Shown here piece after piece: positions 1 to 64,000 of a DNA stretch of 64,000 nucleotides (the stretch's first letter is position 1; every line of letters starts with the position of its first letter). The stretch comes from Escherichia phage MET-P1-301. The stretch lies in the sequence record PV700625. One strand, 5' to 3'. Made by a program: the position numbers and the translations under genes. A model generated the notes under the pieces. It was not told the DNA's origin, searched no databases, and worked only from the letters and a program-made list of their open reading frames with translations.

Positions 1-980
1 GTTCCCTTACCATCCCTTTGCAAAATTTTAAAATATCCTTAACAATCTCTTAACAGTTCTCACATCTTCTTAACAACTCTTCAAAGGTCTTAACAGTTTC
101 TTAACAGAACTGACAAGGATGTAACAGTTTTCTAACAAGATTTGATAGGGCTTTACAGAATCTTAACAGATGACTAACAAGAGCTAACAAGTTAATTTTA
201 AAGAGTTATTTTGTTAAGATAATTAACAAGTTCCTAACAAGTGTTTAATCTTTTTAACAAACTATTAACATGGTCACTATCTCTTTCTTATCGTTCCCTT
301 TCTCTCTTAGTGATTCCTTAAACATACCTCTTAAAAGCTCTCTATAGCCCCTTATAAGCTCTTTTAAGCCTCTTCCTAGTAGTTACACCCCAACTATACA
401 GACACCTCTTTATAGAGCTTTACAGGAGCTTTTAAGGCTATGTCAAAGGTTCTTACAAGGCTTTTACGTGGTCTTAACAGAGATTTAACAAGGGGCTAAC
501 AAGTCTCTAACAAGCATAACTATGTAGGGTTTGTTAAGAAATTGTTAAGAAAATGTTAAGGGGCTAGCATTTACGTAACTTTTAAGCTATCTATCACGTA
601 ACTTTATAGCCTCTTTTATGTAACTTTGAAGTGACTTCATAGCCCCCTTTTAGTAGTTCACAAGAATACTAACGAGATGATAAAGCTTACACCCTTATAA
701 GATTCTTTTAAGGCTCTAGGAAGCTCTATAAAGGGCTTTTTAGAGTGGGTTAATATGATTGCTTAAGTTAGGTTGATAAGGCTGTTATAGAGCTTTATAG
801 AGCGTTTTAATGGTTGCCCTTCCCTTTCGGGTTATGGGCTTATATTTAAGTTGATTTGATAAGAGGTTATAGAGTAGACTATAGAGTTATTGCTTTTTAA
901 GGTACGAGATAGATTCTATCGAATTAGTGGGATAGCTTCTAGAAAGGAAAGGGAAAGGGATTGTATAAGGATTCGATAGA
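1..980. repeat. Non-coding region with phased arrays of short repeats; candidate origin / terminal / regulator-binding region
   Basis: No ORF of 60 aa or more. TTAACA[AG]/CTAACAAG occurs more than 15 times in 40-290 and again in 470-520, mostly at 11-12 bp spacing; inverted TGTTAAG x3 at 530-560; GTAACTTT x3 at 580-630; TATAGAG pairs at 780-890. Confidence 0.5.
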
Positions 981-1034
981 CGTAAAAAGCCCCATTTAAG
1001 GGGCTGTAAGGTATCTGGGGCTATTTAGCCCCGC
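981..1034 (-). terminator. Tandem GC hairpins ending the leftward early transcript
   Basis: GGGGCtatttaGCCCC (1017-1032) and AGCCCCatttaaGGGGCT (988-1005); on the minus strand the second is followed by a TTTT run. Lies just downstream of the last leftward ORF. Confidence 0.5.
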
Positions 1035-1042
1035 TGCGTCGA

Positions 1043-1291
1043 TTAGTTGTACCCTTGTTTGCTGTAGTACAGGGAGACAATCAAATCACCCCAATAATGG
1101 TAATGATGTTCATCGTTTAACGCCTCTTTTACTGCATCTTTCCAGAAGTCATCAGTAGGGTTATAATCTGGGATAACTTGCTTGATAACTGTCTTCACTA
1201 ATGAAAAGCATTCATCAGTTCCACCAATATCAAATTTAACGTCCAGAGTGTAGCAGCCATAAGCATTAACAGTAGCGCGGATAGTAGCCAT
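1043..1291 (-). CDS. hypothetical early protein (82 aa)
   Basis: ORF preceded by family-A leader cassette and GGAGA Shine-Dalgarno. Confidence 0.5.
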   Translation of the reverse strand: MATIRATVNAYGCYTLDVKFDIGGTDECFSLVKTVIKQVIPDYNPTDDFWKDAVKEALNDEHHYHYWGDLIVSLYYSKQGYN

Positions 1292-1365
1292 TTTTGAATC
1301 TCCTAGTTTAAGGTATTTATCTAGTGGGAGGTTATTACCTCCCGTTGATTAGTAATTTACTGCAT
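1292..1365 (-). promoter_or_regulatory. Early-gene leader cassette, family A
   Basis: Conserved ~75 nt directly 5' of the ATG: GGGAGG/CCTCCC-type hairpin, then ACTAAATAAAGTCCTTAAACTAGGAGATTC-AAAATG. Confidence 0.55.
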
Positions 1366-1619
1366 GTTGGCGTATGTTGCAAGCCTTTTTCGTTGTATTT
1401 TGTAAGAATCTCACAAGATAAAACATCATATTTTTTAATCGCGTTACCTTTTTCGAGGTCAAAGAATCCGAACGCTTTACCGTCTTTGAATCCGACAACC
1501 TCGTAAGACTCTTTGATGATTTCACCATTGAACAAATCACTTTCGATACGATGGAATAGTGCTACATCCTCTTTGTCGGTTGCAATTTGTAAAAGTGTGG
1601 TCAGTTCGACGTGTTCCAT
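1335..1619 (-). CDS. hypothetical early protein (94 aa)
   Basis: ORF with family-A leader upstream; its C-terminus reads through the hairpin of the next cassette. Confidence 0.5.
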   Translation of the reverse strand: MEHVELTTLLQIATDKEDVALFHRIESDLFNGEIIKESYEVVGFKDGKAFGFFDLEKGNAIKKYDVLSCEILTKYNEKGLQHTPTCSKLLINGR

Positions 1620-1692
1620 TTTGAATCTCCAGTTTAGGATTTTATTTAGTGGGGAAGGTCATTCCCTCCCCGTTGATTGACAATTTACAGAT
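1620..1692 (-). promoter_or_regulatory. Early-gene leader cassette, family A
   Basis: GGGGAAGGtcattCCCTCCCC hairpin plus conserved SD-ATG context. Confidence 0.55.
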
Positions 1693-2215
1693 TTTTGATT
1701 GTCTCGTCAATATCTTTTTCAATATCTTTTAAAGTTTTTTCTAAGTTCTTGATATTGAAAGTTAAACCTTCACCGAGCGTTTTATAGTGACCATTAGGTC
1801 TATGGTCATAGAGTTCGATTTCTTCCACATCGGATAAGTTTACCATCTCACCATTTGCAGCATAGGCTATTGACACAGTATTTTCAGGTGCGTCGTAAAA
1901 CTTATTCAGTGACTTGATAGCACGTTCATAAGCCATTTTATAACCATTTAAAAGGTTTTTAACGTGATTGTGAACGTTTTTACAATCATCTAAGTAAAGA
2001 CCTAAAAACATCGGGAGAAGTTCCGCGACAGCTTGCATAAAGTGAGAGACTACAACGGTGGAAACATTACGACGATGGACGTAATAAGCCCCGTTTTCTG
2101 ATTTGGTAATGGTTGCAAAGTGTACACCATTGCAACGAAATTCATAGGTATCTTTAACAGGCTTAGACATTACAGCATTTGAACGAATGAAGTTGATAGC
2201 TTGAAATTTGTTCAT
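1685..2215 (-). CDS. hypothetical early protein (176 aa)
   Basis: Long ORF with family-A leader upstream. Confidence 0.55.
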   Translation of the reverse strand: MNKFQAINFIRSNAVMSKPVKDTYEFRCNGVHFATITKSENGAYYVHRRNVSTVVVSHFMQAVAELLPMFLGLYLDDCKNVHNHVKNLLNGYKMAYERAIKSLNKFYDAPENTVSIAYAANGEMVNLSDVEEIELYDHRPNGHYKTLGEGLTFNIKNLEKTLKDIEKDIDETIKNL

Positions 2216-2290
2216 TTTAGAATCTCCAGTTTAGGACTTTATTTAGTGGGAGGTTATTGCCTTCCCGTTGATTAGTAATTTACTTGTTTT
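2216..2290 (-). promoter_or_regulatory. Early-gene leader cassette, family A
   Basis: GGGAGGttattgCCTTCCC hairpin plus conserved SD context. Confidence 0.55.
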
Positions 2291-2433
2291 GATAGCTGAT
2301 TGCAAGCAATTTTTTAAGTTTATCTATAAAGAATCTTTTAAGTTAATCCCTTTTAGATAAACCCCTCGAACAAAGTTACCAATGTCAAGGGGAGTTGTCA
2401 ACACTTTTTTAAAAGTTTTTTGTAAGTTGTTGA

Positions 2434-2779
2434 TTAACTGATGAATATTTTTTCAGGTTTTACATAGCTGATACGCTGGCTTTTTAGCAGGTCATCCCAG
2501 ATTAGCGCGGCAATATGAGAATAGCCGGATTCACGTAAAATCTTCATTGTTTTACTTCTCGTTTCAAAACGGCTTGCGTAGTATTCACTGTTCAAGGTAG
2601 TTTTATTCCCTTCGTTATCTGTATGGATGATTTGCATTACCTGAAAGGGCTTACATCCTCGCCTTTGTTCCACTGCTCAAAGTATTTTAGGCACTGCATA
2701 GGCGACATCTTATCACTGACTTGAGTTGACCAAGATGAATCTTCTTTATTGGTAATTACAGTTACATAAGCCATTTTAG
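2434..2779 (-). CDS. hypothetical early protein, interrupted by an apparent frameshift near 2670
   Basis: ATG at 2779 sits directly behind a leader cassette; that 45-aa frame merges into the 79-aa ORF 2434-2673 after a one-base shift at an AAA run. Confidence 0.4.
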
Positions 2780-2853
2780 AATCTCCTAGTTTAAGGACTT
2801 TATTTAGTGGGGAAGGTCATTCCCTCCCCGTTGATTAGTAATTTACAGACTTT
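2780..2853 (-). promoter_or_regulatory. Early-gene leader cassette, family A
   Basis: GGGGAAGGtcattCCCTCCCC hairpin plus SD context, same as the copy at 1620. Confidence 0.55.
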
Positions 2854-2855
2854 TA

Positions 2856-3098
2856 TCAGGCTTGTCTAGTCTTTTCAATGATAATTTCATATTGACCATC
2901 GACGCTATCAAAATAAATGCCGTCGCTATCTTCTGTCTTAAAGTAACATTGTATATCATCACTGGCGGGATAGTCTTGTCTTGCTATCTGGCAAACTTGA
3001 ATAGCATTTTCTTTACTCCCTGTAAACTCCTCAAGCCCTTTAAAATCGCATGAATGACCGTTACAAATAGAAAGGATGAGATAAATGGTTGTCAACAT
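2856..3098 (-). CDS. hypothetical small Cys-containing protein (80 aa)
   Basis: ORF with hydrophobic N-terminus; no leader cassette, sits 68 nt downstream of the previous gene. Confidence 0.4.
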   Translation of the reverse strand: MLTTIYLILSICNGHSCDFKGLEEFTGSKENAIQVCQIARQDYPASDDIQCYFKTEDSDGIYFDSVDGQYEIIIEKTRQA

Positions 3099-3166
3099 GA
3101 TTTAAGCCTTCTAAATGGCCCTGTACGGGCCTTAAGTTGGAAGTTGGTGTCTTTGTACTGATTAGC

Positions 3167-3724
3167 CTAAAAGTCTTTTAAATTGCGTTCTGTGAGGTTT
3201 GCCGTGATTTTATCCAGTAGGTCACAATACACAGAGCAATCCCCGCTATTCTGCACAATTTTCGCCATACTTAACAAATCTTCGTCAATATCTCCTAAAT
3301 TACGGTTAGTTGTATCAGGTACAAAGAAAGGCGCATATATTGCACTAAATTTCGTCGAGTGAAGGCCAACAATCCAATCCTTATCAAAGTATCCGGTAAA
3401 ACTGGCGATATCACTCATGTTGTCACAAGAATAATCGTCTTCTAGCTCTTCCTCTGGGATATCCATTTCAATGACAATCACGTCCTGCGTTTCCATTTGG
3501 AAAGCTGCCGTAATAAGTCCAGACTCTAAAGCGTTTTGAATGCAGCGTTCACGGATGTAAGAATCTTCCTCATCTTCCAGACATTCCGTTTTGATAACCT
3601 TGTTCATTGGGTAAACGTAGAAACAATCGTCCATGTAGGAGCAGTTCCAGATTCCTTCCGGCTTGTCGCCACCATTCAGCAGGTTTACAAAGTTTTTGAG
3701 GGTAGTCCCGTGATAGCATTTCAT
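3167..3724 (-). CDS. hypothetical early protein (185 aa), acidic
   Basis: ORF preceded by family-B leader cassette. Confidence 0.5.
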   Translation of the reverse strand: MKCYHGTTLKNFVNLLNGGDKPEGIWNCSYMDDCFYVYPMNKVIKTECLEDEEDSYIRERCIQNALESGLITAAFQMETQDVIVIEMDIPEEELEDDYSCDNMSDIASFTGYFDKDWIVGLHSTKFSAIYAPFFVPDTTNRNLGDIDEDLLSMAKIVQNSGDCSVYCDLLDKITANLTERNLKDF

Positions 3725-3810
3725 TTTTGAATCTCCAGTTTAGGATTTAGTGGTAAAGCTCTTTATCTGGGGCTTACTTTATCGAACTATAAGCCCCTTG
3801 TAAAGTACTT
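3725..3810 (-). promoter_or_regulatory. Early-gene leader cassette, family B
   Basis: Perfect hairpin GGGGCTTA-13 nt-TAAGCCCC, then AGATAAAGAGCTTTACCACTAAATCCTAAACTGGAGATTCAAAAATG. Confidence 0.55.
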
Positions 3811-4012
3811 TAACGATTATTTTTGACAACTTTTAAAACTGCAAGATAACCTAAGCAATAAGAATCACCGAAGAGAGTTCTACCCATGAAAGAATCCTCT
3901 TTGATATCCTTTGCAGTGACAGTTTTTTCTACGCCGTGGGAAAGGACTACATCCCCAACTTTGATGTCTTTGATGTGTGTTGTTTCAATGGTTAAGCCGT
4001 TAATATTAGCCA
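3810..4012 (-). CDS. hypothetical early protein (start refined to the ATG at 4012, 67 aa)
   Basis: The conserved leader/SD places the start at 4012; the longer track ORF to 4058 would read through the leader cassette. Confidence 0.45.
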
Positions 4013-4088
4013 TTTTAGAATCTCCTAGTTTAAGGATTTTACTTAGTGGGAAGGTCATTCCCTCCCCGTTGATGAGTAATTTAATCTA
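4013..4088 (-). promoter_or_regulatory. Early-gene leader cassette, family A
   Basis: GGGAAGGtcattCCCTCCCC hairpin plus SD context. Confidence 0.55.
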
Positions 4089-4163
4089 TCTAGAAATCAG
4101 TGTCAACAGTTTTTTAGAGTTCTGCGTAAATTGCGTCACAAATATCACGAAAATCATGATTTG

Positions 4164-4516
4164 TTAAATTACGTTGCAACCATGTTGCAAAAAGTCAGCA
4201 ATTGCAAAATTTGCGTCATACTCGACAGATAGCCACACTTTCACGGCAAAACGAAACATTTTTAAATCAAGCTCTTTATTCATTACCTTTGATTTGCCTA
4301 ACATGTCAGCCATTTCATATTGTGCACCGTCTAGCGTGATACCTGCTGCAACGTCAGCCAATGAGTTTTTACACTTTCAACGTCTAAGATAACACTTTGA
4401 ATCTTCCCGATAATATTGTGCAATGTCTCATCAGGTGCTGATGATGTAATAACATTAATCCGGTTAACGGTTAAACGTGCTTTTAAGATTGATAACTCAC
4501 GGTTATTAATAGTCAT
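4164..4516 (-). CDS. hypothetical early protein, two overlapping ORFs probably joined by a frameshift near 4340
   Basis: Track ORFs 4331-4516 and 4164-4361 overlap in different frames; family-B leader sits upstream of 4516. Confidence 0.35.
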
Positions 4517-4600
4517 TTTAGAATCTCCAATTTAGGATTTAGTGGTAAAGCTCTTTATCTGGGGCTTACTTTATCGAACTATAAGCCCCTTGTAAAGTAC
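4517..4600 (-). promoter_or_regulatory. Early-gene leader cassette, family B
   Basis: GGGGCTTA...TAAGCCCC hairpin plus SD context. Confidence 0.55.
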
Positions 4601-4629
4601 TTTATACTAAATGCAGCTTTTACCTTTTA

Positions 4630-4872
4630 CTATGATGTAACTTGCTGCGCTATTGCCGCATACATCTTGATAAATTCTGCGCAAACGGCCTTCGTAGTGG
4701 ACTTTCCAGCTAGTTGGAATCTTTTTCCCGTATCCGGTAGCAGTTTTTGGAGTCCTGCTACTTGCCAATCTAAGATATGTTGCTCAGCTTGTAAATCTTC
4801 AAAGTGCATCACACCATCAACATAGTGACGTAGAGTGACATTTAAAGTACGACCGTTGTTAGTAGTATACAT
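4630..4872 (-). CDS. hypothetical early protein (80 aa)
   Basis: ORF preceded only by the SD part of the cassette (catttttgaatctcctagtttaagg). Confidence 0.45.
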   Translation of the reverse strand: MYTTNNGRTLNVTLRHYVDGVMHFEDLQAEQHILDWQVAGLQKLLPDTGKRFQLAGKSTTKAVCAEFIKMYAAIAQQVTS

Positions 4873-4895
4873 TTTTGAATCTCCTAGTTTAAGGC

Positions 4896-5054
4896 TTATT
4901 TTGACAGTTCACTAATTAAGACATCAAAGATTATATCATTATCTGCTACAGTTGCAACACCAGTGATATAATCAATTTCTAAGATAACAACAACTTTCGT
5001 ACATAAACCGTCATCTATATCATTCCAGACAACTTTATCACCTGCACAAAACAT
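4896..5054 (-). CDS. hypothetical small protein (52 aa, MFCAGDKVVWNDIDDG...)
   Basis: Hand-translated ORF below the 60-aa track cutoff, directly behind a family-A leader at 5055-5132. Confidence 0.4.
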   Translation of the reverse strand: MFCAGDKVVWNDIDDGLCTKVVVILEIDYITGVATVADNDIIFDVLISELSK

Positions 5055-5132
5055 TTTTTGAGTCTCCTAGTTTAAGGACTTTATTTAGTAGGGAGGTTAT
5101 TGCCTCCCCGTTGATGTGTAATTTAATCTATC
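5055..5132 (-). promoter_or_regulatory. Early-gene leader cassette, family A
   Basis: GGGAGGttattgCCTCCCC hairpin plus SD context. Confidence 0.55.
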
Positions 5133-5144
5133 TAAAAATCAGTG

Positions 5145-5477
5145 TCAACAGTTTTGTTTTCGTTTGCTCAATTCTTGAACAATTACAGCGTAGTAGTCTT
5201 TTAAGTCACTGATATTTAAAGCATTTATCAGAGAATTATAATCATCGACTAACTGGAAATCATCCTTGAAGATGTCACTTATCTGATAGGTTTTCGCTTT
5301 GAATCTGAAGCTCATCTCTAGCCGCTTTATTTGCTCATCACTGAGACGCCCTAGAAAGCTCTCTACAAGGTTATTGCTAACCTGCTGTGTGATTGCCTTA
5401 TTTGCTAGATTATAGGCTTTATATGCCTTATATAGCGCGAAAATGGCAATGATTGCAGTGATACCAGTCATTAACAT
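5145..5477 (-). CDS. hypothetical membrane protein (110 aa)
   Basis: N-terminal hydrophobic helix (GITAIIAIFALY). Confidence 0.45.
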   Translation of the reverse strand: MLMTGITAIIAIFALYKAYKAYNLANKAITQQVSNNLVESFLGRLSDEQIKRLEMSFRFKAKTYQISDIFKDDFQLVDDYNSLINALNISDLKDYYAVIVQELSKRKQNC

Positions 5478-5550
5478 GGTGTTTCCTCTTTACGTGATAC
5501 TTTGCCATTTACAGTTATCTCATAAGATTCTAATAAATCGCTTTTAGACT

Positions 5551-5766
5551 TTACAGGGCTTTTAAAAGTATCATCATAAACATTGACTTGCAATACAGGT
5601 TTTTATACTCCCTGCAACTATTCCATAAGCAAATCACTACACGACGGCCTTTGATTTTTCCGTGTAACCATTCCATAACATCATGACTATTCCTTGATGT
5701 TTCAATAAAATCAATTTTGTTGAGTAACTTGCTTAGATTTTCACGGATTTTATTTGATAATTTCAT
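5551..5766 (-). CDS. hypothetical early protein
   Basis: ORF behind a family-B-like leader; C-terminus may be frameshifted. Confidence 0.35.
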   Translation of the reverse strand: MKLSNKIRENLSKLLNKIDFIETSRNSHDVMEWLHGKIKGRRVVICLWNSCREYKNLYCKSMFMMILLKAL

Positions 5767-5850
5767 TTTTGAATCTCCAGTTTAGGATTTAGTGGTAAAG
5801 CTCTTTATCTGGGGCTATCTTAACAGCTTGATAACCCCATGTAAAGAAAT
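5767..5850 (-). promoter_or_regulatory. Early-gene leader cassette, family B variant
   Basis: GGGGCTATC...GATAACCCCA hairpin variant plus the conserved downstream block. Confidence 0.5.
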
Positions 5851-5854
5851 CTAT

Positions 5855-6367
5855 TTAGTTCTTAAAGATATTCATCACTGAATCTTTTAATGATTCCAAG
5901 CGTTCTAACACTTCAGATTCTGCGTCTGCGTTGTTCACTTCCTCTTTTAACCTATCCTCTAAATCATCGCCGTCACTATAGCACCAGTCGAAAGCATAAC
6001 CAATATAAAAGCTATCTAAAACCGTGTTGCCATTTGCATCTACAACTTTCGCGGCAATGTTATACTCTGAAGCCTCTAAATCTCTTTCTAGTTCTTTTTG
6101 TAAGCTTGTATAAGCCTCTTTTGATGGATTTTCCCGGCCTTGTTTTGCGTAGTCACTTGAAAGCTGTTTAAGGCTGTAATGTAAAGGGATTGCATATTTA
6201 AATTCATTATGCTGGCAGTTAGGATTTTTAACAGTCACACCGCCTTGATGGTCATCTGTAAATTCCCAATTATCAAGATTATGGCTTGCTTCAAAGCAAT
6301 TAACAGCTTCATAGATAATAGTGAATTTTTCTTTTACAACTTCAAAGGTAGCGTCTACAGTTTTCAT
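5855..6367 (-). CDS. hypothetical early protein (170 aa)
   Basis: ORF with family-B leader upstream. Confidence 0.5.
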   Translation of the reverse strand: MKTVDATFEVVKEKFTIIYEAVNCFEASHNLDNWEFTDDHQGGVTVKNPNCQHNEFKYAIPLHYSLKQLSSDYAKQGRENPSKEAYTSLQKELERDLEASEYNIAAKVVDANGNTVLDSFYIGYAFDWCYSDGDDLEDRLKEEVNNADAESEVLERLESLKDSVMNIFKN

Positions 6368-6450
6368 TTTTGAATCTCCAGTTTAGGATTGAGTAGTAAG
6401 TTCTTTATCTGGGGCTTAAGATATCAGCTTTTAAGCCCCTGTAAAGTACT
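6368..6450 (-). promoter_or_regulatory. Early-gene leader cassette, family B
   Basis: GGGGCTTAagatatcagcttTTAAGCCCC hairpin plus conserved block. Confidence 0.55.
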
Positions 6451-6453
6451 TTA

Positions 6454-6744
6454 TCAGTTAATTTTCAGTTTTGCATAGCCTCTCATTGTACGAATGGGGG
6501 ATGTTAAGGCTACGCGTCTAATATATGCCTTTTTCGTGTATACATTTGTCTTCCCGATAGTGTTTACACATGTAAAAAGGTTTATTGGTGAATTTTTTAA
6601 TTTCAACTGTCTATCAGTCTTCACGCCCCATCTTACATCAGATTGTTTTCCGTTGTCAACCACTTTCCCGCCTAACTTTTTCGCCATGATGCGAGCGTCA
6701 TCACGAGTTTTTGCAGGAACTACAACGTTTTTGATAATAGCCAT
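6454..6744 (-). CDS. hypothetical early protein (96 aa), basic
   Basis: ORF with family-B leader upstream. Confidence 0.5.
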   Translation of the reverse strand: MAIIKNVVVPAKTRDDARIMAKKLGGKVVDNGKQSDVRWGVKTDRQLKLKNSPINLFTCVNTIGKTNVYTKKAYIRRVALTSPIRTMRGYAKLKIN

Positions 6745-6830
6745 TTTTGAATCTCCAATTTAGGATTGAGTAGTAAAGCTCTTTATCTGGGGCTTACTTT
6801 ATCGAACTATAAGCCCCTTGTAAAGTACTT
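6745..6830 (-). promoter_or_regulatory. Early-gene leader cassette, family B
   Basis: Near-identical to the copy at 3725-3810. Confidence 0.55.
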
Positions 6831-6832
6831 TA

Positions 6833-7213
6833 TCAGTTAATTTTGAATATTGTCACATAACCATCACTACCAATTATTTGAGACGCTCCAGCTTTCTCCA
6901 CTGAATAGCCCATATTTTCAAGATGGTAAACAGCATCATCATAACCATATGCGCCACCTTGATAACGTCTCTTATTGCAGCTTATCAGGTTTTTACCACG
7001 TCCTGCCAGTGCATTCAGTACGGCTTTTTCACTTGATAACGTACCGTCTATCATTGTTGCCGTGTAATGGTTGATTTTATTCCCGTTGATATCATACTTG
7101 AAATTAAACGAGTGAACAATAATAACGTTACCTTTAAATTTTTCATCAAGTGCCTTCTCCAGTGCGTTGCGGAAGTTGTCTTTGTTGATGAATTTCGGTG
7201 CACGATAAGCCAT
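6833..7213 (-). CDS. hypothetical early protein (126 aa)
   Basis: ORF with family-B leader upstream. Confidence 0.5.
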   Translation of the reverse strand: MAYRAPKFINKDNFRNALEKALDEKFKGNVIIVHSFNFKYDINGNKINHYTATMIDGTLSSEKAVLNALAGRGKNLISCNKRRYQGGAYGYDDAVYHLENMGYSVEKAGASQIIGSDGYVTIFKIN

Positions 7214-7298
7214 TTTTGAATCTCCTAGTTTAAGGTTAATGTAGTAAAGCTCTTTATCTGGGGCTTAAGATATCAGCTTTTAAGCCCCTGTAAAGTAC
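7214..7298 (-). promoter_or_regulatory. Early-gene leader cassette, family B
   Basis: GGGGCTTAagatatcagcttTTAAGCCCC hairpin plus conserved block. Confidence 0.55.
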
Positions 7299-7301
7299 TT
7301 T

Positions 7302-7508
7302 TTATTTATCGTAGTAGTAAATTGCTGTCTGTCTTGTAAACTTCTTAGTGTTTCTTGTAAGGTAGCAATTAGAATTAATAGCCGTTTCTACATAGTTGCA
7401 ATAGTCGGCTTCTGATATTCTGGACCATACGCCACAGATTTTCATGTAAAAACGTTTTGCCTTTGTGTTAACGTTAGTTGTAACCATTAATTCACGATAG
7501 TAAGTCAT
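7302..7508 (-). CDS. hypothetical early protein (68 aa), first gene of the leftward early array
   Basis: ORF behind an SD-only cassette remnant (7509-7560). Confidence 0.45.
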   Translation of the reverse strand: MTYYRELMVTTNVNTKAKRFYMKICGVWSRISEADYCNYVETAINSNCYLTRNTKKFTRQTAIYYYDK

Positions 7509-7744
7509 TTTTGGATTCTCCAGTTTAGGAAGTGGGCTGGCTTGCCCGTCTGATGCAAATATTAGATAACCATACTCAAAGAGTCAATAGGAATTTTAAA
7601 AATATTTTTGCAAAAACTGTAATGAAACGGGCGCACGCGACTACCACAAAACAGAACTACAATCAAGAATTATTTTTCAATCCGCTACAAATTTTTCTGT
7701 TGACTTTTATTTCCAGATGTGGTAGCCTTGTGAGAAATGGCGAC

Positions 7745-7945
7745 ATTCCCACCTGCACCCACCTACCTGCACAATTCTAAAATGATTTTTCTTGCCCGAC
7801 CTGAGCGGGGTCTGCACGTTTTGAAAATGAAAAAGCTCTTTGGAGATTACCTGCACAATTTGAAAATGAATTTTCTCTTTGGAGTTCAAAATTTTCTCTA
7901 CAGATTTCTCTACAGAACTCTACCTGCACAATCCTAAAATAAAAA
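7745..7945. repeat. Three ~25-bp direct repeats (ACCTGCACAAT-NNN-AAAATGA) in a 500-bp non-coding gap; candidate early promoter / operator cluster
   Basis: Copies near 7757, 7848 and 7921; CTCTTTGGAG also duplicated. The gap separates the small-ORF array from the 8015-37323 block. Confidence 0.45.
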
Positions 7946-8014
7946 GCCCTCCTTACCTGAAAAATTTAACAGATAAGAAAGGCTTAGTCTATTGTGAATA
8001 TCCTATAGAGTTTC

Positions 8015-8800
8015 TTAGTTCTTTGCGTCTAAGAAGGTAACTTCCGGTGAAGAGAAAATTTCCTCAACATTCTCATCAGTTCTTGCATAGATATATGTGT
8101 CTGCATCACTGCCAAATGTTACTGCAATTCTGTGATTGCTCTTCGACAGGTGGGTAACTAGAGCGTTACTTAGAGACATCTTTTCAACCGGAGGGTTACT
8201 TTGATGTATCTTGCCTTTTCTTCGTCTGAAGAGGGTAACTGCATCATCAGTGAACGTTACTACACCTGCAAAGTATTCTGGTTCACAGTAGTTCTTCCAA
8301 CCTGAGCGTAACTTGTGGTACATCTCCCCTTCGTAGACATACAGATAGACATCTACATTCTTCATCACCTGATTAATGATAACGGTGACGGCTTGAGGGT
8401 CAAGTCCACCGATGCCTGCACCAATCATAGGTAAACCGACTTTCTTCAACTGATTAACTTCACAGTATCTGTTAAGCTGTTTCAAAGATGATTCTAAAGC
8501 ACTGTATCGGGCATCTTTACCAGTCTTAAGCTGAGTGTAAAGGTTAGCTATACGGCCTTGTTTTAAACGTGCTACAGAGAAATTACCTAGTAAGTTCTCA
8601 CAGGGCTTGTGGCCTATGCCACCTGCATACAGATAAACTTCTGTATCAGTCTCATATGCTTTTGGGTAAAGTTTAGAAATCTTGTCAGCGATACCTGCAC
8701 CCATTAAATTCATACAGTTGCAACCGTGACCAATGACGTCAAACTTACCTTTATCAAATGCGGCAAAGATATCACCATTGATGATTTTTACAATACCCAT
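8015..8800 (-). CDS. Macro-domain protein (TARG1/Poa1p-like ADP-ribose-processing domain) with an unassigned C-terminal extension
   Basis: N-terminal half carries GDIF...DVIGHGCNCMNLMGAGIA...LPMIGAGIGGLDP, matching the TARG1-type macrodomain pattern as I recall it. Confidence 0.6.
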   Translation of the reverse strand: MGIVKIINGDIFAAFDKGKFDVIGHGCNCMNLMGAGIADKISKLYPKAYETDTEVYLYAGGIGHKPCENLLGNFSVARLKQGRIANLYTQLKTGKDARYSALESSLKQLNRYCEVNQLKKVGLPMIGAGIGGLDPQAVTVIINQVMKNVDVYLYVYEGEMYHKLRSGWKNYCEPEYFAGVVTFTDDAVTLFRRRKGKIHQSNPPVEKMSLSNALVTHLSKSNHRIAVTFGSDADTYIYARTDENVEEIFSSPEVTFLDAKN

Positions 8801-9001
8801 TTAACATCTCTCCCAAGATTCTTTATCTTCTGAAGGTTTTACACGTTGTCCTTCATGGTCTACCCAGATACATCCACAACCTTCACAGATTACTGGCATT
8901 GCATAGCCAGCTTTAAAGTCATCTTCAGTGATAAGACCTTTTAAGTCACCTGTATCACGTCCGAACATTTCGATAGCACAGTCTTTGCAGAAGTCAGCCA
9001 T
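8801..9001 (-). CDS. hypothetical Cys-rich small protein (66 aa)
   Basis: CxxC...CEGCGC pattern suggests a zinc-binding fold. Confidence 0.4.
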   Translation of the reverse strand: MADFCKDCAIEMFGRDTGDLKGLITEDDFKAGYAMPVICEGCGCIWVDHEGQRVKPSEDKESWERC

Positions 9002-9227
9002 GAATAATTACCTCTTGAGTGATGATGCCTTTACCACAGCGACTTTTAAAGTCTCCTAATGGTTCAGAGAAGAAGTCACGGAAATGGTTACTGCACTCAC
9101 GTTTCATCACCTTCTTGTAAGTTAACACATCTTCTCCTGTAAACGGGACGACTTCATGTCTCCCTTTGAATACTGCTGAACTTACAATCTTACGTGTCTT
9201 TTTATCTCTGGCTAGTATTACTTTCAT
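8994..9227 (-). CDS. hypothetical protein (77 aa)
   Basis: ORF tightly packed in the operon. Confidence 0.4.
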   Translation of the reverse strand: MKVILARDKKTRKIVSSAVFKGRHEVVPFTGEDVLTYKKVMKRECSNHFRDFFSEPLGDFKSRCGKGIITQEVIIHG

Positions 9228-9242
9228 AGTTTACCTTCTCAG

Positions 9243-9527
9243 TTAGCTCATATAAATCAACATGCTCAATGCTATCAATGTTGATACCAATCTTTTGAAG
9301 CGTTCTATCACTTCGTTGTCAGTCATCCATATCAGACACCAATGATTGTGGATGGATTCTTCAAGGAGGTCAACACAATCTTTAAAAGTTTTTGTATCAC
9401 TTCTTGTTCCTACTACTGCGATTGTGCCATATAGCCACTTACCATTGCCATAAGATATTTGTGCTACACCAACTTCTTTATCTTTCTCGTAGTAAATGGC
9501 TACAAAGTCTCTTCCATTAATCTGCAT
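9243..9527 (-). CDS. hypothetical protein (94 aa)
   Basis: ORF in operon. Confidence 0.4.
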   Translation of the reverse strand: MQINGRDFVAIYYEKDKEVGVAQISYGNGKWLYGTIAVVGTRSDTKTFKDCVDLLEESIHNHWCLIWMTDNEVIERFKRLVSTLIALSMLIYMS

Positions 9528-9529
9528 AG

Positions 9530-9799
9530 TTACTTCCTCGTTTTGAGAACTGCTAAGATTTCTTTAGAGTCTGGTAAGAACCATGTGTAGTGATTCTCTT
9601 TGATTTCTGGATGAGTGTCAACCTTTATTTTGCACTCTTTACCAACGTGCTTAAGCTGTGCTGTGACACCTTGCATAAAGATATGACACATCACATTATC
9701 CATAATGGTTGGTAAGAAGTCAATTCGCATATAAGTTTCTTTTGGTCGTGGTAACAGTAAGTAACCTTCTACGTAAAAAGTATCTTCATTCTCTGTCAT
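9530..9799 (-). CDS. hypothetical protein (89 aa)
   Basis: ORF in operon. Confidence 0.4.
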   Translation of the reverse strand: MTENEDTFYVEGYLLLPRPKETYMRIDFLPTIMDNVMCHIFMQGVTAQLKHVGKECKIKVDTHPEIKENHYTWFLPDSKEILAVLKTRK

Positions 9800-10065
9800 T
9801 GCTGTTTGTTTCCTAATAAAATCATATCAATAAGGTTATTAGCTTTGATTGTGCACTGGTAGAATCCATCACGGTAAAACTCAAGGGCTGCTGCCACATC
9901 ACTACCGGTATTACCTTTGACAGTGAATCTTGACTCCTCTTGAGTGTACTTGTCACTCTCACTTACTTGGGAGTTTTTGAATGTACTGTTCACTTTGTTC
10001 GTTGAACACCCTGACATAATTATCAGTAACACAAACATTATAAAACTCTGGCTTAGTTTTTTCAT
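9796..10065 (-). CDS. o-spanin (Rz1-like outer-membrane lipoprotein), starts inside the i-spanin gene
   Basis: Signal peptide with lipobox (LLIIMSGC); start at 10065 lies within the Rz-like ORF in another frame. Confidence 0.55.
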   Translation of the reverse strand: MKKLSQSFIMFVLLIIMSGCSTNKVNSTFKNSQVSESDKYTQEESRFTVKGNTGSDVAAALEFYRDGFYQCTIKANNLIDMILLGNKQQ

Positions 10066-10306
10066 ATGTTAGTACCTCTTTTGTATGCTTATTCTTAGCA
10101 AGCACATCTTTCAAATCATTTTTGTAATTGGTGCTGAGTGTGGCTAAACCTTCCTGATAAGCATCTTTAGCAACACTTATTAGTTTCTCATTGCTTAACT
10201 CAGCTTCAGCAACTTGGTAGTCTCTGTAAGAGTATCCTCCCCAGACACCTGCCCCAACTAAGAAAACAATTATGAAAGTAGCTTGACAGAACTCTTTAAA
10301 TGTCAT
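9959..10306 (-). CDS. i-spanin (Rz-like)
   Basis: N-terminal transmembrane helix (FIIVFLVGAGVWGG) followed by a charged coiled-coil-like region; overlapped by the lipoprotein ORF. Confidence 0.55.
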   Translation of the reverse strand: MTFKEFCQATFIIVFLVGAGVWGGYSYRDYQVAEAELSNEKLISVAKDAYQEGLATLSTNYKNDLKDVLAKNKHTKEVLTYEKTKPEFYNVCVTDNYVRVFNEQSEQYIQKLPSK

Positions 10307-10320
10307 TTAACAATCTCCTG

Positions 10321-10347
10321 AAATGAAAAAGGCTCCCGAAGGAGCCT
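10321..10347 (-). terminator. Intrinsic terminator (UUCG-tetraloop hairpin plus U-run on the minus strand)
   Basis: AGGCTCCcgaaGGAGCCT; minus-strand reading gives hairpin then TTTTTCATTT. Confidence 0.6.
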
Positions 10348-10358
10348 GTATCTTAACC

Positions 10359-10838
10359 TTAACCGAGGACTTTAGCAAGGATATTTGCAGCCATCGAAGA
10401 AGCTTTTGCAGCAGCAACTACGCCAGCTTTGACAGTGCTATCCTTAATAGCAGATACCGTTGCAGCATCAGTAAAGAGATAAGTGATTGTTTTAGAACCA
10501 CTCGTAAAGGAAAGCATAAGAGTAGTTTCCAGATTGAAAGAGCGATACGGAGCACCTTCTTTAACGATACCTTCAGCACCTAACTCTGAAGCCTTACCCA
10601 TATCATAGATAGTCATCAGGTTTTCTTTGTGTGCAGTCGTTGAACCAGCACCTTTTACGTGCTTCTTAACGTTCAACAATGCACGATATTCACGAATACT
10701 GCCATCAGCTTTTACATTAACAGCACGGAAAATTTTACCTTCAAAGTTACCTTGAATCATTTTACGAACTACTTCAGATTTGTTTGCCGTATCGTCCAGT
10801 GCTACCGTAATGATATTGTTCATAAGTTTTTCTCTCAA
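10359..10838 (-). CDS. hypothetical protein (159 aa)
   Basis: ORF; no motif recognised. Confidence 0.45.
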   Translation of the reverse strand: MREKLMNNIITVALDDTANKSEVVRKMIQGNFEGKIFRAVNVKADGSIREYRALLNVKKHVKGAGSTTAHKENLMTIYDMGKASELGAEGIVKEGAPYRSFNLETTLMLSFTSGSKTITYLFTDAATVSAIKDSTVKAGVVAAAKASSMAANILAKVLG

Positions 10839-11530
10839 TGTTTAACTAACATGGTTTTAATGTGTGGAAGGATTCTGTTAACCTTGTGAACATTCTTCTC
10901 TGTATCTTCTATAAAGCATACTATATTAAAATAAGGAAGAATGCAAGACTGAATCATCCTCACTTTTAAACTTTCTGCACTTATAGAGTTAGTTCCAAAA
11001 CCACGCATAAAAAGCATGTAATCATGTTCTATGTTATGCCTTAAAAACATCTCAGTAGGTATTCTCTGAGATTCACCTCTCGCTGTCAAGAGTCCAATGG
11101 CAGCATGATTAGCAATTGCATCAATAATACTAAAAACATATGTTGGTTTTGCTCTTACAGAGTCAAGAAGATTAGTGTACTGTGAGAATGACCCATCAGT
11201 CAATTCCGTTGAGCAATCTTCGTGATTAAAATTTGTAAGAACACCATCAATATCTGCTAAGATGAGGTTACCTTTTTCTACAAGGTCTTTATTGACTATA
11301 ACTAAACTATCACGCCTTACACCTATAGCTTGTCCAGTCTCTTTGTCCACGACGTTCACAATTGGTTCTGATGTGTGAAACTCTTCAAGTGAACATACAA
11401 CTTCTCTTGCAGTGTCTTCAAAATCCCTGCACTGTTCTGGAGTCCATACACAGGAATCAAGACCTAACTCATGAGGATGCAAGTCATAAGCGTGGCACAG
11501 GACTTCATCAGACTTTCTTAATTTTTTCAT
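10835..11530 (-). CDS. HAD-superfamily phosphatase / nucleotidase-like protein
   Basis: HAD motif I LILADIDGVL in the C-terminal half. Confidence 0.45.
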   Translation of the reverse strand: MKKLRKSDEVLCHAYDLHPHELGLDSCVWTPEQCRDFEDTAREVVCSLEEFHTSEPIVNVVDKETGQAIGVRRDSLVIVNKDLVEKGNLILADIDGVLTNFNHEDCSTELTDGSFSQYTNLLDSVRAKPTYVFSIIDAIANHAAIGLLTARGESQRIPTEMFLRHNIEHDYMLFMRGFGTNSISAESLKVRMIQSCILPYFNIVCFIEDTEKNVHKVNRILPHIKTMLVKH

Positions 11531-12055
11531 GATTTACCTTAGAAATGTTTGTTGCAAATTCACATTGAGCGATAACTTTCATATTGTTATAGACATCTTG
11601 AGAGTATTTCTTAGCTTTAGGAATTTTGTACGAATACCCAGCATTATATGATGCTAAAACTTTTGTAAAGTCTTCTTTGACTTTGGCTGACCATGCACCT
11701 TTGTCCAAAACTCAAGCTCTTTATGTGTCTCTTTTGCTGCATAGTCAAAATCTTTTAAGAGTTTCTTTTTAGCCACATTAGGACTAATTTTGTTACGCTT
11801 TACAACAGTCTTCAAGTGATTCTGGAAAATACCATAGTCGTGGGTCTTTTTATTCTCTACCTTCAGACCTAACTCTGACTCTTGTAAGGCTATAGCTACT
11901 AGAGTAATACCCCAGCCTTTCCCCATATTATTCTCACCATACTGGTAAGCTTTTAACATGTTAACTTTTTGGCTAATTGATAGCTCTGGGCAGTCAACTG
12001 CATAAGATAAGTGTGCTGTAAACATTAAGCACAAGCCTAGAATCAATTTCTTCAT
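11508..12055 (-). CDS. Lytic transglycosylase (SLT domain) with signal peptide, candidate endolysin; apparent frameshift near 11700
   Basis: Signal peptide MKKLILGLCLMFTAHLSYA; SLT motifs ALQESELG, GIFQ and, in the overlapping 66-aa ORF, AYNAG. Confidence 0.55.
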
Positions 12056-12118
12056 TGGTTCTCCTGTTTAGTTCATCGTGACAACAATTATACAGCACTC
12101 TGCACAAAATACAAATAA

Positions 12119-12146
12119 AAAGGCCGCCGAAGCAGCCTTTTAAGAA
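12119..12146 (-). terminator. Possible weak terminator hairpin after rIIB
   Basis: Imperfect GC hairpin AGGCCGCCgaaGCAGCCT flanked by A/T runs. Confidence 0.3.
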
Positions 12147-12154
12147 ATTACTTA

Positions 12155-13264
12155 TTAGATTTCACGTTTACGTTGAGAGATAAGTTCACCAGCAGTGCCA
12201 ACGATGACATGCAAAGCTTCAGTCTTACCATCCCATACTTTCAGCACTTTACGTTGATTATCAACGATTGCTGCAACTTCATAACGAGAGGAACGCATCT
12301 TCATATCGTTGTAATCAGTTGGAACAGATACAACATCTCGTGGATGGACACGAACCTTCAGGATGGTATCACCTGAGAAGCAACGAACATAATCCCAAGC
12401 ACCAACATGAAGACCTTGAGAGCAAGTTACGTTACGGTTGTTATCAACCATCCAACGTGGCATCTCTACAATGTTACCTAAATCATTAGGTACTTTGTAG
12501 GTGTGAGAGTCAACCAGCTTGCCTTCACGAGTAGAGACTTTCTTCCAACCAATGATGTAGCCTTCTTCATCAATTTCAACATCAAGGTGAGATACAAATC
12601 CCCAAAGTTGTTCTACAGAATCTTTAGATGGGTTTTCCATCAGTTTTTCGAAGAACATTACAAGTCGTTCAAAACCTTTATCACCAGTTTTCATCATGTG
12701 AAGAATACGGTCAACCAGAGTAGAACGCATCTCAACAGCACCGTAGAAGAGCTTGTCACCTTTGATTGTGATAGCACCCTGAGTGAAGTTTTCGATAGAC
12801 TTACGAATGTTCATCAGTTCAAATGCTTTCTTGAACTCACCTTTCACAACATGAACTACAATTTCTTGATAGTTCGGATGAGTAGACTCAACAATTTCAG
12901 ATTCTGAACCGTAAGTCATAATTACAGAGTCGCCAGTAATCATGTACTCAATCTTGTCATCTTTCTGCATAGCTTCGTGCAGTTTATTTACTGGAGCTTT
13001 CTGTACAGCGTCTTTAACTACCTTTTCAACTGGTTTGTCAGCTTTCTTCTTAAAGGTCTTAGCAACTTGCTTCAAAGTCTTCGTAGCTGGTGTAGAAGCA
13101 ACCTTTTTCTTACCTTTTAAGGTTGCTTCATGACGCTCTACAGCACGACCAACTGAACGGGTTGAAGTATTAAATTTCTGTGCAATAGCTGTTTTAGTCA
13201 GCTTACCTTCTTTAACCAGTTTGTAAATTTCTGCGTCAATCTGTGCTTTAGTTTTAGTAGTCAT
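12155..13264 (-). CDS. rIIB: rIIB-like protein
   Basis: C-terminal two-thirds matches recalled T4 rIIB blocks (LFYGAVEMRSTLVDRIL, ENPSKDSVEQLWGF, TCSQGLHV, KVRVHPRDVVSVPTDYNDMKMR); sits directly downstream of the rIIA-like gene. Confidence 0.8.
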   Translation of the reverse strand: MTTKTKAQIDAEIYKLVKEGKLTKTAIAQKFNTSTRSVGRAVERHEATLKGKKKVASTPATKTLKQVAKTFKKKADKPVEKVVKDAVQKAPVNKLHEAMQKDDKIEYMITGDSVIMTYGSESEIVESTHPNYQEIVVHVVKGEFKKAFELMNIRKSIENFTQGAITIKGDKLFYGAVEMRSTLVDRILHMMKTGDKGFERLVMFFEKLMENPSKDSVEQLWGFVSHLDVEIDEEGYIIGWKKVSTREGKLVDSHTYKVPNDLGNIVEMPRWMVDNNRNVTCSQGLHVGAWDYVRCFSGDTILKVRVHPRDVVSVPTDYNDMKMRSSRYEVAAIVDNQRKVLKVWDGKTEALHVIVGTAGELISQRKREI

Positions 13265-13343
13265 CTTATTACTCTCTCTTGTTAGTTAATAAATCATTTT
13301 GTAAGGCTATTCTAAGGGGCTTTGAAGCCCCTTGTCAAACACT

Positions 13344-15709
13344 TTAATCGTAAACTGTAGTTCCTTCTGGAACACACTTCACATCAAAGCCTAAGAACTT
13401 ACTCACTTCGATGGGTGACACTTTATTCCAATCTAAATGAGAAAGCAAGAAGTTTTCTTGTTTTCTTTTTGAAAGGTAGTTTGTCACCTTAATAACCATA
13501 CGGTCACCAGCTTTCTTAATTTTCTTGTAAAGCTTTGTATCGTTGTCAAGACAGTCTTTCAAAGTTTTCAATACACTAATAGTATAAGTGTATGCAAATG
13601 GTGCAGCAACGTATTGGATTTTACCGAACATTGCCTCTACAGCCTCTTCATTACCTTCTAGGAAGATAGTTTTGTTTGTATCCCGTGAATAGCAATAACC
13701 ACGAGAAATCTTCCTATTATTGAATGTAAAGTTTCTGGCAATAATCCAGCTACTTGTAAGGTCAAGAACACCATTCATATAGATGCGTGTCATATACCTG
13801 TTATGATTAATCCAATGAACATCAGTTAAGCTGTCGTTCAAGAGCTTCTCATCTACTTCAATCCAGTCTTCTGGTATCTTTTTCCAATTTGCTTTTCGGA
13901 AAACATAGACTGTCTTTCCAATAACATTAGCAACTGACTTAGCTACATCTTCTGGGGATGAGCAAAAACATTCACCATCAACTGTGTCACCAATTGCCTT
14001 AATGTAAAGCTGAGGTTCTTCAATTGTGTCTAAGTCCTCTGACACCTCTTTGTAGGAGGCTACACCTTCTGCTGGAACAGCTTTCCAGAGTTTTACAACA
14101 CCTCTTACAGCTTCTTTACGCTGGTAATGGTGTTCCTTATCAGACATTTTCACAATCTTTAACAAGCTTTTATCAAGTTTGTGCAGATTGATTAAGTCAT
14201 CTAACTCTTTTTCAGTCGAGAATACAAAGACAATACCATTGTATCTGTGAAACAGACTTGACTCACTGGCATAGTCTCGACATGCACCACGCAAGATTTG
14301 GTTGCGTCCTACAGTCTTCTCAGTACCATTTTTATTGCGACGGTCATTTATAACAAACAAAAACTGTTCAATTTGGCTTTTACGCATTGCGCCAAAGATA
14401 TTGAACATACTTGCCTCTTGAGTGTAGGAAAGTGCTGTTGCACGAATCTTACTCTCTAAAGAGTTGAACTTGACATAAGCAACTGGGTCATAAAGATAAT
14501 CTACTTTAGGGATGTTGTTTCCGTTCCTATCAACCTTAATATTACCTTTACCGTCACGTTCATAAATGACTGAGCCGTCTTCTGCGTAGATAATTCCACG
14601 ACGAATGTTTAGTAATTCTTCTTCCAGAGAATCAAGCTTAACGCCTCCCCACTCTAACTTTGGACACACAGCATTAAACATCTCTCGTGAGTTCAAACGT
14701 AACTCAGCATAAGCCTGTGCAGCATCCATGAGTGTAGGTTGACTGTTAACTTTCTTGATAACATCCTTTGTAATTGCTTCAGTTATCTTTTAGTAGCCTC
14801 AATGATAACATTTTTTGTCGTGTCATTCATCTGCAATGCTTCACGAGAAGCTGCAATAGCGACTGAACCAATAGGCATGTAGATGTTTACAAGGTCTACG
14901 CTCCTACGGAAAAATTCTGGCAATACTTTGAAGAAATCATCACCAAGTAATGCTTCCATGTTAACAGGGTAGGCAATGTTACCCATCACCACATTAAACT
15001 CTGTCCTGTTACCACTAGAACGCCAGCTTTGCTTATGAATCATGGCATCATAAACACCCTCTTCACGGGCAATGACGTTCATATCTGCTAATACATCGTC
15101 GTACACAATATTACTTTCTGGTTTTACAGCAAAGTATGAGTATACATTACCAGCTTCTTCAAAGAACTTTGAGATACGGTGGTCAGCAACTGCCACACGT
15201 ACAGCTAAACCATTAGGTTCTTTTGTTGGGTTAGTGGTCAGCTTAGTTACTTGAGGAATACCATTCTCAAGATAAACAGAGTACTTATTAACAACACCAT
15301 CAACATAGCTAGATACTGTGAATGACTGAGCAATTGCAAATGGTGACTTTGAGCCGATACCCATTGCACCAATGTAATCATTGGAGTCATTCTTCGTAGA
15401 AGCTCCGTAGTTCAGATACAAACTCATTACTTTGTCATGGGTTAAACCAGTTCCAAAGTCACGGACTTCAAAGTAAGGCTCAAAACGAGTAGGTAAATGC
15501 ACATGGAACGGGATGTTCTCTTTTCCAGCTTCTTTCTGAGCATCTACTGCGTTACATGACAGTTCACGAATCACTGCCCTTTCTTTAAAGGTATATACAC
15601 CAGAACTCAAAAGGCTGAACATCTCAGGTGTCATTGTAATCTGTGCTTGAGACGTCTCTAAAGAAGTTGAACTCTTAATCACTTCTGCGTGGTCATTTAC
15701 CATGCGCAT
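13344..15709 (-). CDS. rIIA: rIIA-like protein (N-terminal GHKL ATPase fold), two ORFs probably joined by a frameshift near 14730-14785
   Basis: 14783-15709 has GHKL-type motifs (RELSCNAVDA, RDFGTGL, YIGAMGIGSKSPF, AIAASREAL) recalled from T4 rIIA; 13344-14729 continues; combined ~780 aa; rIIA-rIIB synteny. Confidence 0.7.
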
Positions 15710-15737
15710 AATACTTTCCTCTTAGTTTACTGTTAAA

Positions 15738-15914
15738 TTACTTATTAAACATTTTACCAGAACCACCACACATAGGGCAACAACCTGCTCTTGTATACCC
15801 TTCTCCGTTACAGTAGTCACACTTCTTGTGTTCTGCAAAGTACTTACAAAGAAGGTAAACAAGGACTGCTACACTACCAAGTGACAGTAAAATTTCTACC
15901 CAATATGCTTGCAT
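15738..15914 (-). CDS. small membrane protein with C-terminal zinc-finger-like repeat (58 aa)
   Basis: Hand-translated: MQAYWVEILLSLGSVAVLVYLLCKYF...CDYCNGEG...CPMCGGSG. Confidence 0.4.
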   Translation of the reverse strand: MQAYWVEILLSLGSVAVLVYLLCKYFAEHKKCDYCNGEGYTRAGCCPMCGGSGKMFNK

Positions 15915-15924
15915 GACTCACCTC

Positions 15925-16230
15925 TCATGTTTTTGTAAAGGATAAAGCTTCTGTCATGGACGATACTTGTAGATACTGCAAAGTTACTTTCAAGCATCTG
16001 TTTGTTTGGATTGTAGAAGCTTTCTTTAAACTCGTCAAGTGCAAATTGGTGATTGTCTGGAAGACCTTTACACACACCTTTATTGTGATTGCTGCTGCAA
16101 TCTTCCCAGTCAGTTCTTCTTTAGCTGCTACTAAGATTTTGTTGAGGAACTTATGACCATTTTCAGGCTTCTTGATGTTCTCCCAACGCTCTTCTAAGAC
16201 AATGTTGATGTTCATCTCTTTGATTTTCAT
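15925..16230 (-). CDS. hypothetical protein, possibly frameshifted
   Basis: ORF between nadV and the zinc-finger ORF. Confidence 0.35.
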   Translation of the reverse strand: MKIKEMNINIVLEERWENIKKPENGHKFLNKILVAAKEELTGKIAAAITIKVCVKVFQTITNLHLTSLKKASTIQTNRCLKVTLQYLQVSSMTEALSFTKT

Positions 16231-16244
16231 AATTTTCTCCAGAA

Positions 16245-16269
16245 ATTAAAAAGGCTCCCGTAGGAGCCT
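16245..16269 (-). terminator. Intrinsic terminator downstream of nadV
   Basis: AGGCTCCcgtaGGAGCCT followed on the minus strand by TTTTTAATTT. Confidence 0.6.
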
Positions 16270-16283
16270 ATTATCATATACTT

Positions 16284-18064
16284 TTAAAGCTGCTTGTCAA
16301 TATTATTTCGAATATCGCCAAGAGTTGTGTAGCCGAACTGCTCAGAGTCGCTAAAGACTAAACGTAAAGCACAAGCTGGATGCTCAAGTGCATCTGCAAA
16401 ACTCTGGAATCCATAGCCATCTACAGCTTTCAGATTCTCACCATCCCACATAGGGGCTACACCACCAAAAGCGGACTTCTTAATACCACTATCTGTTTTA
16501 GGGTCTTTTGCAAGCATAATCTCTTTACCACCAATGCTTGCAAGAGTTGCTTTGACAGCAAATGCAAAGGTGTCACGAGTCATGTACTGGTAAGTGTAAG
16601 AACCTACACCAAACACTACGTTAGAGCTTGCAAAACCCATTTCATACAAACGCTTCAGGATTTCGTTTGCACGTTCCAACGTGATAGAGTCACCATAGAT
16701 AAGGCCAATGTGCTCATCCAGTACCTTAAACCCTTTAGAGTTGATAGTTCCTCCAAAGATGTTATACAGGGTCTTAATGGCCCCATCAATCTCTGCTACA
16801 GGACGTGTTACAACGTTTGCAGAACCAACCATATAAGCATTTTTCAACATCACTGTATCAGCAACTTCAAAGTCTTCTCTGTCAACAACCATTTCGTAGC
16901 CTTCTGACAGTAGCCATCCAGCAATACCATAGTTGATGTTTTCAAGCTTCATGTTCAGAACAGCATTCAACATTGTGTCACTGGCTTCCAGCTTGCTTAG
17001 GTGCTCGTAATAAGCCTTCTTAGCACATTCTAAGTGGATTGCTTTATAACCTGTGACAATATGTACAGGGTCTCCAGAGTCAGGACGAATTACCAGTTTG
17101 CCATCACGTTCCATAATTTCTTTACGAAGTGCTGGTAAAATTTCTGACACAGTTCTCCAGAAGTTATAAGTGTCTGAAACAACACTTGCAATGCCAGTTG
17201 GGTAAGTTTCTGTTAAGAAACGACGGAAGGTTTGTAACTCACCTTTAAAGCGTCTTTCTTCTTCAATCAACTCATTACCACCTTCCCAAGCAATGTTTGC
17301 ACACATTACAGAGTGCTCAGTGGCTGGTACAGAACTACCAATATCAGAAATTGGGTAAGACTGTCCATAGATTCGTTTAGCCGTATACACAGCAGGAAAG
17401 CTATCAGTTCCTTTAAAGCTTGTTAAGTGACCTACAGCATTAAATGCGTCATCGGTAAAGCCGGACATACCACGCATAGCAAAGTCATGGCACTGATAAG
17501 GTAAATGTAATTCATTGTCGCAAGTAAGGTCAGCCCACTTCTTACAGATACGTTTGTAGTGCAATGCAATAGTCGCAATAGTGCAAGCCTTCCAAATCTC
17601 AGCAGAGAAAGCATCTTCCAGATAACCTGCTACCCAATGGAATCCTGAAACAGTGTTCTGGAAGACAATCATTGGGACACGCATCGGAACAACTGTGCCT
17701 TCTTCTACAGCGTATACTTCGACTGGCAGATAACCTAAGTCGTGAAGTGCTTCCCAATGCTCTCGACCAATAGCATCTTTGCCCAGAACACCGTTCATGA
17801 CTTCTAAGATTTCGTCAATTGCTTCTTTTTATCACGTTCAAAGAAAGTGGCATTCCAGTGGTCTATCAAGTAATCTTTAACAAAACGTTGAATACCAAAA
17901 GCTACTACACCGTCAATTGCTAAGGGGCTGTTAAACCATTTATCACTACGTGGTGTCAGGTTGAACATCAAGTACTCTGTTGCGCTAGGATACTGGTAAA
18001 CATGACCAGATTTGTAAGCATCTGCATTTAAACCTGCTGGTACTGCATAAAGTGATTTAGTCAT
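16284..18064 (-). CDS. nadV: Nicotinamide phosphoribosyltransferase (NadV/NAMPT), interrupted by an apparent frameshift at 17798-17830
   Basis: ORFs 17804-18064 and 16284-17798 together read as a full-length NAMPT-like protein (~590 aa); the junction sits in an A5 run (gataaaaagaag). Confidence 0.8.
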
Positions 18065-18109
18065 CTTTTAATCTCTCTCAAAATGGGGCTTGGAAGCCCC
18101 TATAAAGTT

Positions 18110-19005
18110 TTAATCAAGGTTTGCTACAGTAACTTGGCTATAATGTGTTAAGCCACGGTCTTTAGCTTCTCCTAAAGAGTTTGTAGTGTAGATATGGTCG
18201 ATACCATTGTCAAGAAGGTTTTCAACATCTTTAGAGAAGATACCATGTGTTACATAGAGTTCCACACGTTTTGCACCCACTTCACGAAGATGTTTAGCTG
18301 CTTCTATGAAGGTTCGACCACCATCACAGATATCATCCAGAATCATGACGGTTTTATCTGTCAAATCAACATCATCAAGGATTCGCATACCAGTAATTTC
18401 ACCAGTCTTAAGGTTGCGTACTTTAGACATTGTGATGTATGGTTTATCCACCTCTTTAGCGGTCTCTGCAACCTTCTTAGCAGCACCTGCATCTGGGGCT
18501 ACTAAGTAATCAACCAGTGGGTCATTTGCATAGTGGACTGCAATCTCCTTTGAGGAATACTCTGGAAGCAGTTAAACAGGTTATCTGGAACGTAACTGTG
18601 AGGGTCAACTGCACAGACTGCACCAAATCCCATTGCATTTACCTGTTTAGCAAAAACCTTTAAAGCTGCTGCGTCGCCTTTAAACATGTGACGGTCATAT
18701 CGTGCATTTGGTAAGTAGTAAAAGATGACAGTCTTTAAAGCATAATCATGAGGAATTAAATCATCAATTGCTTCTTTAGCAAGTGCCACAGCAAACAAAG
18801 TGTCCTTATCATAACCTTTTACAATCATAATCACATTGTTGATGGATGATGCTGCATAAGCGGTGAAATCAACAAACTCTGGTGAAAAGTGTCCACCAAT
18901 CTCACCAGAAGGGAATTGGATGATGTTAAACTCTTCTTCATGAGTCCCTTTAGTTGGTGAATGAACTGTAACACGGATAGATGTCTTCATAGTTTTCTCT
19001 CTCAA
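18110..19005 (-). CDS. prs: Ribose-phosphate pyrophosphokinase (PRPP synthetase), interrupted by an apparent frameshift near 18450-18560
   Basis: N-terminal piece has FPSGE and YLPNARYDRH; C-terminal piece has the PRPP-binding loop VMILDDICDGGRT. Confidence 0.75.
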
Positions 19006-19280
19006 TCAAAAGTTACGTTTGTTACTGCCATTGCAGTTTTGCATTTTGCAGGGTCTACAACGTGATAAAGTACACTACAGTTACCTGTGCTGTCTGGTAC
19101 AGGTTTAACCCATTGTTGCTTGACAGTTGGTTCGCCTAAGTCTTTGTAAGAACCATCTGTAAAGTTGTTTACCATCTCAAGTGCAATTGGCTCTGGAACA
19201 TGACCACGTATCATGTACATTTCACAACCATTACCTCCTTCACTGACTAATGGTAAAATCTCCCACTTTTCTTTAGCCAT
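19002..19280 (-). CDS. hypothetical protein (92 aa)
   Basis: ORF overlapping prs start. Confidence 0.4.
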   Translation of the reverse strand: MAKEKWEILPLVSEGGNGCEMYMIRGHVPEPIALEMVNNFTDGSYKDLGEPTVKQQWVKPVPDSTGNCSVLYHVVDPAKCKTAMAVTNVTFD

Positions 19281-19788
19281 TATAAGTTGCCCTATAAACT
19301 GTCTCGAACTTCAACAGGAGAGATATTGCCAAATCTGTATAGTTGTTGTCAAGCACATCTGGCATATTATTTTTGATATATCTCTCTTGCTCTTCATAGG
19401 TCATCTTAGGGGCACTTAAAAGGCTATCTCCTTGCTTCTGGTTATCAGCTTTAGTCTGAATAAACCAGTTTGCACAGTGATGTTCACCACCTTTTGTAAC
19501 AGGTTTGTGGTGGCCTAATGTGAAGGATTGACTGCCTGTGTATCTGCAAAGTTTATTGAGTACTGTAATGGTGTTCTTCACAACAAAACATTCATACAGG
19601 TTGTCTATGGTGTAGTGTGGATAATATCGAAATAATGCTCTTTCACGAGTACTCTCACGATTCCAGAGAATCATGTGATTGGAGTTGGAAGGGTCGTATT
19701 GGTGGGAGTCAATGAACTCTTGACGTTCCTCAAAACTGAGTCTTAACACTGACATTGCAGCAGAACGTTTCAGATTTGACAGATACAT
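19273..19788 (-). CDS. HNH-family homing endonuclease (free-standing)
   Basis: HNH-like core GHHKPVTKGGEHHCANWFIQTKADN. Confidence 0.5.
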   Translation of the reverse strand: MYLSNLKRSAAMSVLRLSFEERQEFIDSHQYDPSNSNHMILWNRESTRERALFRYYPHYTIDNLYECFVVKNTITVLNKLCRYTGSQSFTLGHHKPVTKGGEHHCANWFIQTKADNQKQGDSLLSAPKMTYEEQERYIKNNMPDVLDNNYTDLAISLLLKFETVYRATYNG

Positions 19789-19796
19789 ATTATCTC

Positions 19797-19826
19797 CAAA
19801 ATAAAAGGGAACCTTTACAGTTCCCT
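19797..19826 (-). terminator. Intrinsic terminator
   Basis: GGGAACtgtaaagGTTCCC followed by TTTTATTTT on the minus strand. Confidence 0.6.
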
Positions 19827-19838
19827 TATAGTATCTGC

Positions 19839-20159
19839 TTACTGAGCTACTTTCAAGATTCTTGTGAATGGAATTTCACTTTCTTCCATTAACTCTCTAG
19901 TTTCTTTGGTAACTTTCACAAAGTTATCTAGGCAGATAATCTTCTTATCTTTCTTACTATAGGTTAATTTAACCTTTTCAATATCTTTCTCAGAGCTTTT
20001 CTCTTCATTGAAGAGTTTTACAGCCTCTTTGAATGGGAGATATGAGCCATCATTATCACTAATGAATCCTGTACCACAATAGTAGGAGTTATGCTCTCTA
20101 GCCATAAACTGGCACAGTAAGAAAATCTGTAATTTACGAGTGTTATAAACTTTGCTCAT
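19839..20159 (-). CDS. hypothetical protein (106 aa)
   Basis: ORF. Confidence 0.4.
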   Translation of the reverse strand: MSKVYNTRKLQIFLLCQFMAREHNSYYCGTGFISDNDGSYLPFKEAVKLFNEEKSSEKDIEKVKLTYSKKDKKIICLDNFVKVTKETRELMEESEIPFTRILKVAQ

Positions 20160-20161
20160 GA

Positions 20162-20428
20162 TTATTTAGCCTTCTTATTACGTTTACGGTTACGAGCTTT
20201 CTTAGCTGCTCGTTTAATAGCTGCTGCACCAGACGGACGGTGGGCTTGTTTCTTACCACCTTTGCCACGGCCTACATAGATGTAAGGCTGCTGTTCAATT
20301 TGGCTTGTAAGAACTTGTGCAACTGCTGAAGCATCTACACCAACCTGCTTTCCAGTCATAGAAATGATTGCTGCTGCTTTTGCCAGTGCCTTCAAGAATC
20401 CAGCTTTCATATTACCTAAAATTCCCAT
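20162..20428 (-). CDS. hypothetical highly basic protein (88 aa, Lys/Arg/Ala-rich C-terminus)
   Basis: Compositional bias suggests nucleic-acid binding. Confidence 0.4.
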   Translation of the reverse strand: MGILGNMKAGFLKALAKAAAIISMTGKQVGVDASAVAQVLTSQIEQQPYIYVGRGKGGKKQAHRPSGAAAIKRAAKKARNRKRNKKAK

Positions 20429-20443
20429 TTTTAGTCTCTCTCA

Positions 20444-20764
20444 TTAAAGTTTAATACAGAACTTATGAAGTTCTTCTTCAGTAACTGTGACAACTTTATC
20501 ATCAACACGTAAGTTTGTCGCGTAAAAATTTGAGAAATGCGCTTTGTGTTTTACTTTAAATACTCCAGCAGCCTCAATACATTTCAATGCTTCCATACCA
20601 GTGGAGTCAAACAGACTTTTAGTATAGACTTTCCACTCTTCAATGGTTTCTGGATTTACTTTGTAACTACCAAATAGTGACATGTTACAGTACGACATAA
20701 CAAACTCACCGCGTTTGAATCCACCGCTACTCTGCTCTCCATTGACAGTCACCTTGCCAGCCAT
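20444..20764 (-). CDS. hypothetical protein (start set at internal Met to avoid nrdG overlap)
   Basis: Track ORF 20444-20845 overlaps the nrdG 3' end by 119 nt. Confidence 0.35.
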   Translation of the reverse strand: MAGKVTVNGEQSSGGFKRGEFVMSYCNMSLFGSYKVNPETIEEWKVYTKSLFDSTGMEALKCIEAAGVFKVKHKAHFSNFYATNLRVDDKVVTVTEEELHKFCIKL

Positions 20765-21212
20765 ATTCTTTTCTCCACAAGTTTTGGTTGTCTGAACCAC
20801 GATATGGTTTATTCGTTGGTTTAGAAGCATCATACTTACCATCAATCACCACGTCAACATATTTCATCACATCTAAGTGGATTTTTTCGTGCAGTTGAAA
20901 ACCTGTCCAAAGCCATATAGACTTTTCTGGATAAACAGTTTTAATACGCTTGCATATGTTGGTAACCTCTTGAATATTTCTATCATCCAGAGGCTCTCCA
21001 CCGAGTATTGACAACCCACTGATGGCCTCATCATCCATTAACTTAATGATACCGTAGAGGTTTGCATAAGTAAACTCTTTACCAGCATTAAACTTCCAAG
21101 ACTCCCTGTTAAAGCAGCCTTCACAGTGATGCTTACAACCAGCTACGAAGAGGCTTACACGAACCCCTTCACCATTAGCTGTGTCAAATGGCCTAATCTC
21201 CATGTAATTCAT
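20727..21212 (-). CDS. nrdG: Anaerobic ribonucleotide reductase activating protein (radical SAM)
   Basis: CKHHCEGC cluster near the N-terminus; size ~160 aa; adjacent to nrdD. Confidence 0.8.
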   Translation of the reverse strand: MNYMEIRPFDTANGEGVRVSLFVAGCKHHCEGCFNRESWKFNAGKEFTYANLYGIIKLMDDEAISGLSILGGEPLDDRNIQEVTNICKRIKTVYPEKSIWLWTGFQLHEKIHLDVMKYVDVVIDGKYDASKPTNKPYRGSDNQNLWRKEYGWQGDCQWRAE

Positions 21213-21221
21213 CTAGTTACC

Positions 21222-21521
21222 TCACCAATACATATAAGTGTTCTTAGCAGCTTTCTTTGGAGACTTACTATCAATGTCAAAGTCTTCATCTAAGAAGGAT
21301 GTCTTAGAAAGCTGTCTTATTTGTGTTCTTGTAAGACGTTTAGTAGCCTTCTTAATCTCTCTACAAGGCTGGCTTGTAAAGTCATAAGAGCCACCTTTTC
21401 TGGACATCATATCAGAATGGAAGTAGACATCTGAAGCATTTTCTCTGTTACGTACCTCATTTCTCCACTCATAGAGTCCATGAACGTTCTTTAAACCTTT
21501 TCTTCGAATTGTTTTACTCAT
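21222..21521 (-). CDS. hypothetical protein (99 aa)
   Basis: ORF. Confidence 0.4.
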   Translation of the reverse strand: MSKTIRRKGLKNVHGLYEWRNEVRNRENASDVYFHSDMMSRKGGSYDFTSQPCREIKKATKRLTRTQIRQLSKTSFLDEDFDIDSKSPKKAAKNTYMYW

Positions 21522-21913
21522 TCAAACACCACCTGACAAGGAACCTGTTTAGTAATAAACTCTTCACAGTGCTCTTTAATAAAGTTTTGTAATGGCACAC
21601 AATCTTGTGCGCAAGTCATTAGCATAATGTACTCTGGATTCATGATGTTTTCAAGACTGTAGAAGACAACATCATCAGATAGTTCGTGACCATCTTCTTC
21701 AGACCAAGTTCCAGTGACTACAGCTAATTTGTCAAGCAATTCATTAGGTAATGCTACACCATCTTCTACAGAATCACTTAGAACATTGTCGCCGATATAC
21801 AATGTGAAGACCGTGTGGAATGTTGAGTATCTTACGTGATTCTTTTCACAAGAGCCACACTCTGAGGCATAATCTTTAATCCACTCTAACTGTTTTTGGC
21901 TCAACTTAATCAT
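21518..21913 (-). CDS. hypothetical protein (131 aa)
   Basis: ORF. Confidence 0.4.
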   Translation of the reverse strand: MIKLSQKQLEWIKDYASECGSCEKNHVRYSTFHTVFTLYIGDNVLSDSVEDGVALPNELLDKLAVVTGTWSEEDGHELSDDVVFYSLENIMNPEYIMLMTCAQDCVPLQNFIKEHCEEFITKQVPCQVVFE

Positions 21914-22110
21914 AATTTCACCTTAGTTGGTAATGCACTGAATGCTATGACTAACCCTAAAAATGGTTTGAAGCATGACCATAAATCCATCTGACCATGA
22001 TATGAGAAACTCCATTGTGGGTCTGAAAAACCCCATACCATAACACTAACCCCAAAGAAGAAGACTAGAATATGGAGTATGTATATCAACGCCTTTGATA
22101 TCTTAAACAT
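21910..22110 (-). CDS. hypothetical small membrane protein (66 aa)
   Basis: Two hydrophobic segments. Confidence 0.4.
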   Translation of the reverse strand: MFKISKALIYILHILVFFFGVSVMVWGFSDPQWSFSYHGQMDLWSCFKPFLGLVIAFSALPTKVKL

Positions 22111-22262
22111 TTTAACTTGCCTCTCAACTCACAATAAGAGAGTCCTAAAAGAACCCTAGTAAGACAGAACCTATGAACAACCCAATAATACTCTCTGCCA
22201 TATCTAACATCCAATAAAAAGGTGATGTAAGCCTATCAAGACCCGCATCACCTTGTCAAGTT

Positions 22263-24406
22263 TTACATAGAGACTCTATCACGAATCTCAGCGATTTTTG
22301 CATCGTTCATTCGGGATTCACCTTTAATCTTAGTCCATCCAAGATACCCACACACCCTGTTAATCACAGAGATATCATGTGAATGGCAAACCTCACATTC
22401 TTCAACATCAGCCTTTGGTCTGTTACCACAATGCTCACAGATTGCTAAGTCGAAGTTAAGCCCCTGATAGAAACCTTTCAACATCCCTCTTGTGATACAA
22501 CTTTTAAGTGCTGTTAAGTTTTCTGGGTTAGCTACCCTGACATACTGGATTCTCCCACCTCTACAGATATGGAAGAATGGCTCTTCTAAGTCCTGCTTCT
22601 CAAATGGTGAGATGTCTGCTGCAACATTCATATGGAAACTGTTTGTAAAGTATTCCTTATCAGAAACACCTTTGATAACGCCAAACATATCTCTGAACTG
22701 TTTTAGCTGAGTTCCGCAAAGTGATTCTGCTGGAGTACCATAGACGGCATATAAGAAGCCATCTTCATTTTTAAACTCTTCAGTTTTCATGTTGATGTAT
22801 GCCAGAACATCGTATGCAAAACTACAGCTTCCAACTTCATGAAGTCGTTTACCTTCAGCAAGAACAGATAGCTCATCAAGCGCAGTAACCCCAAAAGAAG
22901 CTGTGAAGGACTTCACAATATCCCAACCAACCTTGTCAGTAGGTTTCTTAGTTCCTTTGTACAGACCACCTTGTGTGAATGCAAGAGGGTTAGAACTTGC
23001 TGGCATATTAGCAATCATTTCGTAGCGTTTCTTGTGGAAGCTGCGAATCATCTCTAGGTACTTATCAAGCTCTTTCCAGAAATCTAAACCACTCTCTTTA
23101 GAATACTGGTAAATCATCGGTAAGTTCAAAGATACAGCACCAATGTTAGCACGACCAACATAGAACTCTTCCCCATCCTCATTAAGATATGGAGATAAGA
23201 AGGCTCTGCAACCCATCGGTGAAATTACCTTGCCAGAACGCTCAAAAGCCTCTGCTACAGCACCATGACCAGATACACTTAAGAAGTCTGGATACATTGC
23301 TTTAGAGCAACACTCAATGGCTTTACTGTACAGGTGTCCTTGACAGATATTTTCATCATGTCTCTTCTGGTCATAAATATAAACCAGTTTAGGAAATACA
23401 ACAGGCTTCTTGCTCTTACCTTGTCCATTCATACGAACATCTAGGAGAGTACTTGCAATCATGTATTGTAATCGGTTGTCTTCATTAGACATGTCTGAGT
23501 CAAGTAACCCAAATGTTAAAGTTGTGAATGCAAAATCCCCACGACTACAAGGTACAGTGTTTAGTTTCATTTCAAGTGACTGGAAACCTTGAGTTAATTC
23601 AATCTGTAACTGCTCCATGACATAATTATGGTAATGTTCTTTAGGAATACCATAAGATGTTGCTTTCTCAGCATGATAGCGTAGAGACTTCTTAGCATAC
23701 GGTACAAGTACCTTGTCAATCTCTGCTAAAGTAAAGCCACCAAATTGCTGTGCAGTTGCTGAAAGAACTACGTCACCAATAACTTGTAAGGCCGACAGCA
23801 CAGACTTCGGTTCACAATATTCGATGCCAGACATTTCAAAGCCACCTTTCAGTACTTTACCAATGTCAAACAGACAACAGTTAATACCACCAAAAATTAG
23901 GTCTCTTAAGTCATGGATGTAGATAAACCCTTTTTCAATGGCTTCAAGTTCCTCTGGTGTTAAATGGTACTGTTTAAAGATTTCTTTAGTCAGATAACCA
24001 CGAATAATTGAACCTTTTGTAGAAATTAAACTGCTGTCAAAGTTAGCATTCTCTCTGTCACCTAAGAAGAGTGTATCTTTGGTCTTCTGGTAAAGTTCAT
24101 CCCAATTTTGAGCAACTTCTTTACGGTAATTTCTATATGTTGAGTAAGACTCATAAATCTCGTGATTGACTTCTGCCAAAGCACCCTCAACAATACTGTG
24201 AATATCATTTACTGAGATTAGCAAATTATTCTGTTTAGTAGATTTTACCAGAATCCTCATAAATGCTGACTCAAGAGCTTGGGTAACATCTGGTGGGAGT
24301 TCTTTATACCCAACCCTATTAGCTGACTTTGTGACTGCTGCTAAAACTTTTTGATATCAGGTTCTTCGAGTGAGCCATTCTTTTTAATAATCTGTACTTT
24401 GTTCAT
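22263..24406 (-). CDS. nrdD: Anaerobic ribonucleoside-triphosphate reductase (class III), N-terminal ATP-cone reached by a frameshift near 24340
   Basis: C-terminal glycyl-radical motif RVCGYLG and Cys-rich zinc site; upstream ATG at 24406 encodes MNKVQIIKKNGSLEEPDIKK, joined through a shift at an AAAAAG/TTTT run. Confidence 0.85.
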
Positions 24407-24425
24407 TATTGCCCCTTTACATGCT

Positions 24426-24458
24426 AAAAGGTCTCCGAAGAGACCCTTTCATTTTAAA
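24426..24458 (-). terminator. Hairpin with UUCG loop upstream of nrdD
   Basis: GGTCTCcgaagaGACC flanked by T runs on both strands. Confidence 0.4.
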
Positions 24459-24660
24459 TCTTTTTAGAAAACTTCGAAACGAGTTTTCTTAGTTTTTCAG
24501 TGATGCCTAGCTGTATCTCTAATATTTCAAAGATAACCCATAATAGCATGGCTCCAAACAATGAACCTTGTTCAAAATCAGTAAATAGGTTAACAACAAG
24601 CATACCAATCACAATGGCTGGTGCATCAACAACCAAACCTTCCCAAATGCGTTTAAGCAT
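24454..24660 (-). CDS. hypothetical small membrane protein (68 aa)
   Basis: Hydrophobic helices. Confidence 0.4.
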   Translation of the reverse strand: MLKRIWEGLVVDAPAIVIGMLVVNLFTDFEQGSLFGAMLLWVIFEILEIQLGITEKLRKLVSKFSKKI

Positions 24661-24895
24661 TATTCACCTCTGCCATAAAATTCTGTAGCGTACCAACAGG
24701 TTTTAGGTTTTGTCCATCAGTTTTCATGATGAACGGCATCTGACGAACTGGCATCTGTGCAATATCCATCAGGTCTGATAGCTCATAGTCCTGCCCTAAC
24801 ATTCTCACAACATGGTCAATACCGCGAGCTTTTGCAAAATTCTTTGCAGTCTCACACTGAGGGCATCCAGTTTTGGAGTAAATTACATAAGTCAT
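24653..24895 (-). CDS. Glutaredoxin/NrdH-like redoxin
   Basis: 80 aa with CPQC active site near the N-terminus; adjacent to nrdB. Confidence 0.75.
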   Translation of the reverse strand: MTYVIYSKTGCPQCETAKNFAKARGIDHVVRMLGQDYELSDLMDIAQMPVRQMPFIMKTDGQNLKPVGTLQNFMAEVNNA

Positions 24896-25966
24896 TAAGG
24901 AACCTCTAAAAATCCACTATTCAAATCATCTACAACAGTATTCAACAGGTACGCACCATTCTGTTGCTCCTGATTAGCATTCTGCTCTTTATCAATTTCC
25001 ATCTTCTTAATCATGTACTTCAAAGGTGGTTCTTTAGGAGCTACAAAATCTCTGGGAATGCCAAACATATCATACAGTGGGGCAGCATTATAGTAAACCC
25101 ACTCATGAAGAAGCTTTGTATTTAAACCAACTACAGCACGTCCTTCGGAGAAGATATAATACGACCATTTTTCTTCACTTTCAACTACTTCATCTAAGAT
25201 TACTTTAATCTCTGGAAGAATTTGTTGGAAAGCTTTTGCCACTCATCATCTCTTAAAGTTTCTTTTAAAACTTCAATATCAATTTTAGTGTGAAGGATTT
25301 CGTCAAGCATAATTTTCTGGACAGCTTGAGCAATACCCTGAAATTTATCTTGAGCATCAAGTGCAAAAGTACATGCAAAGGATGCCATAAAAGATATACC
25401 TTCAAGTGCAGTCACTGCAAACAACCCTTTCAGAATCACTTTATGGAAGTGTAAAGGGTCTTTGTCCAGAAGTGAGTCACGCACATAACTCAGACGGTAG
25501 TTTATACCTTCATCCAGCAATTCTTCAAGAACACGATTCACAGTTTTTAATCGGTCTTGTACAGCAATGTTCTGGTTAATCTCATCTAAGATTGTTTCAG
25601 GGTTTTTAATACATTGCCTTACAATCTCTGAGTAAGTCAGAGCATGTAAGTTTTCAATCTCAGACTGCTTCATAATTGCAGTTGCATAAATGTCATCAGA
25701 GATGAATGGTGCAAAAGCAAACGCTAAACTCTTAGCAACTTGGGTATCTGCTTCCCACTGCCACTTAAGAATCTCAAGCATTACACCTGACATTGATGCT
25801 GGCACACTCTCAAAATCAAGACGTGATTGTTCAAAAGGGAACTCATCTTCTGACCAGTCTTGCGCTTTTTGTTGTTTATATAGCTCAAAGATTTTTGGGT
25901 AGTGCTTGTTAAGTGAGTCAAATGTCTTTCTCTCACCACCTAAAAGATTGGGTGTTGGTTAATCAT
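24895..25966 (-). CDS. nrdB: Ribonucleotide reductase class Ia beta subunit, interrupted by apparent frameshifts near 25220 and 25945
   Basis: Middle and C-terminal pieces carry R2-like helices; the C-terminal piece lies in a different frame with a ~40-nt overlap; N-terminal ATG at 25966 needs a further shift. Confidence 0.75.
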
Positions 25967-26304
25967 AATGTGATTTCTCCTTTCTTTATCATCTCTAAGG
26001 CTTGTTTTCTGTCTAAAACTTCCCAATTTTCTTTATTAAACATGTCATAAGGTCTTGCATAGATTTTACCATCTGCTGTAGAGATGTAAGAGACGCCATC
26101 GACCCATGAGTCATCATTTTGTTTTATCATCATGTCTGTGCTACTCACATAGTACAGCGTTTTTCGAGGTTTGTGGAGCAAGTATATAGGCCATTCATGG
26201 TTTGCTATTAAATCTTTCATAGTCTCTCCAAAGTTAATTTTAGAGGGTCTTTTACGACCCTCATAGTTATTAAAACTAAACACCACAACCCTCGCAATAG
26301 GCAT
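25963..26304 (-). CDS. hypothetical protein between nrdA and nrdB (113 aa)
   Basis: ORF overlapping the nrdA 3' end. Confidence 0.4.
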   Translation of the reverse strand: MPIARVVVFSFNNYEGRKRPSKINFGETMKDLIANHEWPIYLLHKPRKTLYYVSSTDMMIKQNDDSWVDGVSYISTADGKIYARPYDMFNKENWEVLDRKQALEMIKKGEITL

Positions 26305-28510
26305 CTTGCAGTGCAGACTTACCTACACCGATGCGACTGTTAAGGTAGTACATGGTTTTCATACCTACCGAGTTAGCGTAAATCATGTATTTTAAAGCTT
26401 GAGCCAATGATACCTTCTTAGCTTTTGCGTAGTCAACATAGAAATCTGAAGAGATAGCTTGACCAGTGAACTTTTGGACAATTGCATAACAATCAATCAG
26501 GTCAAAGGTGTCAATATCCCAAGCAATTTCATAGACATACTTCAACTCTTCATAATCTGGAACAATAAACAGTACGTTACCAGTTGCAGACTTTTTAGTT
26601 AAAATAAAGTCACGAATTGGGTACAAGCCATTTGTCGTATTAGTTGCTAGTGAAGAACTCTCATTAGGCATATAAGCCTCAAGTACAGAGTTTCGGATGC
26701 CACCATTTTCTTTGATACGTTGTGCTAAGTCATCCCAATCATATCTTAGTTTTGCATCATGCTTCTCATCAATCTTCTTGTTAGCTGTCTTCGGAGGAAC
26801 CCATCCTTCAGGGTACTTAGTGAACTTCATGTATTCAGGTACACCACGCTCTTTAGCAAGTCTTAGAGAAGCTTCATGCAGATAGTAAGAGTGCATCTCT
26901 GCAAGTTCGTGAAGCTTTGTCTTACCAGCCCTTGAAGAGTAGTTCACGTAGTTCTTCGCAAGGTAATGAGCCACATTTGTAAGGCCAATGCCAACAGAGC
27001 GACGCTTCTGAACATGGTTACGCATCGACGGATACGGATAATCCATAAGGTCAATAACGGAGTCAACCATTGCAAGAGCATAATAAGCAACGTCAGCGTA
27101 TTCATCTTCTGAAATTCTCCCTGCAACCAAACTAGCTAGGAAGCAAAGAGCTACCTCACCATCCTCCTTCACAGCATCGTCTCTGTAAAGGTCTGTCTCT
27201 TTCTCAAAGCCGTACACTGGCAACACAATTTCCATGCAAAGATTTGACATCTTCAAAGGCTCTTTAAATGGTGTATGTGTGTTTGCATTGTTTGTGAAGA
27301 ATGGGTACACACGACCTGTTGCATAACGCTGCTGGATAAACAGTTTAGCAATTTCACGAGCCTTTACTCGTCTGTGCTTAACACCTGCATGTACTGCGTG
27401 ACCAACTGCCATAGCAAACTCATCAGCAGATGCGGTGTAGAACATATCATAAAGTTTTGGTGCATCTTTGTAAGAGAATAGCAACCAATCTGTATCATAC
27501 TGAACACACTGCCAGAAATAATCATTTGTACCAAATGAGTAGTCCATCTCGTTAATACGTTTAGAAGGAACCGTTGTAGGGTGCTTCAAACGTAGTAAAT
27601 CTTCAATCTGCGGGTCTAGAGCGGTGTAGAAGTTGTTAGCTGAACCACCACGACTCTTCTGTTTATTTGCCTCTACAGATGAACGTACAAGCTTGTAATA
27701 AGGTAGTTTACCCATGTGTTCGATAGTGTTTTGACGGATACCATCACCAATAGTACGGGTCTCCATCAGCATACCAATACCAGCTTGCTTCGTAGTCATA
27801 TCATAAGCAACCTTTGCAGCAATACCAAGTGACTCAGCAGTATCATTTGCCTTAATCAAACAGCATGACGCATAACCTGACTTAGTAGCACGTAAACCAT
27901 TCAGATAAGGTGTAGGAGCATTAATCTTCAGGTCAGATAGGTAAGTGTACAGCTTAATAACATCTTGCAGTCTACGGTGCTTTGGTTGCTTCTCAAAGGC
28001 TTTCATAGCCATACCCATAAACATAAATTGTGGTGACTCAAAAAGTCTTCCCGTTTTAATATCACGGATACCATATTTATCTCTGAACTGTTTCAACACT
28101 GCATAGCCGTAAGAGATATCTTTTGAGTGCACGATGTAGCCTTGCAGGTATTCAAGTTCTTCCTGTGAATAATCCATCTTCTCCCAAAGTCCTGCTCTCT
28201 CCATATTTTTAACGAAGGTAACCAGCGTAGGAACCTTAGTAAAGCCTCCAAAGGCTTCTTTGTAGATAATACCCAGAAGTAGCCGTCCAGCCATGTCTGA
28301 GTACTCTTGAGTTTGTTTATCAACACAAACATCAATCATAGCTTGGTGCATCTCTTTTGTAGTGCAACCTTCATAGACACGCTTCATAGCTTCCATAGTG
28401 ACTTCTGACCAGATAATTCCACGCTTATCTGCCCATGATGCCCACTTATTCAGTCTTTCTGGGTCAAAGCTTACTACTGTACCGTTTGATTTTTTAATTG
28501 TCTTAATCAT
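26276..28510 (-). CDS. nrdA: Ribonucleotide reductase class Ia alpha subunit
   Basis: 744 aa with N-terminal ATP-cone-like region and active-site block NLCMEIVLP. Confidence 0.9.
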   Translation of the reverse strand: MIKTIKKSNGTVVSFDPERLNKWASWADKRGIIWSEVTMEAMKRVYEGCTTKEMHQAMIDVCVDKQTQEYSDMAGRLLLGIIYKEAFGGFTKVPTLVTFVKNMERAGLWEKMDYSQEELEYLQGYIVHSKDISYGYAVLKQFRDKYGIRDIKTGRLFESPQFMFMGMAMKAFEKQPKHRRLQDVIKLYTYLSDLKINAPTPYLNGLRATKSGYASCCLIKANDTAESLGIAAKVAYDMTTKQAGIGMLMETRTIGDGIRQNTIEHMGKLPYYKLVRSSVEANKQKSRGGSANNFYTALDPQIEDLLRLKHPTTVPSKRINEMDYSFGTNDYFWQCVQYDTDWLLFSYKDAPKLYDMFYTASADEFAMAVGHAVHAGVKHRRVKAREIAKLFIQQRYATGRVYPFFTNNANTHTPFKEPLKMSNLCMEIVLPVYGFEKETDLYRDDAVKEDGEVALCFLASLVAGRISEDEYADVAYYALAMVDSVIDLMDYPYPSMRNHVQKRRSVGIGLTNVAHYLAKNYVNYSSRAGKTKLHELAEMHSYYLHEASLRLAKERGVPEYMKFTKYPEGWVPPKTANKKIDEKHDAKLRYDWDDLAQRIKENGGIRNSVLEAYMPNESSSLATNTTNGLYPIRDFILTKKSATGNVLFIVPDYEELKYVYEIAWDIDTFDLIDCYAIVQKFTGQAISSDFYVDYAKAKKVSLAQALKYMIYANSVGMKTMYYLNSRIGVGKSALQDAYCEGCGV

Positions 28511-28556
28511 TTTTGAATCCTACAGATGAGAAGAGCCTCCGAAGAGGCTCCCTAGT

Positions 28557-28889
28557 TTAAATCTTGAAAATTTGCTCATTCTGCCACATATCGTAAAACT
28601 TATCACTTACCTTTGTGACTGACGAAGTGTGCATACAATTGACGAACCATGATATATTACTATTCATAATTATTTCAAGCTGTTTTGTGACATCCACATT
28701 CATGTCTTCAACAACGTAATTACCTCGCATCTTGCAAACAACTCTTCCAAACAAGATTGCACTTCTGCCTCTTCGGTCGTCACAGTACATAACTGTGTCT
28801 CCGTGCTTAACATCTTGTCCGATACTATCAACACCTAATTTAGCACCTGAGATAATGTCATCATAAGATAACTTTTTTGCTTTAGACAC
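28557..28889 (-). CDS. hypothetical protein (110 aa)
   Basis: ORF. Confidence 0.4.
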   Translation of the reverse strand: MSKAKKLSYDDIISGAKLGVDSIGQDVKHGDTVMYCDDRRGRSAILFGRVVCKMRGNYVVEDMNVDVTKQLEIIMNSNISWFVNCMHTSSVTKVSDKFYDMWQNEQIFKI

Positions 28890-29214
28890 GGTATTTCTCC
28901 AAGTTTCTTTTTAGATATAACCAACCATAGTCAGTTCTTTCTACACCCATGAAGAGTGGAGCCATTACAACTTTACCAAAAGTATTCCTGTGTTGACAGA
29001 TTTCAAAAGAATACTCTTTCTCAATATCAATCCCGTATTTGTACAGGACTGCTTTTAAAACTTGTTCATTATCCAGAAGTGTATCTGGAGTCTCACCATA
29101 CTTCTCAAGTAACGGGTCATTCATAAACACCGTCATAGAAATATTGTAGTTTGAGAAGTGGCTCTTCTGAGCCACACCTTCTTTATTAATGTTCTGTGAA
29201 TCCATTATAACCAA
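28882..29214 (-). CDS. hypothetical protein (110 aa)
   Basis: ORF. Confidence 0.4.
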   Translation of the reverse strand: MVIMDSQNINKEGVAQKSHFSNYNISMTVFMNDPLLEKYGETPDTLLDNEQVLKAVLYKYGIDIEKEYSFEICQHRNTFGKVVMAPLFMGVERTDYGWLYLKRNLEKYRV

Positions 29215-29851
29215 CCCCTTTTAACCAGCACTTCAGGTTATTAGCATCATAATTCAGTTTCGGGTATGAGGTTACATGGAACTGCTCACCATCATAGTAG
29301 ACAATATCTGCAATCCATAGTCCATTCTCTTTACAGAAATCTTTATCTGCTTTAGAGGTAATTGGATTAACTTCTACAAAACCATCTACACCCAAATCCT
29401 TTAAGCTACATACAATACCTTTGCAGATAACGCATGTCTCAGATACTACCACAAAAAGTTCTTGGCTTTCAAGCTCTACAATGTATTCACCAAGCTGTAC
29501 TTTAGGGAGATTTGATTGCTTCATAATCTTCCCATCGGCTGCACGAACAATCGCATACCACTCTTTACCATCAACTACTGACATTCTGATGATACACTCT
29601 TGACCAGTACGCTTCTCAATATCTGCAAGACGCTTTAAAGCTTCTTCATAGTCGTCTGTATACTTCAGGTCATTATTATGGCAAACAGCTTCCATAGCAC
29701 CATTATGGTCATGTTGTGACAGGTAAATCAAACCGTCAAGGACATATTGCAAATCTGCCTGAGCATCAAGTGTCTCAATGGGGTCTTTCTCTTCAATTGC
29801 TTTTACAAGCTCTTTTGCTTCTTCAAGCATACATAGAGATTGAGATTTCAA
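29186..29851 (-). CDS. hypothetical protein (221 aa)
   Basis: ORF. Confidence 0.45.
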   Translation of the reverse strand: MKSQSLCMLEEAKELVKAIEEKDPIETLDAQADLQYVLDGLIYLSQHDHNGAMEAVCHNNDLKYTDDYEEALKRLADIEKRTGQECIIRMSVVDGKEWYAIVRAADGKIMKQSNLPKVQLGEYIVELESQELFVVVSETCVICKGIVCSLKDLGVDGFVEVNPITSKADKDFCKENGLWIADIVYYDGEQFHVTSYPKLNYDANNLKCWLKGVGYNGFTEH

Positions 29852-29915
29852 AGATTCCCAATACTCATTACTGTAAGGTTGCTTTTGAGTGTTCCCACAA
29901 CGAAGATTCCAGTTT

Positions 29916-30179
29916 TTACTGATTCTCTTGAGTTAAACATTTGGACTCCTTAAAATATCTGTTAACCTTTAGCTCTCGTGTTTCAATATATTCCAGATGC
30001 TCACGTAGCTCTTGACGTTTAAGCATTAGGTGCTGCATTTGAGATTCAACAGCTTCAACTTCTCTAATTATTGACTCTCTGGCATTTGCAAGAATGCGCC
30101 CAAGTTCTTCAATCTTGCTGTCAACTTTTGCTACATGACTCACAGCTTTACTTTTGTTAAACATTTTATTCTCTCTCAA
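29916..30179 (-). CDS. hypothetical coiled-coil protein (87 aa)
   Basis: Charged helical sequence. Confidence 0.4.
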   Translation of the reverse strand: MRENKMFNKSKAVSHVAKVDSKIEELGRILANARESIIREVEAVESQMQHLMLKRQELREHLEYIETRELKVNRYFKESKCLTQENQ

Positions 30180-30398
30180 TAGTTATCAAGCACAATTTGC
30201 TTTCATTACCTTATGGATTCTTTTTTCAGCATCTTCATAAGTTTCTTTAGTAATAAACTTAATTGCTGCAATATTGGCATTGTAGAAGAGTCTGAGCTTA
30301 GAGTCAATCCTTTTGTCATTACATCGAATTTATGTTGAAGGTTTGCTTCACCATAAACTAGCCCACCTTTTGTGCAGTAGGTCTGGATAATGTAAAAG

Positions 30399-30680
30399 TC
30401 AAAAATTCTTTTCCAAAGCTCTCAATATCTTTTTAATATACTCAGAAGAAGTCTCATAAGTCATCCAATCGCTTTCCTTAGTGACTACCTTCTTCCGAGT
30501 CTTCCCAGCAACTTTTCTTTTGGTCACACTATTAAGCTGTTTCTTTCCGATATAATATTGCCCAGTCTTCTTACAGTGTACTAAATAGACAAAGCCAAAA
30601 TGTTTAGTGGGGTCAACTTTCCCACATAAAGATACCCAATGACCGTAGGTAGGGCAATTGCCAAATCCTTTAATCTTCAT
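30399..30680 (-). CDS. GIY-YIG homing endonuclease (catalytic domain), likely continuing to ~30200 after a frameshift at a TTTTT run
   Basis: GIY-YIG core FGFVYLVHCKKTGQYYIGKK; the next frame continues 30200-30398 as DFYIIQTYCTKGGLVYGEANLQHKF... Confidence 0.6.
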   Translation of the reverse strand: MKIKGFGNCPTYGHWVSLCGKVDPTKHFGFVYLVHCKKTGQYYIGKKQLNSVTKRKVAGKTRKKVVTKESDWMTYETSSEYIKKILRALEKNF

Positions 30681-30773
30681 TCATACACGGCTCCCAATTA
30701 TATTTCTTGAAAGAGAAATTATCTTTTGGATTTCTCTCTTGATAAGCTATCCAGAAATGCTGTTCCATTAGCT

Positions 30774-31709
30774 CTAACGGTGTCTTTGTAACAGTCTGTC
30801 CATCCCATGATACATAGGTGTAAGAGTCTTTTTAGCATAGAGTTCATAGATAGCATCAAGACACTCTTTGTAGGTCTCTTTACCATCTAAAGCATTCATC
30901 ACAGCTACTTTACCAGCACCTTTAAGTCCGAAGTAGTTGTCTGCATTATCTCCAGCAACAGCCTGATAGCACAAGAACTTAAAACCTACACCAACTGTTT
31001 TTGCAGCTTTTGGTTTTGATTTGATAGGACAATCCCAGATATCACCAACATTATTATCAGCAATAAAGATTAGTGGTGATTTTTCATAAGTCATATCAAT
31101 ACAATAAGTTCCTTCAGCTTGTCGAAGGTCTTTGTCAATACTCATAAGAGCAGCCTTCTTACCCATCTTTTCAGCTTTAGCAATTACGATTGAATCGGCT
31201 TCGAATCCTCCCTTTAAGAGTTTGAACTCTGGTCTTGACAGAAGGTATTCACGACAAGCGACTAAGTGTGTTGGTGTGACAGCATCTTTACGGTTACCTT
31301 GATATTGGTGCTCAAGACCTTTAATGTCTTTATGTTTATGCACACCTTTCTCTGTTAAATAACCTACCCAAGTTCTCTCTTTACCAACCACCTTAAGCCA
31401 TTCCTGAAGAACCTGTTGAGTAGCCATGATAGCTTCTTTCTCACTCTTAGCTTCTTTCCAAGTCTGTCTTTCCCATTCATCTTCATCAAATGTCAGTCCA
31501 AGTTCTTCCACAAGGATTCTCTGGTCTGCTAACCATCTTGCAGCATCTTTCGCATTATCAAATGGCTCAGATTCTTCTGCTGTGAGTTTATTGACATATT
31601 TATATTTTGCTTTCTCAACTACACAAGCACCTTTATAGGCAATACTGTCAGAGTCAATAAAGACATGTGTAACTGAATCGGGAAGCTTTGTTAATGTGTA
31701 CTTCTCCAT
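30774..31709 (-). CDS. 5'-3' exonuclease (T7 gp6-like)
   Basis: Acidic metal-site blocks (VFIDSDSIAY; IFIADNNVGD...AGDNADNYFGLKGAG) and placement in the replication module. Confidence 0.5.
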   Translation of the reverse strand: MEKYTLTKLPDSVTHVFIDSDSIAYKGACVVEKAKYKYVNKLTAEESEPFDNAKDAARWLADQRILVEELGLTFDEDEWERQTWKEAKSEKEAIMATQQVLQEWLKVVGKERTWVGYLTEKGVHKHKDIKGLEHQYQGNRKDAVTPTHLVACREYLLSRPEFKLLKGGFEADSIVIAKAEKMGKKAALMSIDKDLRQAEGTYCIDMTYEKSPLIFIADNNVGDIWDCPIKSKPKAAKTVGVGFKFLCYQAVAGDNADNYFGLKGAGKVAVMNALDGKETYKECLDAIYELYAKKTLTPMYHGMDRLLQRHR

Positions 31710-31770
31710 TATGGCTCTCCATATGAAAAAGCCCCATACTAAGTACAGGGCTTTAAAGTAACTTTAGAGA

Positions 31771-32628
31771 TTAGTCTTCTGTATCGAAGTCTTCATCTTC
31801 TTCGTCATCTGGGTCTGGCAAATCTTCATCATCACCATCATCAGAATCATTCGAAGATTTATGGTCTGTTGCGTCTTCTTCAGTGATTTCACCGTTATCT
31901 TCGACACCATCAAGACCAAGCATAGCCAGTTCGTCTTCATCCAGTTCAGGTTCACCGTTAGCACCGTTACCACCAGTGTAAGGTACAAGAGTATCAATGA
32001 TAAACTGTTCCTGAATAGGTTTTGTCAGAACATTGTTCTCAAAAGTGTAGAAGTGAGTAGAAAGAATCACACTACCAAAAGAACCATTACCAACTGCAAT
32101 ATCTGGATGAATTACATCATAGTTCTTATCATCTTCATGTTTATCAGATGCTTGAGCTTTGATTTTCTTCATCGGCTGCTTAACAGCTACACGCTTACCA
32201 TTTACTTCTTCAATAAGCATAACAGGGAATGACTGTTTAGCTGTCCACACAGCACCATCTTTATAAGCTGCTGCACGACTCACTTTCAAGATGTAGTAAG
32301 TGTCTGCTTCAAATGGTGGTTTGCAACCAAACTTCTCTTCGAAGTCGTCTGCATCAACTGCTTCAGTAGTAACTTTATCCCAACCTTCTGGGTTTTTCTT
32401 AGACTTAGTAAACTCTTTAAACAGTTTGTTACCGTCTTCTGCAAGAATTGATACACTGTAGTTACAGTCTTTTCCTGGGAATTTCTTATCAATAGACTTA
32501 CCTTTTCCCGGACGTGGTGAAGTGTTCAGGTAATAAAACCAGACATCTTTCAGCAGGTAACGCAGAGTTTGGCGTTCAGTACCATTGTACTTCTCTACCG
32601 GAGCTTTCATTTTAACAACTTTAGACAT
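31771..32628 (-). CDS. Single-stranded DNA-binding protein (T7 gp2.5-like) with acidic C-terminal tail
   Basis: 285 aa ending in a long Asp/Glu-rich tail; sits next to the primase-helicase. Confidence 0.5.
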   Translation of the reverse strand: MSKVVKMKAPVEKYNGTERQTLRYLLKDVWFYYLNTSPRPGKGKSIDKKFPGKDCNYSVSILAEDGNKLFKEFTKSKKNPEGWDKVTTEAVDADDFEEKFGCKPPFEADTYYILKVSRAAAYKDGAVWTAKQSFPVMLIEEVNGKRVAVKQPMKKIKAQASDKHEDDKNYDVIHPDIAVGNGSFGSVILSTHFYTFENNVLTKPIQEQFIIDTLVPYTGGNGANGEPELDEDELAMLGLDGVEDNGEITEEDATDHKSSNDSDDGDDEDLPDPDDEEDEDFDTED

Positions 32629-32845
32629 TATTTAAACCTCTATCTCAATTTATGAAGAGTACCAATTCTAATTTGTTGATACTCTATTGTCAAACATTAA
32701 TTACTGGAAGTTGTGCTTATCTTTAGAAGCTGCTTTACGTGCAGTTTTTCCAGTTCTTACACGCTTCTCTTCATAGTATTTTGCTGGTTTTCCAGCAGTG
32801 GCTTTAAGGAATCCCCAAAAACTTTTTCAAATGCTTTAGAGTGTT

Positions 32846-33055
32846 TCATGATATTCTCCGATATACTTGATATTCAAACACATTTTCTTTAATTATAAAT
32901 AACCAACCAATATTATGCTCAGGTAGAGTAACGGTGACTGTAATTATGCTTTGATGGAACTGCTCTTCTATTTCAACTTCTCCATCGCATTTCATGTAGA
33001 GCATTATATAGAACCTATCAATCTTTGTCAAACACTCTGCTTGAAATTGATTCAA
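32846..33055 (-). CDS. hypothetical protein (69 aa)
   Basis: ORF. Confidence 0.35.
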   Translation of the reverse strand: MNQFQAECLTKIDRFYIMLYMKCDGEVEIEEQFHQSIITVTVTLPEHNIGWLFIIKENVFEYQVYRRIS

Positions 33056-33099
33056 ACTTTTTCTTCAAAGAAGGGTGTGAACCCCTCTCTTTGTAACTA

Positions 33100-35091
33100 T
33101 CACTCAGTTTCGAATGGGCAGTCATCTGCATCCTCACTTAATACAGGTGGAATCGTTGAGCTTTGACGCTGCTCTTCAGTATAGACTTCACCAGTCTCAC
33201 GGTCAAACACTTCATCCTCATAATGTGGCAAAGAGTCATCGTAATGGTCTTCAGCTTCGCCAATACCAAACTGTTGGCGAATATTTTCTGCTGCACCATC
33301 AATGTCAACCCCACAACCAGATGCTTTGATGAGGCGTCCTGTATCTGGATTGTACCAAGTATGACCAGCAATACCAGTTGACTTACCATGACGACGACAT
33401 TTAGTTAACTTGATTTTTGTCAAGTTTTTCTTAACAGGGTCTGGGTCAACCTTGTTACGCATTAACAGAATGTTGTTCATAGAAATCTGGAAATACGCAC
33501 CAGAGCCTTTAATATCCTCTTCAGAGATATCTCCACCTTCAGAGTTGGCTTTCTGACCACCTGCGCTCTTACGAACGTGACAGACGTTCACCTGTGCATA
33601 CTGGTAGCGTTTGCAACGGCGCAATAGCTCAGACAAAACTTCCTCTTCATCCGTATCTGAACGTGACAGAGCCAACGTAATAGGGTCAAGAATAATAATC
33701 TTACAGTCTAAACTGTTAACAAGATAATCAACAAATTCCAGCAGGTTATCTTGGTCAATTGCCCCTTGATGGTCTACGATGTGGATACGACGACCTTTAG
33801 ACAGTTCTGCATGTGCTTCCTTCAATTCATCCCAATCACGTTCGTCATAAGGAATCTCAGAAATCTGCTTGCTGAGGTGGATTGCACAGAGCATCTCCAT
33901 CAACTCTTCATAGGTATCTTCGACCGGAATTACACCAATATTGTAATCGGTATCTTTCCAAGCAGTATAAATCATTTCACGAGTGTATGCTGATTTACCC
34001 ACTGAAGATGGTGCTGCCAGAGTTGTAATCTCACCTAAACCATAACCACCGTAAGTCAGTCTGTTTAAATCCCCGAAAGATTCTGGGAAAGGAATCAATG
34101 GAATCTGACCACGATTCTTCATTGCCTCAAAACCATCTGCGAAGTTCTTGATACCAGCAGGGCAGTAACGGGGCGCATTGTAGATACGCTGCTTAAACCC
34201 TTCAAGAACTGTGTCTTTCTCTTTATAGAACTTTGTCCACCATTCGTTAAGGTCTTTTACACCTTCTGGATACTGGAATAAACGAACCTTCTCAATAGGT
34301 AGGATACCAGCAGCCTCTTTGGTAGCTTTAGCACCTGCTTCATCATTATCAAAGCACAAGTAAATCTCATCAAATGATGTGATGTACTGATAGTTGTCTT
34401 TGATAGACTTAATGTTTGCACCTGACGGAACAGATACGTGACAGTAATTCTTACGACGAGACTTATCTTTAATCGCCAAAGAAGTCATGTAGATTGCTGT
34501 CGCACATTCCATCTCACCTTCCCAGATGAATAGACGGTTACCACCTTCTGGAGCAATCCATGAGCCGAACATTGCCAGTTCACCTTTAATGTCTCCAACA
34601 CCACCAGAAAAGTCTTTTAGTTTACCACGTAGGTGCTCTTTTGGATGGTCTTCTGGGTAACGGTGACGAACACGGTAGCCAACATGTTCTAGCTTACCAT
34701 CTTCATTACGTTTGTAAGTTGGATAGAAGTGCGCATCAATTTCACCGTCACTGTCAATGTCAACCTTGATACCTAAGCGTTCAAGGACTTTTGCAGGAAT
34801 CTTCCTATCTTTCAAGTCCATTGCTTCTAGGTTTTCTTTTACATCGTCTAAATCCATTCCACGGAAAGTACGGTTTTTATTGTCTGAACCAGTAGAATAA
34901 GTGCTCACGATTTGCCCTTTATCAAAATCCCACTCTGGGAAACCCTTGTTACAACTAAAGCAAGTCATTGAATAAGAATCATCGTCATGATGATAGATTG
35001 AACCAGCATCTGATGAACCACAACGTGGACATGCGCAATGACCAACAAACTGACCAGCCTCTTTCAATTTACGACCTTTAGACATTAGCAC
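33100..35091 (-). CDS. Bifunctional DNA primase-helicase (T7 gp4-like)
   Basis: N-terminal Cys4 zinc ribbon (CPRCGSSD...CFSCNKG), TOPRIM (LCFDNDEAGAKA), Walker A (LAAPSSVGKSA) and Walker B (IIILDPITLA). Confidence 0.85.
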   Translation of the reverse strand: MLMSKGRKLKEAGQFVGHCACPRCGSSDAGSIYHHDDDSYSMTCFSCNKGFPEWDFDKGQIVSTYSTGSDNKNRTFRGMDLDDVKENLEAMDLKDRKIPAKVLERLGIKVDIDSDGEIDAHFYPTYKRNEDGKLEHVGYRVRHRYPEDHPKEHLRGKLKDFSGGVGDIKGELAMFGSWIAPEGGNRLFIWEGEMECATAIYMTSLAIKDKSRRKNYCHVSVPSGANIKSIKDNYQYITSFDEIYLCFDNDEAGAKATKEAAGILPIEKVRLFQYPEGVKDLNEWWTKFYKEKDTVLEGFKQRIYNAPRYCPAGIKNFADGFEAMKNRGQIPLIPFPESFGDLNRLTYGGYGLGEITTLAAPSSVGKSAYTREMIYTAWKDTDYNIGVIPVEDTYEELMEMLCAIHLSKQISEIPYDERDWDELKEAHAELSKGRRIHIVDHQGAIDQDNLLEFVDYLVNSLDCKIIILDPITLALSRSDTDEEEVLSELLRRCKRYQYAQVNVCHVRKSAGGQKANSEGGDISEEDIKGSGAYFQISMNNILLMRNKVDPDPVKKNLTKIKLTKCRRHGKSTGIAGHTWYNPDTGRLIKASGCGVDIDGAAENIRQQFGIGEAEDHYDDSLPHYEDEVFDRETGEVYTEEQRQSSTIPPVLSEDADDCPFETE

Positions 35092-35278
35092 CTCTTCGTT
35101 GTAGTTCTGCCTTCAATCCATTTTCAATCTTGTCCAGTTCATGAATTTCATCTGCAATCTCTTTCCTTCGTGATTCAACTCTCTTAAGACGTTCAATCAT
35201 TACCTCATTGGAAAGAGATGAGAGTTCCACTAAACGGTGGTCAATAACTTTAAAATTGTCTTTTACTCTCATCTTCAT
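35078..35278 (-). CDS. hypothetical coiled-coil protein (66 aa)
   Basis: ORF overlapping the primase-helicase start. Confidence 0.35.
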   Translation of the reverse strand: MKMRVKDNFKVIDHRLVELSSLSNEVMIERLKRVESRRKEIADEIHELDKIENGLKAELQRRGANV

Positions 35279-35306
35279 TCTCTCTTTTAAACTTTAATGA
35301 TGGCTC

Positions 35307-36027
35307 TTAGCTTGTTCTCAAGGTCTGCAAGAGTACCATTATTATGAATAATGTCACGCTCATATTTTGTAGAAATCCCATTTTCTGACACATGTGATGA
35401 AACTTTGTCCACATTGTCTCTTTTACTTCAATAGTTTGGTGTGCAAATCTGCTCAGCCACTCAGCTTCAGAGTCAAATCTTAAATCACTGATTAAGACAA
35501 AACCATATTGATTTCTAAGTGAGCACATTTCATGGAATCTAACCATTCTTTTTCAAGGTCTTTAGACCAGAACTTGTCGCCCATTACTTTACGGACAACT
35601 TCAGTACCCCAAATCTGTTGAATTTGTCTTGATGAGAATTTATACTTTTGCTAAACCCCAGACGTGTCAATAGAGTCGGTTTAGCAACCTTCTTAAGCTC
35701 CATGATTAATCGTCCGGTTAACTCTGACATAAGCTTGAAGTCCATATGGTAACGTTCATCTCTGAAGGTGAACTCCATAGCTTCCGTAACTTTAAACATC
35801 AGTTCAGGATATGATAAGTCAAATACCTGCGGAGCCTCTTTAGTTTCACCGTACAGGTCATTCCAAGTCAAGTCAAATATCTTTGATGCAGATAGTTTAA
35901 GGTTGTCTGCAAAGGCCATTACTGCAACATTGTAGCCGTGCTCATCCTCTAAGATGTTCTTCACAATAGAACATGAGGTGTCTTTTCCAGAACGTGCCTT
36001 TCCAGTAAATGCTATAATATTACTCAT
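35307..36027 (-). CDS. Deoxynucleoside monophosphate kinase (T4 gp1-like), interrupted by apparent frameshifts
   Basis: N-terminus IIAFTGKARSGKDT recalls the T4 Dnk P-loop; downstream ORF 35307-35546 (FVLISDLRFDSEAEW) is the likely continuation. Confidence 0.6.
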
Positions 36028-36087
36028 TTTATCTCCATTAATTACTAAAAGCCCCCAACTAAGGAGGCTTGTAAGATTTATAAAGAC

Positions 36088-36899
36088 TTAGTGCAGTTGC
36101 TCAGTATTAATCTGTGAGTGTTCTTTTTCAGCCATAGCTGAGATTTGCTTCACAAAATCATCACCAAAGTTAATGCGAAGCTTCTCTTCAATGATTGAAG
36201 CACCAATGTTTACCAAAACATCATTGATTGCTTGCATACTCACACCGCCAGTCATTTCCTCAACGAACTCAATGGTTACTCCCAACATCTGAGAAAGTTG
36301 GATTAGTGCAACGATATTCATCATTGTAGAAATAGCTGGAATCATCAGAGCAACCTTCACCTGTAGTGGTTCTACATCAGCTACAGAATCATCTTTCACA
36401 GCTTCTTCTAAAGAATCTTTAGTTTGCTGGATAATCTCTTTGATTCGTGGGTTTAACTCTTCTACACCCCAATCAAGTTTTTCATACCGTGACAGCTTCT
36501 CTTCCATTCGCTTCTCAAGAGCAGCCATAACAGCACTCGTTGACGAAATTAACAGGTCAACTAGCTCATTATTATCTAAGAGCAGTAGCGAGTCTTTTTC
36601 TTCAGAGGTCATGGCAATATAGTCATTTTTCTGCATCTCATAAAAATGAACTCTGCAAGAGCATCAACACCTACAACAATAGATGCTAAAGCAAGTGTTT
36701 TGTCGCACAGCATCATATTAACCTGTTCTGCAAAAGCAACGTTATCAGACTTGTCTTTAGGCAGGTTATAGCTTGCAGGCATAAACTGTTCTGTGTAGTT
36801 GTTTCCACGAAGAATCATAGCCATGCTTTCTACGGCATTGATTAAGAAAGCTTCGTCAATACCTTTTTCTTCAAGCATCTGGTCTACAGTAGTATTCAT
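36088..36899 (-). CDS. hypothetical protein, two ORFs probably joined by a frameshift near 36620
   Basis: ORFs 36609-36899 and 36088-36636 overlap in different frames at an A5 run. Confidence 0.4.
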
Positions 36900-36900
36900 A

Positions 36901-37323
36901 TTATTTCTCTCTCAGTTGGTTAAGTTTCTTTCTAGAACATTTTAAGTTTTCTGATGAAGAAAAGTCAAGTGTCTTTTCAGAACGTGGATAATAGTGCCTA
37001 TCCCAAGAAGTTTCAACATCGTTAATCAGTGACGCTAGATTACACAGGTCTGTACCACTTTGCAACCTCTTTTTAAGAGAATCTAGTAAAGCAACTGTGT
37101 CTTTAGCTTTACGTCTAGCTGTAGCAACATCTTTCATATGCTCAAATACAGAGCATTTTAAGTCATCTTCATAGTTTTCAGACAACTCTATTTCATGTTG
37201 TATATCAACCATTCTCCTGTGATGGTGAGCATATTCCCGTTGAGCAGCAATGTCAAGTTCTTCCAACTTCTGCAAAGCTCTAACAAAGTCAGCTATGTCT
37301 GGGTGAACAAACATTTTCTGCAT
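36901..37323 (-). CDS. hypothetical protein (140 aa), first gene of the leftward block
   Basis: ORF adjacent to the divergent intergenic region. Confidence 0.45.
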   Translation of the reverse strand: MQKMFVHPDIADFVRALQKLEELDIAAQREYAHHHRRMVDIQHEIELSENYEDDLKCSVFEHMKDVATARRKAKDTVALLDSLKKRLQSGTDLCNLASLINDVETSWDRHYYPRSEKTLDFSSSENLKCSRKKLNQLREK

Positions 37324-37548
37324 GTAAGCCTCTTTTAAGTAACTATTAAGTTTTAATCTTTTATCTTAACGTATTCTATACGTTATACTTTAAAGCTTTT
37401 TAAAAGCTATTAAATAATCTTTTAAGAGTTTTAAAGTATCTGTATAGTTAAACTGTTAAGTAACCTTTTAAGTAAAAACCCACTTCGCAAAGATTAACAC
37501 CTTGTCAAGTGTATTGTCAACTTGCTTTTATAATTTTTGCAGTAATGT
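37324..37548. promoter_or_regulatory. AT-rich divergent intergenic region, candidate bidirectional promoter
   Basis: 225-bp gap between divergent genes; contains TTGTCA/TTGACA-like hexamers and an exact TATAAT, plus GAGGGAG SD before the polymerase ATG. Confidence 0.45.
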
Positions 37549-40275
37549 ATGGGGTTAATGATTTTAGAGGGAGTAAAAATGGAAAACGTAGATTTTAAAA
37601 ACTTACATTTGGTTGGTGATACAGAAACTGATGGTTTACTCCTTGAGTTCACTAAAGTTCACGTAATGGCCTTTGCAGACTATAAATCTGACGATGAAGA
37701 GCCACCTGTATGGGTCTTTACAGATGAGCCTATCCTCGGTCACAAGTACACTAAGTACATTAAGGGTGGTTTACGTGAAGGTGTTGAGTTTGCGTTAAAG
37801 GCAAAACGACTTTGTATCCATAACGGCCTCGGTTATGACTGGTGGGTCTTCAATCACATTGCACCGGATTTATGGAACTTTGATAATCCAAAATGTAAGC
37901 CGTGGAGTAATTTCTTTCAGGATTCTCTTATTCAGTCTCGTGTTCAGTGGATGGATAGACCAACTCCAAAGGGTTATAAAGGTGCTCATGGTTTGGCTGC
38001 ATGGGGTGCTCGCGTTGGTGTTCGTAAGCCAGAGATTGAGCATTGGGGTGTGTGGAATGCAGAAATCTTCACTCGTGTTGTAGAAGATATTCGTATTAAC
38101 GCCAAAACTAAACGTGCACTTGATAATGAGTATCTCAAGCTTAAGAAGTGTGGCATAGACACTTATGAGACTTACATGCGAGCTAAAGAAACATCTTTCT
38201 GGATGAGTCAACAGGCTATTAATGGCTGGAAAGCTGATAAAGAGCTTATGGAGTTCCATGTGAAGGAACTTGACAAATTGACTAATGAGCTTGCTTCAGA
38301 GGTTGAACCACATCTACCTCCAACTATTAAGACCAAAGGTAAAGTCACTGGAGAAGAGTTTGCAAAAGCTTGGAATGAGTATGTTGAAGCATTCGGTCAT
38401 GCAGATGGACTGAAGAGAATTACCAAGTACCCTAAGACAAAGTACCGTCAGCAGGTACGTAACGGTGAGATGCAGACATACGAAATCAAGCCATTTGGTA
38501 AGCCAACTACAAAGATTTTTAACATTGAAAAGAGGAATTGCTATACACCAACCAACTCTGTAACTGGTGAAGAGTACAAGGAAGGTTTTGTAGCAATGAA
38601 GGATGCTCGTGCAATTTGCAATGAGTTGAACGCAAAGATTGGTAAGAAATGCAAAGACTGGAAGCCAGTAAAAACAGTCAAAACTGTGAAGTACTATAAC
38701 AGTCATGTTGTTAACCACTTTGAGCTTGAGTCAAGTCGCTACACAGGATTGATTGATGCACCATATACACCAATTGAGTTTGAAGTTTCTCGTATGACTC
38801 AGGTAGCAGTTGTTAAAGACTACTTGAAGTCAGTTGGTTGGATTCAGATGACTGGAACTACAAGAAAGATTCAGACGGTCGTCCTGTCAAAGTTTGTCGT
38901 TTCAAAGACAACAAAAGATGATTACAAAGCATCCTAAGTGGCAGGAGATGGTTGAACGGTGTGGCTTGAGTTATGTTGAACATGAAGGTGTCCAGTACAT
39001 TGAGCATAACTGGTCTGTGAAGAAATACACAGATTTGCTTGAGCCTTGCTTAATCCGTACTTCACCAAAACTTACTGAATCTTCTTATGATACGATTGAA
39101 GGTGAGCTTGGACAGAAGATTGCTAAATACTATACTTTGATGCACCGACGCAGAACTATTGAGAACTCAAAGGATGATGAAAAAGGTTGGTTGAATCAGA
39201 TTCGTCCTGATGGTCGCCTTAGTGCTGGTGCAATGGTATTTGGTACTTCAACTGGACGTATGACACAATATGGTATTGTAAACGTACCGTCTGGTGCTGC
39301 TGTCTATGGGGAACCAATGAGGGCAGTGTGGATTTGTGAAGAAGGTACTAACGTTGTCTCTGTAGACATGAACTCAGCCCAGCTAGTTCTCCTTTGTAAC
39401 TTTATGGGTGACAAAGACTTCACCAAAGCAGTAACGCAAGGTAAAGAAGAGATTGAGTTCATTCGTCAAGAAGATGGACGCTATTACTGCAAACATTTTG
39501 ATGAGTACCTCAACCCAGAGATTGATAAGTACCTTCGTTATGACTCTGAGAATGACCTGTACGTTGTCTATTCAGGGACTGATGCACATACACTGAACAG
39601 TATTTACTTTAGCTTGAATGATGAGCAGGATATCTTGACTTGTCGAGCTACTCAGGATGAGAACCTTCTCCATGAGATTAGTAAGGGTCGTAAGAAAGCT
39701 AAGAATGGTATCTATGCACTGCTGTTCGGTGCAGGTGATGAGAAGTTTGCTAAGACGATTAAAGCTGCAACTACTCAGGAAGGCGCACTGACTAAACAGA
39801 CTTACTTTATTCGTTTACCTAAAATTAAGAAGCTGTTAGATGACTTGGAAGCTGACTACAAAGCAACTAAAAAGGCACTTGAAGAGGTGTTTGGTAAGAC
39901 TGCTGCAATCTCTAAAGGGGTTTTGTAAAGGTTGCTGGAGCTTGGTTGTGGTGTAAATCTCCACATAAGCTATTGAATTATTTGCTTATGGGTTCGGAGG
40001 CTCAGATTCAAAACGAGGCAATTAACCTTGCTTGTCGTCGTATGATTGACGAAGGTTTGATGAAGTTGAATGGTCGTCAACCAGCTATTGGTGCTCGTTT
40101 GCTCTGCGCATATCACGATGAAACAAGCTGGGAATGTCCAGAAAGTATGACGGCAGAAGTGAAAGCAGTTACTGACTGGTATTATGGACAAGCTTCTAAG
40201 AACTTAGGTCTTAAGAAAGAAACACTTGTTACAGGTACTGGTAAGGTTGGTAAAAGCTGGCTTGAGGTTCACTAA
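37549..40275 (+). CDS. Family-A DNA polymerase (T7-like) with 3'-5' exonuclease domain, encoded as three consecutive ORFs separated by apparent frameshifts
   Basis: Exo I motif VGDTETDGL; fingers/palm blocks STGRMTQYG, LLFGAGDEKFAKTI, LLCAYHDETSW (motif C); junctions at 38894-38937 and 39926-39946 (GGGGTTTT run). Confidence 0.85.
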
Positions 40276-40336
40276 TTAGTATTGACAAGGTGCTCATGGA
40301 AGAGTACCTTATACAATATCTTATATAGGAGCGATT

Positions 40337-40546
40337 ATGAGCCACCGTGGAAGAACCCATGCAGCAATGATGAAAGGTGCTTCAAAGGAAACTATCAAGA
40401 ATCGTAAGCAGAAGTTGTTTGAGAGAATAAACAGGTTGATTGACAATTCATCTCTTTCAGGTTCTGAGAAGGTTTTCTTGAAAGGTAATCTGAAAAGCAT
40501 TGCACAAGAGCTTGTAGATATTGAATATTGGAGACATCAAAAATGA
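40337..40546 (+). CDS. hypothetical protein (69 aa)
   Basis: ORF. Confidence 0.4.
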   Translation: MSHRGRTHAAMMKGASKETIKNRKQKLFERINRLIDNSSLSGSEKVFLKGNLKSIAQELVDIEYWRHQK

Positions 40547-40761
40547 CACTTGCAGACGTTATTCAGCAACTTCATGATAACTGCTACACTCCAGAGTTAA
40601 TTCAGGAGATGTCCATTGTAGTCATGCCTAGCAAGTTCGTAAAAACCTTTAACAACGACGCTTTAAGGTCTACACACATCCTTATCGTTGACGGTAAGAT
40701 TGCAAAAGACCGTACAGGTGTTCTTAAGGGTGAACGTATTGATATTCTGGAGTTGCTATGA
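40528..40761 (+). CDS. hypothetical protein (77 aa)
   Basis: ORF. Confidence 0.4.
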   Translation: METSKMTLADVIQQLHDNCYTPELIQEMSIVVMPSKFVKTFNNDALRSTHILIVDGKIAKDRTGVLKGERIDILELL

Positions 40762-40893
40762 AGAAGATGTACAGTCTCTGGGGAAGGGTTGGTAAAGGTT
40801 TTGACTGGACACTTCTTCGTTCAAACGTTAAACGTAGTGAATTACCAGAACTCATCACTCACTATTTAAAAACATACAGAGAGGTAGACTATC

Positions 40894-41151
40894 GTGAACA
40901 ATAAGGTTAAGAGTTGTGTGAAAGCAATGGTTGCACTTGGAGTAATTTTTCTGGCTGGCTGCAACCCATCTTATGAAAACAAAGATGCTTCTTACAGCCT
41001 CCCTCCAGAGATGCAAGACTGCAAAATCTACAAACTCAATGGTGATGCTATAAGCAGAGATATTGTTGTTGTCAGATGCCCAAACTCTCAAACAACAACA
41101 TCTTATAGCTATGGCAAAAATGGTCAATCACATACCACGGTTATTGAGTGA
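40894..41151 (+). CDS. small lipoprotein (85 aa)
   Basis: Signal peptide with lipobox (VIFLAGC). Confidence 0.45.
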   Translation: MNNKVKSCVKAMVALGVIFLAGCNPSYENKDASYSLPPEMQDCKIYKLNGDAISRDIVVVRCPNSQTTTSYSYGKNGQSHTTVIE

Positions 41152-41161
41152 GGTTTTTACG

Positions 41162-41368
41162 ATGGAAGTATTAGTAAACTATATCTATCGTTATGATGTT
41201 GTTCACTCCACTACAACTGTAGCTCAACGAAATCCAATAGTTCCACGAGAAGGTGAGCTTGTTCGCATTGATGGTTGGACTTACACTGTGGAAAGCATCA
41301 TTCATAAGTTTGATGTTGCTGGTGATGTTCAAGTTATCGACGTGGAAATTGGTGGTAAGAGAAAATGA
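41162..41368 (+). CDS. hypothetical protein (start taken at the ATG at 41162)
   Basis: Track ORF 41063-41368 overlaps the lipoprotein; the internal ATG is non-overlapping. Confidence 0.35.
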   Translation: MEVLVNYIYRYDVVHSTTTVAQRNPIVPREGELVRIDGWTYTVESIIHKFDVAGDVQVIDVEIGGKRK

Positions 41369-41523
41369 AATCTAAGCAAACAATGACAGATGCAATCTTC
41401 ACAGTACACAGTTTCGAAAGGTTGCACATTAAAGATGTAAAAATACACCAAAATGCGTTGTACATTTCATTAAAAGACGTAGTGAGAGGTCTTATATAAA
41501 ATCTGACACAGGCGAGAGTACAA

Positions 41524-41742
41524 ATGGGTAAAGATAATAAATTTCAGAACGCAGTTCTTACAGAAGATGGTGAGCTTGAAACATTCATTCTTCGTGTTGA
41601 TGGTAAGTTATTCCGGTGTCGTTGTGGGTCAAACTGTTTCCATAAACCAGATAAAAACGACTTAGAGCTTTACGCATGTAATGCTTGCAACACTTGGTAT
41701 CACTCAGAGGTTAAAAATGACAATTCTGTACAAACAAAATAA
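41524..41742 (+). CDS. hypothetical Cys-rich zinc-ribbon protein (72 aa)
   Basis: CRCGSNC...CNACNTW. Confidence 0.4.
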   Translation: MGKDNKFQNAVLTEDGELETFILRVDGKLFRCRCGSNCFHKPDKNDLELYACNACNTWYHSEVKNDNSVQTK

Positions 41743-42817
41743 AGATGGTTCCTTCAACGTCTGGTCATGTGTTGCTGTAGGCGACAAAGTTATTACAACC
41801 TATGGTAAAGAAAATGGCAAGATGATGTTTGAAGAGTACACAGCAGAACCTAAAAACATCGGTAAAAAGAATGAGCGTAATGCTGAACAGCAAGCTCTCT
41901 TTGAAGTTGCTGCTAAGTATAAAAAGCAAGTTAACCGTAAAGGTTATGCTTACACAAAAGAGTCTGCACAGAATACTGAGAAGGTAGGTGTACAACTTGC
42001 TCATGATGCTGCAAAGGTTAGTCATGCAAAGTATCTGAAGTTCCCTGCTGATGCCCAACCAAAACTTGATGGTGTCCGTTGTAGAATTTCAAGAGATGCT
42101 GATTCAGTTAGTTTCACGGCTTATTCTCGTGAGAATACTGTTTACAACGTTCCAACAGAACTAATCCCAGATTTGCTTTTGTTGCTTAAATTACATCCAC
42201 AAGTTGAAGACTTTGATGGTGAGATTTATGCTCATGGTTGGGACTTAGAAGATATTGTATCTATGATTAAGAATGCTGACAATCCAGACCGTCACCTTCT
42301 TAAATTCTACTGGTATGATATCTGTGACAATTCAAAATCTTGGCCTGAGCGTCGTGAAGTTATTGATAACTCACCTATTGTTGAGCTTGGGGATACCTGT
42401 AGAGTTGTTCCTGTGCAGACTATCCGTGTAAATTCTTGGGAAGAGTTTGATGAAGCTCATGATAAGTGGGTTGAAGCTAAGTTTGAAGGTGCAATGTACC
42501 GCTCAATCTCTGAAGAATCTTTCTACGAGTGTGGTCACCGTTCATACTTCTTGATTAAGCACAAGAAGATGCACACTGAAGAGTTTAAAGTGACTGGTGT
42601 AAAGACCGATAAACGTGGTCATGGCAAGTTCGTTGTAGAGACTCTTCCTAACGTCTTTGTAGATGTCTCATGGAAGACCACTCATGAGAAGAAACAGTAT
42701 CTTGCTGAACACCCTGAAGAGTTTATCGGGAAGCCTTTAACGGTTCAGTTCCAGAAGATGACTCGTAAGGGGTCTTTGCAGTTCCCTGTCGGGCTAGTTA
42801 TTAGGGATTATGAATAG
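41681..42817 (+). CDS. ATP-dependent DNA ligase
   Basis: Adenylation motif I PKLDGVRC; ~370 aa. Alternative start at 41717. Confidence 0.8.
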   Translation: MLATLGITQRLKMTILYKQNKDGSFNVWSCVAVGDKVITTYGKENGKMMFEEYTAEPKNIGKKNERNAEQQALFEVAAKYKKQVNRKGYAYTKESAQNTEKVGVQLAHDAAKVSHAKYLKFPADAQPKLDGVRCRISRDADSVSFTAYSRENTVYNVPTELIPDLLLLLKLHPQVEDFDGEIYAHGWDLEDIVSMIKNADNPDRHLLKFYWYDICDNSKSWPERREVIDNSPIVELGDTCRVVPVQTIRVNSWEEFDEAHDKWVEAKFEGAMYRSISEESFYECGHRSYFLIKHKKMHTEEFKVTGVKTDKRGHGKFVVETLPNVFVDVSWKTTHEKKQYLAEHPEEFIGKPLTVQFQKMTRKGSLQFPVGLVIRDYE

Positions 42818-43004
42818 TGAAAGAGAGATTATCAAGTTTACCAATCCGGGTAGCTGTTGTCCGGTTCATGATAAGTATCCTAGTAATACTTACAAGAATA
42901 GGCGCTCTATCAAGAAGAGGTCACTCTTTATTAAGAAAGAGCACAGGCATGTGAGGCGGGTTGTTAAGCAAAATCTTCATAAAACTTTATTAGAAAGTTG
43001 TTGA

Positions 43005-43994
<990 letters not shown>

Positions 43995-43996
43995 TT

Positions 43997-44437
43997 ATGA
44001 ATACAAAAGCATTAGCAGCAAAGTTTAGTTACGGTGACACTGTATCACACTCTGAGATGGATACCTTCTTAGGTATTGTGAAGCCAACTTATCAAGGTGA
44101 CATTGTTAAGTACGAAGATGAAATGAAGGCTTATGCACTTACACGTCTAAACCGACTTGAGAAGTTTATTGAGAAGCTTCTTAAAGAAGAGAAGATTTAT
44201 CTGGTTGCTTCAATGGGTGTTGGTTATCGTGTGGTTGAACCTAAGCATCAAGCAACTATTGCAAAACGTAAAATGTCTGGTAAGATTGGTCGTGCTTTAA
44301 AGCAAGCCACCCAAGCAATTGAGAATGTGAATACTATGGCACTTAGTCATCAAGAACGTTCACGACTGATTGAACAGCAAAACCATTTAGCTGCTATGAA
44401 AGCTAACATTAACAAGCAACGCAGAAAACCTTTCTAA
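43997..44437 (+). CDS. hypothetical protein (146 aa) inside repeat-bracketed cassette
   Basis: ORF; basic C-terminus. Confidence 0.45.
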   Translation: MNTKALAAKFSYGDTVSHSEMDTFLGIVKPTYQGDIVKYEDEMKAYALTRLNRLEKFIEKLLKEEKIYLVASMGVGYRVVEPKHQATIAKRKMSGKIGRALKQATQAIENVNTMALSHQERSRLIEQQNHLAAMKANINKQRRKPF

Positions 44438-44446
44438 GTTGACTAG

Positions 44447-44472
44447 GTAGCCTCTTCGGAGGCTCCTTTTTA
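44447..44472 (+). terminator. Intrinsic terminator
   Basis: AGCCTCttcgGAGGCT (UUCG tetraloop) followed by CCTTTTT. Confidence 0.7.
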
Positions 44473-44475
44473 AAA

Positions 44476-44800
44476 GGTCTTTAAGAGGGTCTTTTAATAA
44501 GGTGGGGTGGGGTGTGGTGAGGTTTGGTTTGGTGTAGTCAGGTAAGGTATGGGTAGTTAGTCTCAGCTACATTAAAATGAGACTTACCTTTTAAAAGGTC
44601 TTTAAGAGGGTCTTTTAATAAGGTGCTGTATGGTGGGGTAAGGTAGGGTTAGGCGAGGTCAGGTGAGGTTTGGTATGGAAGGATGGCAGTAGCCTTATAA
44701 AAATCTGCCAAATAAGCTATAAAATCTGTTGACAAGTCAGGTGTTATAGCTTATTTTTATACCCAATGTAATACAAAATTTAATATAACTTTGAGGTCAT
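44476..44800. repeat. Second copy of the G/T-rich tracts plus ~80-bp conserved unit (44550-44630), followed by a promoter-like TTGACA
   Basis: Same unit as 43146-43226 with a partial third copy at 44468-44505; TTGACA-N17-TATTTT precedes the next gene. Confidence 0.6.
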
Positions 44801-44801
44801 T

Positions 44802-45185
44802 ATGAAAAAGATTTTATTAGCTGCTGCAATGGTTATGGCAATGAATTCACCAGTCAATGCAACAGAACTCCCAAATGTGGACTTATCAGGTGTTTCAGAA
44901 GACACTTGCCAGATTGTAAAAGGCGTTGCCCTAGCTAATGGTGAGTTACTTAAACCCATCTCTGAAGAGTCTTTGACAGAGATGACTGATAAGGTGACTG
45001 ACTACCAGTATCGTGTTCTTGCAGAGTATTTCCTGCAATCTGCAAACATTAAAGAGAAACACCATGACGATATTGATGTACAGGCTATGCTCAACCACCG
45101 TATCCAGTTTAAAGAAGATTTGATGCAAAAAGCTATGTATGGTGTTGAGTATTTCTTAGAAAACAGAAGCTGCACAGGTATTTGA
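44802..45185 (+). CDS. hypothetical secreted protein (127 aa)
   Basis: N-terminal signal peptide MKKILLAAAMVMAMNSPVNA. Confidence 0.45.
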   Translation: MKKILLAAAMVMAMNSPVNATELPNVDLSGVSEDTCQIVKGVALANGELLKPISEESLTEMTDKVTDYQYRVLAEYFLQSANIKEKHHDDIDVQAMLNHRIQFKEDLMQKAMYGVEYFLENRSCTGI

Positions 45186-45186
45186 T

Positions 45187-45399
45187 ATGGCTCTTAAAAA
45201 GTTACATCCCAGAAGCGGTTATGGTAAGATAATTGACGATACAGACGGCTTTACAGTCTTTACAGTCATCTGTCAAGATGATTCACAGATTGAAAAGGCT
45301 CTTGATGATTATCTTAACGATGAACGTGAAAAGGTTAGGGCTACAAACATTGATTCATTGATTGACACTTCACGCAAACGGAAGAAGAAAGATGAATGA
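45187..45399 (+). CDS. hypothetical protein (70 aa)
   Basis: ORF. Confidence 0.4.
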   Translation: MALKKLHPRSGYGKIIDDTDGFTVFTVICQDDSQIEKALDDYLNDEREKVRATNIDSLIDTSRKRKKKDE

Positions 45400-45691
45400 A
45401 GCTTTTGACCCTTATGCCCCACAAGATGATTGGGAGGCTGATAGAGAGGCTGAAATGGAGAGTTATATTTGTCCAATGGATGTAGACGAAATGAGAGATT
45501 TCGTTGCACATCGTTTTAAGAGAGAGATTAAATCCAGAGGTCTTTCTCAAGAGCAAGTTGCTAAAATTTGTGGTATCTCTCAAGCTCGTGTATCCAACAT
45601 AATCCACCTCACTGGGAATGTTTCCCTTGAGTATATGTTGGAAGTATGTGAAAAATTTGGTGTTAATTTTAATTTAAGGTTGGCAGATTAA
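45362..45691 (+). CDS. HTH (XRE/Cro-like) DNA-binding protein
   Basis: Helix-turn-helix LSQEQVAKICGISQARVSNI. Alternative start at 45392. Confidence 0.55.
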   Translation: MTLHANGRRKMNEAFDPYAPQDDWEADREAEMESYICPMDVDEMRDFVAHRFKREIKSRGLSQEQVAKICGISQARVSNIIHLTGNVSLEYMLEVCEKFGVNFNLRLAD

Positions 45692-45692
45692 T

Positions 45693-46052
45693 ATGAAACG
45701 TGAAAACATTATCCACTCTGAAAACTTCGCATTAGGCTTTTACGGTGTTCCTACTCACCTTGAAAAGTATTATGGTGTGAAGATTCTCTCCAATCTCATT
45801 ATGGCTTACAAAGATGGTAAGATTAAGCATACTGAGAAGAAACGTGTCATGGGCTATATGGCTGTAGGTTCAGCAATCTCGAACATTAAGCTGGAAACAA
45901 CTAGCAGTCAGATTGTGAAAGACCACTTCATTAAAGAGCTTTACCAGAATCTTGATGGTGTAGATGTTCAGGCTGTTTGGTTGGATGTTGATGGTCACAA
46001 CTACACGAGTTTTGTTTTCAAAAACGATGACATTAAGTGTCTATTCCCATAA
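45693..46052 (+). CDS. hypothetical protein (119 aa)
   Basis: ORF. Confidence 0.4.
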   Translation: MKRENIIHSENFALGFYGVPTHLEKYYGVKILSNLIMAYKDGKIKHTEKKRVMGYMAVGSAISNIKLETTSSQIVKDHFIKELYQNLDGVDVQAVWLDVDGHNYTSFVFKNDDIKCLFP

Positions 46053-46127
46053 TAGGTGATTAACTATGATTGATGTCTACTTACAAGATGCTCATGCAGA
46101 TTTCCTTAAAGAGATGCTTAAAAGTTT

Positions 46128-46580
46128 ATGGCTTCACAGTATGAGAATGAAGCATCTTTTAAAATAGTTACATGTGGCGACGAAGCTGGTTTTGTTGAGA
46201 TTGAACATGAAGGTACTGGAAAGACTGTTTGTAAGCTCCCTGATAGTATGTTCTCTAGTGCATTCTTAACAAAGACTAGTATAAATGTTAAGCTTGTACC
46301 GCAGATTGAAACATATTCTGGTACAGATTATCCTAAAGGTTTTAAGTCATTGATGAAGTACTTCTTAGATGACTTTGTAGGTAATCTTCTGAGGGAGGTA
46401 AAAGAAAGTCGTACAGTGTTAACTGTAGAGAACATGGGAGGAACTATAAAGGTTACTTCTGACTGTTTTGTGATGAGCCTCTTCGACTTCGTTCCTAAGA
46501 ACTTTGAGGGTATTCTGGATGAAGAAGATGACTGTGTAGACTTTATATTGGTTCTTGAACCAGTTTTTGAGGTTAAATAA
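46128..46580 (+). CDS. hypothetical protein (150 aa)
   Basis: ORF. Confidence 0.4.
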   Translation: MASQYENEASFKIVTCGDEAGFVEIEHEGTGKTVCKLPDSMFSSAFLTKTSINVKLVPQIETYSGTDYPKGFKSLMKYFLDDFVGNLLREVKESRTVLTVENMGGTIKVTSDCFVMSLFDFVPKNFEGILDEEDDCVDFILVLEPVFEVK

Positions 46581-46841
46581 ATGAAAATTGAACACTGCTA
46601 TGAGTCTGATGGAACACCTATCCGATGTCCACATTGTGGATGTACAGACTTGCAAGGTGAGGTAAGTGAGATAGTCAACGGTCATATCGCTGAAGAGAGT
46701 ACAAGGTGTACAGGGTGTAATGAAATCATTGCTTTCTGGGCTTATGGTTCATACCAACCTGCACCACACTTAATCTACCATAGCAATAAAGCTGTGAAGA
46801 ATGTTATCAACTGGTTCATTAAGAAAGGATTTACAAAATGA
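46581..46841 (+). CDS. hypothetical zinc-ribbon protein (86 aa)
   Basis: CPHCGC...CTGCN. Confidence 0.4.
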   Translation: MKIEHCYESDGTPIRCPHCGCTDLQGEVSEIVNGHIAEESTRCTGCNEIIAFWAYGSYQPAPHLIYHSNKAVKNVINWFIKKGFTK

Positions 46842-47383
46842 TTAAATTAATCTTTGCAAGTGGTGAAAATGGGGAGTTTGGTACTCCAACTGGTATGCCG
46901 TGGCCTCGACATAAACAGGATATGCAAGAGTTTAAGAGACTCACTAAAAACAACTTAGTAGTAATGGGGAATGAGACTTTCAAGACTCTGGGTAGTAAAC
47001 CTTTACCAGAACGTGCAAACCTCATCTTAACAAATTCTGTACCATACTTAGGCATAGACTTTGGCAAAGATGAGGTAATGTATGCTAAGGCTAGTAAAGA
47101 GTCCTTTGGAGCATTTTTGAAGTATCTTGATAGCTCTATTGATGAAGATGTCTTTGTAATTGGTGGTGCAGGTGTTCTTGTCGATGCTTTGCCGTATGCT
47201 GGTGTAGTTTTCCATACAGTTTTCCATAAAGTTACTGAAGAGGCCACTGTGTATTTACCTTTTGAAAACTTCTTTGAGAAGCTGTATGATAACCGTGTAT
47301 TTACAAAGGTACAGTCAAAACCATCAGAGGATGGTAAAGCCACCTTTGAAATTTATGTTCCACAAGTAAAAGGGCACTTTTGA
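46838..47383 (+). CDS. folA: Dihydrofolate reductase
   Basis: N-terminus IFASGENGEFGTPTGMPW and LVVMGNETFK resemble DHFR; sits directly upstream of thyA. Confidence 0.75.
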   Translation: MIKLIFASGENGEFGTPTGMPWPRHKQDMQEFKRLTKNNLVVMGNETFKTLGSKPLPERANLILTNSVPYLGIDFGKDEVMYAKASKESFGAFLKYLDSSIDEDVFVIGGAGVLVDALPYAGVVFHTVFHKVTEEATVYLPFENFFEKLYDNRVFTKVQSKPSEDGKATFEIYVPQVKGHF

Positions 47384-47384
47384 T

Positions 47385-48283
47385 ATGTCACAAGCAGATA
47401 CAAGTTACAAAAATATCCTGAACCATGTTTTATCAGTCGGTGAACTGCGTACTACACGAACTGGAGATGTTATCTCTGCATTTGCTCCACCTAAGTTTCG
47501 TTTTGATATGCGAACTGGTTTCCCGCTCTTAACATCTAAACAGGTGTTTACACGGCAAGTTATTGGGGAAGCTTTATGGTTCCTGAACGGTGAGAATAAG
47601 CTTGGTGAACTCCGTTACCGTACTTGGGGTGAAAATGATGGGGAACGCTGGACTATCTGGTCAGATGATTTTAAACGCTGGTTAAGTTCTAATTATTCTT
47701 CTGAACAAGATTGGTTAGAAGATGCAGGTGGGAGAATCTATGGGGTTCAGTGGAGAAACTTTGAAGGTCATAATGGTTGTGTTGTAGACCAGCTAGATAC
47801 CTTAGTAACGAAGATGAAGGGTGATATCACAGACCGTTACATGCTTGTTAATGCTTGGAATGCAGCAGATATTGCAGCAAACTCAATGGCTTTAGCACCT
47901 TGTCATGTTCTGTTTCAGATTTATATCACTAATGAGGGTGAAGTTGACTTACAGTGGTATCAACGTTCAGTAGACACCTTTTAGGACTTCCGTTTAATAT
48001 TGCGTCTTATGGTTTCATCTTAGAAGTTCTTTGTAAGATGACTGGATACACTCCACGGTACTTGATAGGTGTCTTTGGGGATACCCAGATTTATCAGAAC
48101 CATATGAAGCAGGTTTATGAACTGATGAACAATGAAGAGTTCCATGCACCTACTTTTGAGATTGGTGTACCACTTAACACACTAAGTGACCTAAAACACC
48201 TTACTGCAAGTGATTTTATTGGTGGCATTTACAACTACCAACATGCAGGAAAGATTGAAGCACCTCTGTCAGTAGGTAAGTAA
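47385..48283 (+). CDS. thyA: Thymidylate synthase, interrupted by a single-base frameshift in a T4 run at ~47975-47984
   Basis: ThyA blocks LAPCHVLFQ and, in the next frame, LGLPFNIASYG; restoring one T gives ...QRSVDTFLGLPFNIASY... Confidence 0.85.
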
Positions 48284-48325
48284 AAACAAAAAGGCTCCTT
48301 TTACGGGAGCCTTAAAATTTTATTT
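48280..48325. terminator. Bidirectional intrinsic terminator at a convergent gene junction
   Basis: AAGGCTCC-loop-GGAGCCTT hairpin with T runs on both strands, between thyA and the leftward late operon. Confidence 0.65.
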
Positions 48326-48691
48326 TTCAGTATTCTTTGTGTTCTTTTCAGTAATAGCTTGCAAGGCTGATACTGATTGGGCCAGATTGTTCACACTGTC
48401 AGAGAATTTATCAAGAGTTTTGGTAAGTTTCGCATTCTCACCCTTAACATTCTCTAACTGGACTTTCTGGTTCTCCATCCCTAGCTGAATCAGTCTCATG
48501 TCAGACTGTAAATCACGAATAGCTGAATAGTTACTTTTGGAATAATTATCTAGCTGCTGTAACTTTGTTGTGACAGACACTTCTTGCTTACCACTTGAAA
48601 CTTGCATAGTGGTATACATCCCGATAACACTAAAAATACCAACTACAATTGCACCAATATTATTTTTAAAAGCTTCCTCTAGCCACTTCAT
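48320..48691 (-). CDS. membrane-anchored coiled-coil protein (123 aa)
   Basis: N-terminal transmembrane helix then coiled-coil-like region; last gene of the tail-fibre operon. Function open. Confidence 0.4.
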   Translation of the reverse strand: MKWLEEAFKNNIGAIVVGIFSVIGMYTTMQVSSGKQEVSVTTKLQQLDNYSKSNYSAIRDLQSDMRLIQLGMENQKVQLENVKGENAKLTKTLDKFSDSVNNLAQSVSALQAITEKNTKNTEK

Positions 48692-48964
48692 TTATTTCTC
48701 CCCCTTAAAAGCTTTTTCTAAGTTATCTACGAACTCATCATCAATAGGTGTGTCTGTTTTACTCGCAAGGTATCTTGCAAGCTTAAAGAACACTTTCTCA
48801 ATCATGTATTCACTCAGAAGGGATAAAATGAGTTTCCAGAAGAAGCTACCTAGATTTTTAGAAGAATTGCTAGGATTGTAGGCATTTAATCACCTCATCA
48901 GCCAAGATGGTGAGAATACCAATAAAGAATATTAACACCATCTTAACAATCAGTCAACAAGGGA

Positions 48965-51325
48965 TTAAGCAGTTCTTACCCAAGCCATTAACTTATAGAA
49001 CTGGTTAGTAACACTAAATGCTGAACCAGAACCAGTACCACCTGTGTTACCACTAACTGTGTGGCTGTGAGCACCAATACCAACAGTGTGGCTGTGGTTA
49101 CCTGTTGTATTCGTTACACCAGACCAGTTTCTTGATGCGTTGAAGTTGACAGGGATACCATTAGTAAAGTTGTTACCAGTATACCCTTTAGAACCTGCCT
49201 GACTACCGAGGTAGAATGCACCACTTGCTGTGTAGAAGCTACTAGCGTCACTTCTGAAGTAACCAAATGAACCAGTAATCTCCATAGTACCTCTGTTGTG
49301 GTTGTGGTTACCAGTTGTGCTAGAGGTCTTAGTACCATAGTCAAATGATGAAGTGGTAGCAGAGAAACTGTGTGTATGTGAAGGTAAGTTACCAACAGAT
49401 AACGTTACAGAGTCTGAACCACCAGTTGTAGCAACATCTGAACCGTTTGCTGCTGCAATTCTAATAGTTCTACCAACACCATTGTTCAGGTACGTCCAAG
49501 TTAGACCAGGAAGTGCTGTATTAGGGTTAACATTACTGTTAAACCACGTTACAATACCTACTGGATAGATTTTATTCAGGTCTGTAGAGTCACTTACTGC
49601 CTGTGCAATCCTCTGGTCAGTTTCAGCTTTAGTGTATGCACCGATATCTGAAGGTGTTGGTTTATCTTTGTCTGTATAGATTTTAGACCAAGCACTCTCA
49701 AAACCATAACCGTCTCTTGCTGACCTATACCAAAAACCACCATTGTTGTAGTTAAATTTTAGCTGAGCCGCTGGTGTAGAACTGCTACCCTGATACATAT
49801 GGTAGACCAGTTGTGTTGAACCACCAGATTTCCCTGTAACATTATACAGACCAGTTTTAGCATTCCAAGCAATGCCATCACTATCACCTACCTCTGTACC
49901 AGTGCCAGAAGAATAAGCAAGCATATACCTAGAGTTTGCGGTAGATTGCGTGTAATATCTAGCATCTAGGTTAGAGAAATCTGAAGGTTGAACTTGACCA
50001 GTGATTGCTAAAGTTGCATTCATTTCGAATGATGAACCAATGTTAAGCCCTTTACCTGTCTTGTAGTTATACAGGTTTAAGATGTCGCTGGCATCACCAT
50101 TCCCAACATACCACTTGCTAGTTCCATCAGCAGATTTACCTCTAATAAACAATGACGTTACAGTTTTTGCTTGTAACGCAAGGGCTTCGCCATCAGAGTT
50201 AATAATCTGCTGCGCAGAGAATGTGTTAACAGCATTAGTTCTTGCAATCGTACTTAATGTTGCTGCCGGAATATATCTAGAGTCAATGTTAGCCCAATCT
50301 GAAGGTTGGACTTGTCCAGTGATTTGCACAGTTTTATTGATACCAATAGTAGTACCTAGCGAAACCTGTGAACCTGCAAGGTAGTTATAAATATTTAGAC
50401 GTGTCTCGTCAGAATCTGTACCAACATACCATTTATTTGTTCCATCAGACTTCTTACCGAGAATGTAAAGTGCTGTACTTGCATCAGTATTCTGCAAAGT
50501 AATAGCATTAGCATTCTTCTTAGCAACAAGGTTAGTGAAAGTGTTAGCACCTGTAAAAGTGTTATTACCAGCTAACTGTGCAAATCTCTGATTAGCAACT
50601 GTCTGAGTAAAGTATCTAGCATCTAAGTTAGAGAAATCTGAAGGTTGAACTTGTCCAGTGATTGCTAAAGATTTATTAACAGAGATGTTGCTTGCAATAG
50701 TCAAGGCTGAATTGTATTTGTTATTATACAACTTCACTTCATCAGAGCCATTACTACCAATACCAACCCACCATCTAGCCGAACCATCTAGGTTTACACC
50801 TTCGATATATTGTGCATTATTTGCATTTTGGTTTCTAAGGCGAAGTAAGTTAGCATCACCTTGAATATTTTGAGTTCCAGAGAATGTGTTTGTGATAGCA
50901 ATTCTTGCGTATCTTGCATCATTCTCTTCATTAGTTCTCATACCAAGCTCATTAGGACTTGGCTTATTCAGAGTATGATAAACAGTTGCTGACCTTGAAG
51001 CATCTGCAATAGTTAGTTTAAGACCATTTGCGTTAATTTTAAAAGTCTTTAAAATATCCCCAATAGTAATCTCAGAAGAGCCTGTAGGGTCAAATACAGC
51101 CTTACCACCATAAAGTAACTTGACAATACCTAAATCCCCAGTCATAGTGCTTCCAGCAATCTGAACAAACCTTTCTAGTTTGAAGGAAGCTAAGAAGTCT
51201 TGATAGGTCATTCTACGGTCTTCATCACCCAACATTTCAGGTCTTTTCTTAACTCTGATGTGCAATAGGTCTTCTGAACGAATTGTGTCGATTGAGTTTA
51301 ACTGACTCAATTTGTAATCTGCCAT
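48965..51325 (-). CDS. Tail fibre protein (786 aa) with C-terminal His-x-His repeats
   Basis: Repetitive beta-rich sequence with NLDARY repeats; C-terminal HTHSFSATT, GNHNHNRG, GNHSHTVGIGAHSHTVSG recall T4 gp37-type tips. Confidence 0.7.
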   Translation of the reverse strand: MADYKLSQLNSIDTIRSEDLLHIRVKKRPEMLGDEDRRMTYQDFLASFKLERFVQIAGSTMTGDLGIVKLLYGGKAVFDPTGSSEITIGDILKTFKINANGLKLTIADASRSATVYHTLNKPSPNELGMRTNEENDARYARIAITNTFSGTQNIQGDANLLRLRNQNANNAQYIEGVNLDGSARWWVGIGSNGSDEVKLYNNKYNSALTIASNISVNKSLAITGQVQPSDFSNLDARYFTQTVANQRFAQLAGNNTFTGANTFTNLVAKKNANAITLQNTDASTALYILGKKSDGTNKWYVGTDSDETRLNIYNYLAGSQVSLGTTIGINKTVQITGQVQPSDWANIDSRYIPAATLSTIARTNAVNTFSAQQIINSDGEALALQAKTVTSLFIRGKSADGTSKWYVGNGDASDILNLYNYKTGKGLNIGSSFEMNATLAITGQVQPSDFSNLDARYYTQSTANSRYMLAYSSGTGTEVGDSDGIAWNAKTGLYNVTGKSGGSTQLVYHMYQGSSSTPAAQLKFNYNNGGFWYRSARDGYGFESAWSKIYTDKDKPTPSDIGAYTKAETDQRIAQAVSDSTDLNKIYPVGIVTWFNSNVNPNTALPGLTWTYLNNGVGRTIRIAAANGSDVATTGGSDSVTLSVGNLPSHTHSFSATTSSFDYGTKTSSTTGNHNHNRGTMEITGSFGYFRSDASSFYTASGAFYLGSQAGSKGYTGNNFTNGIPVNFNASRNWSGVTNTTGNHSHTVGIGAHSHTVSGNTGGTGSGSAFSVTNQFYKLMAWVRTA

Positions 51326-51371
51326 TATGAATTTTCCTCTTAAAAGGGGCTATAAAGCCCCTGTAAAGAAA

Positions 51372-52547
51372 TTAAGCTGTTCTCTGCCACACATACACTA
51401 CAAAAGATGGCTGCTCAACACTGAAAGCTTGACCACCACCAACAGAACCAGATGTCCCTGAGTGTGTATGCTCAGAGCTAGAAACAGTAACAGTGCCTGT
51501 ATGACTGTGCGAACCAATATTAACAGTGTGGCTGTGAGCACCAATTGCGACAGTATGGCTATGAGCACCAGATGATGCAGTTGTACCTGAGAAGCTATGG
51601 GTGTGAGCACCAGCTAAATCAGTATACATAGCATTACCAACACCAGCATCAGCAGATGCAGTAATAGCGTTTGTGCCACCCCTATCATTACCCCTCATAG
51701 GGACTCTATGGTTGTGGTTACCAGCATTACTTGTTGTGCCACTAAACGTGTGAGTGTGAGCACCAGCACTATTAGTCGTTTTTGTACCGTAATCAAAAGT
51801 TGATGTACTTTTTGAACCATAATCAAAACTAGAGATAGATACACTTGCAGAGTGTGTATGACCACCACCTGTTAGATAGATAGAGTGAGTATGTGCTGGT
51901 AAATTATTATTTGTTAATGCTACAGTCTGAGAACCAAACGTTGAACCAACAGGTCTGGAATCTGTATCATAACCAACTAGTGCTCTACCTTTAGAAACTA
52001 ACTCCCAAGTACCTCCACAAAGCAAGTAAGTGGATGGGTTAGCAGAGTTAACAGACAGATGAATAGTCCCCACTGGATATGATGCTTGGATAGCTTTGTA
52101 TAAATTATTAACTGCTTTCGCGGTAGCATATTTATCAGCATCTTCATTGTACAGATTGGATGTTGTCCAGTTCTGAACATTACTTAAACCGACCTGTGCT
52201 TTCGTTGTGTTATGTGGGTTACTTTTGTCGTCAATATGTTGCTGAATTAAGTTATTCACTTCCTCTGACGACATAATTTGTAGATTTGCTCTTGCCTCAG
52301 CAACATTTACAATGTCTGACAAGTTATTAGCTGCAACTAATTGAAGAGAGTTAATAACATTATCAAGACCTACTTGCGATTTCGTTACACCATGAGGGTT
52401 ATTCCTCAAAGATGCGTGAGGTGCTAACAACTGTTCAAGCGTACATCTTTTATCCTCAACACCTTGCTTAAGATGGAAGATATCACTCAAATCAATTGGT
52501 AAGGCCGCTTGTGGCAAGGCACTAATTTGAATTTCACCTACTGCCAT
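51372..52547 (-). CDS. Tail fibre protein (391 aa) with His-x-His repeats
   Basis: AHTHSIYLTGGGHTHS, GAHTHTFSGTT, GNHNHR, GAHSHTVAIGAHSHTVNIGSHSHTG. Confidence 0.65.
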   Translation of the reverse strand: MAVGEIQISALPQAALPIDLSDIFHLKQGVEDKRCTLEQLLAPHASLRNNPHGVTKSQVGLDNVINSLQLVAANNLSDIVNVAEARANLQIMSSEEVNNLIQQHIDDKSNPHNTTKAQVGLSNVQNWTTSNLYNEDADKYATAKAVNNLYKAIQASYPVGTIHLSVNSANPSTYLLCGGTWELVSKGRALVGYDTDSRPVGSTFGSQTVALTNNNLPAHTHSIYLTGGGHTHSASVSISSFDYGSKSTSTFDYGTKTTNSAGAHTHTFSGTTSNAGNHNHRVPMRGNDRGGTNAITASADAGVGNAMYTDLAGAHTHSFSGTTASSGAHSHTVAIGAHSHTVNIGSHSHTGTVTVSSSEHTHSGTSGSVGGGQAFSVEQPSFVVYVWQRTA

Positions 52548-52549
52548 TA

Positions 52550-52852
52550 TTAAGCTCCTACATATTCATATGTGTAAAGGTTTCTTGTACTTGTTGATGC
52601 AGTCCCTGTCTCAGACTTAATGAGATTCCAACCATTAGCCACTAAATCTGGTTGCTCAGTTGCATATGAACGAACTTCACCAACAGTGCCATTTACTTTA
52701 TTCAGCAGGTAGTTGATAATATAGTTGAACCACTGTCTACCCATAGGTTCACCCTTTAAAAGACCTGTCTCTTGAACTTCCGGTGGTGGTAAAACTTTTA
52801 ACTGATTACCATCAGTATCTACTTCGTTTGTAGACCAATTTAGAACTGCCAT
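52550..52852 (-). CDS. hypothetical tail/baseplate-associated protein (100 aa)
   Basis: Position between baseplate and fibre genes. Confidence 0.4.
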
Positions 52853-53706
52853 TAAGAATTTCCTTCTTGTTGTGATTTATCTTTTCTGCCTTTGACAATT
52901 TGCGCAACCTCAGCCATGATTCCGTATGCACCACCTGCAATAGCTTCTTTACCAACGATGAAATAACCACTATTATTAGACCTATCTACAGTCATATAAT
53001 CATCGCTCTGCGAGTTTGCTGTTCTGTCAACCTTAAAGTAACCATCAATAACACCAGCATCTGCAAGGCTACCTACTAAGTTGGACTCCAGAGAGCCACC
53101 AGTATTATTTGTGACAAGACCTCTGTTAGCATCAGTTACAAACCAGTTCTCTTTATCATCAACAATAGCAAGTGATGAATCAGCAACCTCTACAGGTGTC
53201 CAAGCAGTCCCATTTAAAGTAACATCTCTTAAGATAACAGCGGAGCCAGTAGTTGTTGCAGAAATCTTTGACAGCGTATATGCAGCATCTAGAACGCTTT
53301 TTCTAGTGTTGATACGGATAACGATACCACCAGTCTTAGGAGTAATATGCTCAAAAATCTGAGAGAAAGTTGCACCATATAGTGTCATAATTGCTTTTTG
53401 CAAGAATGTTGGGGTGGTGTCAGAGCGTCTTAGGAAGATTTGGATATAAAGCATAGCTCTATATGTTTCATCATCTGCACCTAAAGGTCTAGGAACTTTA
53501 ATCAGTGAGCCAATATTATCAAGTTGTTGGCCTACTGACGTCCTGATATTTCTCTCTGTGTGCATCTGCCAGCAAACATCCTCTAATGTTTGTAGCTCAT
53601 CAGTGATTGCTTTCAAGATACTTGTATAGATAAATTTATCTTTAAACTGTGTTACAGTCCTTTCATCAAGTGTTTTATAATAAACACTATCAATCTTTTC
53701 AAACAT
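52852..53706 (-). CDS. Baseplate protein (P2 gpI-like position)
   Basis: Synteny downstream of the gpJ-like gene. Confidence 0.45.
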
Positions 53707-53708
53707 TA

Positions 53709-55177
53709 TTACTCCTTAGTGATGGTATACTGGCTACTTTCCCAAACAGTATATTGGTCACCGTCAACAGTAATTCTTGCTGTAGTATATTGTCCGTCAC
53801 TAGGTGGAACTGATTGGCTGTTTGATAATGCTACTTTCACCTCATTAATCTCAATACCTTTAATTACATCATAGATATATCCGTAGATTCTGTTAGGGAT
53901 AACGTCATTACCAACCTTAAGAGTTCTTCCGTAGGCATTAATACCTTGTACAATACTGTCTCTGATATCCTCTTCAGGGATTGTCAAGCTTTCTTCGTCA
54001 TATAATGAGTAAGATACTTTAACAAATGCGTATTTTGGTGTTGGTCTGCTAAAGTAAATATTATGTGCTAAACCACCTAAATCATGGGCTGTACCAAAAA
54101 TTGAGCCGTAAGCTCTAATACCAGCAGGTTTTGTATCCCAGATTGCTTGAGCAACATTATCATTTTGACCACCGACTACGACAATCTTAAAAGATTTTGG
54201 TGGAAGACCTTCTGAGTTCGTCTCTTCAGTATCATTTTCAACACCTGAAGCATCTGAGACACCTTGAACCCTTTTAACAGCAGCTACAATTGCATCCAAA
54301 GTCCCTACACCAGTAACTGCTAAGGATTCTAAATACCTCTGTCTAAGTTCTGTGTCAGTTTCTTCGTTTCTACCAGTTGTTAAGTCATACCTGTTATAGA
54401 TGCTGTCAAGGCCATCAACAGTGGTTTCAATCTCAATAAGAGTCCCAGCTAAAGCAGGAATAGCACCAACCTCTTCAGCTACTACATCTGAGATAGTTGT
54501 AATCTTTGTAAATGTCAGAAACGTTGTCGCAGTAACAACCATAGGGTTTGTTCTTGCAATAATATCACCCTCATCTTTATAGACTCTTAATGAGGCTCCA
54601 TCATTGATAACTTCTGCTTTTGCTACAATACCACCATTAATAGCCTCTGCTAATTTAGTTAGTAGTGTGGTAATTGTGTCTGATGAGGTTGGTTTATATG
54701 AGAAAATAACGTTATCAATAATAATAACATAATCTGCATCAGTTCGTAAAGAGTTAACTTCAAGAACAGCTTCAACACAATATGATGGGGTAAGGGTAAT
54801 ATTGTTAACTGGATAAAAGATATTTCCAGCAGTACTTCTCAATCTTGTTGTTGAAGAGATGGTAGCACCAGTTGTTCCAGTGAACTCAACCTGACCCCTT
54901 GTTGCCTGAGCAACATATCTGTATACAGCATTCAAAGCTGTGATATCATCAAGGTTAAATCCTTCAGCCTTGTCAATTGTCCCACCGTCATAGATTTCTG
55001 ATAGAATCTCATGTGTATCTGCTAAAGACCTTGCAATTGAAGCTAGGAAGAGACCTAATTGGCTATCTTCAGAAACGTCAAGGTTTGGTGAAATATCTCT
55101 AAGAAGTCTTGATTTGATATTATCAAAAATTTCCTGATATCTTAGAGTTTGTAATCCTGTTGTAGTTAATCCTGCCA

Positions 55178-55178
<1 letters not shown>
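53709..55178 (-). CDS. Baseplate J-like protein (T4 gp6 / P2 gpJ family)
   Basis: Size (489 aa) and position between gpW-like and gpI-like genes. Confidence 0.5.
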
Positions 55179-58653
<3,475 letters not shown>

Positions 58654-60557
58654 TGGTCTTTTGGGTTTGTAATATTTGCAACAGCATTTTCAAATGGTTT
58701 TGGAAGTGTAACTTCACTGTAGTTTTTAGCAGCATTTGGGTCTGTAGAACCTCTTAGCATCAATGCAGAGCCAACAGTACCAAGTGCCATTCTCGTTGCT
58801 GTAACTCCACCTGCCGCTGCGGCTGCTTCTCCTGCTGCTGCTGTACCTGCTGCACTAACACCAAGTCTTTGTAAGATTTTACCAAAGATGCCACCACCGA
58901 CCAAACCACTTAGGAGCTTGACTGATTTTGATACTACAGCAACTGCACCACCAATTGTCACGACTGTTCCCAGAAATTCACCAGCACTTTTGATTAGCTT
59001 TTGCTGACTGTTGTCAAGGTCTTTATACCAAGCTCTTGCATAGTAATACAATGCAGATGTTCTGTACATGAAGTCTGTAACGAAGTCAAGCAGATTACTA
59101 GCACCTTTTAACAGGTTTCCAATCACAACACCCAAAGCTTGTGTACTACCCAAAGAACCTTGTAAGAACATTGCAACAGAGTTAGATAACTGTGAAATAC
59201 CATCACTAGAGTTGTTGAACAGTGCTACAAGCGTGTTGTCCCACATTGCCTTAGCTTGACCCATTGACGTAGCAGTCTGCTTAGATACGGCGTTCATACC
59301 ACCTGCTTGTTTGACAAGCTCAGCCATTCTTTCAGACACTTTAGGCAGAACGTCTTGAGCAAGAAGTTTCCCGTCTTGCATCATCTTATCAAGTTCTTGT
59401 GGAGTCTTCCCAATAGCATCAGCGAATAGCTGCACAGCACCTGCTAAACGGTCACCTAACTGTCCACGAAGTTCTTCTGCCTGAACTTTACCTTTTGATG
59501 CCATCTGCTGGAATGCAACCATGATACCTTTCAAGTCTTCATCAGTAGCACCCCTGATACGGGCAAACATTGCAGCATTCTTATAGAACTCTTGAGTACC
59601 CTGAAAACCAAGTGTTGGTTGAGCACCAGCAGCAAAGTTTGAGTACTGCTTCATGGTATCTGTGTAGTTCTGACCAATCTGGTGTGCGAATGATGCAGCG
59701 AACATTCTGGCTTGCTGTGTATCTGCTCCAAAGATAGCTGTAGAGGCTAACTGTGCAGATTGTCTTTTACACCAGCCTCAATAGTCTTTTGTGATAGTTC
59801 CAGTAAAGCGTAAGCTGAAACAAAACCACCAACTAATTGACGTAATGATGCGTTAGCTCTATCCTGTAGCCAAGCTGATTCTTTAACTGATTTTAGTCTA
59901 GCATTTTCTGCAATAACCCAACGTTTGGTTACGTCGATGAGCTTTTTAACTTCCATCTCATACTCACCAACCTTACCAGTACCTTTATATCTGTTGTAGA
60001 TATTTTGCAAGCTCCCTCTGAAAGAGGCTGCCATTTGGTTACCTTGACCACCGATTGTTTCCAGTCTACGGGTTAACCCTGAATAGAAGTTATTATTAAA
60101 CATTCTTTCCATTTGTCTCTGAGCAACATCTACTCTCGGACCTCTGGGTGCTCCACCACCAACAGGAGGAATGTTCTGTCCACCTCTTCCTCTACCTGTC
60201 TTGATAGTAACTTTACCGTCAACCTTCATAGCATCTTTTAAAGACTTGTTAATACCCTTTGCAGTCTTTTTTGCTTGAGTTTCAAGTCTCTTAAGAGATT
60301 TAACACCTTGTGAATCAAGGTTCAAGGAACTGTTGAGTGCTTTATTGATTCTGCCCGAAGCAGACTGAGCATTTTTACAATTCTATTAAGTGCTTCCTGA
60401 GAACTTTTATTAGGCTTCACATCAAAGGCTTTATTAATATTTCTCTCAATACGTTGAGCAGCTTGCATAGACATCTTCTCAACTCTTTGCAAGCCCTTAA
60501 TAACCTTTTCACTGAAACCAAGTTCCACAATGAAGCTATCAACTGTATATTGTGCCA

Positions 60558-61196
60558 TTACATTTTTCCTGCTCTTCTAAGTTCGTTGTAAGCAATTTCC
60601 TCTTTATACGACCTCTGAATCTCAAGAAATTGTCTCAATGATAATAAATCAGAGAATGTCATAGCAAAGAGTTGGTCAAGTGTTTCTTTACACCCTTCCA
60701 TACCATAAATAGCAAGCACAAATTTCATCTCGTCTGCTTCTTCATAGGTTGCCTCTACAGCAGCATCAGTCAGTGGTGTCTGTAGAGTATTGCCTATGTT
60801 TACTGAGAAGTTAGGCTTTTGAAAATGCTTGCTTCGAAAACTTCCGAAGTTTGCCTCCAGCGCAAATGCTAAGTAATCAATAAACTCGCCGTAGTTTGCT
60901 TGGAAGTACGTATCAATATTAAGTGGGAAGTCATCAACAGTTGCCCCTTGAAATAGTAATGTAGCCATTTCTTCAAGGTTAATTTCTTCAATTCTGTCAA
61001 AACAAGCTTCAACAAGTTCTTTAAATGGAACCATTGGAGCTTCTTTCTTGTCTTTATCAGTCAGACTTGACAGCATCTGTGCAAAGGTTGGGACAACAAT
61101 TTTACCCAACTTCATAGACATCTTAATACCATCTCTTGCCCCAAGCAGAACAATATTTACTTTCTTACCATTAATTACTCTAGATTCTGTTTTCAT
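60558..61196 (-). CDS. Tail assembly chaperone-like protein
   Basis: 212 aa between tube and tape measure (P2 gpE position). Confidence 0.4.
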   Translation of the reverse strand: MKTESRVINGKKVNIVLLGARDGIKMSMKLGKIVVPTFAQMLSSLTDKDKKEAPMVPFKELVEACFDRIEEINLEEMATLLFQGATVDDFPLNIDTYFQANYGEFIDYLAFALEANFGSFRSKHFQKPNFSVNIGNTLQTPLTDAAVEATYEEADEMKFVLAIYGMEGCKETLDQLFAMTFSDLLSLRQFLEIQRSYKEEIAYNELRRAGKM

Positions 61197-61267
61197 TGTG
61201 ATTCCTTAATACTTTTAAAAGAAACAAAAAAGGGAAGACCTTTTAAAGTCTCCCCTTATAGGATTTA

Positions 61268-61678
61268 TTAAACACTTGACGCTGGAATTGTAGAAGTGTA
61301 GTCTAGCTTCTCACAACCAAAAATCCAAGTTTTAGAGTTCTGGTCACGACCAAGTTCAATCTGCAGTAATTCCTGCAACCAAGCATTAATACCAGTTGCC
61401 AGAACAGAGCCTGATGGGTCGTAGATTACGAAGTTAGAAGAGATATCTTCTTCAAGTTCCATATTGTCTTGTTTAGCTTGAATTGCAGAAAGCATCTGGT
61501 TAGAGAGAGAAGTCTGCATTAGCTCAATCTCAATAGTACCTGTCTTGTCTGCATTTCTTGTCAGAGCAACTTGACCACCCGCACCTACAACTGGTGTCAC
61601 AAGTGGTGATGTTCTCTGTAGACGTAAGAATGAGTCTGGGGCAAAGCCTTCAATGGCAATACCATTCCAGCTACACAC
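61268..61678 (-). CDS. Tail tube protein
   Basis: 136 aa directly downstream of the sheath gene (P2 FII position). Confidence 0.5.
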   Translation of the reverse strand: MCSWNGIAIEGFAPDSFLRLQRTSPLVTPVVGAGGQVALTRNADKTGTIEIELMQTSLSNQMLSAIQAKQDNMELEEDISSNFVIYDPSGSVLATGINAWLQELLQIELGRDQNSKTWIFGCEKLDYTSTIPASSV

Positions 61679-61728
61679 AACGTCTTTAGGGAATATTGCT
61701 GATACATAGCCATTCCAATTTACCTCTA

Positions 61729-63081
61729 TTATTCGTAAGCCACTGTACCTTTCAAGTCAACATCCAAGATAGCCCCTGCTAAGATACCTGAGAAGGTAAC
61801 GTCTTTCAGGATACGAGCTTTCTTGTCTGCTAAAGCAACTTGAGAGGCTTTAGGAACATTAACTGTGTAAGATGACAGGAAGTTTCTGTTGACTGCTCTT
61901 TGCAGAGAGGTTTCAATGACTTGACGAATACGGGTAATACCAGTATCATCATAAGTAATCTTACCACCCTTCTGATTAATTAGCAAGTCTCTCAGAGAAG
62001 TTTTCAGGTCTGATTCTAACCAGTCAACACCACGGATGATATCAATCCATTCCCCACCAGAAGTAATACCTCTGCGAACCACTGGAACACCACCATCAAG
62101 GTCAATAAAGTTACAGTGACGTGCATCTAAAGCTGACTTCTGAATACTTGTCAGAGGTCTCTGATTAGATGGCTGTAGAGAAGCAGCTACGCCAGTTAAC
62201 TGTGCATTACCCCAAGCAATTGAACCTGCATCATACGGAGCACCATAAGCGATGTATGCCATTTCTGGATAGTCTTCTGCTGCTGTGTGATGCCACAAGC
62301 AAACGGTACGAGTGTACTGACTCTTAGCAAGCTGTGCTGGAACATCGTTTGCACTAGCTAATTCTGTGCCTTGTAGGGCTGTTACATCGGAGTTAGCTGT
62401 AAAGAAAATCTTCTTACGAGCTTGAATCTCAGAAGCCATTGCTAAGACAAACTGTTGAGTTCTGTCTTCTGCTGCAATGAAATACCAGTCAGTTGAATAA
62501 GCTTCAATAGCTGCCAGAGCAGTCGATGCTGTGTCAGCAGTTGTGCTTGCAATTGACACTGTTTGTGCTGTAGTAGTAACCTTCACGAAGTCATTGTCGC
62601 CAGCTTTGGTGATTACCATTGTTGCTGAACCGCCAGCACCAGTTACATTGACAGTAACAAGGTCTTTTACAGAAGGTTCCGCTTCAATCTGAGTTTTAAG
62701 CTGCTGTAGCACCTTCTCAGCAGTATCTTCTGACTGTGAAGTGTACTGGAATGGCTGAGAGATTCCACCGCTCACAGCTACAGTCAAAGAATAATCGGTG
62801 CTCTCAGTAACTTCATCAGGAATTGATACAGTGTACTGCATAGCACGTCTACCAATATAAAGCTGAGTTACTTTAGGAGTCTGACTCCAAAGTTGTTTAG
62901 CAGCCTTATATGCAGCAGAGTTTTCATCGAAATCTTCAGCAACTTCAGTTAAGGAAGTGTAACCACGGACTCTTTCTTCAAAGTTATCTGTTGAAGCTAA
63001 AAATAGTGGCAGCCCAAAACCTTCTCTTGTAGTTCCTGCGGTGTTCAATGTAATATCTACATTAACAATTGGATTCCACAT
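61729..63081 (-). CDS. Contractile tail sheath protein
   Basis: 450 aa, Thr/Ala-rich, upstream of the tube gene (P2 FI position). Confidence 0.6.
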   Translation of the reverse strand: MWNPIVNVDITLNTAGTTREGFGLPLFLASTDNFEERVRGYTSLTEVAEDFDENSAAYKAAKQLWSQTPKVTQLYIGRRAMQYTVSIPDEVTESTDYSLTVAVSGGISQPFQYTSQSEDTAEKVLQQLKTQIEAEPSVKDLVTVNVTGAGGSATMVITKAGDNDFVKVTTTAQTVSIASTTADTASTALAAIEAYSTDWYFIAAEDRTQQFVLAMASEIQARKKIFFTANSDVTALQGTELASANDVPAQLAKSQYTRTVCLWHHTAAEDYPEMAYIAYGAPYDAGSIAWGNAQLTGVAASLQPSNQRPLTSIQKSALDARHCNFIDLDGGVPVVRRGITSGGEWIDIIRGVDWLESDLKTSLRDLLINQKGGKITYDDTGITRIRQVIETSLQRAVNRNFLSSYTVNVPKASQVALADKKARILKDVTFSGILAGAILDVDLKGTVAYE

Positions 63082-63681
63082 TTATTTTACCCCTTTGGAG
63101 TCTACATCTAGATGGATAGTATATTCTGGTGGCTCTTGTCCTTCTTCGTAAACTAATTCACCATCAACAATGACACGCTCAATAATACTTCCACGTTCAT
63201 CTTTCAGGACTGAATTTTTTACAAGAGTTACAACAAGAGGTGCAGAATTTTCGAAATCTGTATTAAGATAAGTGTAGTCATTTGGGATAGCTCCAGTGTC
63301 TAGAACTGTAGCTCCTGTCTCTTCAAGAATTAAATCCCTGACTGAACTCATCTCTAATCGTTGTTTAAGCTCAAGCATAATACTGTGAGCACCTTTACCA
63401 TTCACCGTAATTAGTACAGGAATCTGAAAAGCAATTCTGTAGCAAACTACATCATCCTCAACAAACTTATCAAGAACCCAACCATAAGGTGTTGCAGCAT
63501 CTTGACAATATACGGTAATAAATGGCTGGTCAGGTTTTAAACCTTTGTCATTTGAGTTATCAGAAGGGTAAGCTCTAATTACATTTGGTCTATTATTTTT
63601 ATCACGAGCTAGTCTGTGACCAATAACATCCACTAAGGTTCTAACTAGACCTTTTTCAAGTTCTGCTGTTTCTAACTGCAT
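63082..63681 (-). CDS. hypothetical virion/tail protein (199 aa)
   Basis: ORF coupled to the sheath gene. Confidence 0.4.
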   Translation of the reverse strand: MQLETAELEKGLVRTLVDVIGHRLARDKNNRPNVIRAYPSDNSNDKGLKPDQPFITVYCQDAATPYGWVLDKFVEDDVVCYRIAFQIPVLITVNGKGAHSIMLELKQRLEMSSVRDLILEETGATVLDTGAIPNDYTYLNTDFENSAPLVVTLVKNSVLKDERGSIIERVIVDGELVYEEGQEPPEYTIHLDVDSKGVK

Positions 63682-64000
63682 TCATTTTATCCCTTCTAAT
63701 AATGATATATTCATAATGGGACGTATGGGCTAATTGCTGTGACCAATCCATAGTCATAAATACTTCATACTCATGACCATCAATCATAACAATGTCAGAC
63801 TCATTCCACTCTACATCATCTGAAGTTCTAAGTTTATATGTAGTATACAGGATTCTTGTATCGGTAAGCCTGATACCTTCCGGTAAAGCAATCTGTGTAC
63901 CATTCTTTACAGAACCTTTGATATATGGCTGGATATTACCTTTGCAGTTAACCTCTACAATATCTTGTGAAGCTACCCAATCACCATCATCATTGTAGTA
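63682..64000 (-). CDS. hypothetical structural protein, 3' portion only (truncated by window edge)
   Basis: Open minus-strand frame runs to the window end with no start inside. Confidence 0.3.

Follow-up and report, generated by a model that had tools for sequence, protein, structure and literature searches.

The DNA analysed here is a stretch of 64,000 nucleotides (hereafter, the window) from Escherichia phage MET-P1-301 (PV700625), which we assigned to Felixounavirus by nucleotide comparison, at ~95-96% identity to E. coli O157/STEC phages. The fibre locus was 96% identical to that of Escherichia phage vB_EcoM-Ro111lw over 94% of its length, and positions 40000-64000 of the window were 95% identical to phage vB_EcoM_H12 over 96% of theirs. 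The interval 48965-52547 is wholly occupied by two intact open reading frames (ORFs) on the minus strand, encoding proteins of 786 and 391 aa; these ORFs are the pair of genes for the lateral tail fibres of a Felix O1-like E. coli myovirus. Genes of this kind have already been described: the homology to T4 gp37 was noted in 2015, and the architecture of collar, needle and head was described in 2025. We refer to the two products as the long tail fibre (LTF) and the short tail fibre (STF), and their features are collected in the table below.

Both proteins matched PHROG families over their full length, with LTF residues 1-786 matching phrog_4277, annotated 'tail fiber protein' (E=0), and STF residues 1-390 matching phrog_2097 (E=2e-139). 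A Pfam search with LTF returned three gp37_trimer domains, gp37_C and a weak Gp10_C match. The surrounding genes lie on the same strand in the order wedge 2, wedge 1, 100-aa platform protein, STF and LTF, in full synteny with the baseplate module of phage Bas63 (Escherichia phage JohannRWettstein), whose gp23 to gp27 were 95, 84, 87, 76 and 64% identical to the corresponding products, gp26 and gp27 being the orthologues of STF and LTF. The full-length family matches and the complete synteny bear out an earlier note on this DNA, made from the letters alone, which had read both ORFs as tail-fibre genes.

Table. Features of the fibre locus and adjoining baseplate genes (positions in the window; residue numbers refer to each protein)
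Feature	Position	Strand	Evidence or homologue
Wedge 2 / Baseplate_J	53709..55178	-	Pfam Baseplate_J E=6.6e-15; phrog_6; 95% identity to Bas63 gp23
Baseplate wedge 1	52852..53706	-	phrog_4017; 84% identity to Bas63 gp24
100-aa protein, Bas63 gp25 homologue	52550..52852	-	phrog_4141; 87% identity to Bas63 gp25
Short tail fibre gene (STF, 391 aa)	51372..52547	-	Homologue: Bas63 gp26, Sf14 gp52, VpaE1 gp74
STF 1-143, putative N-terminal attachment region and helical shaft	52119..52547	-	Sequence, AF2
STF 144-218, collar domain	51894..52118	-	2XGF alignment from 145; gp10 match
STF 219-280, predicted ascending needle strand, HxH 219, 230, 264, 278	51708..51893	-	Motif alignment
STF 281-314, hypervariable head insert	51606..51707	-	Aligns with T4 tip subdomain
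STF 315-391, predicted descending needle strand, HxH 315, 329, 338, 347, 360, and C-terminal return to collar	51375..51605	-	
Long tail fibre gene (LTF, 786 aa)	48965..51325	-	Homologue: Bas63 gp27, Sf14 gp53, VpaE1 gp75
LTF 1-135, near-invariant N-terminal region	50921..51325	-	Identity 0.91-1.00 across 119 homologues
LTF 150-450, three repeated shaft modules	49976..50878	-	Pfam gp37_trimer x3
LTF 472-581, Mu protein S / P2 protein H-like knob domain	49583..49912	-	Pfam gp37_C E=3.8e-27
LTF 584-649, collar domain (T4 gp37 D10 / gp10 C-terminal type)	49379..49576	-	Aligns with T4 gp37 collar
LTF 650-676, predicted ascending needle strand, HxH 650, 674	49298..49378	-	Motif alignment
LTF 677-743, 67-aa head insert	49097..49297	-	Between HxH blocks, T4 tip subdomain position
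LTF 744-786, predicted descending needle strand (HxH 744, 753) and C-terminal return	48968..49096	-	Aligns to T4 980-1026; invariant in homologues

The N-terminus of STF, which probably serves for attachment, carries the motif NPHxxTKxQVGLxNV twice (residues 49-63 and 109-123), and AF2 placed helices at residues 37-119. The collar that follows matched Pfam Gp10_C (PF21939) with 67.2 bits, above the gathering threshold of 27 bits, and, in the sequence search (2fkk, E=2.6e-6) as well as in Foldseek (probability 0.99, 36% identity), the C-terminal domain of T4 gp10; the collar had a pLDDT of 89-93. Beyond the collar, AF2 modelled the STF monomer as a long beta-hairpin, running up through residues 222-272 and down through 317-365, with a strand leading back at 385-389 and a turn at 288-307 of pLDDT <50. 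In a Foldseek search with this monomer model, 2XGF, the crystal structure of the T4 gp37 tip, was not retrieved, and only the gp10-type collar was matched.

The layout of LTF is longer. Its near-invariant N-terminal region may be the baseplate-binding domain. The shaft modules that follow have variable cores and conserved 'ITGQVQPSD' linkers, and the DNA encoding them contains direct repeats of 74 nt, spaced 318 and 339 nt apart. They were modelled with a pLDDT of ~80 and gave a Foldseek match to T4 gp34 (4UXG, E=4e-5). Residues 468-575, which largely coincide with the knob region, matched the Mu tail fibre structure 8ju3 in the sequence search (E=3e-26) and in Foldseek (E=1.4e-6); this knob domain is common to LTF, Mu tail fibre S and P2 gpH. 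Because a tip of collar, needle and head comes after it, the knob of LTF lies in the middle of the fibre and not near its distal end as in Mu and P2. In 848-aa LTF alleles another module occupies the knob position and the gp37_C domain is absent. The LTF collar scored 23.6 bits against Gp10_C, under the 27-bit cut-off; it is invariant in 119 homologues and paralogous to the STF collar. The LTF tip had a pLDDT of <50 in the AF2 monomer.

We next consider the His-x-His (HxH) motifs, which lie at residues 650, 674, 744 and 753 of LTF and at residues 219, 230, 264, 278, 315, 329, 338, 347 and 360 of STF. When the residues of each protein were shuffled, the mean number of HxH motifs was 0.14 for LTF and 1.4 for STF, and the observed counts were reached in none of 20,000 shuffles. 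The C-terminal runs of HxH that the earlier note had described are thus real and above chance, but their placement is different: the motifs are spread over the last ~140 residues as two blocks with an insert free of His between them (residues 677-743 in LTF and 281-314 in STF), and the final motif falls ~30 residues short of the C-terminus. Similarly, the strict repeat pattern proposed there, G-[AN]-H-[ST]-H-[ST]-[VF], fits two of the four LTF motifs and four of the nine STF motifs, the others being looser variants such as PSHTHSF, GNHNHN, GGHTHSA, GSHSHTG and SEHTHSG. Conservation of the His columns was complete (100%) in 119 relatives of LTF and 0.6-1.0, mostly 0.8-1.0, in 72 relatives of STF.

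That these motifs belong to a needle of the T4 gp37 type, as had been suggested, was supported by homology. In a PDB sequence search, STF residues 145-362 aligned with residues 17-227 of 2XGF (E=1.8e-26), and LTF residues 644-765 matched the same structure with E=1.4e-3, which is weak taken alone. When T4 gp37 was used as the query in a tblastn search of the 64-kb window, only STF (3.9e-26) and LTF (9e-9) matched. The tips of the two fibres are themselves paralogous (STF 157-342 and LTF 587-757; 33% identity, E=8e-17), and LTF is therefore also tied to the gp37-type tip through its similarity to STF. All seven HxH motifs of T4, at residues 883, 915 and 929 and, after the tip insert, at 966, 980, 989 and 998, aligned with STF motifs, and the 14, 9 and 9 residue spacing of T4 966-998 is kept in STF. 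The set is reduced in LTF, in which the motifs corresponding to T4 929 and 966 are absent.

Individual residues of the T4 stem could also be followed into STF. G270, G276, H278 and H280 of STF correspond to T4 G921, G927, H929 and H931, and G313, H315, H317 and F319 correspond to T4 G964, H966, H968 and F970. In T4, G921, G964, H929 and H931 are reported to be essential and F970 lies in the trimer core (PMC6957217). Among the 72 STF homologues, G270, G276, G313, H278, H280, H315 and H317 were each kept in 55-71, and position 319 was always F, V or I. The C-terminal segment of the fibres aligns with T4 residues 1010-1026, and both LTF and STF end in a motif, GxGxAFSV...W.RTA, that is unlike the one in T4.

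From collar to HxH stem, tip insert, second HxH stem and a predicted return of the C-terminus, T4 gp37 and the fibres described here follow a common order. T4 gp37 is the 1026-aa distal subunit of a four-protein fibre, whereas STF (391 aa) and LTF (786 aa) are each one short protein; T4 has seven HxH motifs, STF nine and LTF four; and the head comprises 28 aa in T4 and 67 aa in LTF. T4 gp37 also needs gp38, whereas no gp38-type chaperone was found in the 64-kb window, where the best tblastn match to T4 gp38 had E=0.21. Dependence on gp38 is a trait of the T4 system and not of the fold. Downstream of the fibre genes, one ORF encodes a hydrophobic protein of 65 aa and another a protein of 123 aa whose N-terminal segment is hydrophobic; matches were weak and of the coiled-coil type.

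The N-termini, collars and C-termini of the Bas63 orthologues are the same as those described here, whereas the head sequences are unrelated and the motif numbers differ: 2+5 HxH in Bas63 STF against 4+5 here, and 3+3 with a short head in Bas63 LTF against 2+2 with a 67-aa head here. The same two-fibre arrangement occurs elsewhere in Ounavirinae, in gp52/gp53 of Shigella phage Sf14 and gp74/gp75 of VpaE1, with different tip alleles. In VpaE1 (2015), both tips were reported to be homologous to the T4 gp37 adhesin, with 54% identity to T4 in the gp75 tip, and the receptor was LPS core (PMC4690856). The tip alleles of the present phage match those of E. coli O157:H7 phages. E. coli O157 typing phage 1 has the same LTF tip, head included. 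STF occurs at 99% identity or more in 14 phage records, among them vB_EcoM_E9 and KEP1 (O157:H7 hosts), and public assemblies contain a protein, P0121, identical to LTF.

An HxH needle is also found in lambda Stf and in the side tail fibres of E. coli prophages (PF07484 Collar plus PF03335 repeats), which match STF residues 230-344 at 49-58% identity but in their N-terminal and shaft regions bear no relation to STF. Lambda has a Tfa assembly protein; nothing comparable adjoins the STF and LTF genes. For Sf14, the authors report that the genome contains no homologues of Mu-type chaperones (PMC11821841).

The nature of the HxH runs and the relation between the two genes could be read in other ways. 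Compositional bias is evident in the 2XGF alignments (HMMER bias scores of 31.6 and 34.9), and the runs might be low-complexity sequence of Ser, Thr, Gly and His that adopts no specific structure. We regard this as extremely improbable, given that the HxH spacing is identical to that of T4 with the motifs aligning position for position, that hardly any change is seen in the columns of His and adjacent Gly in 72-119 homologues, in contrast to free variation between the blocks, and that shuffled sequences never attained the observed counts. A further suggestion was that the second gene encodes an alternative or a partner fibre. Adjacent fibre genes with paralogous tips, and a domain shared by LTF and Mu tail fibre S, recall the invertible G segment of Mu, in which one of two fibres is displayed at a time. 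However, both genes lie on the same strand, each with its own start codon, and no inverted repeats of at least 18 nt, and no invertible switch, were found in 47500-53500. Cryo-electron microscopy of relatives also placed both fibres on one particle, at separate baseplate sites: in Bas63, where AlphaFold predictions of the fibres were flexibly fitted into low-resolution density, both show a head and an HxH needle as well as a collar, STF is attached to wedge 2A by its N-terminus, and LTF is carried by a gp9-like platform formed by gp25 (PMC12609058), while in Sf14 there are two sets of retracted fibres, of 391 and 792 aa (PMC11821841). Both fibre proteins of VpaE1 were likewise counted as virion structural proteins by its authors (PMC4690856). 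The idea of alternative fibres is therefore effectively refuted, and the two are probably partners on one virion.

Whether such partners act at the same step is a separate matter. STF might resemble T4 gp12, binding LPS irreversibly in a second step after a signal from LTF, and not act as an independent primary receptor-binding protein. Its collar is of the gp10/gp12 type, and in Bas63 the STFs were retracted along the sheath at full occupancy with the LTFs partly released, for which the authors suggest behaviour like that of the T4 short tail fibre (PMC12609058). On the other hand, when STF was searched against PDB sequences with E values up to 1 allowed, chains of gp37 and gp10 were recovered but none of gp12, and the STF tip combines a needle of the gp37 type with a head that is hypervariable. 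Such a tip points to selection for shifts in specificity more than to the binding of a conserved core, and a gp12-like role, though possible, appears to us unlikely.

The earlier note had taken the tips to be the likely receptor-binding determinants. Our results agree in that variability among relatives peaks within the tip, but the peak falls in the head insert, the HxH repeats and the C-terminus being conserved. The HxH ladder is thus a conserved scaffold and not a determinant of specificity. The STF head was only 0.11-0.18 identical to those of relatives, with a column entropy of >3 bits as compared to ~0.8 in the flanks, and the 72 homologues contained 66 distinct heads, forming 35 clusters at 60% identity. 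The head of LTF is the most variable part of its tip, set between a collar and a C-terminus that are both invariant in 119 homologues, and relatives showed two tip architectures, one with 2+2 HxH and a 67-aa head and the other with 3+3 HxH and a 31-aa head. By homology to T4, the chain would reverse at the head in both tips and its C-terminus would return to the collar. Because a T4-like chain reverses at the head, between the HxH blocks, the two inserts (STF 281-314 and LTF 677-743) are likely receptor-contact surfaces, and it is probably this variable loop of the needle that picks the host.

For LTF, it could be argued that the HxH tip is mainly structural and that host range is set by swappable shaft modules or by the Mu-S/P2-H-like knob at 472-581. 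Modules at 150-225, 256-330, 361-435 and 466-555 vary as much as the head and recombine independently; O157 typing phage 1, with a tip 100% identical to that of LTF, is only 20-53% identical at ~361-540, and the 848-aa alleles lack gp37_C entirely. In a related Felixounavirus, host challenge selected for mutations at LTF residues 497 and 534, which lie in the Mu-S-like knob and outside the HxH tip (PMC6669636). The Bas63 authors noted unexpected variability in the beta-helix repeats (PMC12609058), and those of Sf14 suggested receptor contacts proximal to the tip (PMC11821841). Against this, the homologous subdomain of the T4 tip (residues 932-959) is where binding of LPS and OmpC has been mapped (PMC6957217), and the LTF head, with at least seven sequence clusters, still tops the variability in an otherwise invariant tip. 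A mainly structural role for the LTF tip therefore seems doubtful to us, and the two ideas are compatible with each other. Along with head-borne specificity, LTF specificity probably also resides in the swappable shaft modules.

Two lateral fibres with gp37-type HxH tips, specificity carried on the head and docking on the baseplate are, with high confidence, the best overall explanation of this locus. We infer that each product would form a homotrimer with its N-terminus docked on the baseplate, STF on wedge protein 2 and LTF on the 100-aa platform protein encoded directly upstream. At the distal tip, the chain would run from the collar through the outward HxH strand to the variable head and back through the returning HxH strand, with the C-terminal segment ending at the collar. 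At each HxH motif, the three chains may contribute six His ligands to one axial metal ion (Fe2+ in T4), so that up to nine metal sites in STF and four in LTF would hold together a thin beta-needle of six strands. As in characterised relatives, the core sugars of LPS are the most likely receptor.

The DNA encoding the needle also suggests how heads could be exchanged. Tandem repeats of 27 nt encode the 9-residue units of STF, and HxH-coding repeats of this length were found both within and between the STF and LTF genes. These repeats probably act as recombination points at which head cassettes and needle length are exchanged. In some Felixounavirus phages the head sequence is almost the same as that of the T4 tip, and this demonstrates exchange of cassettes.

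Two intact open reading frames (ORFs) on the minus strand exactly fill positions 48965-52547 and encode a long (LTF) and a short (STF) tail fibre; the genes for a 100-aa protein and two wedge proteins lie upstream on the same strand. Because these five genes match gp23-gp27 of the Felix O1-like phage Bas63 (MZ501086) in order, with 95, 84, 87, 76 and 64% identity, respectively, the two ORFs are, judged by sequence, orthologous to gp26 and gp27, the short and the long tail fibre of Bas63, which bears out the pair of tail fibre genes proposed in an earlier note. Aligned with Escherichia phage vB_EcoM-Ro111lw, the fibre locus shows 96% identity at 94% coverage, and it matches about 230 Felixounavirus records; across positions 40000-64000 of the window, identity to phage vB_EcoM_H12 is 95% at 96% coverage. 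Fourteen phage records carry an STF at least 99% identical to this one, among them vB_EcoM_E9 and KEP1, which were isolated on O157:H7 hosts, and public assemblies contain a protein identical to LTF (homologue P0121); the fibre alleles are already in public records and are not new. An NCBIfam search returned no match for STF or LTF. A tRNA scan of positions 1-64000 found no tRNA genes, and the sign of the GC skew flips twice, near 38000 and near 48000, coinciding with the coding-strand switch.

Coordinates of the fibre genes, their domains and neighbouring features in the window
Feature	Nucleotides	Strand	Residues
Baseplate_J wedge protein gene	53709..55178	-	
Second wedge protein gene	52852..53706	-	
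100-aa protein gene	52550..52852	-	
STF gene	51372..52547	-	391 aa
STF N-terminal region and shaft	52119-52547	-	1-143
STF shaft 15-residue motif			49-63, 109-123
STF collar			144-218
STF ascending strand			219-280
STF head			281-314
STF descending strand			315-362
STF C-terminal return			363-391
STF HxH motifs			219, 230, 264, 278, 315, 329, 338, 347, 360
Hairpin, STF stop to LTF start	51336-51371	-	
LTF gene	48965..51325	-	786 aa
LTF Mu-S/P2-H-like domain	49583-49912	-	472-581
LTF collar			584-649
LTF ascending strand			650-676
LTF head			677-743
LTF descending strand			744-757
LTF C-terminal return			758-786
LTF HxH motifs			650, 674, 744, 753
65-aa hydrophobic protein gene	about 48688-48885	-	65 aa
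123-aa ORF	48320-48691	-	123 aa
Terminator-like hairpin	48291-48313	both	
Thymidylate synthase	47385-48283 (ORFs 47385..47984 and 47954..48283)	+	

Both fibres had been described as ending in runs of a seven-residue His-x-His (HxH) repeat. The motifs are far in excess of chance, which gives a mean of 0.14 in LTF and 1.4 in STF, and the observed counts were reached in none of 20,000 residue shuffles. Two of the four LTF motifs and four of the nine STF motifs fit the strict seven-residue pattern, the others being looser variants, and instead of a terminal run the motifs form two blocks around a His-free insert, the head, with the final motif about 30 residues from the C-terminus.

The assignment of these tips to the T4 gp37 type was supported by the motif register and by a PDB sequence search, in which STF 145-362 and LTF 644-765 matched the receptor-binding tip of T4 gp37 as solved by crystallography (2XGF; E=1.8e-26 and 1.4e-3, respectively). 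The same search matched STF to the C-terminal, collar-type domain of T4 gp10 (E=2.6e-6). When full-length T4 gp37 was compared with the 64-kb window by tblastn, the only matches were the STF and LTF genes (3.9e-26 and 9e-9), and the STF and LTF tips are themselves paralogous (33% identity, E=8e-17). In a three-way alignment, all seven HxH motifs of T4 gp37 (883, 915 and 929, then 966, 980, 989 and 998) have STF partners with an identical 14/9/9 spacing. Compared with T4 gp37, STF has two additional motifs near the collar, whereas LTF retains four, with a 67-aa insert between the second and the third.

Domain maps of both fibres (see table) were derived from the published T4 gp37 borders (collar 811-881 and 1010-1026; stem 882-931 and 960-1009; tip 932-959; PMC6957217). 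In the T4 stem, G921, G964, H929 and H931 were reported to be essential, and F970 lies in the trimer core (PMC6957217). Among 72 STF homologues, the counterparts of the four essential residues are kept in 55-71 proteins, and at the F970 position all of them have F, V or I. Mean identity of these homologues to the window protein is 0.7-0.85 in the N-terminus, collar and C-terminus, with His columns mostly at 0.8-1.0, and across residues 281-310 identity falls to 0.11-0.18 and column entropy exceeds 3 bits. The STF heads comprise 66 distinct sequences in 72 proteins and 35 clusters at 60% identity. This conservation pattern, together with the motif register, excludes the reading of the HxH runs as mere low-complexity sequence.

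The 119 LTF homologues show almost no variation in residues 1-135, the collar (556-660) and the C-terminus (741-786), and the head (676-740) and shaft modules 150-225, 256-330, 361-435 and 466-555 are variable and recombine independently of one another. The LTF of O157 typing phage 1, for instance, has a tip 100% identical to that of the window protein and only 20-53% identity over about residues 361-540. The tip itself occurs in two architectures: of 120 LTFs, 96 have two plus two motifs and a 67-aa head, and 22 have three plus three and a head of ~31 aa. Bas63 differs from MET-P1-301 in both fibres, with HxH counts of 2+5 (STF) and 3+3 (LTF) as compared to 4+5 and 2+2, and needle length across relatives extends from 2+2 up to 5+5 rungs. 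In some Felixounavirus STF and LTF alleles among the homologues (P0001-P0240), the head has nearly the same sequence as the T4 gp37 tip, which is direct evidence that tip cassettes have been exchanged between the Felix O1-like lineage and the T-even lineage. In the DNA, the HxH units are 27-nt repeats inside the STF gene that are also shared between the STF and LTF genes, and these repeats are plausible recombination points. The 'His boxes' of T-even gp37 were reportedly described as such points by Tetart, Krisch and colleagues.

Structures were predicted with AlphaFold2 as monomers only. In the STF model (pLDDT 70.7), the collar is predicted confidently (pLDDT 89-93) and is followed by a long beta-hairpin that runs out along residues 222-272 and back along 317-365; its turn, at 288-307, is of low confidence, and the last strand lies at 385-389. 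A Foldseek search of the PDB with this model found the gp10 collar (probability 0.99). It did not recover 2XGF, as expected because the query was one chain of an intertwined trimer, and it also returned long-hairpin pore toxins, which we judged to be spurious matches. In the LTF model (pLDDT 51) the tip, below 50, was uninformative; shaft domains similar to those of gp34, Mu and T7 gp17 were supported.

The feature itself is already known; the earlier observation is confirmed here and its interpretation supported with two corrections. In the related phage VpaE1, gp74 (aa 146-362) and gp75 (aa 584-780) were both found to be homologous to the T4 gp37 adhesin in 2015, and the receptor was shown to be an LPS-core carbohydrate (PMC4690856). 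Cryo-EM of Sf14, another relative, revealed in 2025 two sets of retracted fibres, with proteins of 391 and 792 aa (PMC11821841). In the cryo-EM study of Bas63, both fibres were described with a collar, an HxH needle and a head, and STF was found attached to wedge 2A and LTF to a gp9-like platform; the Bas63 tips were described as highly variable, and the LTF beta-helix repeats unexpectedly so too (PMC12609058). PMC13419801 and a 2026 receptor-prediction preprint say nothing specific about Felixounavirus fibres.

By analogy with T4 and Bas63, each fibre would be a homotrimer with one metal ion bound on its axis at every HxH triplet, at most nine in STF and four in LTF, and the head inserts would touch the receptor, probably the LPS core. 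The conserved scaffold is the HxH ladder, which is also a likely recombination substrate, with heads and needle length exchangeable. The proposal that the tips are the receptor-binding determinants is supported, except that specificity probably lies in the insert separating the two HxH blocks and not in the C-terminus. It is possible, though we consider it doubtful, that some or most of the LTF specificity comes from the shaft modules or the Mu-S-like knob, as suggested by the independent variation of these modules and by challenge-selected mutations of a related phage at residues 497 and 534 (PMC6669636), which fall in the Mu-S/P2-H-like domain; such a role would be compatible with recognition by the head inserts. 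That mid-fibre domain, common to the Mu S and P2 H tail fibres (LTF 468-575 against Mu tail fibre 8ju3, E=3e-26), is replaced by another module in the 848-aa LTF alleles of O157 typing phages.

It had been suggested that the second gene may be an alternative or partner fibre. Both fibres are probably displayed together: cryo-EM of Bas63 and Sf14 shows one virion carrying both, and no Mu-like inverted repeats of 18 nt or more were found in 47500-53500, so that alternative display as in Mu is effectively excluded. The Bas63 authors speculated that STF acts as a second-step binder (PMC12609058), in the manner of T4 gp12; in the PDB sequence search, however, STF had no sequence similarity to gp12, and we regard this role as only a tentative option. 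A further, rather improbable idea is that the number of HxH sites is an adaptive setting and not a fixed feature: whole distal cassettes (outer rungs plus head) would be swapped at the repeated HxH-coding DNA, tuning needle length to LPS-core depth under differing O-antigens, and the fibres would fold without a dedicated gp38/Tfa-type chaperone, the metal ladder setting trimer register. No T4 gp38 homologue was found in the 64-kb window, and homologues of Mu-type chaperones were not found in Sf14 (PMC11821841).

The STF and LTF genes offer a practical handle on host range in Felix O1-like phages, which are used to type Salmonella and E. coli O157 and for their biocontrol. Added here is a residue-level map of the MET-P1-301 fibres, in which the collar, HxH rungs and C-terminal return form the conserved scaffold, and STF 281-314, LTF 677-743 and the LTF shaft modules are the likely sites of specificity. 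The map marks possible cut-and-join sites for chimeric fibres and opens no new biological question.

Several further features were observed around the fibre locus. The STF shaft contains the 15-residue motif NPHxxTKxQVGLxNV twice, and PHROG matches to this region include tail and virion proteins from many unrelated phages, jumbo phages included. The stretch separating the STF stop from the LTF start contains a stable hairpin (GGGGCU-UUAU-AGCCCC, then UUUU; -16.8 kcal/mol, z=-3.1) with an extended stem in which UUUCUU pairs with the LTF ribosome-binding site AAGAGG. The same fold is present in Ro111lw and Bas63, and the hairpin could attenuate or gate LTF expression relative to STF. Two genes downstream of LTF, the 123-aa ORF encodes a phrog_4038 protein; we rejected it as a fibre chaperone, given its hydrophobic N-terminal segment, only weak coiled-coil-type family matches and a PHROG with no assigned function. 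From gene order, it may be the equivalent of Sf14 gp55, two genes past the long fibre and tabulated as 'holin or lysozyme' (PMC11821841). This ORF is separated from the converging thymidylate synthase gene by a terminator-like hairpin, followed on each strand by a T-rich stretch (five or more T in 8 bases). The thymidylate synthase gene is split into two ORFs by a 1-nt deletion in a T5 run at about 47978, relative to the single 900-nt gene of Ro111lw, which reflects either a frameshift in the gene or an error at a homopolymer during sequencing or assembly. Directly downstream of LTF, the gene for a 65-aa hydrophobic homologue of Bas63 gp28 is disrupted by an A6-to-A5 change at about 48851, with a 1-nt insertion near the stop codon. 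This second homopolymer-length discrepancy near the first points to sequence errors rather than biology; both fibre ORFs are intact.
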